Shown here piece after piece: positions 1 to 64,000 of a stretch of DNA of 64,000 nucleotides. The notes under the pieces are model-generated. The model saw nothing but the letters and a program-made list of their open reading frames with translations. It did no database searches and was not told the origin of the DNA. Both the position numbers and the translations under genes were made by a program. This DNA comes from Microcoleus sp. (lineage in GTDB: Bacteria > Cyanobacteriota > Cyanobacteriia > Cyanobacteriales > Microcoleaceae): the NCBI GenBank assembly GCA_042408215.1, contig JAYFMW010000017.1, forward strand, positions 608,001 to 672,000, given 5' to 3'. Numbering within the stretch: the stretch's first letter is position 1; the number at the start of each line of letters is the position of its first letter.

Positions 1-1104
1 AAAGCCCGCGCCCGCGAACAAGGACTAGACCTGATAGACTTGGGAATGGGAAACCCAGATGGTGCGACTCCTCAACCAGTAGTAGAAGCCGCCGTCGCAG
101 CCATCCAAAATCCCGCAAATCATGGCTATCCACCCTTTGAAGGAACTGCCAGTTTTCGTCGCACAATTACCAAATGGTACAGCCGCCACTACAACGTTGA
201 ACTAGATCCAGAAAGCGAAGCATTGCCTTTATTGGGTTCTAAAGAAGGTTTAGCACATTTTGCGATCGCCTATATCAATCCAGGCGACGTCATATTAGTA
301 CCAAGTCCCGCTTATCCCGTATTATTTCGCGGCCCGATTATCGCCGGTGCAAAAGTTCACAACATCATCCTCAAACCGGAAAACGACTGGGTAATTGACT
401 TAGGGACTATTCCCGACAGCGTAGCCGAAAAAGCCAAAATATTCTACTTCAATTATCCCAGCAATCCCACTGGAGCAACAGCACCCCGCGAATTTTTCAA
501 AGATATTGTGGCCTTCGCGCACAAACATCAAATCTTGCTAGTTCACGACTTGTGTTATGCCGAATTAGCCTTTGATGGCTATCAACCAACAAGTTTATTA
601 GAAATTCCCGGCGGTAAAGAAATCGGCATCGAATTTCATACTATGTCAAAAACCTATAATATGGCTGGCTGGCGAGTCGGTTTTGTAGTAGGAAATAGCA
701 AGATTATCCAAGGTTTGCGGACTTTAAAAACTAACCTAGATTACGGTATATTTGCCGCCTTGCAAACAGCGGCGGAAACAGCACTACAATTGCCGGATAG
801 TTACTTGCAAGAAGTGCAGAATCGTTACAGAACTCGCCGGGATTTTATGGTTGAAGGATTGGCAGAATTAGGGTGGAATATTCCTAAACCTCTGGCTGCA
901 ATGTATCTTTGGGTGCCCTGTACTCGCGGCATGAGTTCGACTGATTTTGCCCTGAATGTTTTGCAGCAAACTGGTGTTGTGGTGACTCCTGGCAATGCTT
1001 TTGGGCCTGGTGGTGAAGGATATGTGAGAATTAGTTTGATTGCAGATTGCGATCGGCTGGGAGAAGCTCTGCGGCGCTTGAAACAAGCTAATATTCGATA
1101 TTAG
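1..1104 (+). CDS. PLP-dependent class I/II aminotransferase (LL-DAP/aspartate aminotransferase-like), 5' end outside window
   Basis: Frame is open from base 1 (KARAREQGLDLIDLGMGNPD). Motifs NYPSNPTG, DLCY and SKTYNMAGWRVG (PLP lysine). Confidence 0.9.
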   Translation, partial: KARAREQGLDLIDLGMGNPDGATPQPVVEAAVAAIQNPANHGYPPFEGTASFRRTITKWYSRHYNVELDPESEALPLLGSKEGLAHFAIAYINPGDVILVPSPAYPVLFRGPIIAGAKVHNIILKPENDWVIDLGTIPDSVAEKAKIFYFNYPSNPTGATAPREFFKDIVAFAHKHQILLVHDLCYAELAFDGYQPTSLLEIPGGKEIGIEFHTMSKTYNMAGWRVGFVVGNSKIIQGLRTLKTNLDYGIFAALQTAAETALQLPDSYLQEVQNRYRTRRDFMVEGLAELGWNIPKPLAAMYLWVPCTRGMSSTDFALNVLQQTGVVVTPGNAFGPGGEGYVRISLIADCDRLGEALRRLKQANIRY

Positions 1105-1197
1105 TTATTGGGAATTGGGAATTGGGCGAAGCGAATCGGAGGGATGGGGAATGGGGCATGGGGCATTGAATTTTAAGTACAATGTTGACGCAATTGA

Positions 1198-1578
1198 CTA
1201 ATTAATTAAATTCAACCTATCCTCATAACCCAGCATTATCTTCTGCAAGGTGTTCTGCAACTTCTTAAATTCTGAATCATTTACAGAAAAAGCAATTCTT
1301 GCCTCATCACAATCTTTATGAGCGTTGGGTCTTGAAGGATCAAAATGAACAATTAATTGCTCGCGGTTTAAAGTAACTTCTTTAATTCCTCCATATTCTC
1401 CCCAAGACCGATCGTCTATCTCCCAGTAAACACTCCCTACGTTGGGAAGAGCATCTTCTTTATGAAATTCATGTCTTTGCATAACAAAATAATGTTCGTT
1501 ATCCTCCCCGGACGAAAAACCAATATAAAATGACTCTTCAATTCCCACAAGTTTTGCAAAAAGTTCAAACACCATCAT
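1198..1578 (-). CDS. Hypothetical protein, resembles Imm10-type immunity proteins
   Basis: Likely start ATG at 1578 within the 1198..1710 ORF. Pattern IGF...YFVMQR...YWEIDD..GEYGGIKEVTL recalled as Imm10-like. Confidence 0.5.
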   Translation of the reverse strand: MMVFELFAKLVGIEESFYIGFSSGEDNEHYFVMQRHEFHKEDALPNVGSVYWEIDDRSWGEYGGIKEVTLNREQLIVHFDPSRPNAHKDCDEARIAFSVNDSEFKKLQNTLQKIMLGYEDRLNLIN

Positions 1579-1685
1579 AAACTTAATCCACTTGTTTTGG
1601 TGAGCTATTTTAACCGGAACTTCCCCTGCTACGCTCTTAACTTTCCTCTGAAACCATTTATAGCGGTTCTCAAGAAAGTCAAGTA

Positions 1686-1831
1686 AGTAGGTGCGAATAA
1701 ACCAGTTCACATAAAAGAATGTAAAGCGACCCTAATCCCTGCGTTGGCGAAGCCTGCCCGAAGGGCTTATGCTTCGCTTGACTTCGTTTCGCTCGCAATG
1801 ACATACTTGTGTGTTTTCAGACTCATCTACT
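1686..1831. repeat. Small dispersed repeat/MITE-like element
   Basis: Imperfect terminal IR AGTAGGTG...CATCTACT with internal hairpins (AAGCCTGCCCGAAGGGCTT; TTCGCTCGCAATGAC). Confidence 0.4.
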
Positions 1832-1921
1832 CACGTAGGCAAGTCCCATACCCTATGCCCTATGCCCTATGCCCTATGCCCTATGCCCTATGCCCAATGC
1901 CCAATGTCCAATTCCCAATAA

Positions 1922-3067
1922 CTATAACCTTTTAATTTCCTCAATCACCCAGCCAAAAGTTTCGATAACTTGCTTGAGGGCCGATTCATCTTGTAAGGTA
2001 AACAAAGCCAAACTCGGCGACCTTCTTTCCCCTGGTTCCGTAGGTAGCGATAGCCCGATCGAACTTAGCTTATTTCTCAATTCCAGCCACTTTTCTTCCG
2101 CACTAAACGGAGGATGCGAACCGTAATTGTGAGCAGAAATCTCCATTTTGCCAGCAATATCAACGGTAAATAACTGATAGGGTTTTTTGCCTTTTCGATG
2201 CAAGTGAGCAGCAAAGCCTCCGTAGGTGTCCCCCGTACCCCACTGAATATCTATTTCCGGTGCTTGATTTTTCACCCAAACGTAAATTGATTTTGCCGTT
2301 TGCGCCTCTTCTGCGCCCCGTCTAGCCTTAAGTTCGGCAAAAAATGAAGATTCATCCCAGCGTCTTCTTTCGCGCGTTGCACTGGATTTTTTCTGCTGTG
2401 CTTCGGCGGTCTGACCGATGACTCTGGGAACCAAAGTTCTGAGGCCATCTTCACTTACATATTGCTTAATTTCCAGGGCGAAAACTTCAACTGGGTCCAT
2501 CTGTTCGTTGAGAAATTCCACCACCCGGCGCATTTCAGCGGAAATCTCGTCAGCTACAAAAACTAAGCGAATTTTACCAGCTTGTAAATTAGTTTTAACT
2601 TTCTGCCAAAACTGGTCTTCATTAGCATCCGCACCGAGAAAATCTTCAAAAATCTGTTCGGGATCGCGGCCCCGATCGCGACAATTAGCTTCAAACAGAG
2701 CAATAATTGAATCGATCGGCCAATAAACTACAGCATTAGCAGCATAGTCGATCGACTGACCTAAAACTTTTTGTCGGAGAGCAGCATTAGGAGTGCGTCT
2801 GACATCCACCAAAGTAGGAATTGCATTTTGGTCGAGAAACAAATGATCCAGGGACCACTGGACGGCTGTTTCCTCATCGTTAGCCACTGTCGCTTCCCGC
2901 GAAATTAACAGCCACTTCCGGGCTGTGGCCCGATCTATTTGGTCTCCCGCGATCAGATTCGGATAAGTTACAAGCAAGTCTTGTAACTGATCTTCCGAGT
3001 CGTAGGGCTGTTCCATCATTTCCACCAGCCTGTCGTCGTCCTGAATCAGATAAATACCTCCAGCCAT
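1922..3067 (-). CDS. Conserved hypothetical protein with N-terminal NucS/PD-(D/E)XK-like fold
   Basis: 381 aa ORF; E.QLQ.LL..YP, LDHLFLDQ..IPTLVDVRR, GQ.IDYAA motifs. Confidence 0.65.
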   Translation of the reverse strand: MAGGIYLIQDDDRLVEMMEQPYDSEDQLQDLLVTYPNLIAGDQIDRATARKWLLISREATVANDEETAVQWSLDHLFLDQNAIPTLVDVRRTPNAALRQKVLGQSIDYAANAVVYWPIDSIIALFEANCRDRGRDPEQIFEDFLGADANEDQFWQKVKTNLQAGKIRLVFVADEISAEMRRVVEFLNEQMDPVEVFALEIKQYVSEDGLRTLVPRVIGQTAEAQQKKSSATRERRRWDESSFFAELKARRGAEEAQTAKSIYVWVKNQAPEIDIQWGTGDTYGGFAAHLHRKGKKPYQLFTVDIAGKMEISAHNYGSHPPFSAEEKWLELRNKLSSIGLSLPTEPGERRSPSLALFTLQDESALKQVIETFGWVIEEIKRL

Positions 3068-3216
3068 ACAAATCCACCTACTTAATTTTAGATTTTCGAT
3101 TTTCGATTTTAGATTTGATCCTTAGTTATTAGTCCTCAGTCTTCAGTTCCCAGCCAATGACTAATAACTAATAACTAATGACTAATGACTAATAACTAAT
3201 AACTAATGACTAACGA

Positions 3217-4056
3217 CTACTGACTAATACCAGTAAATACTCGTTGTGCCGGCCCGGTCATGTAAATCCGCTGGGAGACTTCTGACCATTCGATTTGCAA
3301 AACGCCACCGGGGAGCTCAACCGCAGTTGTCCGATCGCACTTACCGGTCAACACCCCAGCCACCACAGTCGCACAAGCACCAGTCCCACAAGCTAGAGTA
3401 ACACCAGCGCCTCTTTCCCACACCCGCATTTTTACATAGTCCGAACGTATCACTTGAATAAATTCTGTATTTGTACGCTGGGGGAATGCTGGGTGGTGTT
3501 CAAATTGAGGCCCGACAGTTTCTAAATCAATAGCCGAAACATCATCTACAAAAGTAATGCAGTGAGGATTACCCATACTGACACAAGTAACAGACCAAGA
3601 TTTATCGGCTACGGCGATCGCCACATCTATAACTTTGGCATCTGGTGGGGCCAAAGTTGTCGGAATTTCCGCAGCCAGCAGTCGGGGAACTCCCATATCG
3701 ACTTTAACCTGACCATCCGATCGCAATTCCGGGCTAATCACACCAGCAGCGGTATGAATCCGGTAGAGAGTTTTCGCCTCTGAACCTTCCAAATCGGCGA
3801 TAAACTTAGCCAAACAGCGAATTCCATTGCCGCACATTTCCGGTTCCGAACCGTCGGAGTTAAAAATCCGCATCGTATAGTCAGTGCCATTTTGCCCAGC
3901 CAGAGCAAAAATTACGCCATCTGCACCGATGCCAAAATGTCGATCGCACAACACCACAGCCTGTTCTGGTGTTACCACAGGTTCACAGGAGTGGCGGTTA
4001 TCAACCAGAATAAAATCATTGCCCAGTCCGTGATACTTAGTAAACTCGATCGGCAT
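3217..4056 (-). CDS. dapF: Diaminopimelate epimerase
   Basis: [40 protein letters not shown]. Confidence 0.98.
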
Positions 4057-4275
4057 AAAACCCCTCTGTTGATAGTTGACAGTTGACAGTTGACAGTTGA
4101 TAGTTGTTAGTTGTTAGTTGTCAGTTGGCAGTTGTCAGTTGGCAGTTGACAGTTGACAGTTGACAGTTGACAGTTGATAGCGAAAAAATTACCAATGACT
4201 ACTGACTAATGACCAATAACTACTGACTAATGACTACTGACCAATGACTAATGACTAAATTACCCATTTCCTAGT

Positions 4276-4488
4276 ATGTCTGAATTTGAGACCGGATTGC
4301 CCAGCACTCGCCTAATACAAAGCTACATCAAAGAAAAACAACAGGTAGAACTAAAACTCCTTACCAACGACTTGCTAGTGGGCCGAATTTTTTGGCAGGA
4401 CAATAACTGCATTTGCGTCCTCGATCCCTCAGAAAAACAAATTCTGATTTCGCGACAAGCCATTGCTTATATCAAAAGCAACGGGTGA
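4276..4488 (+). CDS. hfq: Cyanobacterial Hfq (Sm-like RNA chaperone homolog)
   Basis: 70 aa, LPS.R.IQ...LLT.D.L.G.I.WQD...I.R.AIAYI; divergent from dapF as usual in cyanobacteria. Confidence 0.9.
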   Translation: MSEFETGLPSTRLIQSYIKEKQQVELKLLTNDLLVGRIFWQDNNCICVLDPSEKQILISRQAIAYIKSNG

Positions 4489-4735
4489 GAGTGGGAGAGA
4501 CTGAGAGTGGGAGAGACTGAGAGTGCCGTTGGTGTCAACTTAAGACTAAAACCCTCTGTCTCTCTCGCTTGTAGCCGAGTCTCGATCCCCCTCGCATCCC
4601 CCTTAAGAAGGGGGACTGAATGCTCTTCCCCTTTTTAAAGGGGAGCTAGGGGGGAACGAGATCCCCTCTTCCTTCTTCCTTCAATCCGTTACATCCGTTA
4701 CATCCGTTACAGAATCCGTTGCCGAACTTCCCTCC

Positions 4736-7051
4736 CTAATCGCTAAACAGCTTTTCGCTCACCGGCGCGGTGACAAAAGGCAGTTTCGCTACAGGTTGCA
4801 GAACCGGCGGGGAAGCCGTCCGCTGCATTAAGCCGAGTTCGTAGAAGCCACCGCAGAGCAACAAGCGATCGCCCTCTTGCAAATCGGTACTTCCATCCGG
4901 CCACCGAGTAAACTTCCCTTCCCGCCGGAGCGCCCGCACCTGCACCCCGTACTGACTCAGCAACTCCACCTCCGACAGTTTTTGGCCCGCCCAAGGACTG
5001 TTTGCTGGCAATCTCAGCCACTGACAAGAACTGTCGCCGGGGGGCACGCCAATTTCCCCCTTCGCCAGCAACTCAAAACTCACGAGTTCTTCGGGATCTC
5101 CGACTACCAACACGCGATCGCCCGACTCCAAAGCTGTCTTACCATTGGGATAGTCAATTTCCTCGCCCTCTTTACGGACGATCGCCATAACGCTGACCCC
5201 TGTCAACTGTCGCAAGTTAGTTTCTTCCAGAGTCATGCTGGCGATCGGAGAACCCTCCGGTAGATTGTACCAATCGCTATTCATATCTCGAACAGCCACT
5301 TTCAAAGCCCGCGAAATAGCCGCATTTCCTCGCGCCGGCCGCAATTCCAGATAGCGGCTGCTGCGAATTTGCTGGACTTCCCGCCCAATAGCCATTGGCG
5401 ACAAACCCATACCAGCCAGCAAGTGAGATGATAGTTCTAAACTAGCCTCGAACTCAGGCTGAACGACTTCCCAAGCCCCCAGTTGGTAAAGCAATTCGAT
5501 ATCTTTATCTTGAGTCGCCCGCACGACAACATCTAAATCCGGGACTAATTCCAAAGCTCGCTTGAGACACAAGCGAGTGCTCATGGGATCGGGAAGGGCG
5601 ATCGCCATTGCTTTTGCTCGTTCCACCCCCGCAGCTTCCAATACGTGCCAACTGGCCGCATTACCATAAATATAGGGAATTCCCTGGGTTCTACACTCTT
5701 GAATTCTGCTTTCCGACTCGTCAATTACCACAACTGAACAGTTGCGACTTTGCAGCATTTTGACTAAATTTCGGCCAACTCGCCCGTAGCCACAAATCAC
5801 AATATGATTTTGCTCCGGCAAAGTTTCAGCTATTTCGACAGGTTGAGATGTTTCGTCAAAATAGCGCTGAATTGGCCCAAAGTTTTCCGCCCAATTCAAC
5901 AACTGCGGCACGCTTCTCAATACAAACGGTGTCAGCACCAGAGTAACTGCTGTTGTTCCCAAAATTAACAGGTAAACGTTTCGCGAAACCAGTCCTAATG
6001 CTTGACCGGAACTGGCGAGAACAAAGGAGAATTCTCCAATTTGAGCTAAGCCCAAACCTGCGATTAATGCTGTTTTTAGTGGATAGCCAAACAGTCGGAC
6101 GATCGGCGTTACGATCGAGAATTTGCCAACAAATACTAAAAATACCAGTCCCAGGATTAATTCTAAATGGTTCCAGAGAAACACCGGGTCAATTAACATT
6201 CCGATGGTGACAAAAAATAGGGATGCAAAAATATCTCGCAAAGGCTCAACATAAGTTAGAGTTTGGTCAGCGTATTCCACCTCCGAAATCATTAAACCCG
6301 CCACAAATGCGCCCATCTCGATGGAGAAACCCAAATATTCAGTCAGCAGCGCAATCCCCAAAGCCAAAACCACAACTCCCAGCAAGAACAGTTCCCGACT
6401 CTCTGTTCTAGCCAGATAGCGCAGCAACTGCGGTACAACCCAAATTCCCGCAACTACAGCACCCGCAGCAAATAAACTAATCCGCAGCAGGGCTAAGGCG
6501 ATCGTCATACCAATGGCTTCTACCGGCTGATTGAGGGCCGGCAAAACAGCTAGCATGAGCCCCAATGCTAAATCCTGAACTACCAATATTCCCAGCATCA
6601 CTTGACCGTGGGAAGTACCCCCTTCATTGCGTTCCATCAAGCACTTCAGTACCACTGCGGTGGAGGAAAGCGACAGAATTGCTCCTAAAAACACGCCTTG
6701 GGGCGGTGATTCTACCCAGCCCATAGCCAAGGAAGTGAAAGTAGTAATGGCGATCGTCAGGACAATTTGCAAGCCCCCACCGCCCAGACTAATTGCTTTC
6801 ACTTTCTGGAGTTCGGCGAAAGAAAATTCCACTCCCAGAGCAAATAACAGAAAAGCAACACCGAATTCAGCCAGGGTGTCTACCTGAATTAATTCTTTAA
6901 TCAGTCCCAAACCAGCAGGCCCAACCACCATCCCTCCCAGGAGATAGCCGAGAATTACCGGCTGTCGCAAAAGCGATGCGAACAGTCCTCCTGCTGCGGC
7001 AGCAGCGAGAACTAGAACTAAGTCAACGATCAGTCGGAAGTCTTCTTGCAC
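4736..7051 (-). CDS. CPA2-family cation:proton antiporter with TrkA-N and two TrkA-C (RCK) domains
   Basis: Multi-TM N-terminus (LSLSSTAVV, GEFSFVL), ICGYGRVG Rossmann motif. Probable GTG start at 7051 (VQEDFRLIVDLV). Confidence 0.92.
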   Translation of the reverse strand: MQEDFRLIVDLVLVLAAAAAGGLFASLLRQPVILGYLLGGMVVGPAGLGLIKELIQVDTLAEFGVAFLLFALGVEFSFAELQKVKAISLGGGGLQIVLTIAITTFTSLAMGWVESPPQGVFLGAILSLSSTAVVLKCLMERNEGGTSHGQVMLGILVVQDLALGLMLAVLPALNQPVEAIGMTIALALLRISLFAAGAVVAGIWVVPQLLRYLARTESRELFLLGVVVLALGIALLTEYLGFSIEMGAFVAGLMISEVEYADQTLTYVEPLRDIFASLFFVTIGMLIDPVFLWNHLELILGLVFLVFVGKFSIVTPIVRLFGYPLKTALIAGLGLAQIGEFSFVLASSGQALGLVSRNVYLLILGTTAVTLVLTPFVLRSVPQLLNWAENFGPIQRYFDETSQPVEIAETLPEQNHIVICGYGRVGRNLVKMLQSRNCSVVVIDESESRIQECRTQGIPYIYGNAASWHVLEAAGVERAKAMAIALPDPMSTRLCLKRALELVPDLDVVVRATQDKDIELLYQLGAWEVVQPEFEASLELSSHLLAGMGLSPMAIGREVQQIRSSRYLELRPARGNAAISRALKVAVRDMNSDWYNLPEGSPIASMTLEETNLRQLTGVSVMAIVRKEGEEIDYPNGKTALESGDRVLVVGDPEELVSFELLAKGEIGVPPGDSSCQWLRLPANSPWAGQKLSEVELLSQYGVQVRALRREGKFTRWPDGSTDLQEGDRLLLCGGFYELGLMQRTASPPVLQPVAKLPFVTAPVSEKLFSD

Positions 7052-7340
7052 AACTTTATGAAAAAAGTGTAAAGTTATATTATAGTGTTTAATGTGTGGA
7101 CTGTGTTTGGCGCGTTGACGATAGTTAAGGAGCCAGCGGAACTGCAACTCTCGAACCAGGTATTTTTTGATGGTCAAGAGTTCAAATCCTCACAAAAAGC
7201 TTAACCTCTGGCAAGTTTATCGAGGCATTGCAGCTTTATTGGTGGTGCTATTTCATCTGAACCAGATGAGCATAGAAATGTTAAAACAAGTAACTTTTTT
7301 TAATCTGTTTGAAGGGGCGTAAAATCAATAATCTCATAAA

Positions 7341-8550
7341 GAATCAGAAACCGGGTTTTTTCCCAAAATATTTAATTCCAATCTTTAATCTCGGTGAAAA
7401 ACCCGGTTTCTTTAATCCCCGCGCGAGAATCAGAAACCGGGTTTTTTACCAAAATATTTAATTCCAATCTTTAATCTCGGTGAAAAACCCGGTTTCTTTA
7501 ATCCCCGCGCGAGAATCAGAAACCGGGTTTTTTACCAACTATTTACTTCAAACCTTAGATTTCGCGGAAAAACCCGGTTTCTTTAATCCCCGCGCGAGAA
7601 TCAGAAACCAGGTTTTTTACCAAAATATTTAATTCCAATCTTTAATCTCGGTGAAAAACCCGGTTTCTTTAATCCCCGCGCGAGAATCAGAAACCGGATT
7701 TTTTACCAAAATATTTAATTCCAATCTTTAATCTCGGTGAAAAACCCGGTTTCTTTAATCCCCGCGCGAGAATCAGAAACCGGGTTTTTTACCAAATATT
7801 TGGTTCTCACCTTTAATCTCGGTGAAAAACCCGGTTTCTTTAATCCCCGCGCGAGAATCAGAAACCGGGTTTTTTACCAACTATTTACTTCAAACCTTAG
7901 ATTTCGCGGAAAAACCCGGTTTCTTTAATCCCCGCGCGAGAATCAGAAACCGGGTTTTTTCCCAAAATATTTAATTCCAATCTTTAATCTCGGTGAAAAA
8001 CCCGGTTTCTTTAATCCCCGCGCGAGAATCAGAAACCGGGTTTTTTCCCAAAATATTTAATTCCAATCTTTAATCTCGGTGAAAAACCCGGTTTCTTTAA
8101 TCCCCGCGCGAGAATCAGAAACCGGGTTTTTTACCAAATATTTGGTTCTCACCTTTAATCTCGGTGAAAAACCCGGTTTCTTTAATCCCCGCGCGAGAAT
8201 CAGAAACCGGGTTTTTTACCAAAATATTTAATTCCAATCTTTAATCTCGGTGAAAAACCCGGTTTCTTTAATCCCCGCGCCCAAACCAGAAACCGGGTTT
8301 TTTCCCAAATATTTGGTTCTCACCTTTAATCTCGGTGAAAAACCCGGTTTCTTTAATCCCCGCGCGAGAATCAGAAACCGGGTTTTTTACCAAAATATTT
8401 AATTCCAATCTTTAATCTCGGTGAAAAACCCGGTTTCTTTAATCCCCGCGCGAGAATCAGAAACCGGGTTTTTTACCAAAATATTTAATTCCAATCTTTA
8501 ATCTCGGTGAAAAACCCGGTTTCTTTAATCCCCGCGCGAGAATCAGAAAC
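7341..8550. repeat. Tandem array of about 14 copies of an ~85-86 bp palindromic unit (GAAACCGGGTTTTT-loop-AAAAACCCGGTTTC)
   Basis: Directly visible. The ~34 nt loop occurs in three recurring variants. Confidence 0.97.
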
Positions 8551-11500
8551 TACCCAGAAACCAGAGCTACGCGAAAATCGAAGAACGAGCCGCGGAGGCC
8601 CGCCGAAACCCTGCTACGAAGGGCACTGTGACAAAGGACTGCAACGTTGAGCCAGGAACCACCACGCAGCACACGGCGATCGTCTGTACCAGTTTCCCAA
8701 GAACTTCCGTCAGTCGGTGCGCCATTGTAGTTATCATGCCAGCGATCGCTACACCATTCCCAAACATTGCCGTGCATATCATAAAGTCCAAACGCATTCG
8801 GCGGAAAACTCCCCACATCCGTTGTTTGTTGGCGGTAAAGTCCCGATTGTGCAGAACCGTAGGGATAATTGCCGTCATAATTAACTAAATCCGGGGTAAT
8901 TGTTTCGCCAAAATGGAAAAGTGTTGACGTTCGGGCGCGACAAGCATATTCCCATTCCGCTTCCGCAGGTAAGCGATAAGTCTTGCCTGTTTTTTGAGAA
9001 AGTTTCTGGCAGAATTTCACAGCATCATCCCAGCTTACTTGTTCTACAGGACGTTTCGCGCCTTTAAACTCAGAAGGGTTATTTCCCATCACCGCTTCCC
9101 ACTGTTCTTGAGTAATGGGATATTTGCCCAGATAAAAAGGTTTAACAGTTACTTGGCGTAGCGGTTGTTCCGAACTAGATTCAGATGAACCCATCTGGAA
9201 TGTACCACCGGGAATATAAACCATTTCCAAATTCACCCAATTGCCCAATTTTTCGACTTTTTGACTGGCCTTTCCAGGTTGGCGACTAACTTCTTGCCCT
9301 CGATTGTTAACTGTAATAATCTCGAAATGGAATTCTTTAACCTTAGCTTCCTCTTCAGCGTCGCGTTGGCGTTCCTTTTCTAATTTCCGCTGACGTTCTT
9401 GTTCATCACGACGTTGCTGTTCCTCCTCTTCTAATTTCCGCTGACGTTCTTGTTCATCACGACGTTGCTGTTCCTCTTCTTCTAATTTCCGCTGACGTTC
9501 TTGTTCATCACGACGTTGCTGTTCCTCCTCTTCTAGTTTCCGCTGACGTTCTTGTTCAGCACGACGTTGCTGTTCCTCCTCTTCTAATCGCTGTTGGCGT
9601 TTTTTCTCATCCCAAACACCTTGAGCGACATCGCGGTTGTGTACGACTCCCGGCAAAATCGGATTAAGATTTAATGCTTGAGTGTAATCAGATATTGCCT
9701 GTTCGTAGGCTCCCAATTTGTAACAAGCATTGCCTCGATTGTTCCAAGCATCAGCATGATTGGGTTCTAGCCGCAAAACTTGAGTGTAATCTTCAATAGC
9801 AGCTCGATACTGCTCCAACTTAGCATAGGCAAATCCCCGATTGAAATTAGCATTTGCCAAATTAGCATTGAGTTGAAGGACTTGATTGAAATCAACAATC
9901 GCTGCTGCATATTTTTCCTCTTGGCAGCGCCTAATAGCTCGCTTGTAACAAGATTCAATCACACTCAGTTGGTGACTTTTGCCAACAGCAGCAAAACAGC
10001 TATTCAGTTTTCCAACATATTTCAAATCATCGATTGTCAAAACCGCATCCAAGGCATCTAGGATTTCCTTGTTTCCTGACGGTACCGACAAACCGCGCAA
10101 TTTTAGCCAAGCTTTTACCGACTCAAAAATTTGCGCTGTGGCCCAACGCTGATCGGGCAAATCCAGCAAACCTTCAGCTAAATCTAACTTAAGTTCAGGA
10201 ATCCATGCCGATTCAGATTCTGCAATCACATTATACAACATGTCGTAGAAATTAATCGCTATTTCTACTAATTGTTCCTGTTCCTCTGAGGGAATATCTT
10301 GCAGCAAATCAGGGAGTAACTGAGGCAATAGGGGCCGCTGCCGAACTTCCGGGGAGACGTGCAGGAAAAAGTATTCATCGGCCAGCAATCCGGCAATTAA
10401 ACAGTGACAAATACCGATAAACTGCTGAAATCTTTGATAATCTTTCTTGTGAATGCTGTAGGGACGTGGGATTTCTGCGGGATCGGTTCCAATTGCTTCG
10501 CACTTCCGTTCTTTCTCAATGATTTTTAGGTTGTGCAAGAAACTATTAACAGCTTCAGTGCCATAAAGTTCATCAAATTCTTCAACACTATTGCCCTCAG
10601 CAATGTAGGCAACCCGCTGAGCTTGCCACTGCAATGCCCTGTCTTTAGCGAAATCAAACAGTACCTCTCGCCAAGGTAGCATAGGAATAGGTGATTTGTA
10701 GCGGTAAGTTGCCCAATTTAAACCCCAATAACCAAAACTGAGGTTAAAAATATCGCCTTCGGCAGCGGATTCTAAAATTAATGTCGGCTCAGTTTTTAAG
10801 CCGCGAAACATTGATTGTGTTGCTGCTTGACTGTGAAAAAGCTTACTTGTCCAAGCACCTGATAAGAATTCCACAGGTCGTCCTTGGGTTAAATATTTTT
10901 CAAAGAATTGTTGCAGGTAAATTCCCAGAGTTTTTTCCATCTCTGGAAAGCCTTTTGCGGCATCATTTCCATCCCCAGAACGGTCAAATTGCAAAGTAGG
11001 TGGCGATAGGAAAACTCGCAGGGGAATAGGATTTTGAGCCGGATTAGATTTAACAATATCTTCGGCAATCAACCAAATGGGAGAGTTGCCTTGTCTTTTC
11101 TGTTCTTGAATGGCTTCAATGGCAGTTTTTCTGTCATAAATTCGGAGTTCGCGGGCCTGTTGAGCCTCGATGTTTTTTAGTTGTAATTGCAGTTCTTTTT
11201 GCTGTTCGATGCACCATTTTTGCAGGTGCGATCTCAAGATTTCTAATTCTATTTGGTGTTCGCGGCTGAGTTGATTTTCCTTGGCTTGAAATTCGCGGTT
11301 GAGTTTTGCAATTTGTTCTTGTAGTTGGCGGTTTAGCAGTCCTTCTTGGGTTTGGGATTCGCGGTTGAGTCTTGCTAATTCTGACTGTAAGGAGCGGTTT
11401 AGATGGCCTTCTTCGGCTTTAAATTCGAGGTTAGCTTGTCGTTGAAATTCTTGTAATACGAGTTCTTTTTTGCGGATTTCTTGCCAGCTTGCTTCGATTT

Positions 11501-11648
11501 CATTGTTGGTTTGTAGTGTTAAGTCTGTGTTTCTGGCTTGAGTTTCGGAAATGCGATCGGCATTATAAACTGTAGGCAGGAATGCAGCTTTTATAAGATT
11601 ACCCGCTTTGGCTCCCCATCCTTCGTTTCCTGGTAGTGCTTTTGTCAT
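8550..11648 (-). CDS. Coiled-coil + TPR + FGE-sulfatase (SUMF1/CLec-fold) domain protein, candidate DGR target
   Basis: TPRs (ANFNRGFAY, AWNNRGNAC), a 17-aa charged repeat, and FGE motifs [35 protein letters not shown]. Confidence 0.92.
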   Translation of the reverse strand: MTKALPGNEGWGAKAGNLIKAAFLPTVYNADRISETQARNTDLTLQTNNEIEASWQEIRKKELVLQEFQRQANLEFKAEEGHLNRSLQSELARLNRESQTQEGLLNRQLQEQIAKLNREFQAKENQLSREHQIELEILRSHLQKWCIEQQKELQLQLKNIEAQQARELRIYDRKTAIEAIQEQKRQGNSPIWLIAEDIVKSNPAQNPIPLRVFLSPPTLQFDRSGDGNDAAKGFPEMEKTLGIYLQQFFEKYLTQGRPVEFLSGAWTSKLFHSQAATQSMFRGLKTEPTLILESAAEGDIFNLSFGYWGLNWATYRYKSPIPMLPWREVLFDFAKDRALQWQAQRVAYIAEGNSVEEFDELYGTEAVNSFLHNLKIIEKERKCEAIGTDPAEIPRPYSIHKKDYQRFQQFIGICHCLIAGLLADEYFFLHVSPEVRQRPLLPQLLPDLLQDIPSEEQEQLVEIAINFYDMLYNVIAESESAWIPELKLDLAEGLLDLPDQRWATAQIFESVKAWLKLRGLSVPSGNKEILDALDAVLTIDDLKYVGKLNSCFAAVGKSHQLSVIESCYKRAIRRCQEEKYAAAIVDFNQVLQLNANLANANFNRGFAYAKLEQYRAAIEDYTQVLRLEPNHADAWNNRGNACYKLGAYEQAISDYTQALNLNPILPGVVHNRDVAQGVWDEKKRQQRLEEEEQQRRAEQERQRKLEEEEQQRRDEQERQRKLEEEEQQRRDEQERQRKLEEEEQQRRDEQERQRKLEKERQRDAEEEAKVKEFHFEIITVNNRGQEVSRQPGKASQKVEKLGNWVNLEMVYIPGGTFQMGSSESSSEQPLRQVTVKPFYLGKYPITQEQWEAVMGNNPSEFKGAKRPVEQVSWDDAVKFCQKLSQKTGKTYRLPAEAEWEYACRARTSTLFHFGETITPDLVNYDGNYPYGSAQSGLYRQQTTDVGSFPPNAFGLYDMHGNVWEWCSDRWHDNYNGAPTDGSSWETGTDDRRVLRGGSWLNVAVLCHSALRSRVSAGLRGSFFDFRVALVSG
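9370..9600 (-). repeat. In-frame 51-nt tandem repeat (KLEEEEQQRRDEQERQR, about 4 copies)
   Basis: Visible in both DNA and protein. Confidence 0.9.
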
Positions 11649-12030
11649 TTTTGTGTTCCTTTGGGTATGTGAATGTGTAAGTCTTAGTCAATCAAGCTGT
11701 GGGGAAAGTTCAGCAATAACCCTTTCTGTGAAGCCCAGACAAGGGGATGCAGAGCCTCTAGATCTGGATTTCCAGGCTCTGACTGGGAACCAGTTAAAGG
11801 GCTTTTTTGTGGGTGGGGCGGGTTTATTTAACCTGTCTGCACCCTTTAAAGCTTTTGGTAAACCTGTCCCTACAGGCTTTTTAGAATGGTACAAGATATG
11901 AGTTAAAACCGACTAAAAATTTGGGATAAAAAGGTTTTTAGTCCTCATAGCGAAGACTTTCGCTATGAGGGGTTTTAACCCCAGGTGGTCATTGCCACTG
12001 GTCAAGTATTCCTGAAACTTGTTTTTTTCC

Positions 12031-12816
12031 CTAATAAGTCCCGCCGCGATCGGTAAATAACATATGTGCCACACCTTCTAAATCAGTATCGGCTCGACCG
12101 ACTTCTTTACCATTTTCTCTATAAATGTAACCTGATTCTACTCGTCCTACAAAAGAATCATCAGCCCACCGACAAATCTGTCCGTTTTTACTAAGATATC
12201 GGATATGGTCAGATGTTGAGTTGTAAAAATCTCGCCCATGCACATGACAGACTATTTGTGTGGTTCCGTCGAGTTTGTGTAGGTGCAGGTCGCCAGTGCG
12301 ATCGATAGGAATGAATGGGCCGTCTCCAGAACTAGAATGGGAGGAGTTAAGGATGTGTGGCGCTGCATTTGTGTGGTTTTCGTGGTGATTTGTTGCGGAT
12401 GCAAACCCGGTTGCGGAATTGTGCTGGTGAGTATCTTGGTGGTAAGTGTCGTGGCTGTGAGTCCAATCTGTTTGGGGATGTTGCTGGTTGAAATTGTGCG
12501 ACGTATCAGTCCAATCGCTGTGAGTTGCTGATGTTTCTGTTGCGAATCCGTGTTCGGGATTTTGCCACTGATTATCTGCGTTGTGAGTGTCGTGGCTGTG
12601 AGTCCAGTCGCTTTGGGGATGTTGTTGGTTGAAATTGTGGGAATTATCGGCCTAATCGCTGTGGGTGATGTCTGATGTTGCTGGGTGGTTGAGGTTGTGG
12701 TCGTTGAGGTGTAAGTTGTTGTGGGAATGATCCAGATTGTTTGGTTGATGGGCGTCGAGACCGAGGGATTGCATGCAATCGTCTAACGGGGAGTTGCTGT
12801 CAGAGGTGTGATTCAT
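12031..12816 (-). pseudogene. His/Asn/Asp-rich low-complexity protein with one internal TAG
   Basis: ATG at 12816 is in frame with the stop at 12031. One TAG at 12652-12654 sits where the internal duplicate copy has TGG (HSD*AD vs HSDWTD). Confidence 0.75.
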
Positions 12817-13198
12817 GGGTTTGGGGAATGCTGGGGAGTTTTCTCTATTTTGACAAATTACTTTGTACTTTGCCTCCAGGGCGATTCCCTACGGGATAGC
12901 TTCGCTCGCGCGGACTTTTTGTGGCGATCGCGCCCTAGATTTTAGAGGCTTTGTGTAATATTAGGGAGACAAAAATTAACTAACAGCCGAGAAGTCCCTC
13001 GGTATATTTAGAGGGGAGATATCGGAGCGCTTGCGCTCAGTACCCCGAATAAATTACCGCAGGGATGAAAGGCGCGTCGGTCATCGCCCCCGGAGCCCGA
13101 CAATTAGACTTCGGGAGTACCTTAATTTTTGATGTACGTTCTAAATATTGTAGTAGGAAAATGGTATATTAAAGTAGGTCGAAAAAAGGAAGCTTCCA

Positions 13199-14599
13199 AT
13201 GCAACTGACATATAAATACCGCCTCAAACCCACAAAAGCCCAACTAATAACCATCGCAACCCACCTAGAACTCTGTCCTAGGCAGTACAACTATCGACTG
13301 GGTGAAAGATTTAGATGGTGGAAATCAACAAGAACGCCTATTAACGCCTGTCCTTTAACTGCTTCTATAGTTCCTGTCGAGGAAATCTATCAAAACATTC
13401 CCTTGCTCAGAACGCAAACTAGGAATGGCAAAAAAAAGATGATTCAGGCAATCCTTTAACTAGGAAAGGTGATATTTTCTCAAATATTGAAGGTGGTTAT
13501 GTGCAATGGCAAACCATACAGTTAGCCGACCTGAATAAAACTAAAAAGCTATTTCCTGAATACAAACTCTTGGATTCCCAGGTTTTACAAGATGTAGTTA
13601 ACAGAGTAGAAACTTCCTTTTCAAACTTTACTACACCTGACAAAAACGGGAATCGTAGAGGTAAACCCAAGTTCAAAGGTTTTCACTACTACAATTTTTT
13701 TACTTATCCTCAATTAGATAATTTAGATATTATCAAGGATGTGCCAAACAGGATTTGTATTGACCTTGCAAAAATAGGTCAAGTGCCGAGGGTTTTCCAT
13801 CGCCCAATACCGACAGGATTTAAGGTTAAGACGGGAACAGTTATCAGAGAAGCAGATAGGTGGCATATCTCCCTAACGCTAGAAGATAAAACAGTTCCCA
13901 TAACGGTTGCAGAAATTCAACCGACCTCAGAAAACAGTCTCGGTATTGATTTGGGAATCACCAATTATGTCTATATGTCCAATGGTGAAAGAATTGAAAA
14001 CCCTAGATTCTTGAGGAAGTCTGCTGAGAAATTAGCAAGACTTCAAGCGAAACTAGCTAAAAGAGATAGGGGTTCTAAACGTTGGCAGATTATTAAAGGC
14101 AAGATTTCTAAGCTTCACCAGTTTCTAGCCAGAGCGAGAGTTGATTTTCAGTTTAAAACGGCACAGGAGCTATTTGGCAAGTGTGATGTTTTGATTGTTG
14201 AAGATTTGAGTATCAAGAATCTAACCAGACGTGCCAAGGTCAAGACCGACATTGAGAATGGCAACTTAGTTTATTTGCCAAATGGTCAAGCGGCTAAGAG
14301 TGGCTTGAATAAATCAATGCTTGATGCTGATAATGGTCAATTCGCTACTGTTCTCAAATACGTTGCTTGGAAGTTAGGAAAGAGCGTTTTATTTGTTGAC
14401 CCCAAGGGGACTTCTCAACACTGTTGGAATTGCCTCAATAAAGTACCGAAAGAGTTATCGGAGCGATGGCATTCTTGTCAATGTGGGGAGTCCTTAGATA
14501 GAGATGAAAATTCAGCCAAACTTATAAAGAAGATTGGTCTAAATTACGAAAGTGGCGAGGGAACTTCGTCACTCAAAAAAGCCCTTGCAAAAAGGGAAA
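13199..14599 (+). pseudogene. tnpB: TnpB RNA-guided endonuclease, -1 frameshift at an A8 run; last codons lie beyond the intron (17079-17110)
   Basis: HTH start MQLTYKYRLKPT; RuvC motifs GIDLG, VEDL, DRDEN; zinc ribbon CWNC...CQC; frame change at 13430-13437. Confidence 0.88.
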
Positions 14600-17078
14600 G
14601 TGCGATTCGTTTAACCTAAAGTAAACTGAAAAGCTTTACGAGACGGTTAGCCCAGTTGATGAGACTGGTGATAACTGATTACATTTGTAGGTGAGACTCC
14701 GTGAGTCAAGTCCTACCCTCCAAGTGCAGGAGTGAAAGCATAGCCCCTAGTATACTGGGTAGCAACCATTAGGCTAAAGCGGGGTTAAAAGGTAGAACTA
14801 CTAGAAGCTGAATCTGGTAACTATCGAGCCAGAGTCCATGCGTAGCGAAAGCAGTGATGTATCTGAACCATCGTAATTTGCAATGGTGTAATAGCTGAAT
14901 CAGGATAAATCCGTTGAGAAACACGGTAAAGACTGATTAACACGCCCGCCAAAAGGCAAGGATAGGGCATAAGCGGTTTTTCCTCCGACTTATAAGCACC
15001 GCCCAAAAAACCCGGTGGATAGCATCGCGCTAAAGACTTAATCAATATGTAATCGGAACGAAGTAACTCTCTTAAATCTCTGGATAGGTCGATATTCAGT
15101 AAGTAGCTAACGAATGATGTAAGGGAGAGGGATTGTATCAAAAGCGAATGCCTCACTGTAATGGTGTGGATATGCTGACAGGTACACGGTAATTCCAATG
15201 GAGTAGAACAAGTAGCAATGAATATATCTAAAACGCTGAACAATCAGACGGTGGAGTGGAAAGACATCAAATGGCGAAAGTTAGAAAAGGTGGCTTTTAA
15301 GTTGCAAAAGCGCATATTCCAAGCGAGTGAACGTGGTGATGTTAAAGCAGTTCGCAAACTTCAGAAGACCCTGATTAGGTCTTGGTCTGCAAAATGTATT
15401 GCGGTGCGTAGGGTAACACAAGATAACCAAGGCAAAAATACGGCTGGTGTGGATGGCGTGAAATCCCTGACACAAAAGCAACGTACTAACCTTGTTGGTA
15501 AGTTAAAGTTGGAAGGCAAGGCAAAACCCACTCGTAGGGTTAATATTCCTAAACCTGGAACAACCGAAACTAGACCACTAGGAATCCCTACAATAAGCGA
15601 CCGCGCATTGCAGGCGCTATGTAAGATGGCGTTAGAACCAGAGTGGGAGGCAAAGTTTGAACCTAACTCTTATGGTTTTAGACCAGGGCGTTCCTGTCAC
15701 GATGCGATTGTGGCAATTCATACCAATATCAACCAAAAAGCCAAATATGTGCTGGATGCTGATATTGCTAAATGCTTTGATCGTATAGACCATAAAGTAT
15801 TACTCTCCAAAATATATACATACCCCACTCTAAGCCGTCAACTTAAGACATGGCTCAAAGCAGGGTACTGTGTGCAGGGTGAATTATTCCCTACTAATGA
15901 AGGTACACCACAGGGCGGGGTTATTTCTCCGCTACTGGCAAATATTGCCTTACACGGTATGGAAGAAAGAGTTAAACAGTATGCAGAAACCCTGATAATG
16001 CTCTCTCCTGGTGGATTCAAACTAAACAAAAACCAGAGAAAAGACACACTCAGCTTAATCCGCTACCCTGATGACTTCGCGATCATCATCCATGAGGATT
16101 TAAGCGTAGTCAAGAAATGTCAGGAGATAATTGCAGAATGGTTATGTGATATGGGATTGGAATTAAAACCAAGTAAGACAAAATTAACCCACACCCTCAT
16201 TGAGATTGATGGTAATGTTGGGTTTGAGTTCTTAGGATTCCATGTACAGCAGCATGAAGTAGGAAACTACCGTAGTGCCAATACATCACAGGGAACACCA
16301 CTAGGTTTTAAAACACTAATCACACCCTCAAATGCCAAGGTTAAAACCCATCTAGCCAAGATTGCTGAAGTAATAGATTCCCACAAAACCGCCCCACAAG
16401 CTGCTTTAATCAGCAAACTGAATCCAATAATCAGGGGATGGTCAAACTATTATTCAACACAGGTAAGCAAGGATACCTTCTCAAAGGTTGATATGCTGAC
16501 ATGGCAAAAGTTAAGAGCCTGGGCAAGAAAGAGAGGGGAAGGGGACATCAATAAAGACAAATACTGGCGAACAGTAGGCGATAGAAATTGGTGTTTCAGT
16601 ACCGAGGATGGATTAGAACTACTCACCCATGCAAGTACGCCAATCGTAAGGCATATCAAGGTCAAGGGAGAGGCTAGTCCGTTTAATGGAGACTGGGTTT
16701 ACTGGAATAAGCGAAGAGGCGAAAGCCCGGATACCCCAAGCAGAGTATCAAAATTAATCAAGAAACAAAAGGGTATCTGTTCTCACTGCGGTTTGTATTT
16801 TACCAGTACAGACATTGTAGAAGTTGACCATATTAAACCGACCTCGTTAGGTGGAAAAGACACCTATGACAACCTACAACTTTTGCATAAACACTGCCAC
16901 GACACAAAGACAGCAACAGACGGGTCAATGCGCTCCGAAGGAAGTGTTAAAACCTGATAGTTGGTCTTGAATCGTACCTATAACAAAGATGGAATTATCA
17001 AGGAGCGGAATGATGCGAAAGTATCACGTTCCGTTCTGAAGGAGAGGTAGGAGTGGTAACGCTCCTATCGACTCTAAC
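14600..17078 (+). mobile_element. Group II intron (IIB/chloroplast-like class)
   Basis: 5' GTGCG at 14600; domain V GAGCGGAATGATGCGAAAGTATCACGTTCCGTTC (17003-17036); domain VI hairpin ending CTCTAAC; candidate EBS1 loop TTTTTCCT (14977-14984) complementary to exon end GGGAAA. Confidence 0.93.
15218..16957 (+). CDS. ltrA: Group II intron-encoded reverse transcriptase/maturase with C-terminal HNH endonuclease
   Basis: TAGVDG, RPLGIP, PQGGVISPLLANI, RYPDDF (YADD position), NPIIRGWSNYY, C..C...EVDHI...NLQLLHKHCH. Confidence 0.95.
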   Translation: MNISKTLNNQTVEWKDIKWRKLEKVAFKLQKRIFQASERGDVKAVRKLQKTLIRSWSAKCIAVRRVTQDNQGKNTAGVDGVKSLTQKQRTNLVGKLKLEGKAKPTRRVNIPKPGTTETRPLGIPTISDRALQALCKMALEPEWEAKFEPNSYGFRPGRSCHDAIVAIHTNINQKAKYVLDADIAKCFDRIDHKVLLSKIYTYPTLSRQLKTWLKAGYCVQGELFPTNEGTPQGGVISPLLANIALHGMEERVKQYAETLIMLSPGGFKLNKNQRKDTLSLIRYPDDFAIIIHEDLSVVKKCQEIIAEWLCDMGLELKPSKTKLTHTLIEIDGNVGFEFLGFHVQQHEVGNYRSANTSQGTPLGFKTLITPSNAKVKTHLAKIAEVIDSHKTAPQAALISKLNPIIRGWSNYYSTQVSKDTFSKVDMLTWQKLRAWARKRGEGDINKDKYWRTVGDRNWCFSTEDGLELLTHASTPIVRHIKVKGEASPFNGDWVYWNKRRGESPDTPSRVSKLIKKQKGICSHCGLYFTSTDIVEVDHIKPTSLGGKDTYDNLQLLHKHCHDTKTATDGSMRSEGSVKT

Positions 17079-17228
17079 AAGAAGCCTGCGGTCTAACGGT
17101 ACGACCTTGACCGCCAGGTTCGTTCACGGATATTGGTGATGACAACGACTGTGAATCAAGCCAACTCCGAGTCAAGTGCAAAAATAGTTGTGGGTGCTAT
17201 GTTGGGGTGTAGGCTGTTGAGAACAAAC

Positions 17229-18077
17229 ATGAAGAGGGCTATTTTGAGTGGGGGAATTGTTGCGACAATTCTCAGTCTGGTATCGCCTGTGCAAGCTTTG
17301 CAGGTGAAGGTGATGCCGACAAATCCCGAACTGGGAGATACGCTGTCAGTAATGATTCAGGTAGACGGTAGCGGTGAAACTCCAACGGTTTCAGTACAAC
17401 AAAAAAACTACCCAGCTTTTCCGATGGGGAACAATCGCTTTCGGGCTCTGCTACCTACAACTCCCCTAGAGAAAGCTGGTGCCCGCCAAATTAAAGTCAC
17501 TGGTGACGGAAAGGTCCAAGACTTGAGCGTACAGGTGCGATCGCGCGATTTTCCCACTCAATCCATCTGGTTGCCGCCTGGGAAAGACGGTGAAGGTACT
17601 GATGCGGAATTCGATCGCGTAGACGTATTTAAAGCACTGGTGACACCCCAAAAGTTTTGGAATGGCCCACTTTTGCGTCCCAACTCTGGTGAAATTACTA
17701 CCATTTACGGTGTCCGCCGATACTATAATGGGGTGTTTGCCCAAGACTACTACCATCGAGGCATCGATTACGCCGGTGATTACGGTTCCCCTATCCTTGC
17801 ACCAGCAGCCGGTCGGGTGTCTCTGGTGGGACGCGAATCTCAAGGGTTCAAAATTCACGGCAATGTCGTTGGTATCGACCACGGTCAAGGGGTAGCAAGT
17901 ATTTTGATGCACCTGAGCCGCATTGATGTCAAGGAGGGCGATTTCGTGACAGCCGGTCAAGTAATTGGTGCTCTGGGGTCAACGGGGGCTGCGACAGGCC
18001 CTCACCTACACTGGGGACTTTATGTAAACGGGCAGGCGATCGATCCGGTACCTTGGCGACTTCAGGGAGTTGAGTAG
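17229..18077 (+). CDS. M23 family metallopeptidase with signal peptide
   Basis: HRGIDY, HLS, TGPHLHW motifs; likely ATG at 17229. Confidence 0.92.
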   Translation: MKRAILSGGIVATILSLVSPVQALQVKVMPTNPELGDTLSVMIQVDGSGETPTVSVQQKNYPAFPMGNNRFRALLPTTPLEKAGARQIKVTGDGKVQDLSVQVRSRDFPTQSIWLPPGKDGEGTDAEFDRVDVFKALVTPQKFWNGPLLRPNSGEITTIYGVRRYYNGVFAQDYYHRGIDYAGDYGSPILAPAAGRVSLVGRESQGFKIHGNVVGIDHGQGVASILMHLSRIDVKEGDFVTAGQVIGALGSTGAATGPHLHWGLYVNGQAIDPVPWRLQGVE

Positions 18078-18599
18078 GTATTTTCAGGGATTTTGATGAA
18101 TAAAGCCGTCTATTCTGGGGTAAGTTTGTGGCTGGGGTTTAAAACAGTAGCCTAAATTTCTAGAATTATCTAGATTTTTTCAGACTTCTAAAGCAGAGAG
18201 CAACAATCGTGATAAACTCGAAAAACGCTTAATTAGTGCGGGTTGTTAAAGCTTACTTGGCGTGAAAACCAGAGAAACACTTGACACAAACTAATCATCA
18301 AAAAACCAAATATTTCAAGTCCTCTGTTAATTTTAGCAGTCTCTAACTGGGAAGCTCAGGCCAACCTGAGCAATCAGGAAGCTTAGAGCACTCGATCGGG
18401 GCTAAACATAAACCGCTAAGTTTGACTGGGAGATTTCTGCTTGTTTTTAGAAGCGGTAGATAACTGAAATTGGTGATCCGTATTGAGTTTTGATTGGGAA
18501 CAAAATTCTCAACGACAGCCTCAAAACTCCAATCTCAAGACGCAAGTAATCGCGTCTTCACAAAACTCTATTATTGATGCCATTGAGCGGGAAGCCTAT

Positions 18600-19136
18600 A
18601 TGAGTATTGAAAAAATTGTTGAACAAGCTTTGCAGGATGGCTACTTAACGCCGTCTATGGAAGCTGAGGTGGGACGAATTTGCAATACGGCTTCGGAATT
18701 GTCGATCGAAGAGTATATGGCTCTCGATCGTCTGATGGGAGCTTTATTGACTGGGGAAGTTGTGGTTCTTCCTCGCAAACAGTTCATTAACGTGATGGAA
18801 GAGTTGGTGCTCAGTGATGCGATCGCCAGGGTGGCAGAAATTGAGGCTACCAGCGATCGGACTCTGGATGTGGGAGACATTGCCGCTTATGCTTTAAATA
18901 GGCTCCCACCTTTGTACGCTACAACTGAAGAAGGGGCTCTCTTTCAAAGGGCTAGGGCTAAAGAGCAACTTCACGATTTGATTGCCAAAGAAGTCAACGC
19001 AGCGATCGCCCGCAACTTGGATCGACCAGAACCGGTCAACCCCACAGCTTTGGGCAAGTCTTCTGGAAACGAAGTTCTCTCGCAGCTCAGCACTTGGCTA
19101 CAAGCCAACGCCACTAATTTTGAACCGAATCCCTAG
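18600..19136 (+). CDS. ComFB-family protein (CdgR-like, possible c-di-GMP receptor)
   Basis: INVMEELV...DIAAYALNRLPPLYATT ComFB motif; ATG at 18600. Confidence 0.85.
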   Translation: MSIEKIVEQALQDGYLTPSMEAEVGRICNTASELSIEEYMALDRLMGALLTGEVVVLPRKQFINVMEELVLSDAIARVAEIEATSDRTLDVGDIAAYALNRLPPLYATTEEGALFQRARAKEQLHDLIAKEVNAAIARNLDRPEPVNPTALGKSSGNEVLSQLSTWLQANATNFEPNP

Positions 19137-19732
19137 TTTAATCCCTACAGAGTACAGAGCTCTGTAGGTTAAGTCGATCGCCCTCAATTTAGAAGGCGCG
19201 ATTTTTAGTTTTTACTCAACACTCATTTGAAGGCTGAAGGCTGAAGGCTGAAGGCTGAAGGCTGAATTTTTCAAGTCAGAAGGCCTTCGTCAGAATTGCA
19301 GAAAAATTTAAAACTTCAGATTTTTTTGTTCGTTAATAGCTGGTAAAAGTATAGTCATCTATTACAGTGCCATGGGAGGCGTTGAGTCCCTCCCCTTTCG
19401 CTTTCACTTCGAGCGGATTAACCCTTCTAAAGCTGAACTACGCAGCTCTCTATCAAGAGTGCTAAACGCATTTGGGATTGCTTTTCTCAAAATATTGTAA
19501 GACCCGTTAACATCGGCGTTAATCAATCGATCCTTCTGACCATATGATACTACCATTGTCTATTGATGCTTACAATCTTAATGAAGTTTTACAATACCAA
19601 AAAACCTGCTTGCTTCTTGCTTCTTTTTACCCGCTCAGCTTCGCCGCTATAGCCTTCTTGCTGCTTGCTTCTTGCTTCTTTTTACCCGCTCAGCTTCGCC
19701 GCTATAGCCTTCTTCCTTCTGCCTTCCCATGA

Positions 19733-20446
19733 CTAATTGGTGCTGTCTGTCACCTCACCGGAGGGGCTAGCGCTGGCTTGAGTCTCTCGCTTTTCGCGTT
19801 TTTTCCGTTCCGCTTGGATCGCATCTTCCAGCACGATTCGCGCTTGGGCCATTTTTTCCAGATTGCTGCGGTAGAGGTCTAAATCTTTGCTAACTTTATC
19901 GAATGGCAGGTTTAAGGCTGCACAGACTTGTTTGAGGGCTGCGGTTCGGGTTTCTTGGTCTTTTACCAAATCGAGGTCAGCTTTTTCTAGCAGCGAAAAC
20001 AAGCCGATCGCGAACAAGCGGCTGTACTTAAATTGAGGGTTACTGGCGATCGCCCCTAAAGACGCTTGCAAATCCTGAGTATCTGCAAAACTGGTCGATC
20101 GTTCCAGCCACGCCACCAAGTCAGTACCGGAAAGTCGCATTGCCAAGCTTTCTAATCGCTGAGCGTCTTGCTTGTATCGATCGGGATCATCACCGAGAGC
20201 CTGACACAGACCATTAAAAATCGAAATCCGGTCTTTTTCTGGCGCGTACCCCAGCATGAATCGATCGAAAGCTGTCACCACACCCAAAGCATAAATCGGG
20301 TCGTATTGAAAATCGACATTCACCGAAAGCAAGTGCATTTCTACCATCAACTCTTCCACCACACGACGGTAAATTGAGTTAATCGGTCGAGTGTGAATCG
20401 TATAGAAACTTCGCTTAGTATCTGAAACAGTACGGTTCTTGTTCAC
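19733..20446 (-). CDS. psb29: Photosystem II biogenesis protein Psb29/Thf1
   Basis: [11 protein letters not shown]...[25 protein letters not shown]; probable GTG start at 20446. Confidence 0.95.
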
Positions 20447-20847
20447 CTGAGTTTTATAGATAAATAATTTTGCCACAGCCTTGTGCTGGACAGCGTGAGT
20501 AAAATCGGGCGAGTTGCTCCGCGCGGGGGCTGACAAAAATTGCCAGTTTTTGCAATCGGTGTCGCCAGCAACGGAGCCAAAACTTGATAAATCAGCTACA
20601 GTCGGTGATTTACATATTTTTCCCAATTTTATTAGGGTCTCTCTACAATCATATCTTAGCTGGGATTGTTAAGAAACTTAATCTTCTGATTTACTCAGCT
20701 CATCATGGGCATAACACAATAAAGTTTTATTGTCAAGCTACAACCTCAATTATGCGATCGACATCGCGATCGAGGAATTTGGTCTGGGGCCCCCGGATTC
20801 ATCTGCGAGCTCAAATCTCAAATCTCAAATCTCAAATCTCAAATCCC

Positions 20848-21944
20848 ATGACACCTTCTCCTGAATTAATCGCTTTAGCTGAGTACATGACAGGCGAGTT
20901 TGACAACCGAGAACAAGCACTTGCCGAGCCGGCTTGGTACGTCCACCTTCGCTTGTGGCAAAGACCGCTACCCGTTGCTCTCTTCGACGAACCCAGCATT
21001 GCCCTGTTTGCCGAACAAGCCAACATTCTGGAATTAGACAAGCCCTATCGTCCTCGCATCGTACAACTGAGGCATTCACAGACAGCGGCGGGACTTCTAG
21101 AAGCTCAGTATTATCAGAAAATTGGGCGGAGCGTAGCGGAGGGTTAAAACCCCGTCCTTTTAGGACGGCTTTATTGCCAAAAAGTTCTAAAAGTTTCCCA
21201 AATTTCCCAAATAGTACGGTATACTACAAATAGATACAGGTAGAATAACCGCGGGCATCGAATGGATAACCAACCCCAAAACGACTGGCTAGGAAACAAT
21301 AATGTCTCGTGGGTGGCGAAAACCACAAAAACATAGCTAGGGTCGCCATCGCGCACCCATACCAGAAAACTCAAAATCTTAGTAGTTAGATGTACCGTAG
21401 GGCATACGGGAACAAAGGGAGTGATCCCTTAACGCTTGGGGAGACAAGCCCTCTGGAGCTATTCAAATTAGGCTCGAAACACAGGTTGAATTGGACGGGT
21501 TTTTGGTTTAAATATTGCCGAAAGGATGAATGGTTTAAAGGTGTGTCAGTGAACCAAGAATCCCCGCGCGTTCACGCCCGGGAGTGTCAAATGTTCAAGG
21601 ACATTGAATCTGTCCGGGGAGCCGGTCGTAACCCCGACTTGCTCGGAAAGCTAACGAGGGAGCAAGTCGAACTACTTCCGGGCTGCACATTGGCAGTTGC
21701 CGTAGAAAATTTAGCCCTAAATCGCTATTGCTTTCGGGCATCTCTGCCAGTTGGCACTCTCTGCGGCTTTGCTTACAGCGGGCAAAATTACCAAGTAGAC
21801 TTGGGATTTGAAGCCAAAGCCGAGGAATTTCTCAGCTATGACAAAGAAATAAGCCCCACGACAGGCAAGGCTATCTGGGGAGCTTTAATGGGCCCTTTTA
21901 AATTCGTCAAGCGTCAGGATTTCGCTTCTGAGGTATTGGTTTAA
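20848..21944 (+). pseudogene. cpcT: CpcT/CpeT-family chromophore lyase gene split by a 476-bp insertion
   Basis: 5' half GEFDNREQALAEPAWYVHLRLWQRP...PYRPR...QYY; 3' half MFKD...LPGC...YDK...WG. Removing 21115-21590 restores the frame. Paralog identity (cpcT vs cpeT) is uncertain. Confidence 0.85.
21115..21590 (+). mobile_element. Non-autonomous IS200/IS605 derivative carrying an omega-RNA-like right end
   Basis: Inserted after TTAT. Left end CAGAAAATTGGG...AAAACCCCGTCCTTTTAGGACGGCTTT and right end AAGAATCCCCGCGCGTTCACGCCCGGGAGTGTCAA match the ends of the tnpB element at 24075-25419. Confidence 0.9.
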
Positions 21945-22085
21945 AGGAAGGCAGAAGGCAGAAGGCAGAAGGCAGAAGGCAGAAGGCAGAAGGCAGAAGG
22001 CAGAAGGCAGAAGGCAGAAGGCAGAAGGCAGAAGGCAGAAGGCAGAAGGCAGAAGGCAGAAGGCAGAAGGCAGAAGGAAGAAGGC
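21945..22085. repeat. STRR heptamer tract (GAAGGCA)n
   Basis: Direct observation. Similar heptamer tracts occur near 1855, 3155, 4070, 19228, 31850, 32155, 38780, 57050 and 59262. Confidence 0.95.
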
Positions 22086-22185
22086 AAGAATTTACCATCT
22101 TCCTGTTCTTCCACTGCTATGTTCCTGGGGGGCTGTGACTCTCAATCTTCAGCTTCCCTTACACCGCAACCGATGCCAGATTTCC

Positions 22186-22548
22186 TCAACTGGCGCGAGG
22201 AACCCCCTCTAGAGCTTCTTCTTCCGTGTCAAAAATTTCAAACACAGAATCCATCATGGTGACTTCAAACACCAATTTGGCTTCTGGATGAACATTGCAA
22301 ATGCGGAAACTTCCCTTAACTTTATCTGCATCCCGCATACCTGCTACCAATGAAGTCAGACCAGAGCTATCTATAAAGTTAACCTGACCAAGATTCACTA
22401 CAACATGGCGGCTGAGTTTGGAAATACACTCTTGCAACTTGAGGCGGAATTGCCAAGCTGTTGTGATGTCCAGCCGTCCTGTCGGTGCTAAGACGATAAC
22501 TGTTGTACCGTCTTGAAGCGTGTGGGTTTTTTGATCAATATGAATCAC
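22186..22548 (-). CDS. STAS-domain anti-sigma factor antagonist
   Basis: GRLD...VNFIDSSGL motif; probable GTG start at 22548. Confidence 0.92.
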   Translation of the reverse strand: MIHIDQKTHTLQDGTTVIVLAPTGRLDITTAWQFRLKLQECISKLSRHVVVNLGQVNFIDSSGLTSLVAGMRDADKVKGSFRICNVHPEAKLVFEVTMMDSVFEIFDTEEEALEGVPRAS

Positions 22549-22629
22549 TGACCCTTCCCTCAAAATTATGTTCTATCGCGGTGGTTACTTTTCCAGTAGT
22601 TTAACTCAGGTCGGTAACTACAGAGGCAT

Positions 22630-23649
22630 CTAATTCGCCCAATCTTGCGGTTTTAAGAACTTGGAGTAGAGTTCGGCTTCTGGAGAGTTGGGTTCTGGCT
22701 CGTAACAGTATTCCCAGCGTACCAAAGGTGGTAAGGACATCAGGATTGATTCGGTGCGTCCGTTGGTCTGCAAGCCAAAGGTTGTGCCGCGATCGTACAC
22801 TAAGTTAAATTCGACATAGCGGCCGCGGCGGTAAAGCTGGAAATTGCGCTCGCGATCGCCGTATTCTGTCGATCGACGCTTTTCAATAATTGGGGTATAA
22901 GCCGGCAAAAATGCCCTACCGCAGTCCTGGACAAAGGCAAACAGCGACTCCCAACTTTGATCTTCGGGCTTGCCGATTTCGTTGCTATACGCAGCAGCCT
23001 TCCCTTTGACATTCTGGTCGCGGTAAAGGGGGCCTTGACCATTTTGGTAGTCAAAAAAGATGCCACCGACACCGCGAGTTTCTTGGCGGTGGGGGAGATA
23101 GAAATATTCATCACACCAGAGCTTAAAGGCCGGGTAATATGCGGGATGGTGTTTGTCGCAAGCTGCTTTGATAGTTTTGTGAAAATGAGCTGCATCCTCA
23201 GCAAACGGGTAGTAAGGAGTCAAATCGACACCGCCACCAAACCACCAAATCGGGCCTGCCTCAAAATAGCGGTAATTCAGGTGAACCGTAGGCAAATAGG
23301 GATTGCGGGGGTGTAACACCATCGAAGTGCCAGTGGCATAAAAATCGTGACCAGCCGCTTCTGGGTGCTTGGCCAGCATCAAAGCAGGCAAACTTTCGCC
23401 CCAGACTTCCGAAAAATTGACTCCACCCTGTTCAAAAACATTGCCTTCCCGGATGACGCGAGTACGTCCCCCGCCGCCTTCGGAGCGTTCCCAAGAATCC
23501 TCTTTGAACTTGCCGCTGCCGTCGAGTTGTTCTAGGCCTTGACAAATTTCGTCTTGTATGCCTTTCATAAATTGGCTGACTCTAGCTCTAGAGTCAGCGG
23601 GGGGCACAAACTGAGAAGTGGCGGTTTTAAGTGTGGTAGAAACTGTCAT
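22630..23649 (-). CDS. hemF: Oxygen-dependent coproporphyrinogen III oxidase
   Basis: [43 protein letters not shown]. Confidence 0.98.
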
Positions 23650-23884
23650 AAAAATTTCTGCTTTCAGATTTGAGTTTGAGATTGACTGTGAGTCCCAAAT
23701 CCAGTGGTGATGTAATTATGCCACCCTAGGTCTGCAAATGATCGCAATGAAGATATGTTAAAAAATAGCAACAAAAATATACTTAAAGATAGTCGCTCGC
23801 TGCGATCGAAAATCAGTGGAGTTGGACTAAATCGCCAAATAGTTCGCTAAACTTATACAATGGGCAATTCTGGGCGAAGTCAAG

Positions 23885-24074
23885 ATGCTGTACGTGGTCC
23901 ATAAAGATCGACTGTGCCGATTTGGGTTGGAATTAGTCGAGCAAATTCTACAGTGGAATGGCGGAATAATTCTTGTCGCCAACGCCGAAACCCTTTCACC
24001 GCATGAAGAATTAACTCAAGATTTGCTGTCAATCATCCACTGCTTTTCTTCCCGACTCTACGGATTACGAAAGT
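23885..24074 (+). pseudogene. C-terminal remnant of an IS607-family serine recombinase (TnpA)
   Basis: HKDRLCRFG...LSPHEELTQDLLSIIHCFSSRLYGLRK; no N-terminal part. Confidence 0.85.
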
Positions 24075-25419
24075 TTGACACTCCCGGGCGTGAACGCGCG
24101 GGGATTCTTTGATCTACGACATGACTTGCTTAGGTAGAATTTCTCCAACCTGAGTAGAGGTCTCATCTCCTAAAGAGTTGCTTGCATAAGCGTGCAAAGG
24201 TGACCGTATCCCTACCGTACCTAATCCTCGACTAAGGATATTTCTAGCAGCGTTGAAATCTCTATCCATCACACAGCCACACTTACAAACATGGGTTCTA
24301 GTGGATAGCGTTTTCTTCACAATTTCACCGCAACTAGAGCATTCTTGACTCGTGTAATGCGGACTGACCGCAACCGTTACTTTCTCAAATACTTTTGCGA
24401 AGTATTCAATCCAGAGCCGGAACTGATACCAAGAAGCATCGTTAATTGACTTAGCTAGACAATGATTTTTCGCCATATTTTTAATCCTCAAATCGACCTA
24501 AGCTATCAAGTCGTTGGACGCTCTCTACGCACCTTGCAAGTTTCACTATGGTGCAATACGATTGCCTACTTATTTTGAGGTGGCGCTTACCTAAAATATG
24601 TCTAGCTTTGCCTCTATTCTTTGAACCTTTAACCTTTCTAGAAACACGACGTTGAGAACGTCTGAGGATTTTTTCACCTGTTCGTAAGAATCTAGGATTT
24701 TCAACCATAATTCCATTTGAATCAGTGTAATATTCTTTCAAACCAACGTCTAAGCCGATGGTATTGCCAGAGGGTTCCGTGTTTTCTTTCCGGTCAACAC
24801 TAATACAGAATTGGACGTACACGCCGTCTGCACGTTTTACCAATCTCACCCGTTTTATTTGGCTAATTTGGTAGAAGTGTAGATCGCGAGTTCCTTTCAG
24901 TTTTAGTTTCCCAATTCCTTTTTTGTCACTGAAAGTGATTGATTTTCGATCGTTGGCTAATTTCCATCCCGATGTCTTGTACTCAACAGAACGACAATCT
25001 TTTTGAAATTGTGGATATCCTTTTTTACCAGGAGTTTTTTTCTTACAGTTGTCGTAGAATCGAGAAATAGAAGTCCATGCTCGTTCCGCACTGGCTTGCC
25101 TAGCTTGAGAGTTGAGTTCATCCGCAAACGGAAAATCACGAGCCTGGACGGCACAGTATTTGTTCAAATCGTACTTGCCCATCTTTTCGTTGTCCATCCA
25201 ATAGCGTATACAGCTATTGCGGACAAACTGAGCGGTACGAATTGCTGAGTCTACCGCTGTGAACTGGTTTGATTTGACCTAGGCTTTGAACTCGAAAACT
25301 AGCATTGTTCAACCTCCTGACCTTATGCTACAAGATCTAGTATAGAATGCTCGGTAAGTTATTGAAACTTTACAATTAAAGCCGTCCTAAAAAGACGGGG
25401 TTTTCAACCCAATTTTCTG
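24075..25419 (-). mobile_element. IS200/IS605-family tnpB-only element
   Basis: On the minus strand TTAT|CAGAAAATTGGG left end and ...GGGAGTGTCAA right end. Confidence 0.9.
24114..25305 (-). pseudogene. tnpB: TnpB pseudogene (early TAG at codon 9 and a frameshift near 24.5 kb)
   Basis: ATG 25305 gives MLVFEFKA*; then GLDVG, SINDASWYQF, CSSCG, DRDFNAA split over two frames. Confidence 0.9.
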
Positions 25420-25432
25420 ATAACAGAACACA

Positions 25433-26503
25433 ATGCCCAAGACACTCGATATTAGTTCAGTCCTAGAAATCCTGCGACCAGTCCAAGACCCCGAACTCCA
25501 AAAGAGTTTGGTGGAATTGAACATGATCCGCAACATCAAAATCGACGGCGGAGTCGTCAGCTTTACCTTAGTGCTGACAACGCCAGCTTGTCCGCTGCGA
25601 GAATTTATTGTTGATGATTGCCAAAAAGCGGTCAAACAGTTGCCAGGAGTCGAAAAAGTGGCTGTGGAGGTGACAGCGGAAACACCGCAGCAGAAGGGAG
25701 TAGTCGATCGCCAAGGCATAGAAGGCGTTAAAAATATTATCGCAATTTCCAGTGGCAAAGGCGGAGTCGGCAAAAGTACGGTGGCGGTAAACGTGGCAGT
25801 AGCCCTGGCTCAAACCGGCGCTAAGGTTGGTTTACTGGATGCGGATATCTATGGGCCAAATGACCCGACGATGTTGGGGCTAGCGGACGCTAAAGTGATG
25901 GTTAAGGATGGCAAAAGCGGGGAAAGTCTGGAACCAGCTTTCAATTACGGCGTCAAATTGGTGTCGATGGCGTTTTTAATTGAGAAAGACCAGCCTGTAA
26001 TTTGGCGAGGCCCGATGTTGAACGGGATCATCCGGCAGTTTCTCTACCAGGTGAATTGGGGCGATTTAGACTATCTGATTGTGGATATGCCGCCCGGTAC
26101 TGGAGACGCGCAGTTGACGATGGCCCAAGCGGTGCCGATGGCCGGTGTGGTGATTGTGACGACGCCACAGACGGTGGCATTGTTGGACTCTCGCAAGGGG
26201 TTAAAGATGTTTCAGCAGTTGGGAGTGCCGGTGCTGGGAATTGTCGAAAATATGAGCTATTTCGTGCCGCCGGATATGCCGGACAAGCAATACGATATTT
26301 TTGGTTCTGGTGGCGGGGAAAAGACGGCTGCTGAGTTGGGAGTGCCGCTGTTAGGTCGCATTCCGCTGGAAATTCCGTTGCGGGAAGGTGGCGATTCGGG
26401 TGTGCCGATCGTCGTGGGACAACCGGGTTCGGCTTCGGCGAGGGAGTTGCGGGCGATCGCGGGTCGCATTGCGGGTAAAGTTTCCGTAGCAGCTTTAGCT
26501 TAG
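25433..26503 (+). CDS. mrp: Mrp/ApbC (NBP35-family) Fe-S cluster carrier ATPase
   Basis: DPEL..SLV, TTPACP, GKGGVGKST, WRGPM, DMPPGTGD, GIVENMS. Confidence 0.96.
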   Translation: MPKTLDISSVLEILRPVQDPELQKSLVELNMIRNIKIDGGVVSFTLVLTTPACPLREFIVDDCQKAVKQLPGVEKVAVEVTAETPQQKGVVDRQGIEGVKNIIAISSGKGGVGKSTVAVNVAVALAQTGAKVGLLDADIYGPNDPTMLGLADAKVMVKDGKSGESLEPAFNYGVKLVSMAFLIEKDQPVIWRGPMLNGIIRQFLYQVNWGDLDYLIVDMPPGTGDAQLTMAQAVPMAGVVIVTTPQTVALLDSRKGLKMFQQLGVPVLGIVENMSYFVPPDMPDKQYDIFGSGGGEKTAAELGVPLLGRIPLEIPLREGGDSGVPIVVGQPGSASARELRAIAGRIAGKVSVAALA

Positions 26504-26532
26504 CTGGAACAGCATTATAGCATTGATATAGG

Positions 26533-26806
26533 GTAGGGACACTCAAGGGTGCCCAAGGAGTGTCAACTTAAGCCTGAAAGCCTTGGTATCTCTCGTTCAT
26601 AGCCAAGTCTAGATCCCCCTAAATCCCCCTTAAGAAGGGGGACTTTGATCGAACTCTTATCCCCCCCTTCTTAAGGGAGTAGGGTGTGAGTAGGGGTTGA
26701 GTAGGGGGCAAGAATGCGGGGGGATCTAGGCTTAATGGTCAAACAGCAATCTGTGACTGGGTTTAACGTTAAGTTGACACCAATGGGCACGCTTGAGTGT
26801 CCCTAC
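26533..26806. repeat. Nested palindromic dispersed repeat (GTAG-type outer IR, GTGTCAACTTAA inner IR, CCCCCTTAAGAAGGGGG core doublet)
   Basis: GTAGGGACACTCAAG...CTTGAGTGTCCCTAC encloses GTGTCAACTTAA...TAAGTTGACAC. Related copies at about 4530-4660, 43863-44215 and 56110-56195. Confidence 0.85.
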
Positions 26807-26936
26807 TGCCCTATCCTGTATTTGATCCGATTGAAAACTGCTATAAAAAACAGAATACCCTGATCCTGGATTTCTTTAAGAAGTCGGGGAGGTCAAGCGC
26901 GAGATCATTTTAGGTTGAATTAGAGCCACCTACTTA

Positions 26937-27100
26937 GAAGCAGTAAAACAGCACATTTTCGATCGTTTATTCACAACGAAAGCCGTAGGAAAAAGCACCG
27001 GGTTAAGATTAGCGATCTCCCGCCAGATTCTAGTCGGAACTAAGGGCGGAACAGAGGCGAATTATATTTGAGAGCGAAGCACTGAATTTGAGATTCCCTC
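26937..27100 (+). pseudogene. Degenerate histidine-kinase HATPase C-terminal fragment
   Basis: Translates EAVKQHIFDRLFTTKAVGKSTGLRLAISRQILV..GG...*ERSTEFEIP, a decayed F/G2 box; no start or upstream domain. Confidence 0.7.
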
Positions 27101-27366
27101 ACAAGTGATATCAATTCCGGTTGCACCGTCAGGTGATTGTTGACGGTTGACAGTTAACTGTTAACAGTTAACTGTCAACCGTCAACTCAAATTTACTATT
27201 CCGATGAAGAGAGGATTTGATATGACACCTGCATTTGAGCGAGTTCAAAGATGAAAAAGTCATTTATTCTTCTGTGCTAACCTAAGCAAGCAGTAAAGCC
27301 TTGTCACCAAGGCTTTAACCTAATTTAAAACAATTCTTGTTTTTATAGAGGAGTGGTGTATTCCAT

Positions 27367-29007
27367 ATGGCAAACCTGATCGGCACTGACAGCAACGATT
27401 TTCTGCTCGGAACTTCCCAAGGCGATCGAATTCGTGCCTTAGATGGCGATGACACGCTGTTGGGTGTCGGAGGAGATGACACCCTAGAGGGGGACAATGG
27501 GAACGACCAAATCATTGGAGGCGATGGAGCCGATTCACTGATTGGCGGGGAAGGAAATGACGAACTGATTGGCAACCAAGGCCGCGATATTGCGAACGGT
27601 GGGCCCGGCGATGACTCGATTCGTGGCGGTTTGGGCAACGATACCCTGGATGGCAACGATGGTACCGACACCGTGTTTGGAGACGCAGGGGACGACTTAG
27701 TTCGTGGCAATGCAGGTTTTGATGTCATTGCCGGCGGTACTGGCAACGACACCCTCAGAGGGGGTGATGGCGACGATTCCGTGTTTGGAAATGCTGATGA
27801 CGACTTTCTCTACGGGGATGTTGGCGATGATTCTCTCAACGGCGGTAGTGGCGGTGACCAATTGTTCGGCGGTGACGGCAACGACTACTTCAAGGGCGAA
27901 GACGGCGGCGACACTGTTTACGGTGGTGCAGGTAGGGATTCGCTATACGGAGACGGCGGCAATGACCAGATATTCGGCGGCAAGGCTAACGATACAGCCA
28001 TCGGCGGCACGGGTTCCGATACCATTCGTGGCGATGCAGGCGATGACTTGATACAGGGAGGTGAAGATAACGATTTCCTGTTCGGCGGCAAAGGTGCTGA
28101 TGTTCTTGACGGCGGTTTTGGCGATGATTCCTTGGCTGGTGGTCTGGGCGACGATACAATTTTGGGCAGTTTTGGTAATGACAATTTATTTGGGGCTGAG
28201 GGTAATGACTCTTTGATCGGGGGTGAGGGTTCGGATACTTTGACTGGCGGCAGTGGCAGTGATGTATTTGGACTGGGAGCCGGGCCTGGCAGTTTGGCTT
28301 TAATTACTGATTACAATGATGCGGAGGATTTCTTTGGACTGCCGAGCAATTTATCTTTTAGTCAACTGAAAATCACTCAAGGCAATGGTTCTAACTTGAG
28401 AGATACTGTAATTTCGATCGACGGCAAGCTTTTAGCAATTTTGACAGACACTCCGTCTTCGCTGCTCGATCCAACTGATTTTATATCTGTTACTGGGACG
28501 GCTACCCCCAAACCAACTACGACTACAACTACAACTACAGTTACAACCACAACTACAGATCTAACTCTAACTCCGACTCCAACTCCGACACCAACTCCGA
28601 CACCAACTCCGACACCAACTCCGACACCAACTCCGACACCAACTCCGACACCAACTCCGACACCAACTCCGACACCAACTCCGACACCAACTCCGACACC
28701 AACTCCGACACCAACTCCGACACCAACTCCGACGGCGGCGCCGACTCCGACTCCGACGGCGGCGCCGACTCCGACTCCGACTCCGACTCCGACTCCGACT
28801 CCGACTCCAGCGCCGACTCCGACTCCGACAGCTTCGAGGATTCCTTCTGCGCCGACAATTAGCGTGCCCGATTCGCCTCTGCTGAGCATTAGTTCGATCG
28901 CCCCGACGGCGACTCCCGGACTCTTGGCAATTCCCGGCCAGACACCGATGTTCCCCTCGGTGCTGCCGAGTCCGATACCTGTACCTCCTACACCTTTCGG
29001 ATTTTAG
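27367..29007 (+). CDS. RTX/hemolysin-type Ca-binding repeat protein with Thr and Pro-Thr tail
   Basis: Many GGxGxD nonapeptides, poly-T stretch, long (PT)n encoded by 12-nt repeats. Confidence 0.92.
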
Positions 29008-29071
29008 ATGCGATCGCGCCGGGAGTTGCGAGTTTTGAGTTAATTTAAAACTCAAAACTCAAAACTCAAAA

Positions 29072-29434
29072 CTATTTAAGACCTTGGGGAGTCTGGGCCG
29101 AGTCGCTCTGTGACTCGGCGGGAGCATCTTCTAGGGGAGATAGTTGTTGAGTGTAGCCCAAGACTTCGCGAAGCTTCATGCGGTGGATGTAAGGCCAGCC
29201 GCCATTGGCCTCAATATTCCTGAGCAGTTTATAAAGTGCTTGGCGGTTTTCGGGAAAAGACGCTTGAAACAAACCGTCCCGAATTTCTCGGTGGGAGCTT
29301 TCCAGTGTCCGCAACAAAGCCAAAAGCAGCACACTGTCTCCCTGACAACTTTCGGCTAAAGTCCGAATCGCCTCTGTCAGGGATTGCAGTTGAGACTGCA
29401 ACTTTCCTGACTCTAAATCTTTGCCGTTGTCCAT
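29072..29434 (-). CDS. Conserved cyanobacterial hypothetical protein
   Basis: LLALLR.LE..HREIRDGLFQ..P.NRQALY.LL..IE..GGWPYI.RMKL; divergent from psbO. Confidence 0.75.
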   Translation of the reverse strand: MDNGKDLESGKLQSQLQSLTEAIRTLAESCQGDSVLLLALLRTLESSHREIRDGLFQASFPENRQALYKLLRNIEANGGWPYIHRMKLREVLGYTQQLSPLEDAPAESQSDSAQTPQGLK

Positions 29435-29793
29435 ACTGCTGCTTCCTTTGAAATCTACAAGGCTTTTGTCCCCTACCTGACTGTCAGCAAACTAATTGAG
29501 CTAGTCGCGATCGCCATGAGGGGCCATAAGCAACGTAACTTAAGTAGGTTGACCTAAGCAATATTAATTTGCTGCCCAAGTCAGGAAAAGAGCACAACCC
29601 GTCGTACCATGTGTATTGGGCTACGATCCGAACGTTTTGAAAAATCCTAAGTTTTTGCTTAATTTCAATGGATTAGCTCGACTTTACGGCTTTCGGACGG
29701 TTGCACTGGCAAGACCTACCAGCGAGCAATGATATTTTGCTCGAAGTAGGGCTTTTTCTTAATATAATCTGATGTTGGATCTTGAGGTTGGCG

Positions 29794-30639
29794 ATGAAGT
29801 ATCGTTCTTTAATTGTGGCACTTTTAGCATTTTGCATGAGTGCGCTGGTGGCTTGTTCTTCTGCTCCTGATACGACGACGGTGGCGACTACCGAGTTACT
29901 CACCTACGACCAGATTAGAGGTACTGGATTGGCAAATAACTGCCCTAGCTTGGCAGAAACTTCTCGGGGATCGATCCCCATCGAAGCGGGCGGCACCTAT
30001 AAACTCACTGGTTTGTGTTTGCAGCCCACCACTTATTTTGTTAAGGAAGAACCAGCAAATAAACGCCAAGAGGCAGAATTTGTGCCTGGAAAATTGCTGA
30101 CGCGGTTCACGTCCAGCATTGACCAAGTTCAAGGTACGCTCAAGGTCGGTACTGACGGAACTCTGACTTTTACAGAAGAGGATGGCTTGGACTTTCAAGC
30201 AATTACGATTCAGTTACCCGGTGGAGAGCAAGTACCTTTCTTGTTTACCATTAAAGAGTTAGTTGCTAGTTCCGATCCTGGAGTGGTTGCGATCAATACT
30301 TCCACGGATTTGCAAGGGATTTTCAACGTTCCCTCTTACCGCAGCGCTGGCTTTTTAGACCCTAAAGGTCGCGGTGTTGCTACTGGCTACGACAATGCTG
30401 TGGCGCTTCCGGCTACTGACAATGCCAAACTGAAACGGTCTAATGTTAAGTTGGCTGACACCAACACCAAAGCTGGCAAAATTTCTCTCCAAGTTGCTAA
30501 GGTGAACAGTAGTACGGGGGAAATTGGCGGTATTTTTGAGAGCACCCAGCCTTCTGATACTGATTTGGGAGCTAGACCTGCTCTAGACGTGAAAATTCGG
30601 GGTTTATTTTACGCTCGGATTGAGCCTTCGGTGTCCTAA
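29794..30639 (+). CDS. psbO: Photosystem II manganese-stabilizing protein
   Basis: LTYDQIRGTGLANNCP, GGEQVPFLFT, FLDPKGRG, QPSDTDLG. Confidence 0.98.
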   Translation: MKYRSLIVALLAFCMSALVACSSAPDTTTVATTELLTYDQIRGTGLANNCPSLAETSRGSIPIEAGGTYKLTGLCLQPTTYFVKEEPANKRQEAEFVPGKLLTRFTSSIDQVQGTLKVGTDGTLTFTEEDGLDFQAITIQLPGGEQVPFLFTIKELVASSDPGVVAINTSTDLQGIFNVPSYRSAGFLDPKGRGVATGYDNAVALPATDNAKLKRSNVKLADTNTKAGKISLQVAKVNSSTGEIGGIFESTQPSDTDLGARPALDVKIRGLFYARIEPSVS

Positions 30640-30699
30640 AATTGGACTGGACGGTCGATCGCACCCTTAGTAGTTTCTTGCCCTAAAGATACTACTCGT

Positions 30700-30753
30700 T
30701 ATTCAATAGCCAACAGTCTTTAGCAATGTAACTGAAGACTGTTGACTAATGAA
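30700..30753 (+). terminator. Long imperfect hairpin after psbO (putative terminator/stabilizer)
   Basis: ATTCAATAGCCAACAGTCTT...AAGACTGTTGACTAATGAAT inverted repeat. Confidence 0.45.
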
Positions 30754-31078
30754 TAAACTTATGATTTACTTGCTATGACTTGCGAGTTGTAAATTTTTAA
30801 TTTTTAATAGATTAAAGTATTGCGTTAAAACAGCTTTTAAATTAAAATATGTGGTGAGAAAATCCAAGTAAAATTCTACTTTTAAAATTATACCTGTAAA
30901 ATTATACCTGCGGATGACCTCACCAAATCAATGCACATTCCCAAAGCTCAAGAGGTGTGTCGGCTGTCACAGATATTCAGTGCTAGGATTACAGCACTTA
31001 AAGATGGATTTTTTAGAATAGATTTAAACTAGATCTAAGGCAAAATCACTCCTCTACTCTACCAACCCTTATGCCACT

Positions 31079-31852
31079 ATGTCTACCACAGTTCCAAACG
31101 AGCTAAAAAACGAAAACTTGCAATTGTTGCGCGAATACCAACATTCTGCATCGAATGAAGTCCGCAATCAGTTAGTTCAACTGAATGTTGGACTGGTGAG
31201 AAAAGAAGTTCACCACTGGATGAACCAGTGCGGGGAAAGCTACGACGACTTGCTCCAAGTGGGGTGCATGGGCTTAATCAGAGCAATTGAGCGGTTTGAT
31301 TTGTCGAAGGGACACGCATTTAGTTCCTTTGCAATTCCCTACATTCGGGGGGAAATTCAGCACTATCTGCGAGATAAAAGCCCTTCGGTGCGAGTTCCGA
31401 GACACTGGTTGTCGCTGGAACGCAAGTCTGTATCAGCGATCAAGGATTTGCAAGTGCAGTTTAACCGCAATCCGTCAGATTCTGAAGTAGCTGCTGTGCT
31501 GGAGATTTCTGTAGAAGAATGGCAAGAAATTAAGCTAGCCCACCTCAACCGCGAACCTCTGAGTTTGGATGCACCAGTGCAGGATGAAGATGAGGGGGCT
31601 ACTTGTTTGGGAGAATTGGTCCCCGATACTAAATATCGCAGTTTTCAGTTAGCCCAAGAAGACCAGATTCGCGTACAGCAAGCTTTGTCTATGTTGGAAA
31701 AACGGACTCGTGAGATATTGGAGTTTGTTTTTCTTTACGATTTGACGCAGAAGGAAACGGCTGAACGCTTGGGGATCAGTGCAGTGACTGTTTCTCGGCG
31801 TGTTAAGAAGGGGCTGGATTTGCTGAAAGAGATTATGACTAAACAGCTTTAG
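31079..31852 (+). CDS. sigF: Group 3 sigma factor SigF
   Basis: DDLLQVGCMGLIRAIERFD, FSSFAIPYIRGEIQHYLRD, LTQKETAERLGISAVTVSR. Confidence 0.93.
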   Translation: MSTTVPNELKNENLQLLREYQHSASNEVRNQLVQLNVGLVRKEVHHWMNQCGESYDDLLQVGCMGLIRAIERFDLSKGHAFSSFAIPYIRGEIQHYLRDKSPSVRVPRHWLSLERKSVSAIKDLQVQFNRNPSDSEVAAVLEISVEEWQEIKLAHLNREPLSLDAPVQDEDEGATCLGELVPDTKYRSFQLAQEDQIRVQQALSMLEKRTREILEFVFLYDLTQKETAERLGISAVTVSRRVKKGLDLLKEIMTKQL

Positions 31853-32228
31853 TCATTAGTCATTAGTCATTAGTCATTGGTTATTAGTCATTAGTCATTA
31901 GTCATTGGTTATTAGTCATTGGTTATTAGTCATTAGTCATTAGTCATTGGTCATTAGTCATTGGTCATTAGTCATTAGTCATTAGTCATTAGTCATTAGT
32001 CAGCAGTCATTAGTCAGCAGTCATTAGTCAGTAGTCAGTAAGTAAATCAACCTAATTAAACGTAAAACGCTATGGCTGTTAGATCCCCGACTTCTTTAAG
32101 CCTGCGCGGTTCTGGGTGTTCTGTTTTTTTAGGTTGGTCTACTTAGTCAGTAGTCAGTCAACAGTCAACAGTCAACAGTCAACAGTCAACAGTCAACAGT
32201 CAACAGTCAACAGTCAACTAACTAATTT

Positions 32229-33395
32229 TTAGATGTGGCGGACAAATTTATCTAGCCTTTCGACAGCTTTTTTAATTGTGCCTAAATCGGTGGCGTAAGA
32301 TAAGCGAATGTGGTCGTCTGCACCAAAAGCAATGCCGGGAATAACTGCTACTTGTTGCTGTTCTAATAAAGCGTCGGAAAATTCTAGAGAAGTCATGCCA
32401 GTTTTGCTGATATTGACAAACATATAGAAAGCGCCGTCGGGTTTGGTGCAGCTAATTCCGGGGATAGCATCGAGTAATTCAAATATTACCTGACGCCGAT
32501 CGGCAAAAGCTAGACGCATTTTTTCCACAGATTCTTGGCTGCTTTCCAAAGCTGCGATCGCCCCGTACTGTGCAAAGGTACACACGTTTGAGGTACTATG
32601 TCCTTGAACGGTACTGGTAGCTTTGATTAATTCGATCGGTCCGGCCAAATAGCCAACTCGCCAGCCAGTCATGGCGTAAGCTTTGGCAAAACCGCTGCTG
32701 ATAATTGTGCGATCGAAGATTTCTTGGCCCAGGGAACCGATGCTGACGTGTTGGGCTCCGTCGTATATAATTTTTTCGTAAATTTCGTCCGAAACGACTA
32801 AAATATCTCGCTCGACTATCACCTCAGCTAGTGCTTTGATTTCCGCTGGATTATACACCATTCCCGTCGGGTTAGATGGCGAATTGAGTACAAATAACTT
32901 GGTGCGGGGAGTAATCGCTTGACGCAGTTGTTCCGGGGTGATTTTATATCCCGTAGAAGCATCAGTCTGGACAATTACTGGCTTACCGCTGGCGAGCTTG
33001 ACCATTTCTGGATAGCTCAGCCAGTAGGGAGCAGGTATAATTACTTCGTCTCCCGCCTCAATCAGAGCCATCATCAGATTGTAGAGAGAATGCTTGCCAC
33101 CGTTGGTGACGATGATATTCTCAGGTTGATAGTGGAGATTGTTGTCGGAGCGGAGTTTGCGGGCGATCGCAGCTTTTAACTGCGGTTCCCCAGCCGCCGG
33201 ACCGTATTTAGTCTTGCCACTGTCTAAAGCTTGCTTAGCCGCTGCTTTAATGTGTTCTGGGGTATCAAAATCTGGTTCTCCCGTACTCAAACTACATACA
33301 TCAATGCCCTCGGCCTTCATGGCTTTCGCCTTAGCTGCGATCGCTAAGGTGATGGAAGGAGGAACTTCACCCACTCGTGCTGCCAACTTAATCAT
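32229..33395 (-). CDS. aspC: Aspartate aminotransferase (class I PLP)
   Basis: [34 protein letters not shown]. Confidence 0.88.
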
Positions 33396-33632
33396 TGGAT
33401 TTTAGATATTAGATTTTTGACTTTAGATCTTAGGGGGTAAAATCTTGATATTCAACCCCGTTGTTAGGGAATTATGACATTTGCTTAGCTAGTACGTACA
33501 GGATTCAGTAATTAAACAATAAAAATTGAAAAAGCTATTAGTTTTAATTTTTATTGTTTATGGTTTATTTTTTGACGCGATCGTTGTACCATTTTTGATG
33601 CCTTCTTACCCTCAACCCCGATCTACAAGCTT

Positions 33633-34145
33633 ATGGATCTCAAATCTCTGATTCACGATATTCCTGATTTCCCCAAACCGGGAATCATGTTTCGAGATAT
33701 TACAACTTTGCTGCGAAACCCCCAAGGACTGAGCTACACCATTGACATTTTAGCCGAAAAGTGTTGTGAAATGTGTCCTGACTATGTAGTGGGTATGGAA
33801 TCGCGGGGCTTTATATTTGGCACGCCTTTGGCTTATAAAATGGGAGTGGGCTTTGTTCCAGTCCGCAAGCCGGGGAAATTGCCTAGAGAAGTTTATTTCG
33901 CTGAGTACGACTTGGAGTATGGTGTCGATCGACTGGAAATGCACCAAGACGCGATGACATCGGGTAGTCGGGTGCTAATTGTGGATGATTTAATCGCCAC
34001 TGGCGGGACAGCAGCAGCTACAGCTAACTTGTTAGAGCAAGCTGGCTGCGAACTGGTCGGTTTTGCTTTTATTGTCGAATTGCAAGCCTTGGGCGGCAGG
34101 CAAAAATTGCCGGATGTGCCAATTGTTACGCTAGTTGAGTATTAG
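33633..34145 (+). CDS. apt: Adenine phosphoribosyltransferase
   Basis: [36 protein letters not shown]. Confidence 0.97.
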
Positions 34146-34205
34146 TCAGTTGACTGTTAACTGTTGACTGTTGACTGTTGACGGTTGACTGTTAACAGTT
34201 GATTG

Positions 34206-34612
34206 TTGAATAAACACTTTTTAACCGCTCTTGCCGCAGAGGACACAGAGTCAGAAAGTCAGAGAAGAGAGAGATGAATTATTCCGATACTAACGGATTT
34301 GATCTCATTCACAAATCTAAATTCTCAATTCTCAAGTTGATGGTTGAATAAACACTTTTTAACCGCTCTTGCCGCAGAGGACGCAGAGTCAGAAGAAGAG
34401 AGAAGAGAGAGATGAATTATTCCGATACTAACGGATTTGATCTCATTCACAAATCTAAATTCTCAATTCTCAAGTTGATGGTTGAATAAACACTTTTTAA
34501 CCGCTCTTGCCGCTCTTGCCGCAGAGTCAGAGAGTCAGAGAAGAGAGAGATGAATTATTCCGATACTAACGGATTTGATCTCATTCACAAATCTAAATTC
34601 TCAATTCTAAAT
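34206..34612. repeat. Three tandem copies of an ~135-140 bp unit
   Basis: TTGAATAAACACTTTTTAACCGCTCTTGCCGCAGAG...GGATTTGATCTCATTCACAAATCTAAATTCTCAATTCT repeated three times. Confidence 0.92.
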
Positions 34613-34623
34613 TCTAAAATGCT

Positions 34624-35664
34624 ATGACTTCTATTAAATTGCACGATAATTTACGAGTGTTGAGTTCTCTGTTTGGCGGCGAGACATTTACCTATGTTTT
34701 CAAGAGATTGTTGCAGGCTCTGTTAACGCTGTTTTTGGCGTCGATTCTTTGTTTTGCAATTATTGAGCTTGCACCGGGAAATTACTTGGATACTTTGAGC
34801 CAAAATCCGAAGATTTCGCCGGAGACTCTTAAGCAACTCGAACAACAATTTGGCTTGGATAAACCAGCTTTTGTGCAGTATTGGCTGTGGTTGCAACAAA
34901 TTGTAACGCGGGGGAATTTTGGTACGAGTTTTGTGTATCAGCGATCGGTGGCTTCTCTGCTGTGGGAAAGGGTACCGGCGACGCTGTTGATGGCGATCGC
35001 ATCTTTGATTGTAACTTGGGCGATCGCGATTCCTTTGGGAATCATCGCCGCTGTCAATCAAAACCGGACAGTCGATCGCATTTTGCAAGTAGTCAGCTAC
35101 ACAGGACAAGGATTTCCCAGCTTTATCATGGCTTTGCTGCTGCTATTTTTCGCACAGAATACATCGCCTCTTTTTCCAGTAGGAGGAATGACAAGTATTG
35201 ACCACGCAGACTTACCTTGGTGGGGTCAAATCATGGATTATGGCTGGCACTTAATTTTGCCAACAGTCGCCTTGAGCCTGACCGGTTTCGCAGGTTTGCA
35301 AAGATTGATGCGGGGACAATTATTGGATGTACTGCGTCAAGATTATATCAGAACAGCAAGGGCTAAAGGTTTGCCGGAAAATCGAGTAATTTATGTGCAC
35401 GCTCTGCGGAATGCGGTTAATCCATTGGTGACGCTGTTAGGTTTTGAGTTTGCTAGTTTGTTAAGCGGTGCGTTTATTGCGGAACTTTTCTTTAATTGGC
35501 CTGGTTTGGGAAAACTGACTTTGGAGGCTGTGACTAATCAAGATTTGTATTTAGTAATGGCCACTTTGATGATAGGTTCTGCGATGTTGATTGTGGGTAA
35601 TTTGTTGGCAGATTTGTTGCTCAAAGCAGTCGATCCTCGAATTAAGCTGGAAGATTTGAAATAA
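34624..35664 (+). CDS. Peptide/nickel ABC transporter permease (OppB/DppB-like)
   Basis: GLDKP..VQY, DYIRTARAKGL, HALRNA, FNWPGLG. Confidence 0.93.
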   Translation: MTSIKLHDNLRVLSSLFGGETFTYVFKRLLQALLTLFLASILCFAIIELAPGNYLDTLSQNPKISPETLKQLEQQFGLDKPAFVQYWLWLQQIVTRGNFGTSFVYQRSVASLLWERVPATLLMAIASLIVTWAIAIPLGIIAAVNQNRTVDRILQVVSYTGQGFPSFIMALLLLFFAQNTSPLFPVGGMTSIDHADLPWWGQIMDYGWHLILPTVALSLTGFAGLQRLMRGQLLDVLRQDYIRTARAKGLPENRVIYVHALRNAVNPLVTLLGFEFASLLSGAFIAELFFNWPGLGKLTLEAVTNQDLYLVMATLMIGSAMLIVGNLLADLLLKAVDPRIKLEDLK

Positions 35665-35931
35665 TAGAATTAGGCCTAAGGGTAAAAACGCGATCTCAAA
35701 TCCCTTAGTATCGTCCTGTATTCATCTCCCTCTTCTCTTCCTCTGCGCTCTCTGCGCTCTCTGCGGTTAAATAATTCCTATAACTGGGTATGAGTCAGAA
35801 GTCAAAAAGTAAGAAATCTAAATTTTTACCGAAATGGGATGACAGTTCCTTTAAGGAAATGCTAGGCTAGTTGTAGACTTCTATTTCCATGCCAGAGATG
35901 CACCGATAAAATTTCTCTTACCGCTCAAAAC

Positions 35932-36885
35932 ATGGCAAAACAACTAGCAATAGAAACTCGCGGGCTTACCAAACAATTCGATCGCCATATCGCAGTCAAT
36001 GACATCGATTTGCAAGTAGCAGCAGGCGAAGTATGCGGACTCATCGGCCCCAACGGTGCGGGGAAAACTACTTTGCTGCGAATGTTGGCGGCTGCTGAGG
36101 AACCGACTATAGGGGAAATTTACATCAATGGCGATCGCTTATTGCGCGATCGATCGCACCCCATGCTCAAACAGCGCATCGGCTTCCTTCCCGACGATTT
36201 TCCCCTCTACGACGAATTGACTGTTTGGGATTATTTAGACTATTTTGCGCGACTCTACAACCTCCAGCAGCCGCGCCGCCGATCGCGAATCAACTCCGTT
36301 TTAGAACTCGTGCAACTAACCAACAAGCGCAACAGCTTAATTTCCACCCTTTCGCGGGGGATGAAACAGCGCCTGAGTTTGGCGAGAACTATTATCCACG
36401 AACCGCTGTTGCTATTGTTAGATGAACCAGTTTCTGGCTTAGATCCGATCGCCCGAATGCAGTTTCGCGAAATTATCAAAACCTTGCAATCAGTCGGAAT
36501 GACCGTAGTCATATCATCTCATGTTCTGAGTGACTTAGCCGAACTTTGTACCTGGATTGGTATTATGGAACTTGGATATCTGGTCGAAAGTGCACCTTTA
36601 CAAGAACTCTATAAACGCCTCAGTCGCCAGCAAATTTTCCTGTCGGTTTTAGGCAATAATTTAGAAGCGCTAATATCCGAGTTAAAAAACTTTCCTTGGG
36701 TGGAAAATTGGGAAATAGTGCCGGAAACTCAGCAGGTTTGTGTTAACTTTTCGGGAAGCCAGGAAGATGCAGCAAATTTATTGCGGGAACTTGTCGCGGC
36801 CAAGATTCCTCTAACCGAATTTCATTGCACTCAAGAAGACTTAGAAACCATTTTCCTGAAGATGGGACATAAACAAGCATCCTAA
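35932..36885 (+). CDS. ABC-2 type transporter ATP-binding protein
   Basis: GPNGAGKTT, LSRGMKQR, LLLDEP, SSH. Confidence 0.95.
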   Translation: MAKQLAIETRGLTKQFDRHIAVNDIDLQVAAGEVCGLIGPNGAGKTTLLRMLAAAEEPTIGEIYINGDRLLRDRSHPMLKQRIGFLPDDFPLYDELTVWDYLDYFARLYNLQQPRRRSRINSVLELVQLTNKRNSLISTLSRGMKQRLSLARTIIHEPLLLLLDEPVSGLDPIARMQFREIIKTLQSVGMTVVISSHVLSDLAELCTWIGIMELGYLVESAPLQELYKRLSRQQIFLSVLGNNLEALISELKNFPWVENWEIVPETQQVCVNFSGSQEDAANLLRELVAAKIPLTEFHCTQEDLETIFLKMGHKQAS

Positions 36886-37031
36886 TTTACTCGTTTCCTC
36901 TTTACCAGACAGTGAGTTATCATTGAGTTATATTCTTTACGGTTGGATCGGAATTATTTAACCGCAGAGAGCGCAGAGGACACAGAGGAAGAGAAGAGAG
37001 AGAATTACCAATCACCAATCAGTAATAACTT

Positions 37032-38708
37032 ATGACACTCAATTTACTAGACAAAATTGGCAACTGGAATCCCCAGTTATTTCGAGAAATGAAGGGCCGC
37101 TTGAATATTGGCAATATGGCGATCGCCTCGGCCTTTTCCCTCAGCGCTCAACTGCTGCTATTCATGTATTACAGCGCCCAGATACCCGTTCCCCCTGCTA
37201 ATGGAGAGGACACTTACCCCGTCTATAGCAGATTTTGCTTAGAGACTGTCAATCCCTATGATACAAAGTGCGTCACAGATGCTTTGGGCAACTTTGTCAT
37301 TAACTGGCAGAAGTTGTGGCTAGAGATATTCTTTTTGCTAAGCATATTTAGCGTGTTAGCCCTATTACTAGGAGGGACTTATATGCTTGTCAGCGACTTA
37401 GACAGGGAGGAACGCCGCGGCACCCTCAACTTTATTCGCCTCAGTCCCCAGCCAGCCAAAACAATTTTTCTGGGCAAAATTCTGGGCGTCCCAATTCTAC
37501 TTTATCTAGCAGCAATTCTGGCAGTACCGCTGCACCTGTACAGTGGATTAGCTGCTCAAATACCCCTGAATGGAATTTTATGTTTCTATGCAGCGGTTGC
37601 AGCTAGTTGTGCTTTATTTTACAGCGCTGCGATGCTATTTGGATTGACAACGAGTTGGTTGGGAGGATTGCAACCTGCGTTAGCTACCATTCCGGTTTTT
37701 GCTTTCTTGTGGATTTCTGCGATGCTCCAGTTCACGCACACTGCTTGGGATTTGCTAACATTTTTGTCTCCCATTGCTATCCTGAAATATCTGCTTTTTG
37801 GAGTTGTTTCTAAATACGATCAATTCCCTTGGTTAGTTTTAAATTTAGACAATTTGCAATGGTTTTACTCGCCAGTAGGTGAAAATATTGCGAGTGGCAT
37901 TGCTTTATCTCTCTTAATTTGCGGTGCAGGAACCTATTGGATGTGGCAGGGATGGCAGCGCCGCTTTCCTAATCCCAGTGCTACAGTTTTCAGCAAGCGG
38001 CAAAGTTATTTGCTAGTTATCTGCTGTCAGGTAATAATTTTAGGGTTTGCACTCCAATCCAACCCCACACCCTACCGTAATATCAGCGCTTTACTTATCT
38101 TTAATTTGCTGATGTTCTTAGCTTTAATTGCAGCTTTAACATCTCAGAGACAATCTTTGTACGATTGGGCGAGGTATCGGCAACAAATCGTTCCGAGCAG
38201 TCATAAGTTGTGGCGACGCTACCCATTACTCGATTTAATTTGGAGCGATAAAAGTCCGGCTGTAGTTGCGATCGCGATTAATTTGCTGATCTCAGTCATA
38301 ATTATAACACCTTGGGCGCTGTTGGAAAAATTTGAGACAAACGGATTTTGGGGCGTAATTCTCTGCATGAATCTCATCCTAATTTATGCAGCTATCGCCC
38401 AATTATTCCTATTTACCAAAACCCGAAATCAGGAAATTTGGGCCGTCGGGACAGTGGGTGGCGCTATCTTGTTGCCGCCTGCGATTTTATGTATGCTGTT
38501 GCTCGCCCCAGAAAAAGCTCCTGTTTTCTGGTTGTCTTCAACATTTGCTAGCTTTTGGTTTTCGGGGGTGAGCGCAGTCGCATCAGGAAATACGATTTTG
38601 CTATCCATACTCAGTCAGTGGACTGTGTTGCTGTTGTTGAACCTTAAATTGCGATCGCAACTGAAACTCGCAGGGGAATCAGCTTCTAGGGCACTGCTGA
38701 AAGCTTGA
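37032..38708 (+). CDS. ABC-2-associated multi-TM permease
   Basis: WNPQLFRE.KGR, EERRGTLNFIRLSPQ; many TM segments; follows the ABC ATPase. Confidence 0.85.
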   Translation: MTLNLLDKIGNWNPQLFREMKGRLNIGNMAIASAFSLSAQLLLFMYYSAQIPVPPANGEDTYPVYSRFCLETVNPYDTKCVTDALGNFVINWQKLWLEIFFLLSIFSVLALLLGGTYMLVSDLDREERRGTLNFIRLSPQPAKTIFLGKILGVPILLYLAAILAVPLHLYSGLAAQIPLNGILCFYAAVAASCALFYSAAMLFGLTTSWLGGLQPALATIPVFAFLWISAMLQFTHTAWDLLTFLSPIAILKYLLFGVVSKYDQFPWLVLNLDNLQWFYSPVGENIASGIALSLLICGAGTYWMWQGWQRRFPNPSATVFSKRQSYLLVICCQVIILGFALQSNPTPYRNISALLIFNLLMFLALIAALTSQRQSLYDWARYRQQIVPSSHKLWRRYPLLDLIWSDKSPAVVAIAINLLISVIIITPWALLEKFETNGFWGVILCMNLILIYAAIAQLFLFTKTRNQEIWAVGTVGGAILLPPAILCMLLLAPEKAPVFWLSSTFASFWFSGVSAVASGNTILLSILSQWTVLLLLNLKLRSQLKLAGESASRALLKA

Positions 38709-38889
38709 ACAAGAATACGCGGCTCCCCGCAGGCTTAAAGAAGTCGGGGATCTAACAGCGATCGCATTTTACGTTATTCCCAATTCCCAATTCCCAATTC
38801 CCAATTCCCAATTCCCAATTCCCAATTCCCAATTCCCGATTCCCGATCGCCAATTTGAGTTAATCTATTATTTTGATGAAGAAGATAAA

Positions 38890-39177
38890 ATGTTTTCTCA
38901 AGTTTTCTACTTGCTGCGTTCTCGTGCTGACGGCAAATATATCAGCGCTTGTCCCAATCCAGATTCGGCGGTAAGTTACCTGCTGATGTTTCGTGAAGAT
39001 TATGATGCTTTGAGTTATCTGAACGCCCATGCTGCGGATGTGGCCGATCGCTTCGGGGTAGAATCTATTTCCGGTTCTCAGGTAGATAAGCTGCTTCAGC
39101 GTTGGGGATTTAACGGCGTGGGGATTGTTCAAGACCCGCTGTTGCCAAATATTCAGTTTTTAACGACTAATAATTGA
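38890..39177 (+). CDS. Conserved cyanobacterial hypothetical protein
   Basis: [11 protein letters not shown]...[16 protein letters not shown]...[14 protein letters not shown]. Confidence 0.7.
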
Positions 39178-39385
39178 CAATTGACAACATTTGTGCTTAA
39201 CCCGGTTTCTGGAAAAAATCGGGTTTTTTGCTGAAGTTTTGAGGCGATTCTTACACTCTGCCTGTATAGAGGTGTCCACCATATTTAGTGCAAATTGTGA
39301 AATTTGTCAAGCTTTCACCCTAAATCTGAATCCTGTTGTATATTCATAGTCTGTTGATTTATTCCGACAAGTCAGTACACAACCT

Positions 39386-42300
39386 ATGGTTCGAGAATTA
39401 GAGCGATCGAGTGCTAGTGAGAAACCCAACCAGTCCGATTTCCCCGAAACAGCACCCGCAGCCAATCCAGTATTTTTCAGGACGTACAGCCGCCGTACCG
39501 ACACGGGAAGAGAGACTTGGGCCGATGTGTGCGATCGCACCGTCAAAGGCCTCCAAAAACTCGGAGACCTCACCCCCGAAGAAACAGAGCTCCTACACCG
39601 GATGCAAAACCAGCTCAAAACCCTCGCTTCCGGCCGCTGGCTGTGGGTGGGCGGCAGCAAGTGGATCGAACAACCAGAGAATTTTTCCGGCGCATATAAT
39701 TGCTCCTCAACAAATATTCTCGACTGGAAAGCCTTCGGTTTGTTGATGGATTTGGCGATGATGGGCTGCGGCACCGGTGCAGTTTTGGAACCCAAATATA
39801 TCAACCAATTGCCACCGATTCGCAACCGCTTAACCGTGACAATGCAAGGCGAAATCGGCTCTACACCAGCTCAATTGCGCCGTCAAGAAACCGAAGTAAA
39901 AATAGCAGAAAAAACCGCAACTATTTATGTCGGAGATTCTCGCCAAGGTTGGGTAAAATCCTATCAAACTTTGCTGGAATTATCCACAGATGAAAGATTT
40001 GCGGGAGCCGTTGAAATCTTCATTGATTTGAGCGATGTTCGCCCGGTGGGAGAACCTTTAAAAGGTTTTGGCGGAGTAGCAAATCCGGTGAAATTGGCAG
40101 ACCTTTATCAGCGCTGCGCGGCCATCTTGAATAAAGCTCAAGGGCGGCAGTTAAATTCAGTAGAATGCTGCGTGTTGATAGATGAAGCAGCGGTCACAAT
40201 TGTTGCTGGAAATATCCGGCGCAGCGCGGGAATTCGTCAGTTTGATTCTGGTGATGAACTAGGGGCAAATGCCAAGGACAATCTCTGGCAACAAGATGAA
40301 AATGGCAACTGGAAAATAGATCCAGAACGCGATGCTTTGAGAATGGCAAATCACTCTCGTGTTTTCCATTACAAACCTACCTTAGAAGAATGTATTGATG
40401 CTGTAAGAAAACAGTATTATTCTGGCGAAGGTGCAATTCAATGGGCTGGTGAAGCTGTAGCTAGAGCTAACGTTGATTTAATTCCAACGCCGAGTCTTAA
40501 ACTTGAGTTTTTGAAAGCTTACAACGAAGGAAAAGCTAAACAGTGGTTCCAGGAAGGCTATCCTAATATGACTGCTGATGAATTAGAGCATCGGTCAGTC
40601 CGTTTGGGATTAAACCCGTGTGGTAAGTAATTTTGCCTCACGTTAAAAACCCCGCAAATTCGGAGAAGACTGAGATGTTAATTCCGAGGTAAGTAAGGGA
40701 ATTAAAAATCCTTTACCACCGTAGAGCGTACCAGGTGAACCTTCTTTTTTGAAGAATATAATCCTGGCAAGAGTGCGGGGCATTTACCACTAGAGTAAAT
40801 GAAAAAGTACGCCGAGCTACAGGTAAAATGGAATCTGTAGAACTAGAGGATAAAAAGCCTTTAGGATAACAAAACTGGAAATCATCGGCTCTAATTTTCA
40901 CTGTGTCAGTGGAGAGACTCTGCTAATTACTAGAGACGGACTGCATCAAATAAAGGATGTTGTTGGAACTGAAATCGAGATTTGGAATGGTCAAAGATGG
41001 AGTTCTGTCACACCATTTCAGACAGCGAGTGATACCAAGGTTGGACGACGCAAACTTTATCGTGTGAAGTTTGCTGATGGTACTTATCTGGATGCCACAG
41101 AATATCATCGTTTCTTTGTCAAGGATCGATTTGGTAAAGTTTACCAGGAAGTCCAAACCAAAGACTTGATGGATACAAGTCGATATAGCATTCATACTGA
41201 ACCTTTCACAATTCAGTATGAAGATGGCATGAATATCGATGCAAGTTATGCTTACACTTTGGGTGTGGCTGTAGGAGATGGAACTACAGACAAAAATGAT
41301 CATGCAAAAGTTCGACTTTACGAAGGAAAAATGGCATTGTCAGTAGCAGGAAATAAGTCGCCTGACAGAAACTATGACTATTTACCTGTTTTTACAGATG
41401 TAACTAACTTGAGCTTTTCTGGAGAATTTCTGAAAAGTTTGAAAGTTAACCCAGAAGCACTAAATGTAATTGCTAGCTGGAATCGGCAAGCAATTTTACA
41501 TTTTATTGCTGGATTAGCCGATACGGACGGATCGAATACCCATAGTAATGGTATCAGAATTTATATTTCTGACCGCGATCGCGCTTTCAGAGTTCAGTTA
41601 CTTTTGACCAAATGTGGTATTCGCTCATCGCTAAATCTTTCTGCTCATCAAGGAGCAGTTACTAATTACGGTGTCCGAAGTCGGGATTTGTACTACTTGC
41701 AAATTACTGACTGTGGTGAAATTCCTTGTCAGCGGTTAGATGTGAGCAAAGGGACGAAGGCTAAACACAAAGGTAAATGGCAAGTTATCAGAAGTGTCGA
41801 AGAATTACCAGGATTGCATGATACTTACTGTTTCAACGAACCAGAGTTTCATAAGGGAGTTTTCGGCAATACCCTAACTGGAAACTGTAACTTGGCTGAG
41901 GTTCACCTCAATCAAATAGACCCTTACAACTTCAAAGAACAAGAAGAAGCCTTCAGGGCCGGAGCTCTATCTGTCGCGGTACTTCTCAATCACAAATTTA
42001 GCGAACCTCGCTATCAATATAGCCGCGAATTAGACCCGATTGTCGGCGTATCTTTCACGGGATTGTTCGACTTCTTCGTTCATGCTTTTGGCGTTGAGTG
42101 GCTGCGCTGGTGGGTGGAAGGTCGCCCGCAAACCGAGCAGGGAATGGCGTTTAAACAACGGGAAGAAGAGTATTTGAGTGGTTGGTGCGAGATTGTGAAT
42201 GGGGTAGTTTGGGATTATTGCGATCGCCATTCATTAAAACGCCCAAATCGCTGCACAACCGTTCAACCATCGGGTACAAAATCTCTACTGACAGGTGCTT

Positions 42301-42932
42301 CTCCCGGCTGGCATCCCCCGAAAGCCCAGCGTTTCATTCGCCGAATCACTTTCGGCAAAAACGACCCTGTAGCCCTCGCCTGCATCGACTACGGATACAA
42401 CGTAATTCCATCTCAATCTGACAAAGATGAAGATGGTAATTTGCTAAACAATCCCTTCGATGAACGCTGTACAGAATGGCTGGTAGAAATACCCGTTGCT
42501 GTCAGTTGGGCTGATTTACCCGGTGCCGATGAAATTGACATCAACAAATTCTCAGCGGCGGCACAAATGGACTTTTATATGCAAGTGCAAAAGTTCTACG
42601 TGCGACACAACACCAGCGCGACGATTGAGTTGCGAGAAAATGAAATTGAAAGTTTGGGTACGCGGATTTATGAAGCGATTCGCGATGACGAAGGCTACAT
42701 TTCCGCCGCACTTTTAGCTCGGTTTGATGCTCTTGAAACTTTCCCGCGTTTGCCCTTTGAACCGGTGAACAAGGAAACTTATGAGACGATGTTGAAAGAC
42801 GTTTTAGTGCGTCGCCAAATTGATGTTTTTCAGGTGGCACTGAGTCGTTATGACTTGGGTGAAATGATGGATTCTGGGCCTGCGGGTTGTGATTCTGATA
42901 AGTGTTTGATGCCGGAGACTAAGGCTATTTAA
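39386..42932 (+). CDS. nrdJ: Class II (B12-dependent) ribonucleoside-triphosphate reductase; join(39386..40624,40878..42932); contains an intein
   Basis: VFFRTYSRR, YNC, AGNIRRSA, NPCG|EI (joined across the intron), CNLAEVHL, TTVQPSGTKSLL, C-terminal GPAGCDSDKC. Confidence 0.95.
40625..40877 (+). ncRNA. Group I self-splicing intron (253 nt, no ORF) in nrdJ
   Basis: Exon 1 ends in U (GGT) and the intron ends in G. P1: exon CGUG.GGU pairs with GCC.CACG, giving U.G at the splice site. P10: AUUUU with exon 2 GAAAU. P7-like GCGUAC/GUACGC. Removal restores NPCGEIIG in frame. Confidence 0.9.
40902..41885 (+). mobile_element. Intein (328 aa) with LAGLIDADG homing endonuclease in NrdJ
   Basis: Starts CVSGETLLIT; block B LDATEYHRF; LGVAVGDG and FIAGLADTDG motifs; ends DTYCF...NTLTGN followed by extein Cys (CNLAEVHL). 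Confidence 0.92.
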
Positions 42933-43189
42933 TAGCGTTGAATTCAAATCCCCCAAATAAATGGGGGATTTTTTTTTATATCGTTTCTGGTTGCATCGGA
43001 ATGTTTGAACCGCAGAGAACACAGAGGACACAGAGGGAGAGAATAGAGATCTGAATAATTCCGATGAAGAGAGGATGTTATATCCTAGGGATAGGGCGGT
43101 TGAAACCGTGTTTACACACAGGAATTTCGCCTCTGCGGATTCAGAAATCAAGAGTCATCTAAAATCTAAAATATACAATTTAAAATGCC

Positions 43190-43843
43190 ATGAATTCAGA
43201 AACATTACGTCTATTTAAACGCCAATCTCCCGTGAATGTGCTCGGCCCTGGAAAACAAGCAGTTATCTGGGTACAAGGCTGTCGGTTTGCTTGTCCAAGT
43301 TGTATTGTGCCGGATTCTTGGGATGAGAATGCAGGAGATTTGGTAACAGTCACAGAATTAGTAGATTGGGTGCTAGCAGTACCAGGAATTGAAGGTGTTA
43401 CTTTCTCTGGTGGAGAACCGATGCTGCAAGCAGAAGCCTTATCCAATTTAGTAGATAAGCTGCGCGATCGCACAGACCTAGGCATCATGTGTTACACTGG
43501 TTATCGGCTAGAGCACCTAGAGCAACAGGGCACAGCAGCCCAGCAAACATTGTTGCAAAAAATAGATTTACTGATCGATGGACTTTACATCGAAAAACTG
43601 CACGGAGATTTACTCTGGCGCGGTTCAGCAAATCAGCGACTATTGCCTTTGACAGAGCGTTATCGCAGCTTGATTACTGCTCTATTATCTGATGCAGATA
43701 CATCCGCAGGACTCGAATTTTTCATGGGATTAGCAGGAGAAATCTCTTTTGTGGGAGTGCCAAATAAACCGGGATTTAGCCAAGAGTTTGAAGCTCGAAT
43801 GTTAAAGCGCGGAGTAATTGTGGAGCCAATTAAGCAAGATTAA
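43190..43843 (+). CDS. Radical SAM (4Fe-4S) protein of the NrdG/activase-like family
   Basis: GPG...IWVQGCRFACPSC (CxxxCxxC), GVTFSGGEP, IDLLIDG.Y, WRGSANQR. Confidence 0.9.
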   Translation: MNSETLRLFKRQSPVNVLGPGKQAVIWVQGCRFACPSCIVPDSWDENAGDLVTVTELVDWVLAVPGIEGVTFSGGEPMLQAEALSNLVDKLRDRTDLGIMCYTGYRLEHLEQQGTAAQQTLLQKIDLLIDGLYIEKLHGDLLWRGSANQRLLPLTERYRSLITALLSDADTSAGLEFFMGLAGEISFVGVPNKPGFSQEFEARMLKRGVIVEPIKQD

Positions 43844-43983
43844 TGGCGGGCAGGCATTTTACCATTAGTGTCAATTTAAGCCTTAAATCCCTGAAAAATA
43901 TTGCTTTGACCTGAGTCTAGATCCCCCTAAATCCCCCTTAAGAAGGGGGACTTTGAGCAAGTTCTTGTCCCCCCCTTCTTAAG

Positions 43984-44129
43984 CAGGGCTGTTTCATTCT
44001 CAGGAAAACCAGGGTTTTGTAGGGGTCGTGCCCCCGTGCCGACCCTCCCCCACCGACAATCTATCGGTTATTTCAGAGATTGGGGCGGGCACGGGGGCAC
44101 CGCCCCTACGAGAGAATGAAACAGCCCTG
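43984..44129. mobile_element. 146-bp MITE with 18-bp TIRs and 10-bp target duplication, nested in a dispersed repeat
   Basis: TIR CAGGGCTGTTTCATTCTC / GAGAATGAAACAGCCCTG; direct repeat CCTTCTTAAG at 43974-43983 and 44130-44139; internal GTAG-type palindromes. Confidence 0.9.
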
Positions 44130-44296
44130 CCTTCTTAAGGGGGGCTAGGGGGGATCGAACTTTAATAGTTAAACATTAATCTCTGACTGGGTTAGAAGTT
44201 AAGTTGACACTAATGCCATCTTGCGTGTTCTGAAAAATCTTGCAACAACTTTCAACGTTTGAATACCCAAATCCCATTAATCAGGAGAAAAAATAG

Positions 44297-45586
44297 ATGA
44301 GTAGCAGCAGCCACAAAGAAGCTCAAGCTCGGTTAGCAAGAGAAAGACAAGAAGCAATTGAACGGGAACGTGAGCGCAAAGCCGCAGAAGAAGCACGAAT
44401 TCGAGCGGCCGCGGCCGAACGAGAACGCCTTCAACGTTTAGAAAAGCTGAGAAATCAGTCGATCGCCCAAACTCAAGCCACCATCGCCAAAATACAACAA
44501 AAATCACCAGAAATCTACCCCCAAGATAGCTCAGAACTCACCAAACGCGCTCAAAGTCTCATCAATCACCTCGGTGGAGTTACAACCGAATATCAACTCC
44601 AAGAAACCATCCAAGAATTGCCCAAAATCGAACAAGAACTCGATCGCGCAATTACCCGAAAACGCCGCGACGACGAAGAGAAAAAACGCAAAGCCGAACT
44701 AGAAAAACAGCAGTTTGAGCTCGAAGAACTAGAACGGGAAATAGCCCAAATCCCCCAAGCAGACGCGATTAAATTCGATAGCGCCGGCCGCACAGCAGCC
44801 CAAACAGCCCTCAGTGCTCTCAGAAGTGCGATCGCCTCCGGGAACCCCCAAACCGCGCGATCGCCCTTAAACACTGCCACAGCAGCAGTAGAACAGCATA
44901 TCGCATCCGTAGCTAAAAACCGAGCCCAATGGGAACAACAAAAAGCCGCAGCCGAACAAGCCCTTGGCGAACTGGAAGACCTGATTATTGGTTTAAAAGC
45001 CGACCCGGTAGCCAAGCGGTGGCAAATACATTTAATAGATGAATTAGCCGCCAAATTGCCAACAGGAATTGCCACCATAGAAGCAGAACAATTTGACAAA
45101 CCCGCCCTGATTCTAGCAGCAGCAAAAACCCAAGAACAAGAAATCATCGCAACAGCAAATGCAGCCCAAATCCAAGCCGACCAGCGAGATTACATAGCCA
45201 AAAGTATCGCTGAAACCTTAGCAGAAATGGGCTTTTTTGTCAACGAACCTCAACTAGAAGATTCACGCTATCCCAACGCAGCGCTAATACTGAAAGCTGC
45301 TACTAATTCAGGTAAAGGAATTAGTATCAGCGTACCAGTAGAAGGCGAAGTTTGGTACAACGTCGATGGCTATTCCAAAACCACCGAAGCAGCCGTGGGA
45401 GGAGGAACAGCAGCCGTTTGTGACGAAGCCGAAGAAGTGCTCACAGAAATGCACGATCGCCTCGGAGCAGAATTCGGCATCAACATGACCGAACTCACCT
45501 GGGAAGGAAAAGACCCCGATCGGATAATACGAAAAGCCGACGACTTACCCAACAACGACCAACAACAAAACCGCACCGGAAACTAA
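44297..45586 (+). CDS. Long coiled-coil protein with small globular C-terminal domain
   Basis: 429 aa, E/R/Q/A-rich helical body; AGGAG RBS upstream. Confidence 0.85.
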   Translation: MSSSSHKEAQARLARERQEAIERERERKAAEEARIRAAAAERERLQRLEKLRNQSIAQTQATIAKIQQKSPEIYPQDSSELTKRAQSLINHLGGVTTEYQLQETIQELPKIEQELDRAITRKRRDDEEKKRKAELEKQQFELEELEREIAQIPQADAIKFDSAGRTAAQTALSALRSAIASGNPQTARSPLNTATAAVEQHIASVAKNRAQWEQQKAAAEQALGELEDLIIGLKADPVAKRWQIHLIDELAAKLPTGIATIEAEQFDKPALILAAAKTQEQEIIATANAAQIQADQRDYIAKSIAETLAEMGFFVNEPQLEDSRYPNAALILKAATNSGKGISISVPVEGEVWYNVDGYSKTTEAAVGGGTAAVCDEAEEVLTEMHDRLGAEFGINMTELTWEGKDPDRIIRKADDLPNNDQQQNRTGN

Positions 45587-45730
45587 CCAAAACCAACCCA
45601 AAAATAGCCCCCAAATTCATCCGGGGGCTAACACCAAACCCCTTGACATCGGAATCATTCATCTCCCTCCTCTCTTCCTCTGCGCCCTCTGCGCCCTCTG
45701 CGGTTAAATCAATCCAAAATCCCAAATAAA

Positions 45731-47725
45731 ATGAACAGCCAAAACATCACATCATCACGCTGGATACAAGAATTTGAAAAACAACTATACCGCCGCCAAC
45801 ACATAGTTTTATACGGAAACATAGACGACCAATTCCTCTGGCGCGGCAGCTATCAAGGAATTCACGAATTCCTCACCAACTACTTCCAAGACCTCAACTT
45901 CCAGCTAATAGTCCGCTACGACTCCATAGACGGATTCACCTTTGCTCGACCGGAAATGAGCGATCGCTTTGAACAAATAACCCGCACAGCCGCCACCCGC
46001 ATCAACCCCCAATTACAAACCCAGCCCGCCCCCGCAGCCCCAGCAGCACCCGCAAACCCAATGGCTCCACCCCCCCGTGGCAATCCCGGAGCAGTGGGCC
46101 CCAGAATGAACACCAGGGTCTCCCTAGAAGACGCCTTCGGGAACCTGCGAGCCCTCGTCTCCCAAACCGCTAGCCCAGCCGCCGCCGTCGTCGATTTAGC
46201 CGACATGATCACCTCAGACGCCTCCCGGTACAGCGGCGAAGAGCGAAACGCCCTAGTATTGCTGAAAAAAAGCACCCTAGAAGCATCCCTGATCCGAGAA
46301 GGCGATTTAGCCGGTTGTCGCAACACTTTAGTCATCCTGGCTAGAGACTTACAGCGAGTCCCAGAATGGCTATACCACAACAATCCTACGGTGTCAATGA
46401 TTCAGGTATCACGGCCCAACAAAGATGAACGACGGCTGTTTGCTCAGCGGTTCCTCACAGGTTTCTATGGGGGCGATCGCATAAACAACAAACCCAGCGC
46501 CCCAGGAACACTCTCAGAGCTCGACAACCTCGCGGAAGAATTTGCTGAACTCACCGAAAACTTCCGCGCCCTAGAACTAGATGCACTGCGGGCCACATCC
46601 TGGCGCGATCGCATTTCAGTCAAACCCAAAGAAATGTGGCGGCTCATCGACTTCTACAAATTTGGGGTGCGAGATGACCCCTGGGAGCGCATGGGAGCCG
46701 AAAAGGTTTTGCAAGCCAAAACAGAGCTTCCACGCACCGTCATCGGGCAACCAAGGGCAGTACAAGCCGTAACTACCATGCTAACTACCGCCAGAATCGG
46801 ACTGACGATCGGCGGGAGCAGCGGGCGGAGTGGTAAACCAAAAGGCATTTTCTTTTTTGTTGGGCCCACCGGAGTCGGGAAAACCGAATTAGCCAAAGCC
46901 ATGACCAAATTAGTATTTGGGGACGAAAAAGCCTTCGCCCGGTTTGATATGTCAGAATACAAAGAAGAACACGCGGCGGAAAAATTAGCCGGAGCTCCTC
47001 CCGGTTTTGTCGGTTACGAAGAAGGGGGACAATTAACCAATCGAGTTATGGAAAACCCCCACAGTATATTGCTGTTTGACGAAATAGAAAAAGCTCACCC
47101 CAAAGTATTGGATAAATTCCTGCAAATCCTGGAAGATGGGCGACTCACCGACGGAAAAGGACAGACAGCATATTTCAACCAAACAGCAATTATTTTCACC
47201 AGCAACATCGGCGCATCAGATTTCACCGATCCTCAAACCGGTGCGAAGATCCGGGAAGGTATCATGGAGAAAGTAAAAGCCGGAAACGCCAATGACTTCT
47301 CCTGGGACCAAGTAGAAAACCACTTCCGCGCCGAAGTAGATTGGCATTTCACCACTCGCATCGGTCGCGCCGAACTGCTGAACCGCTTAGGAGATAATAT
47401 AGTAGTATTTGACCTGCTGCGGCCAGAGTTCATCGAATTAATCGGAGACAAATTTTTAAAACAACTCTCCGAATGCGCCATAGAAAAGTATCGACTCACC
47501 CTAAAATTCTTGCCATCAACGCTCAATGTTTTGAGGCAAAAAATGGAACGGGGAGACAATTTACTCTTTGGCGGGAGGCGAATCAAATCACTTTTAGAAA
47601 CCCTAGTCGAACGGCCATTGAATACGTGGATATTCGAGAACATTCCAGACACAAACCAATTGGCTGGACAAACCCTAGAAATCGGCATCAACAACGATGA
47701 AACCATCGAGGTAAGAGAAATATAA
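45731..47725 (+). CDS. ClpA/B-like AAA+ ATPase (intact NBD2-type domain, degenerate N-terminal AAA-like region)
   Basis: VIGQPRAV, GPTGVGKT, RFDMSEY, GAPPGFVGYEEGGQLT, LLFDEIEKAHP, DGRLTD, TSN, ELLNRL, GGRRI. Confidence 0.92.
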   Translation: MNSQNITSSRWIQEFEKQLYRRQHIVLYGNIDDQFLWRGSYQGIHEFLTNYFQDLNFQLIVRYDSIDGFTFARPEMSDRFEQITRTAATRINPQLQTQPAPAAPAAPANPMAPPPRGNPGAVGPRMNTRVSLEDAFGNLRALVSQTASPAAAVVDLADMITSDASRYSGEERNALVLLKKSTLEASLIREGDLAGCRNTLVILARDLQRVPEWLYHNNPTVSMIQVSRPNKDERRLFAQRFLTGFYGGDRINNKPSAPGTLSELDNLAEEFAELTENFRALELDALRATSWRDRISVKPKEMWRLIDFYKFGVRDDPWERMGAEKVLQAKTELPRTVIGQPRAVQAVTTMLTTARIGLTIGGSSGRSGKPKGIFFFVGPTGVGKTELAKAMTKLVFGDEKAFARFDMSEYKEEHAAEKLAGAPPGFVGYEEGGQLTNRVMENPHSILLFDEIEKAHPKVLDKFLQILEDGRLTDGKGQTAYFNQTAIIFTSNIGASDFTDPQTGAKIREGIMEKVKAGNANDFSWDQVENHFRAEVDWHFTTRIGRAELLNRLGDNIVVFDLLRPEFIELIGDKFLKQLSECAIEKYRLTLKFLPSTLNVLRQKMERGDNLLFGGRRIKSLLETLVERPLNTWIFENIPDTNQLAGQTLEIGINNDETIEVREI

Positions 47726-47751
47726 AATCCCTAGACTCCGCCCCGCCCAGA

Positions 47752-48217
47752 AACCCAAAAAACTCTTACTCCCCCCCTTAGCAAGGGGGGGCTGGGGGGG
47801 GGTTAAAATACTCAGCAACCAACAAAAAACCCCAAAAAACTTCTAACTCCCCCCCCTTAGCAAGGGGGGGCTGGGGGGGTTAAAATACTCAGCAACCAAC
47901 AAAAAACCCCAAAAAACTTCTAACTCCCCCCCCTTAGCAAGGGGGGGCTGGGGGGGTTAAAATACTCAGCAACCAACAAAAAACCCCAAAAAACTCTAAC
48001 TCCCCCCCTTAACAAGGGGGGGCTGGGGGGGGTTAAAATACTCAGCAACCAACAAAAAACCCCAAAAAACTTCTAACTCCCCCCCTTAGCAAGGGGGGGC
48101 TGGGGGGGGTTAAAATACTCAGCAACCAACAAAAAACCCCAAAAAACTTCTAACTCCCCCCCTTAGCAAGGGGGGGCTGGGGGGGGTTAAAATACTCAGC
48201 AACCAACAAAAAACCCC
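47752..48217. repeat. Six tandem ~77-bp units containing CCCCCCTTAGCAAGGGGGGGCTGGGGGG
   Basis: Direct observation; inverted relative to the array at 48600-49133. Confidence 0.95.
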
Positions 48218-48226
48218 TATACAACA

Positions 48227-48628
48227 ATGACAAAACTTTACAACAAAAGCTCAGAAAAATTTAAGCGGCAGAAGCTTCGCAGAGAAATGACAGAAGCTGA
48301 AAAGGAACTATGGAAACGAATCAGAAACAGACAGCTTGAGAATTGTAAATTTCGCAGACAATACAGTGTAGCAGCATTTGCGATCGACTTTTATTCACCA
48401 GAAATCAAGTTAGCACTAGAAGTTGATGGTGACAGCCATTTTGTAGAGGGCGCTGTAGAATATGATGCAGAAAGGCAAGAGTTTATTGAGTCGGCAAAGA
48501 TTAAATTTTTGAGGTTTACTAATGATGATGTTTATCATAATTTGGATGGGGTTTTAGAGGTGATTGTGGAGGGGATTAAATCGTTGAGAACATCGGGTGT
48601 TTTACCCCCCCCAGCCCCCCCTTGCTAA
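48227..48628 (+). CDS. DUF559/Vsr-like endonuclease domain protein
   Basis: LRREMT.AE..LW..IR, KFRRQY, IDFY, LEVDGDSH, D.ER, LRFTN. Confidence 0.9.
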   Translation: MTKLYNKSSEKFKRQKLRREMTEAEKELWKRIRNRQLENCKFRRQYSVAAFAIDFYSPEIKLALEVDGDSHFVEGAVEYDAERQEFIESAKIKFLRFTNDDVYHNLDGVLEVIVEGIKSLRTSGVLPPPAPPC

Positions 48629-49133
48629 GGGGGGGAGCAAGAGTTAGTTTCCCTTGCTAAGGGGGGAGCAAGAGTTAGAAATGTAGATGAGATTTAATCG
48701 TTTATTGCATCAATTCTTTTACCCCCCCCCAGCCCCCCCTTGCTAAGGGGGGGAGCAAGAGTTAGTTTCCCTTGCTAAGGGGGGAGCAAGAGTTAGAAAT
48801 GTAGATGAGATTTAATCGTTTATTGCATCAACTCTTTTACCCCCCCAGCCCCCCTTGCTAAGGGGGGAGCAAGAGTTAGAAATGTAGATGAGATTTAATC
48901 GTTTATTGCATCAACTCTTTTACCCCCCCAGCCCCCCCTTGCTAAGGGGGGGAGCAAGAGTTAGAAATGTAGATGAGATTTAATCGTTTATTGCATCAAC
49001 TCTTTTACCCCCCCCAGCCCCCCCTTGCTAAGGGGGGGAGCAAGAGTTAGAAATGTAGATGAGATTTAATCGTTTATTGCATCAACTCTTTTACCCCCCC
49101 AGCCCCCCCTTGCTAAGGGGGGGAGCAAGAGTT
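48600..49133. repeat. Six tandem units containing CCCCCCAGCCCCCCCTTGCTAAGGGGGGGAG (plus two half copies)
   Basis: Direct observation; the first unit supplies the stop codon of the DUF559 gene. Confidence 0.95.
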
Positions 49134-49208
49134 CAACCGACAATCTCACCAAAACCCGGTTTCTGAGCCCAAGTAACAACCACCAACCAACAAAACCAAC
49201 TAAAAATC

Positions 49209-51029
49209 ATGTACCCAGAAAGATTTTGGAGAAAACTACAAGGCGAAACAGTCAACAACGAATACTACCTCCAAGAATACCTAGGATGTGGAGCCTATGG
49301 AGCCGTATACAAAGCAGATCAAGTAATCATAGACCAATTCATCAGAGAAATAGCAATCAAACTAATCGCCTTAGAAGAAGATGAAACCAAAGCCAAAAAA
49401 CAACTAAACGAACTAATAGCAGCAGCCAACTTGCTACACGAAAACATCATCCGTAGCTACACAGTGGGCTTGTGCGAAATCAAAGGAGACGAATATTTAT
49501 TCATCGTCATGGAAATCGCCGCAATCACCCTAGAAAAAAAACTAAAAACCGGAAAACTCTCCATAACAGAAGCCAGAGAAATAGTCAAAGCCACAGCAGC
49601 AGTATTACACTACCTACACAATTTAAATCCGCGAAAAGTCCACAGAGACATCAAACCAGCCAACCTGCTATATGCAGATAACAAATGGAAAGTATCAGAC
49701 TTAGGACTGCTGCGAGAAATCGGCACCAACTCACTGAGAACCCAAGATAGGAGAGGAACACCATTTTATGCTCCCCCAGAATCCTACAAGGGAGTAGTAG
49801 GAACAGCATCGGATATCTGGTCACTGGGAATCATGACAGCAGAAATCCTGACAGGAAGTCTACCATTCACAGGAAAGACAGACGAAGAAGTAATGAAAAA
49901 AACCCTAGACGAACAGCCGGAAATAGACTGGTCAAAAATACCAGAACCATTCACGGCCATAGTCAGAGGATGCTTGGAAAAAGAGCGAGAAAATAGATGG
50001 ACAGTAGAACAAGTATTGACAGCATTAGAACTAAAACAGGACTTACACACTCCGACCAAAGAAACCGGGTTTTTTACTGAATCTGTTGATAACAACGAAG
50101 AATCTGATAAAAACCCGGTTTCTGAGCCCATCCTAGCCCCGGCCTTTATTAGTCGAATTGATCAATTGCTACGATCAATATCCACACCAGCCCCAAAACC
50201 AACAAAACAAACACAAACCTTTCAATTCCAAGTAATCACAGTCAACGCCAGCGGACAAATCATCAAAACAGAACAGCGACAAGCCGAATACTTTAGTGAA
50301 AACCTAGGGCGCGGAGTCAGCTTAGAAATGGTACAGATTCCCGGCGGCACATTTATGATGGGTTCCCCCGACAATGAAGAAGGTAGAAGTAATGACGAAA
50401 GTCCGCAGCATCGAGTCACAGTACCGACTTTTTTTGCAGGGAAATACGCCATCACCCAAGCACAGTGGGAAGCTGTCATGGGAAACAACCCATCGGATTT
50501 CAAAGGTGAAAAACGTCCTGTGGAAAATGTATCGTGGGATGATGCTGTCGAATTCTGTAAGAAACTCTCGCAAACAACCAGGAAAACATATCGCTTGCTG
50601 AGTGAAGCGGAATGGGAATACGCTTGTCGCGCCGGAACTACAACACCTTTCTATTTTGGGGAAACCATTACCCCAGAATTAGTTAACTACGACGGAAACC
50701 ACCCCTACGCCAAGGCCTCCAAAGGACTTTACCGCAAAGAAACAACAGATGTGGGGAGTTTTCCACCTAATGCGTTTGGATTGTACGATATGCACGGCAA
50801 TGTTTGGGAATGGTGCAGCGATAAATGGCACGATAATTATAGTGGCGCACCAACTGATGGAAGTTCTTGGGAAACTGGTGGATCTGAATACCGGGTGCAG
50901 CGTGGTGGTTCCTGGAGCACCTATGCGGTCGATTGCCGCAGTGCCTATTGTCTCTACTGCTCGGTGGACTACAGGTTGAGGAACAGGGGTTTTCGCGTAG
51001 CGGTTGCGTCGGTTTCTTCCTTGTCCTAG
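49209..51029 (+). CDS. Ser/Thr protein kinase fused to an FGE-sulfatase (CLec-fold) domain, candidate DGR target
   Basis: [38 protein letters not shown] motifs [22 protein letters not shown]...GFRV. Confidence 0.95.
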
Positions 51030-51143
51030 TTTTCCCCGCGAGGACTCTTCGTTTTCTCTGCTCTTTTGCTCTCTTGCGCTTTGCGCTCTTAATTCTTTTC
51101 CCTTTCTGCCGCTTGCGGCTCGATTTTTTTTTCGACTGTGCCC

Positions 51144-51630
51144 AAGAAACCGGGTTTTTTCCGAAATCTATCGGTGACAACCAAAAATCTGATAAAAACC
51201 CGGTTTCTGAATCCTCGACTGTGCCCAAGAAACCGGGTTTTTTCCGAAATCTATCGGTGACAACGAGGTATTTGGCAAAAACCCGGTTTCTGAGCCCCAT
51301 GCGTAAATCCAAGAAACCGGGTTTTTGCCTAAATCTATCGGTGACAACGAAGTATTTCGGAAAAACCCGGTTTCTGAGCCCCATGTGTAAATCCAAGAAA
51401 CCGGGTTTTTGCCTAAATCTATCGGTGACAACGAAGTATTTCGGAAAAACCCGGTTTCTGAGCCCATGTGTAAATCCAAGAAACCGGGTTTTTGCCTAAA
51501 TCTATCGGTGACAACGAAGTATTTCGGAAAAACCCGGTTTCTGAGCCCATGTGTAAATCCAAGAAACCGGGTTTTTGCCTAAATCTATCGGTGACAACGA
51601 AGTATTTCGGAAAAACCCGGTTTCTGAGCC
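51144..51630. repeat. Six tandem ~83-bp GAAACCGGGTTTTT-loop-AAAAACCCGGTTTC units
   Basis: Same arms as the 7341-8550 array. Confidence 0.95.
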
Positions 51631-51709
51631 CCTCGATTCCGCCCAGTGACAACTAAGTCATGTAAAATAACAAACAAGCCAGACAGAATTTCCACTAAAA
51701 AATAACATC

Positions 51710-52942
51710 ATGTTCAACCTAGAACTTGACTGGGATCTACCAGCTAAAATCAAAGCCAAAAACACAAAACACATCTTGCGAGTGCGAATTCGTCCCCAAT
51801 CCGGTGGCCCCGGTTTACCTCTGCGAATCGCCATCGCCCTGGATACCAGCCAATCAATGGGAGGAGAAAATCTTCAGCGCGCTAAGGAAGCTTGTCGGGC
51901 TGTTGTGGCTCAATTGCGCGATCGCGATCGGCTTTCCTTAGCCGGCTTCTCCACCAGTGTAACACCATTGCTGCAATCTTTACCCGGTGGTGCCGCCGCC
52001 CTTCAACCCGCCAATACCGCCATTTCCCGACTGACAGCGGAAGGTGTTACCCGCACCGATTTAGCCTTAGATTGGATAGTCAACGCCCTACCCCCAGAAG
52101 CCGGAGTCGCGCGGGTGGGAATCTTGATTACTGACGGTCATGCTACCACATCCCAAGGAAGGATTTTAGATGATACGGGGGTTTTGATCGATAAATCCCA
52201 ACAACTAGCCAACCTAGGTATAATTCTCAACACCGTCGGATTGGGAAATGCTAATAATTTTAATACAGCATTATTGACAGATTTAAGCGACAAAGGGCGA
52301 GGCTCATTTATATTTGCAGATACCCCAGCCAGCCTGGAACCCCAACTCCAAAAAAGACTCACAGAATGTCAGGCGATCGCCACCGAAAACACCGTCATCC
52401 AGCTAATACCTAGCAACGGCGTTATCATCAAAGGCTTTTGTCGTTACCGCCCCGAATATTTGCCCCTAGAAGAAACAGCGAAGAATCAATTAACCATCGG
52501 TGCGATCGCCGCCAATACCCCCACGGATTTATTAATCGAACTCGAAATTCCCCTAGGAGGATTTGACGAACCTACAGGTAACAAAGACGTAATTTCTGTA
52601 GAGCTCACAGCCAAGGGAATGACCAATCCCGTGAGAGCAAAAGCTGCCATTAATTATACAACAAGTCCTACTGAAGCGCAAAAAGACAACAAGGAAATCA
52701 AGAACGACTATTGCTGCTGGATGATTAACCTCACAAACAACGAATTGAGCCGCACCGACGACGCCAATCGGCAAAAAGAACTACTGGAAGAATCCCGATA
52801 TAATGCTGAAAAAGCCGGAAAGATTGATATAGTTAATCAAATCGACCAGCAGCTAGATGACCTGGAAAAAAGCGGCAAATTAGACCCCAACAGAACCACC
52901 AAATTGCTGAGAGATTCACGAGACTTAGGAGGTAAAGAATGA
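51710..52942 (+). CDS. von Willebrand factor A (vWA) domain protein
   Basis: MIDAS DTSQS...T...ITDG, TVGLG, LL..LS..G.G. Confidence 0.92.
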   Translation: MFNLELDWDLPAKIKAKNTKHILRVRIRPQSGGPGLPLRIAIALDTSQSMGGENLQRAKEACRAVVAQLRDRDRLSLAGFSTSVTPLLQSLPGGAAALQPANTAISRLTAEGVTRTDLALDWIVNALPPEAGVARVGILITDGHATTSQGRILDDTGVLIDKSQQLANLGIILNTVGLGNANNFNTALLTDLSDKGRGSFIFADTPASLEPQLQKRLTECQAIATENTVIQLIPSNGVIIKGFCRYRPEYLPLEETAKNQLTIGAIAANTPTDLLIELEIPLGGFDEPTGNKDVISVELTAKGMTNPVRAKAAINYTTSPTEAQKDNKEIKNDYCCWMINLTNNELSRTDDANRQKELLEESRYNAEKAGKIDIVNQIDQQLDDLEKSGKLDPNRTTKLLRDSRDLGGKE

Positions 52943-53343
52943 GTAGTGGCTTTGGGTCCGATCCAATTTATCAAGGACGACTGACACCAGACAATGCTAA
53001 ACTATTGGTACGCAATAGCAGCAGCGCCAACCAGAAATTTCCCCTGAATCAAATCCGAGCAATTATCGGTCGCAGCGATGATGCTCCCATGAGTATAGAA
53101 GACATCGATTTAACTGAATGCAAAATTGACAATAAATCTGCCATCTCTCGCCGCCATGCGGTGATTGAATGGGTAGAAGGTAAACTGCAAATTATTGATT
53201 TAGACAGTACAAACGGTACTTTTGTCAATGGGAAAAAACTCCTTACCACAGCACCGAGGCAACCGTCAAGTCCTGAAATTCTCAAAAGTGGTGATATCAT
53301 AAAACTGGGCAATATTGAACTAGAGGTAATAGCTGATGGATAA
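52939..53343 (+). CDS. FHA domain protein
   Basis: IIGR, ISRRHA, DLDSTNGTFVNG, L..GD.IKLG; ATGA overlap with the vWA gene. Confidence 0.95.
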   Translation: MSSGFGSDPIYQGRLTPDNAKLLVRNSSSANQKFPLNQIRAIIGRSDDAPMSIEDIDLTECKIDNKSAISRRHAVIEWVEGKLQIIDLDSTNGTFVNGKKLLTTAPRQPSSPEILKSGDIIKLGNIELEVIADG

Positions 53344-54133
53344 TTCACAAGCAAAACCGGAATTGACCTTTGCTGGCAAAACTGACTGTGGCAAAGTTCG
53401 CCCCCACAATGAAGACAATTATCTGCTAGAATCCTGGCCGGAAACATCTACTGTACTGGCCGTAGTAGCCGATGGCATGGGGGGACACAGGGGAGGAGAA
53501 GTCGCAGCCAAAATCGCTGTAGATACCTTTAGAGAGCTGCTAAAAACACGTTTACCTGAGACATCTCAAGAGCGATATAATCTATTGCTAAAATGTTTCT
53601 ACGATGCCGACAAAGCCATCCAAGAAGCCGCCTGCGAAAACTACAAATTATTTGGGATGGGAACAACTATAATAGCGGCGATTGTATCTCCCACAGAATA
53701 CATTCATCTCTATGCGGGCGACTGTCGTTTGTATCATTTTACCCCAGGAAATAAACCCTACATTACAGCGGATCATTCAGTGGTGCAGGTATTGCTAGAA
53801 TTGGGGCGGATTACGGAGGAAGATATTCCAACTCATCCGATGCGTTCGGTGGTAAACTCTTGTTTGGGCGGCAAAGAAAAAAGTCAATTTTCGGTTGACC
53901 CAAAATGGGATAGTGAAGACTTACCTGTGGTGCGAAAATGGTCTGCGGGTGATGTTTTGTTGTTGTGTAGCGATGGGTTGAATGGAGAGGTTAGTAATCA
54001 AGAATTGACAAGTCTTGTGGAGGAGTTTGGAGACTCACCGGAAAGGCTAACTGAAGAATGTGTGAACAAAGCTTTGGAGCAAGGCGGTAATGATAATATC
54101 ACGGTTATTGCTATTGTGAATTTTGGTAGATAA
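53336..54133 (+). CDS. PP2C-family Ser/Thr phosphatase
   Basis: RPHNED, VADGMGG, MGTT, AGDCR, DHS, LCSDGL, GGNDNIT; overlaps the FHA gene end. Confidence 0.95.
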   Translation: MDNSQAKPELTFAGKTDCGKVRPHNEDNYLLESWPETSTVLAVVADGMGGHRGGEVAAKIAVDTFRELLKTRLPETSQERYNLLLKCFYDADKAIQEAACENYKLFGMGTTIIAAIVSPTEYIHLYAGDCRLYHFTPGNKPYITADHSVVQVLLELGRITEEDIPTHPMRSVVNSCLGGKEKSQFSVDPKWDSEDLPVVRKWSAGDVLLLCSDGLNGEVSNQELTSLVEEFGDSPERLTEECVNKALEQGGNDNITVIAIVNFGR

Positions 54134-54143
54134 TATAGCGACC

Positions 54144-54550
54144 AAAGAAACCGGGTTTTTTACTGAATCTGTTGGTGACAACTAAGTATTTCGTAAAAAC
54201 CCGGTTTCTGAGCCCCATGCGTAAATCCAAGAAACCGGGTTTTTTACTGAATCTATCGGTGACAACGAAGTATTTCGGAAAAACCCGGTTTCTGAACCCC
54301 ATGCGTCAATCCAAGAAACCGGGTTTTTTACTGAATCTGTTGGCTACAACGAAGTATTTCGGAAAAACCCGGTTTCTGAGCCCCATGCGTAAATCCAAGA
54401 AACCGGGTTTTTTACTGAATCTGTTGGTGACAACGAAGTATTTCGGAAAAACCCGGTTTCTGAGCCCATGCGACTCCGCCAAGAAACCGGGTTTTTTACT
54501 GAATCTATCGATGACAACGAAGTATTTCGGAAAAACCCGGTTTCTGACCC
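54144..54550. repeat. Five tandem ~83-bp GAAACCGGGTTTTT-loop-AAAAACCCGGTTTC units
   Basis: Same family as 51144-51630. Confidence 0.95.
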
Positions 54551-54566
54551 ATGAATCGCACTTTTG

Positions 54567-55853
54567 TCAACCGTTTATATAATAATCCCGTGTTCCCTTC
54601 GCATTCATCGCTTCTCCGAGTCGATTTAATCCGTACACGTAAGCAGCGGTTCTCATACACACTGACAACTCGTCCGCTATTTTCCAAATTGCCTCAGTTT
54701 CTTCGACCATTTTATGCTTCAACCGCTGGTTGACTTCCTCCAGTGTCCAATAAAGTCCGCTGCGATTTTGCACCCATTCAAAATAACTAACTGTTACGCC
54801 TCCCGCATTTACTAAAATATCAGGTATTACCCGAATTCCCTTGGCTTCTAAAATCAAGTCAGCAGCGGAATCAATGGGCCCGTTAGCTACTTCAAAAATA
54901 AACTTAGCTTTGATGCTATCAACGTTTGCTTCGGTTATTTGATTTTCCAAAGCTGCTGGAATTAGCACGTCTACATCTAAGGCTAAAATTTCCTGATTTG
55001 TCAAGATTTCGTGTTCGACAATATTGCAAACAGAGCCTTCGCAGTAAATAGCTTTGATTCCTTTATTCGACTCTTTAAAACTGCGTATGCTGGGAATGTC
55101 TAGGCCTTGTTTAGCATGAATTCCCCCTTGGGAATCGCTGACTGCAACGACTTTGTAACCTGCTTTCCAGAGGAGTTCTGCTATTTCTGCACCGGCATTG
55201 CCAAAACCTTGGACTGCTACTGTTGTATCTTGAGGATTTATCTCAAATTTGGCGAGAATATTTTGTAATACAAAGAAAGCGCCGGTTGCTGTTGCGGTAT
55301 CTCGACCTAAACTACCACCAATTGTTACGGGTTTACCAGTTACAACTGCTGGACAAAGTTGCCGTTTGATGATATTATATTGATCCATCATCCAACCCAT
55401 GATCATGGGATTGGTGTAGACATCTGGTGCTGGAATATCGACATCCGGGCCGATGAAATCTGCGATCGCATCTACATAGCCCCGGCTCAACCTTTCCAAT
55501 TCCAGTTTAGATAATTCCTTGGGATTTAAAGTGATTCCTCCCTTGGCTCCTCCAAAGGGCAAGTTCAAAACTGCACATTTAAAAGTCATCCAAAATGCTA
55601 AGGATTGCACTTCGTCAAGGGATACTTTTGGATGGTAGCGTACTCCTCCTTTAGATGGGCCTCTGGTATTGTCGTAGCGCACTCGATAGCCTTGGAAAAT
55701 TCGCAGGGAACCGTCGTCCATCCGCACGGGAATTGATACTATTAAGCTAGATTTGGGATGTTTTAGCCGTTCGATCGTATCCTCGGAAAGGGATACATAT
55801 TTTAAGGCTCGTTCTAATCGGCGGCTGGCATCGTTAAATAATGATTCTGTCAT
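54567..55853 (-). CDS. gdhA: Glutamate dehydrogenase (Glu/Leu/Phe/Val dehydrogenase)
   Basis: KGGVRYHP, GGAKGG, DIPAPDV, QGFGNAG, EVANGP, PDILVNAGGVTVSYFEWVQN; ATG at 55853. Confidence 0.93.
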   Translation of the reverse strand: MTESLFNDASRRLERALKYVSLSEDTIERLKHPKSSLIVSIPVRMDDGSLRIFQGYRVRYDNTRGPSKGGVRYHPKVSLDEVQSLAFWMTFKCAVLNLPFGGAKGGITLNPKELSKLELERLSRGYVDAIADFIGPDVDIPAPDVYTNPMIMGWMMDQYNIIKRQLCPAVVTGKPVTIGGSLGRDTATATGAFFVLQNILAKFEINPQDTTVAVQGFGNAGAEIAELLWKAGYKVVAVSDSQGGIHAKQGLDIPSIRSFKESNKGIKAIYCEGSVCNIVEHEILTNQEILALDVDVLIPAALENQITEANVDSIKAKFIFEVANGPIDSAADLILEAKGIRVIPDILVNAGGVTVSYFEWVQNRSGLYWTLEEVNQRLKHKMVEETEAIWKIADELSVCMRTAAYVYGLNRLGEAMNAKGTRDYYING

Positions 55854-56427
55854 AATAGGAAAAAAGTTCGGCAACGGATTCTGTAACGGATTTAACGGAT
55901 ACTTCGACACTTCGACTTCGCGAGCGTACAAGTGTAACGGAGGTCAGGGAGAGGGAAGTCGGGAGAAGGGAGAATAAATATCTCGGCTAACCTACTGGTT
56001 TTCCGATACTTTTTAATTTAATCACAATCTAGGTTTGATTTTGTCAACTGTCAACTGTCAACCGTCAACCGTCAACCGTCATACCAATTTAATGGGTCGT
56101 TACATATATCTCGATCCCCCTAAATCCCCCTTAATAAGGGGGACTTTGAGCAGAATCTTGTTCCCCCCTTATTAAGGGGGGTTAGGGGGGATCAGATTCT
56201 ACGGGGCCTCATAAAAAACTGGTATCAACTGTCAACTGTCAACTTGTGTCGATCGCCAATCTCGCATTCCAAAGCAGAAATTAAGCATATAGACTTAAAA
56301 TAGAGGGTGATATCTCAACTCAAGACAAAACTTGAGTTCGATCGCTCAAATCGAAGCCAGCCATTAGGGGAATTAAATTCTGAGATCGATCGACTAATTA
56401 ACTCACCTTCTTAACTCAATAATTTTT

Positions 56428-57039
56428 ATGATTGCACTCCTAGCCGCCCTCTCTGCGTCTGCGGCGGGGGGTATGAGAATTGCCCTGCCCCTGCTGTTAA
56501 TTGGTTTGTTGCGAATCGACAAACTGTGGTCGGAAATACCTTTATTGTCGCGGCTTCACCCCCAAGTGGCGATCGCAATTTTGGTGAGTTGGTCGCTGTT
56601 AGAATTATTTGCTTCTAAAACCTTTACGGGACAGCGGGTGCTGCAAATTGTGCAGATTATTTTCAGTCCCATTGTAGGAGCGATTATGGGAGTTGCGATC
56701 GCAAAGGTAAGTTCGATCGACGAAATTGTTGCTCACCCTTGGATGCTGTGGATTATTGGTGTGGTCGGAGGTTTGTTGGCTTTAGTGCTGCAACTGGTAC
56801 AAGCTGGATGGTTTTACCGGCTGAGGGGTTTACCACTTTGGGTGATTTTTGTCCAAGATGGTTTGTGCATTGCTTTGGTGTTGTTTGCTTTTGATGCGCC
56901 GCGCCAGGGTGGATTGATTGCGATGCTGCTGCTGTGGCTGGCAATTCGCAGTTCTAAAGAGTGGTATCGCTGGTACAGGAGTCAAGCAACACTAGGCTTA
57001 TTGGGAAATCCCCGCCAAGGTAAACGCGATCCAGATTAA
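56428..57039 (+). CDS. Membrane protein, DUF4126-like
   Basis: AAGGMRIALPLL, several TM helices, IFVQD. Confidence 0.7.
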   Translation: MIALLAALSASAAGGMRIALPLLLIGLLRIDKLWSEIPLLSRLHPQVAIAILVSWSLLELFASKTFTGQRVLQIVQIIFSPIVGAIMGVAIAKVSSIDEIVAHPWMLWIIGVVGGLLALVLQLVQAGWFYRLRGLPLWVIFVQDGLCIALVLFAFDAPRQGGLIAMLLLWLAIRSSKEWYRWYRSQATLGLLGNPRQGKRDPD

Positions 57040-57251
57040 TTTAATGATTGGGTATGGGGCATGGGGCATGGGGCATTGGTTATTAGTTATTAGTTATTAG
57101 TTATTAGTTATTAGTGATTAGTTATTAGTTATTAGTTATTGGTTAATTGCTACCAATGCCCAATTTCCCAATTCCCCATCCCTCCGCTTCGCTTCGCCCA
57201 ATTCCCGATGCCCAATTCCCAACTCCCAATTCCCCATGCCCAATTTCTAAT

Positions 57252-58415
57252 TTAAAGCAATCCGATCGAGTGTAAGGGGCCGTGACCGGTAATTAACTCC
57301 AGCAATAGTGCCATAAAACCAATCATCGCCACACGACCATTCCAGACTTCCGCCCCCGTCGTCAAACCCCACTCCCACTGCTCTTGAGGATACATCTTCA
57401 CTTTCTTGGAAGGGCGTATCACATCAGAGAACTTAACGCTGGGAGATTCTATCGACTCAATGACTAAATCTGCCAAGGCCTCAATAAACACCGGATAAGT
57501 ATTCAGGGCGGGCACTCTGTAGAAATTGTGAATCCCCGACTCTTCTGCCAATTCTCGATACTCCATGTCAATTTCTTGCAGAGTTTCGATGTGCTCCGAC
57601 ACAAAACTAATCGGAACTACTAACAAATCTTCGACTCCATTTGCTGCCAATTTGGTGATGGCATCTTCGGTGTAAGGCTTGAGCCATTCCACCGGGCCGA
57701 CCCGACTTTGATAGGCTAGAGTGTGTTCGTTCGATCGATTCAAATGCTCCATAATCAGACGAGTGCAATCTTCAATCTCGCGCTGATAGGGGTCTCCAGC
57801 CTCTTCTACATAGCTGACGGGGACACCGTGGGCGCTGAAAAAGATGTGAACTCGATCGGGATTAGGAATGTGGTCTAATTCTTGGGCGATTAATTCAGAC
57901 ATTGCCTGAATATAGCCTGGCCGATGATACCAAGAAGGGATAGCGGTATATTCAATCTCCTTGAGTTCTGGATCTTTGCCCCAGATTTCTTCTAGCTGTC
58001 GGAAGCTAGAACCGCTGGTACTGATGGAAAATTGAGGATACAGTGGCAAGATTGCCAATTGTTCGATGCGATCGCGTTTGATTTGGGCGATCGCCTCTTC
58101 AGTAAAAGGATGCCAGTAGCGCATCCCCACATAAACTTGAGCATCTTTTCCCTTGGACTGCAAGCACTTTTGCAGTGCCAGCCCTTGTTCGTCTGTAATG
58201 CGACGCAAAGGAGAGCCGCCCCCGATTTGGCGGTAGTTTGCCTGGGATTTCTGAAAACGCAGGGTTGAAATCAACCAGGCGAGTGGTTTCTGCATCCAGG
58301 GAAACGGCAGGCGAATAATTTCCGGGTCAGCGAACAAGTTGAACAGGAAAGGGCGGACATCCTCGATTTTATCGGGCCCGCCCAAGTTTAATAGCAATAC
58401 TCCTACACGGCCCAT
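57252..58415 (-). CDS. hemH: Ferrochelatase with C-terminal CAB/Hli domain
   Basis: [46 protein letters not shown]. Confidence 0.98.
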
Positions 58416-58465
58416 AACGATTACAGCTCTCCCATCGTCTTAGTTCTGTTACTTATTTCAACAAT

Positions 58466-58837
58466 TTGACACTCTCAGGTCTGAAGACACTGAGATTCTT
58501 GGTTCAGCGAGCCGACTTGCCAAGACAGGATTCCTCCTGTAAGAGTAGAGGTCGATTCTCCCCAAGCGTTGCTCGGATCGGCGTCCAAAAGTTTCGGTAT
58601 GTCCTACCGTACTTAATTAGTTTTTTTTGCCTATTGACATACCTCCCCGTCTATCAAGTCCGAGGATTCCTTGACGCTTCATAGCAACGCGCTCCGCAGG
58701 GACACGGCACTGCCGTGTCCGTACGTCTTACCGTCGCTCCACGTCCGTTTAGAGTCTCCCAATGCCGGCTCGGCGACTATCTGTATTCTAGCAAAAAGCC
58801 GTCAAGCTTATGACGGGGCTTGTATCCCAGTTTTTTG
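58466..58837 (-). mobile_element. Non-autonomous IS200/IS605 derivative (ends plus omega-RNA-like region, no ORF)
   Basis: Minus strand TTGAC|CAAAAAACTGGGATACAAGCCCCGTC...GACGGCTTT left end; ...GAACCAAGAATCTCAGTGTCTTCAGACCTGAGAGTGTCAA right end. Confidence 0.8.
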
Positions 58838-59320
58838 GTCAAACTTTGTCCAAATCTAGCTTTCCTAAACTGCAACACCCTTAGGTGAGACTACGCACTC
58901 AACCAATCTAGTTAAGTTTTTACGTTGTTTAGTTATACTTATTTCTCGACTTAATCCTAATCATATCACAAAATATGCGGAGGATGTGTTTAATCTAGAA
59001 AGAACACGGTGACTTTAGTCACACGGATCGCTGATAGTCTGGGCCCTGAAGGGACTGAGTTTTACGCTTACCGAGTAACAATATAGCTTCATAATTTTGA
59101 CGGTGGCAACAATTTTTCGAGATTTAAGCCATCGGTATCAGTGGTTGTAGGATGCGATCGCCCGTCTAGCTGCTCTGAGTGGCGGTCAAACCACGCAGTT
59201 TTTTGTGCAATACTCCCAGGTGGTGTAAAACTGGACCCTTCGGGGCGATCGCTACAACAGCCAACTGTCAACTGTCAACTGTCAACTGTCAACTGTCAAC
59301 TGTCAACTGTCAACTGTCAA

Positions 59321-60442
59321 CTAAATAAACTTTCTCGCTTCGGCCAAAGCCGCCTCAAACTTGAGCAATACATCCTCTTGTGTGTGAATAACTTTCTCCT
59401 GTTCCAGCAGCCGTCGGCCGAACCTAAAAATGCCATCCTGTTCTACGTGCTCTACAGATGGCAGCGTTTCTGGATGCGGCAAAAACTTTCTGCCGATCGT
59501 GTACGGCGTGTGGTAAGAAAAACTAAAATCGGGAAATTTGTCGCTCTTGATTTCGAGGTAATAAAGCGAATAATAATCTTTGGTTTCGCAGTACACGCAT
59601 TCGCGACACTTATTTACCAGTTTGCGGTTCTGATAGAAAAAATCCCACTTGTCCCAATAGTAATCATCTTTCATCATTTCCTGGTGGTCGTCGCAAAGTT
59701 CGAGATACAATTTGTCAGCATCGTTGGGACGGTAGAAATAAAGCATAGCGTAGGGCAGCTCAATCAGTACCTTGACTGCTTGATTTTTTCGCTGGTACCA
59801 TTCCTGCCGGTGAATTTCATAAGTTTCTTTATCTTCAATCGCTTTGGCACCGTTAAGCTGATTTTCTTTGGCCCACCGCGAAGCCCAAACAGTCCAGTAA
59901 GCTAGCTGGAAGGTTGCAGAAATTTCTGCGGAACCTTGTGCTTCCCAGTCGGCAATAATTTTTGACCAAGCCGAACTAAAAGCTAATCGGGAGTCTTCCT
60001 TTTCTTGGTGGCTTTCTTTACTAATTTGCGTGGCAGTTTTGCCATTATTTTGAATCTGCCATTTTGGTTCTTTTCGCCAACTATTGATATCGGATTGTGA
60101 TAGACTCAAGATGAATCTTCTGTCGTGAACAGGATATTCTAAATGAATTCCTGATTTGAGAAACGTCCGGTATTCCAAAACAGGGAGTTTGCCTTGTTCA
60201 ATCCATTGTTGGCGTTCTTGTGTCGAACATTTGAGCAGTTTTTCTAATTCTACTGGCTCGACAGCCAATTCACTTTTGAATGTGTCCCAAAATCTTTCTT
60301 GTTCGGCTGCGTTTACTTCCAGCACGGATACAATTGTGCTGACGAGGTGGTCTGTTTTGTGTTGGGAATTTTCGGAAAGTCCTAAAAAGTCAAGGAGTTG
60401 GGCTTTGAGTATGGGTCTGGAAGAGATTAGCTCGGCTAACAT
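59321..60442 (-). CDS. Hypothetical protein
   Basis: 373 aa ORF with LAYWTVWASRWAK, LC..H, C..C, FSYHTPY; family not recognised. Confidence 0.8.
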   Translation of the reverse strand: MLAELISSRPILKAQLLDFLGLSENSQHKTDHLVSTIVSVLEVNAAEQERFWDTFKSELAVEPVELEKLLKCSTQERQQWIEQGKLPVLEYRTFLKSGIHLEYPVHDRRFILSLSQSDINSWRKEPKWQIQNNGKTATQISKESHQEKEDSRLAFSSAWSKIIADWEAQGSAEISATFQLAYWTVWASRWAKENQLNGAKAIEDKETYEIHRQEWYQRKNQAVKVLIELPYAMLYFYRPNDADKLYLELCDDHQEMMKDDYYWDKWDFFYQNRKLVNKCRECVYCETKDYYSLYYLEIKSDKFPDFSFSYHTPYTIGRKFLPHPETLPSVEHVEQDGIFRFGRRLLEQEKVIHTQEDVLLKFEAALAEARKFI

Positions 60443-60602
60443 GAGAAGCTCCAGTAGAGTCAGAACTTGCGCTTTTGTTGAATCTGCAAGATTTGCACAA
60501 GTCTATATATCTTACGGCAATTCAAGGGGCGATCGCCCGCAATTCACGCCAAAATCAGCAGAAATACTCAAAATTGGCGACGGCGGTCGATCGGCCTTTG
60601 GG

Positions 60603-61305
60603 CTAAAATCGATAATTGCGATCGCGCACCCACAAACTCACGGGCACAGCATGACCTTTTTTGTCCACCTTAACTTCTACCACAAAAGATTGCCTTTGTC
60701 CCCTTTGAGCTTCGCCAATCTCGTTATTGACTTTTTCCCTTTCATTTTCGGGCATATAATAAGTTTCTAAACCATATTCCATCCGCCCGCCATTATATTT
60801 ACCCTGAATCGCGATTTGATTTGCTGGCAAATTAGGGGGATTTTCCAAACTGACGCCCACGGGTTTCCAAGGTTTTGGAATGCCAGAATTAGTTGCATCT
60901 TTTGGGGATTCCAAAATCACATAAAAACTGGTTCCAGACTTGACATTGTGCGTCTTTTGCTCTCGACAAACAGTGCCGGGAGGACAAGGTATTTTGTCGC
61001 CCGGTAAATCTTTCCAGCCCGGTAATTTCTCAAGATTGTTTCGCTGAGAAATATCATAGCTCAAAACTTGGTAATATCCGCGCAAAAAGTCGTAAGGGTC
61101 TACTGGTGCTGTTTGCAAAACAACTGTTTTGCCAGTTACAAAAGTGTAAACTGCTGGAGCGGGTACTGCGAGCAATTAGTCCGATTTGCAGCAATAAAGG
61201 AATCCACAGCCGCCACGCAGGAATGCGTTTCGCCTCCGGGGGAAGCTGAAACAGATTTGTTGTATCGGGATTTTCTACTAATAAGTCGATGTTGTTTGTG
61301 TTCAT
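60603..61305 (-). pseudogene. GDYXXLXY-domain membrane-anchored protein, frameshifted
   Basis: PVDPYDFLRGYYQVLSY motif. The N-terminus (LWIPLLLQIGLI) and continuation (LAVPAPAVYT) are in different frames near 61175. Confidence 0.8.
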
Positions 61306-61405
61306 ATTAGGTATGGGTTATATTGTTTACGGTTGTTTCGGAATGATTAAACCACAGAGACCGCAGAGTCCGCAGAGGAAGAGAAGAGAGAGAGATGAAT
61401 AATTT

Positions 61406-62806
61406 CTATTCATCTTTGATTGTGGCGAAGTGGCGCTCGAACCACAAACCAGCAGTAATCACACCAATTCCACACAGCACAAATACAAAAGATTTCAGCA
61501 ACAATTCTGTGTTATATTCAAACAATCGGCTGATTATTTGCAAGGTTATTGATACCATCCCGCCCCAAAAAGTCTGGCGGTTTCCTAGTGCTAAACCTTC
61601 TCGGATTAAACCGACGGCTAGCAGAAATAATAAAACGTTAAACAGAAAAGTTGCTAATTGCGGAATCGGAGTAAAACTCAAGTGGTAAAGCGGTATTAAG
61701 GCGGTGATGATTATCAAAAGGGCGATCGCACCTGTAGTCAAATCCACTCCTTTTTGTTTTGGTCGCCGCAGTTCCAAACGTCCCAAATGCAGCCACTCAA
61801 ACACCGTTAAAGCACCCAAAACAGCTAGATTTGTCAAAACACTCCAATCCAGGGGAATTTGCGAAGGATTGGGCGAATCTTGCCACAGCCAGTGGAAGGA
61901 AAGAAAGTAAAAAAGGCCAGCCAAAAACACTAATGCTAAACTGCGGGCGGTAGCTTGAAACAGTCTGCTGTCTATATTCGGCCAGATTGCATCGTCGTAT
62001 CCCCACAGTAAAGCGGGTGGTAGAGCACAAAACATTGCGACACCCCAGTTGGGATTTAATCCTTGGGCGATCGACATTTGTAGGGAAAAAATTAGGACGA
62101 TCGCACCTAGGGCAAAGATAGCACGCGATCGACACCAATAAGCCAGCGGTACAAACATGATACTCGCTGCGATCGGCATTTGTCGCACCAAAATTTCCAG
62201 CCAAGAAAACTCGACTTTGGAAGAGAAATCTAACACAGCCAGCCAATAGCCTAAACCGATTAAAAGTGCTGACAAAACGCCCAAAGAAGTTAAGCGCAAA
62301 CTGTAAGCCATTCCGAGCACGCCGATTCCCCAAGCGAGAAAAAGTCCGTAGGAAGAACCGCCAATATGAAACATCTGCGCCATCAAAGCCATATTTGCTC
62401 CTAAAATCAGAGCTCCTAACAGCAACAATCCTTCACCTAATAGTTTTGAGCGCCCTTTTGTTTCGGGTATATTTGGATTGGAGTTTTTGCTTCGGGATGG
62501 GGGAATTCGCCACAGATAGAAACCTGCTACATTAACTGCTACGAAAAGACTTAGCAGCATTGCGACTCTCACTTCTCGTGACCAAACTTGCCAGTTTGCT
62601 GCTACAAAGGTGATGACACCTATTGCTAGGAGGATGCTACCGAGGCCGATGAGAATGCTTAAGAAGCGGTTGCGGGAAGCGGTTTCGAGTGTGTTAAATT
62701 GGTAGCGATCGGCAAGTTGTTGGTAAAATGAACTGTCGATGAGTCCTTCTGCTTCCCAGAGTTTGGCTTGCGATCGCAATTCTCGTCGAAATTTATCTGA
62801 AATCAT
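61406..62806 (-). CDS. DUF2157 membrane protein
   Basis: W..EGLI, GVITFVAANW, GANMALMAQMFHI; the usual partner of GDYXXLXY genes. Confidence 0.88.
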   Translation of the reverse strand: MISDKFRRELRSQAKLWEAEGLIDSSFYQQLADRYQFNTLETASRNRFLSILIGLGSILLAIGVITFVAANWQVWSREVRVAMLLSLFVAVNVAGFYLWRIPPSRSKNSNPNIPETKGRSKLLGEGLLLLGALILGANMALMAQMFHIGGSSYGLFLAWGIGVLGMAYSLRLTSLGVLSALLIGLGYWLAVLDFSSKVEFSWLEILVRQMPIAASIMFVPLAYWCRSRAIFALGAIVLIFSLQMSIAQGLNPNWGVAMFCALPPALLWGYDDAIWPNIDSRLFQATARSLALVFLAGLFYFLSFHWLWQDSPNPSQIPLDWSVLTNLAVLGALTVFEWLHLGRLELRRPKQKGVDLTTGAIALLIIITALIPLYHLSFTPIPQLATFLFNVLLFLLAVGLIREGLALGNRQTFWGGMVSITLQIISRLFEYNTELLLKSFVFVLCGIGVITAGLWFERHFATIKDE

Positions 62807-62986
62807 TGTGAATATTCCAGAGGATTTGAGCCGTGATAGTTTTCAATATGTCACTTCCAGGGCGATCGTAGCTGGAATGTGGGACACCTGTCTAACTTGC
62901 ACAGTAGTATTTTTTTGAATGACTATTAAATTAGGAGTTAAATCTTGAGATTAAATTTTGATCGACTATGCTCATAAATTAGCCTG

Positions 62987-63023
62987 GTTTCAATCCTTAA
63001 TAGGGTTTTATGGTAATTGCAAC
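62987..63023 (-). CRISPR. Single 37-bp CRISPR-type direct repeat (no array)
   Basis: Minus strand GTTGCAATTACCATAAAACCCTATTAAGGATTGAAAC, with the ATTGAAAC end and hairpin typical of cyanobacterial repeats. No second repeat is recognisable. Confidence 0.7.
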
Positions 63024-63095
63024 AGCTTCAAAAAAATCCCGACAAAGCCGGAAAAACTAGGCTGTTTAAGTTTCTTAAGCATTCTTTCCTAGTGC

Positions 63096-64000
63096 TTACG
63101 CTTCCTCGGTGTTGAGGTTGACCAGGAAATCCCAGTTAGAGATAGCATAGTAACAATGTCTATTTGTCACCATACCAGAAGACTTGATTTTTTTATTCAG
63201 TTGATTCCACAGGCTCCAAACCTGCTTAGTTGAGTTCACCTCAACCGAGGCGGTTAAGGAGCCTGGTATTTTTTCCGACAATCTCATTCCCCTACGGGCC
63301 ATCACTAACGCCGCCGCTTCATCACTAGCGAAACCATACATCCTCAGATATTTGACTAAGCCAATGATACTCGAATAAGCCGGATTTACTGCGATCAATT
63401 CTATCCCACGATTAGAAAGAATAGAGTTTAACAACTTGAAAAACTGAGAATAAGCCCAATGTGAAAGCATTCGAGCATACTTTCTACCCCGTTCTCTTAG
63501 TTGTTCTTTCTTAGCACAAAAGTCTAAGGATTCACCAACAATGGGACATTGATAATGGCTTGCCAGTTTCGCCAATTCCAGACAAGCTTTAACAATTTGA
63601 GCCTGTTGTTTACCCTTCGGTAGTCCCGTTTGTAATGGTATTTGATTATGAGCTTTTAAATTCCCTTCTGGGTCGATATAAGCCCAACCAATTGACCCCG
63701 GATTTAGATCAATACCGATACATCCATAATCTACACAACTCGATACCCGCTTAACTTCTGATGGGGTAAAACTCACAGCCGCACACCACTTACCCGATTT
63801 GTAATAGAAGTGCCAAGTTTTAGCGCAATTAGCTGGTAATCGGTTAATGTTACGCGGGAAATCACCAATTTTCGACTCGACATACTTACCAAATTTTGAT
63901 TCTAAACAGGCGGGGACTCTGAATCTTAAATTATTCCCATCCCATTGACATACCTGATTGCCAAATGACTCATTTTTACACCCAACGACAAAGGCTTGAT
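63096..64000 (-). CDS. TnpB-related RuvC nuclease, C2c8 (type V-U2)-like; 5' end outside window
   Basis: Frame is open to the window edge (GCKNESFGNQVCQWDG). RuvC-I GIDLNP, RuvC-II ESLDF, VNPAYSSIIG, RuvC-III SDEAAALVMARRG; no zinc ribbon. Confidence 0.75.
   Translation of the reverse strand, partial: QAFVVGCKNESFGNQVCQWDGNNLRFRVPACLESKFGKYVESKIGDFPRNINRLPANCAKTWHFYYKSGKWCAAVSFTPSEVKRVSSCVDYGCIGIDLNPGSIGWAYIDPEGNLKAHNQIPLQTGLPKGKQQAQIVKACLELAKLASHYQCPIVGESLDFCAKKEQLRERGRKYARMLSHWAYSQFFKLLNSILSNRGIELIAVNPAYSSIIGLVKYLRMYGFASDEAAALVMARRGMRLSEKIPGSLTASVEVNSTKQVWSLWNQLNKKIKSSGMVTNRHCYYAISNWDFLVNLNTEEA

Follow-up and report, generated by a model that had tools for sequence, protein, structure and literature searches.

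The stretch of DNA analysed here, referred to as the window, comprises 64,000 nucleotides of a Microcoleus genome (G000; assembly GCA_042408215.1, contig JAYFMW010000017.1, positions 608,001 to 672,000; 7.36 Mb in 30 contigs, 99.98% complete) and harbours two genes whose products end in an FGE/CLec domain. Gene A (49209..51029, plus strand) encodes a deduced protein of 606 amino acid residues, with a Hanks-type Ser/Thr kinase domain (PF00069, residues 21-271) followed by a C-terminal FGE-sulfatase/CLec domain (PF03781, residues 373-598). Motif checks together with Pfam revealed the glycine loop, the VAIK lysine, the HRD catalytic loop, a DFG-like motif and DxWSLG, an intact set by which the predicted product is assigned to the Hanks-type Ser/Thr kinases; a hydropathy scan found no transmembrane segment (peak hydropathy 1.23). 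The product aligns with TvpA (PDB 2Y3C), a surface protein of a DGR-bearing genome, with an E value of 7e-27 and over a span that includes the variable region (VR). Gene B (8550..11648, minus strand, 1032 residues) consists of an N-terminal part, TPR and a C-terminal FGE/CLec domain; its residues 1-560 gave no Pfam match, and their nearest Atlas clusters (0.91) are unnamed and mostly from Bacteroidota. In both genes the VR is 3'-terminal in the CLec-fold domain, with PF03781 reaching residue 598 of 606 in A and 1028 of 1032 in B.

The kinase-CLec linker of gene A contains an in-frame copy of an abundant palindromic repeat of about 85 bp (50058..50130, plus strand; 626 repeat-core matches genome-wide), and read depth spikes over positions 50004-50137, which span this copy, in four of four runs. 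The kinase half is 98% identical to that of a G044 gene ending in a CLec domain of another template family, and the paralogues of gene A terminate in different domains. Among relatives and paralogues, loci L122, L123, L124, L127, L128 and L129 join near-identical kinase domains either to CLec modules of another template family or to a domain that we take, from its sequence, to be GUN4-like. Such near-identical kinase domains with differing C-termini point to module swapping at the linker. Orthologues of the kinase occur in at least 7 of the 79 genomes of the genus, when the best five candidates per genome are scored.

Directly downstream of gene A lie genes for a vWA protein, an FHA protein and a PP2C phosphatase (51710..54133, plus strand; Pfam and synteny), a conserved neighbourhood that marks the gene A locus in G008, G009 and G051. 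Their position behind the kinase makes a phospho-switch possible. The cluster may resemble the TerY-P defence triad of vWA, PP2C and kinase; PADLOC gave merely generic matches for the FHA, PP2C and kinase genes and no match for the vWA protein.

Adenine-centred differences and two template alleles

The initial annotation had proposed that genes A and B differ mostly at third codon positions upstream of the RGGSW motif and that this pattern flips behind it, and the counts bear this out: 8, 6 and 25 differences at codon positions 1, 2 and 3 in the 201 nt upstream of RGGSW, against 12, 14 and 6 in the 66 nt after GGTGGTTCCTGG (RGGSW; Fisher p=1.4e-4 vs upstream). All eight codon pairs listed there were found in register, and the two genes are unlike at 21 of the 26 codons that separate RGGSW from FR.

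Motif scans of congeners and metagenomes yielded candidate templates (TR), namely AAC-rich non-coding copies adjoining avd and RT, so that every template compared with the G000 tails comes from another genome or a metagenome. The true cis pairs L096, L101, L098 and L060 show 0 non-A differences, hence the templates are genuine. The tail of gene A matches the TR of metagenome contig L093, which also encodes an RT and an Avd above cut-off, with differences at 10 of 26 A and 3 of 85 non-A sites (p=1.8e-5). Over the full 161 nt of homology (50892-51052) the counts are 11/30 A and 5/131 non-A (p=3.8e-6). The variable region of gene A (50892..51052, plus strand), ascribed by this alignment to the L093/L096 template allele, thus takes in the stop codon and the homing signal; the homology continues past the end of the span 50890-51029 proposed earlier, to about 51052. 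This allele is known from metagenome contigs and was found in 0 of the 79 congener genomes. The tail of gene B (variable region 8565..8675, minus strand) fits instead the L101/L104 allele, with differences from the TR of L104 at 21 of 27 A and 8 of 84 non-A sites (p=3e-11). A single template for both tails was tried and rejected: gene A differs from the template of B at 17-18 non-A sites, and gene B from that of A at 15-17. The codon pairs already recognised as unfit for one template are explained by two template alleles, one per tail, which have unlike 3' halves and share one homing signal. In both tails, mismatches are concentrated at template adenines, as had been anticipated for DGR adenine mutagenesis from AAC/AAT codons.

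Two of the three non-A differences in the gene A tail recur in tails of other species and may represent template alleles. Since non-A differences have been reported in 23% of DGRs (Wu et al. 2018, PMC5758913, in the portion available) and here recur across species, they provide no clean clock.

The putative homing signal (IMH) of gene A is intact (51036..51050, plus strand), position 51043 being G in targets and C in templates. As assigned from this sequence pattern, the G form follows 15 distinct target ends and the C form (IMH*) occurs in 4 templates, a G/C pattern like the slight IMH/IMH* dissimilarity described in the accessible text of PMC5758913. Genes A, C and D (see below for the latter two) retain the exact IMH, which gene B does not carry. 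Downstream of the IMH of gene A lies a short GC hairpin with a 4-bp stem (51108..51119, plus strand), whose folding signal is weak (fold of 51030-51140, z -1.9, an equally good fold in 9 of 200 shuffles); at that place, active targets form a 6-bp hairpin (6-bp stems in three other targets). According to the part of PMC5758913 at hand, a GC-rich hairpin downstream of the IMH is not universal (34%).

Divergence at first and second codon positions is frequent in ligand-binding loops, and the tails could on that ground be ascribed to ordinary diversifying selection or to gene conversion among FGE paralogues, with no DGR involved. The differences track the adenines of non-coding templates beside avd/RT, including third positions and sequence beyond the stop codon, and the G-C distinction between IMH and IMH* is kept; the template alignments refute this account, to which we attach scarcely any probability.

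Two further paralogues and one relic were found elsewhere in G000. Gene C (C30:688255-689977, at 689861, plus strand) is a frameshifted kinase-FGE pseudogene whose tip, by template comparison, is chimeric, with its 5' part of the template type of A and its 3' part of that of D. Gene D (C30:699284-701260, at 699400, minus strand) encodes another kinase-FGE protein with a nearly pristine tip, differing from the L101 template at 14 of 26 A and 1 of 85 non-A sites, a non-A count as low as those of targets in the DGR-bearing G009 (0, 0 and 1). Its near-pristine state implies that the cassette was lost very recently or is present but unassembled. The relic (C28:148824-149060, minus strand) consists of a third-family target tail, a hairpin and the first 18 codons of avd (C28:148824-148877), cut by a repeat, and is 84% identical over 235 nt to a target-avd junction of G089; it derives from a further DGR.

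The cassette site in G000 and its relatives

The adenine pattern stood, and close relatives possess the machinery, but G000 itself yielded no template, DGR RT or Avd. Its four RVT_1 matches are only 24-27% identical to DGR RT; profile NF033474 found no Avd; and BLASTN, an invariant-column scan and a motif search found no template (best non-target match, 37 of 55 invariant columns). Matches to the RT DNA, to the template flank, to the RNA segment after the template and to the cis target B' were likewise absent from the genome, and the contig ends hold no unit part beyond short repeats. L004, a 369-aa frame tried as a DGR RT, proved to be a frameshifted RT with an HNH-like end and 24% identity to DGR RT.

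The window itself holds no DGR cassette, in agreement with the initial annotation. The sole RT in it (15218-16957) is a group II intron RT/maturase that passes the TIGR04416 cut-off. Lying 3.6 kb from gene B, it might be imagined to provide the activity; we consider this probability negligible, as the protein has RVT_N, GIIM and HNH domains, scores above the group II cut-off, is 26% identical to DGR RT, and would find neither template nor Avd to use. It is accompanied, between the M23 gene and gene B, by an IS605-type tnpB (13501-14619). A segment at 12250-12816 (minus strand) is a homologue (74%) of the small gene located before the cis target in relatives that have a DGR; it has no 100-aa open frame and is probably interrupted.

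Synteny locates the place where a cassette would have stood. Between gene B and the Na+/H+ exchanger gene (4736..7177, minus strand; Pfam and synteny), the downstream flank of the empty site, G000 has an array of 14 copies of an 86-bp palindromic repeat (7340..8550; Tandem Repeats Finder, synteny with L101, L132, L164 and L235), whereas congeners hold B'-TR-avd-RT there. The single contig of G051 shows the order M23 peptidase, small gene, B-like target, template, avd, RT, Na+/H+ exchanger. In G051, G009, G050 and G014 the stretch from the M23 gene to the antiporter contains a cassette or its remains, while the site is empty in G000 and G044: the DGR RT stands directly before the exchanger in G009 and G051, G014 keeps there a 25-codon remnant of the RT (its last codons), and in G050 the M23 gene is followed by target, avd and RT. 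The cassette of G044 is located at purF. The purF site of G000 (locus C) was considered as a second site that had lost its cassette; a 71-bp match to G044 begins there at the RT stop codon, and gain in G044 fits this equally. In G000 the sites by the antiporter and by purF are both contiguous and empty. Across the genus, 17 of 40 antiporter-upstream stretches contain an FGE gene and 2 of 40 an RT or remnant, several of these stretches ending at contig ends, and gene order varies among G008, G009, G014, G044 and G051. Deletion between repeats and replacement with a cassette-less haplotype would account equally well for the loss.

As the assembly consists of 30 contigs, the cassette is probably rather than certainly absent, and a DGR carried by a plasmid that was missed, or by DNA outside the assembly, could still be rewriting A (and D) in trans. 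The exact IMH kept by A, C and D and the nearly pristine tip of D would fit such an active element, as would the related DGRs on cyanobacterial plasmids, where only distant DGRs were found (six records, RT matches at 66-70%). Against it stand the 99.98% completeness, the two contiguous, empty sites, the contig ends with no more of the unit than short repeats, the two different templates that A and D require, and the viral contigs, in which a scan found no match to template or IMH*; nor can the idea apply to gene B, which has no IMH. We therefore regard an active DGR as improbable. Among 22 read runs the best contained 0.47 of the words, and the contigs from four of them mix other strains and paralogues.

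Fate of the two tips and decay of DGRs in the genus

Gene A is a former trans target. At the place ahead of vWA-FHA(-PP2C), the gene in G000 and G008 has a tip of the same template type as A, the one in G009 has a tip of the type of D, and the one in G051 belongs to a third family. The probable G009 orthologue differs from the distant template resident in that genome at 13 of 27 A and 0 non-A sites, with no cassette beside it; its tip is connected to a contig with an A-like kinase through 128 nt of exact overlap, in a part common to paralogues. This gene is probably the orthologue of A and, by the same comparison, a remote target in a DGR-bearing congener. Gene A and its G008 orthologue are 93.5% identical and differ at 18 of 27 A sites and 5 of 84 other sites, which indicates that rewriting continued after the split in at least one line; their FGE scaffolds differ by 20 synonymous codons of 193, approximately the background rate (antiporter pS 0.13).

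Gene B has a different history. It was first considered as the cis target itself, a role rejected because the tree of the N-terminal part makes it a paralogue of the cis target B': six B' copies form a clade with 100/100 support, apart from B, and the two genes stand in tandem in G008, G009 and G014. The tip of B occurs in 5 of the 79 genomes (G000, G009, G014, G044 and G052), two of which carry the matching template, avd and an intact RT. The IMH behind it is kept in G052 and lost in the other four; in G000 the repeat array begins directly after the stop codon, and the tail there is identical to the template at 28 of 48 positions. B alleles of four genomes differ at 0-2 of 27 A sites, against 13-20 of 27 among five fresh targets. 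With its homing signal lost and its allele fixed in five species, gene B is not a current target. The initial annotation had made both genes trans targets of a DGR elsewhere in the genome: gene A is indeed of the trans-targeted kind, but no such DGR was found, and B has lost its homing signal.

Of the changes among the five B alleles, 8 are synonymous and 2 nonsynonymous (binomial p=7e-4); G008 was kept out of this comparison, since a contig end truncates its B copy and its FGE rows are those of B'. This excess suggests purifying selection on a once hypervariable loop, and the tip now seems to be protected by selection. The FGE scaffold of B has a pS of 0.02-0.06 among the five genomes; the only two flanking genes that served as background give 0.10-0.27 (exchanger) and 0.18-0.43 (M23 gene). 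Four pairs were tested, with p values of 2e-5 to 7e-4. Towards the four other species, synonymous divergence of the scaffold is 0.04-0.05, compared with 0.20-0.25 for the adjacent antiporter. Gene B being far less diverged than its neighbours, spread of its tip across species is likely on these divergence values.

As an alternative, diversification could have taken place in other strains, from which homologous recombination brought in the finished tips; the direct line of G000 would then not have had a DGR acting on A. For gene B ready-made import is likely, as far as synonymous divergence can tell, and the module swapping noted above, in which the kinase half of A recurs with a CLec of another family and paralogues end in other domains, adds to the case. 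The scaffold of A, however, diverges from G008 at about the background rate, and three IMH-bearing targets and the avd relic in G000 suggest resident cassettes. As a general account we hold import to be unlikely, though with appreciable weight, and it would not alter our conclusion that both tips were made by a DGR and no longer change.

Loss of the machinery is not peculiar to G000. A DGR RT (64-100% identity) was found in 10 of 79 genomes of the genus and an Avd above cut-off also in 10 of 79; Avd matches below cut-off in 11 further genomes and two genomes with 32%-identity RT matches only were left uncounted. The exact IMH motif occurs in 19 of 79 genomes (reversed control, 0/79), and all 13 further IMH sites that were fetched stand behind an FGE gene. 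Seventeen of the 19 IMH-bearing genomes have no RT, and one of the two that do has an internal stop in it. G042 (6 contigs, 100% complete) contains such targets with no RT or Avd above cut-off. Various states of decay were found: a stop codon in the RT (G051), a template without avd/RT (G001), an RT remnant (G014), and avd with 45 codons of RT (G081). In G050 the template has collapsed into the target, which runs into the template's downstream RNA segment (L241:1380-1560); the junction indicates deletion of the template by target-template recombination, with avd and RT intact. These genus counts include related genomes that are not independent of each other, and many of the congener assemblies are in pieces, with breaks at target/template repeats. 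On this genomic survey, DGR loss appears as the rule in the genus. Further tips are common to species, namely L248/L250 (G065/G073), L251/L252 (G075/G077), L086/L090 (G066/G086), L215/L249 (G050/G070) and L055/L219/L220/L247 (G010/G017/G042/G064). Frozen alleles would thus be common in the genus.

Interpretation and comparison with known systems

Taken together, we conclude with good confidence that the 3' ends of A and B are DGR retrohoming products of one TR-avd-RT lineage, whose machinery was lost and whose tips are frozen. RT and Avd would have made cDNA from template RNA, inserting random bases wherever the template has A, and this cDNA would have replaced the 3' end of any FGE/CLec gene, near or remote, that had the shared signal. 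Lying about 42 kb from the cassette site, gene A would have been a remote target, rewritten in the G000 or G008 line after their split, and, as it retains its signal, could be rewritten again should a cassette return. Gene B, a tandem paralogue of the cis target, would have had its tip fixed earlier, lost its signal and come under purifying selection. The cassette itself may have been deleted between repeats, or the haplotype carrying it may have been replaced by an allelic one with no cassette. The kinase is most likely a cytosolic sensor, the CLec tip of which would bind one fixed ligand and gate phosphorylation, to be read by the neighbouring FHA protein and reversed by the PP2C phosphatase.

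The view of the kinase as a diversifying receptor was not sustained, the machinery being missing from the assembly: unless a cassette went unassembled, gene A encodes a once diversified, now static receptor, and its reading shifts from "diversifying receptor kinase" to "formerly diversified, now static". A broader proposal, to which we give slightly less than even credence, is that the DGR of this genus is a transient, borrowed mutator: cassettes with varying template alleles would pass through, rewrite all signal-bearing genes (even the last residues and the stop codon) and then vanish, while losing the signal would lock the winning tips, which recombination would carry from one species to another. 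The tip of B would then be a receptor swept across five species, its spread pointing to a common ligand, and gene A a primed target awaiting the next cassette. As 17 of the 19 genomes with a homing signal have no RT, a survey that searches for DGRs by their RT overlooks most of their traces in this genus. The shared tip of gene B offers a fixed bait for the ligand of cyanobacterial CLec sensors.

Our literature search found no study of DGR loss in the genus; one paper with both terms names the genus in another context, and Tables S1 and S3 of PMC7517822 may list such genomes. The DGR literature compared also covers PMC8144416 and bioRxiv 10.64898/2026.02.18.706561, each in its accessible portion. 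Like Treponema denticola TvpA (2Y3C) and the CLec1/FGE-sulfatase category 'b' in the available part of Wu et al. (2018, PMC5758913), genes A and B have an FGE-type CLec with the VR in the last ~40 residues, and they share with the systems described there an IMH slightly unlike IMH* and an AAC-rich template; unlike TvpA, gene A encodes a predicted cytosolic kinase with no machinery. The incomplete loci, candidate remote targets and short repeats around loci recall the clade-5 DGRs of multicellular bacteria, in particular those of Thiohalocapsa PB-PSB1, as presented in the accessible sections of Dore et al. (2024, PMC10907252). In PB-PSB1, however, cassettes elsewhere in the genome diversify incomplete loci in nature, whereas G000 has no cassette.

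The closest parallels are in the accessible text of Vallota-Eastman et al. (2020, PMC7517822), which describes cyanobacterial CLec (FGE) C-termini grafted to Ser/Thr kinase or TPR, with the VR at the 3' end and 76 remote targets; genes A and B, a kinase and a TPR protein with CLec and a 3'-terminal VR, are of this kind. The same source describes a degraded cassette in Anabaena sp. 90 and residual TR-VR homology in the paralogue all3226. It proposes for the CLec tip a role in gating the kinase or in substrate selection, and suggests that DGR components are removed once a variant is selected, an idea for which the shared tip of gene B provides a test case. Kinase-CLec remote targets and the idea of cassette removal were thus already known from that text. 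The genomes treated in that accessible text still have a DGR RT, unlike G000, which has none. What is added here, beyond the portion of that work available, is an empty site mapped by synteny, a history of two template alleles, and a frozen allele of gene B shared across five species together with a test of the selection acting on it.
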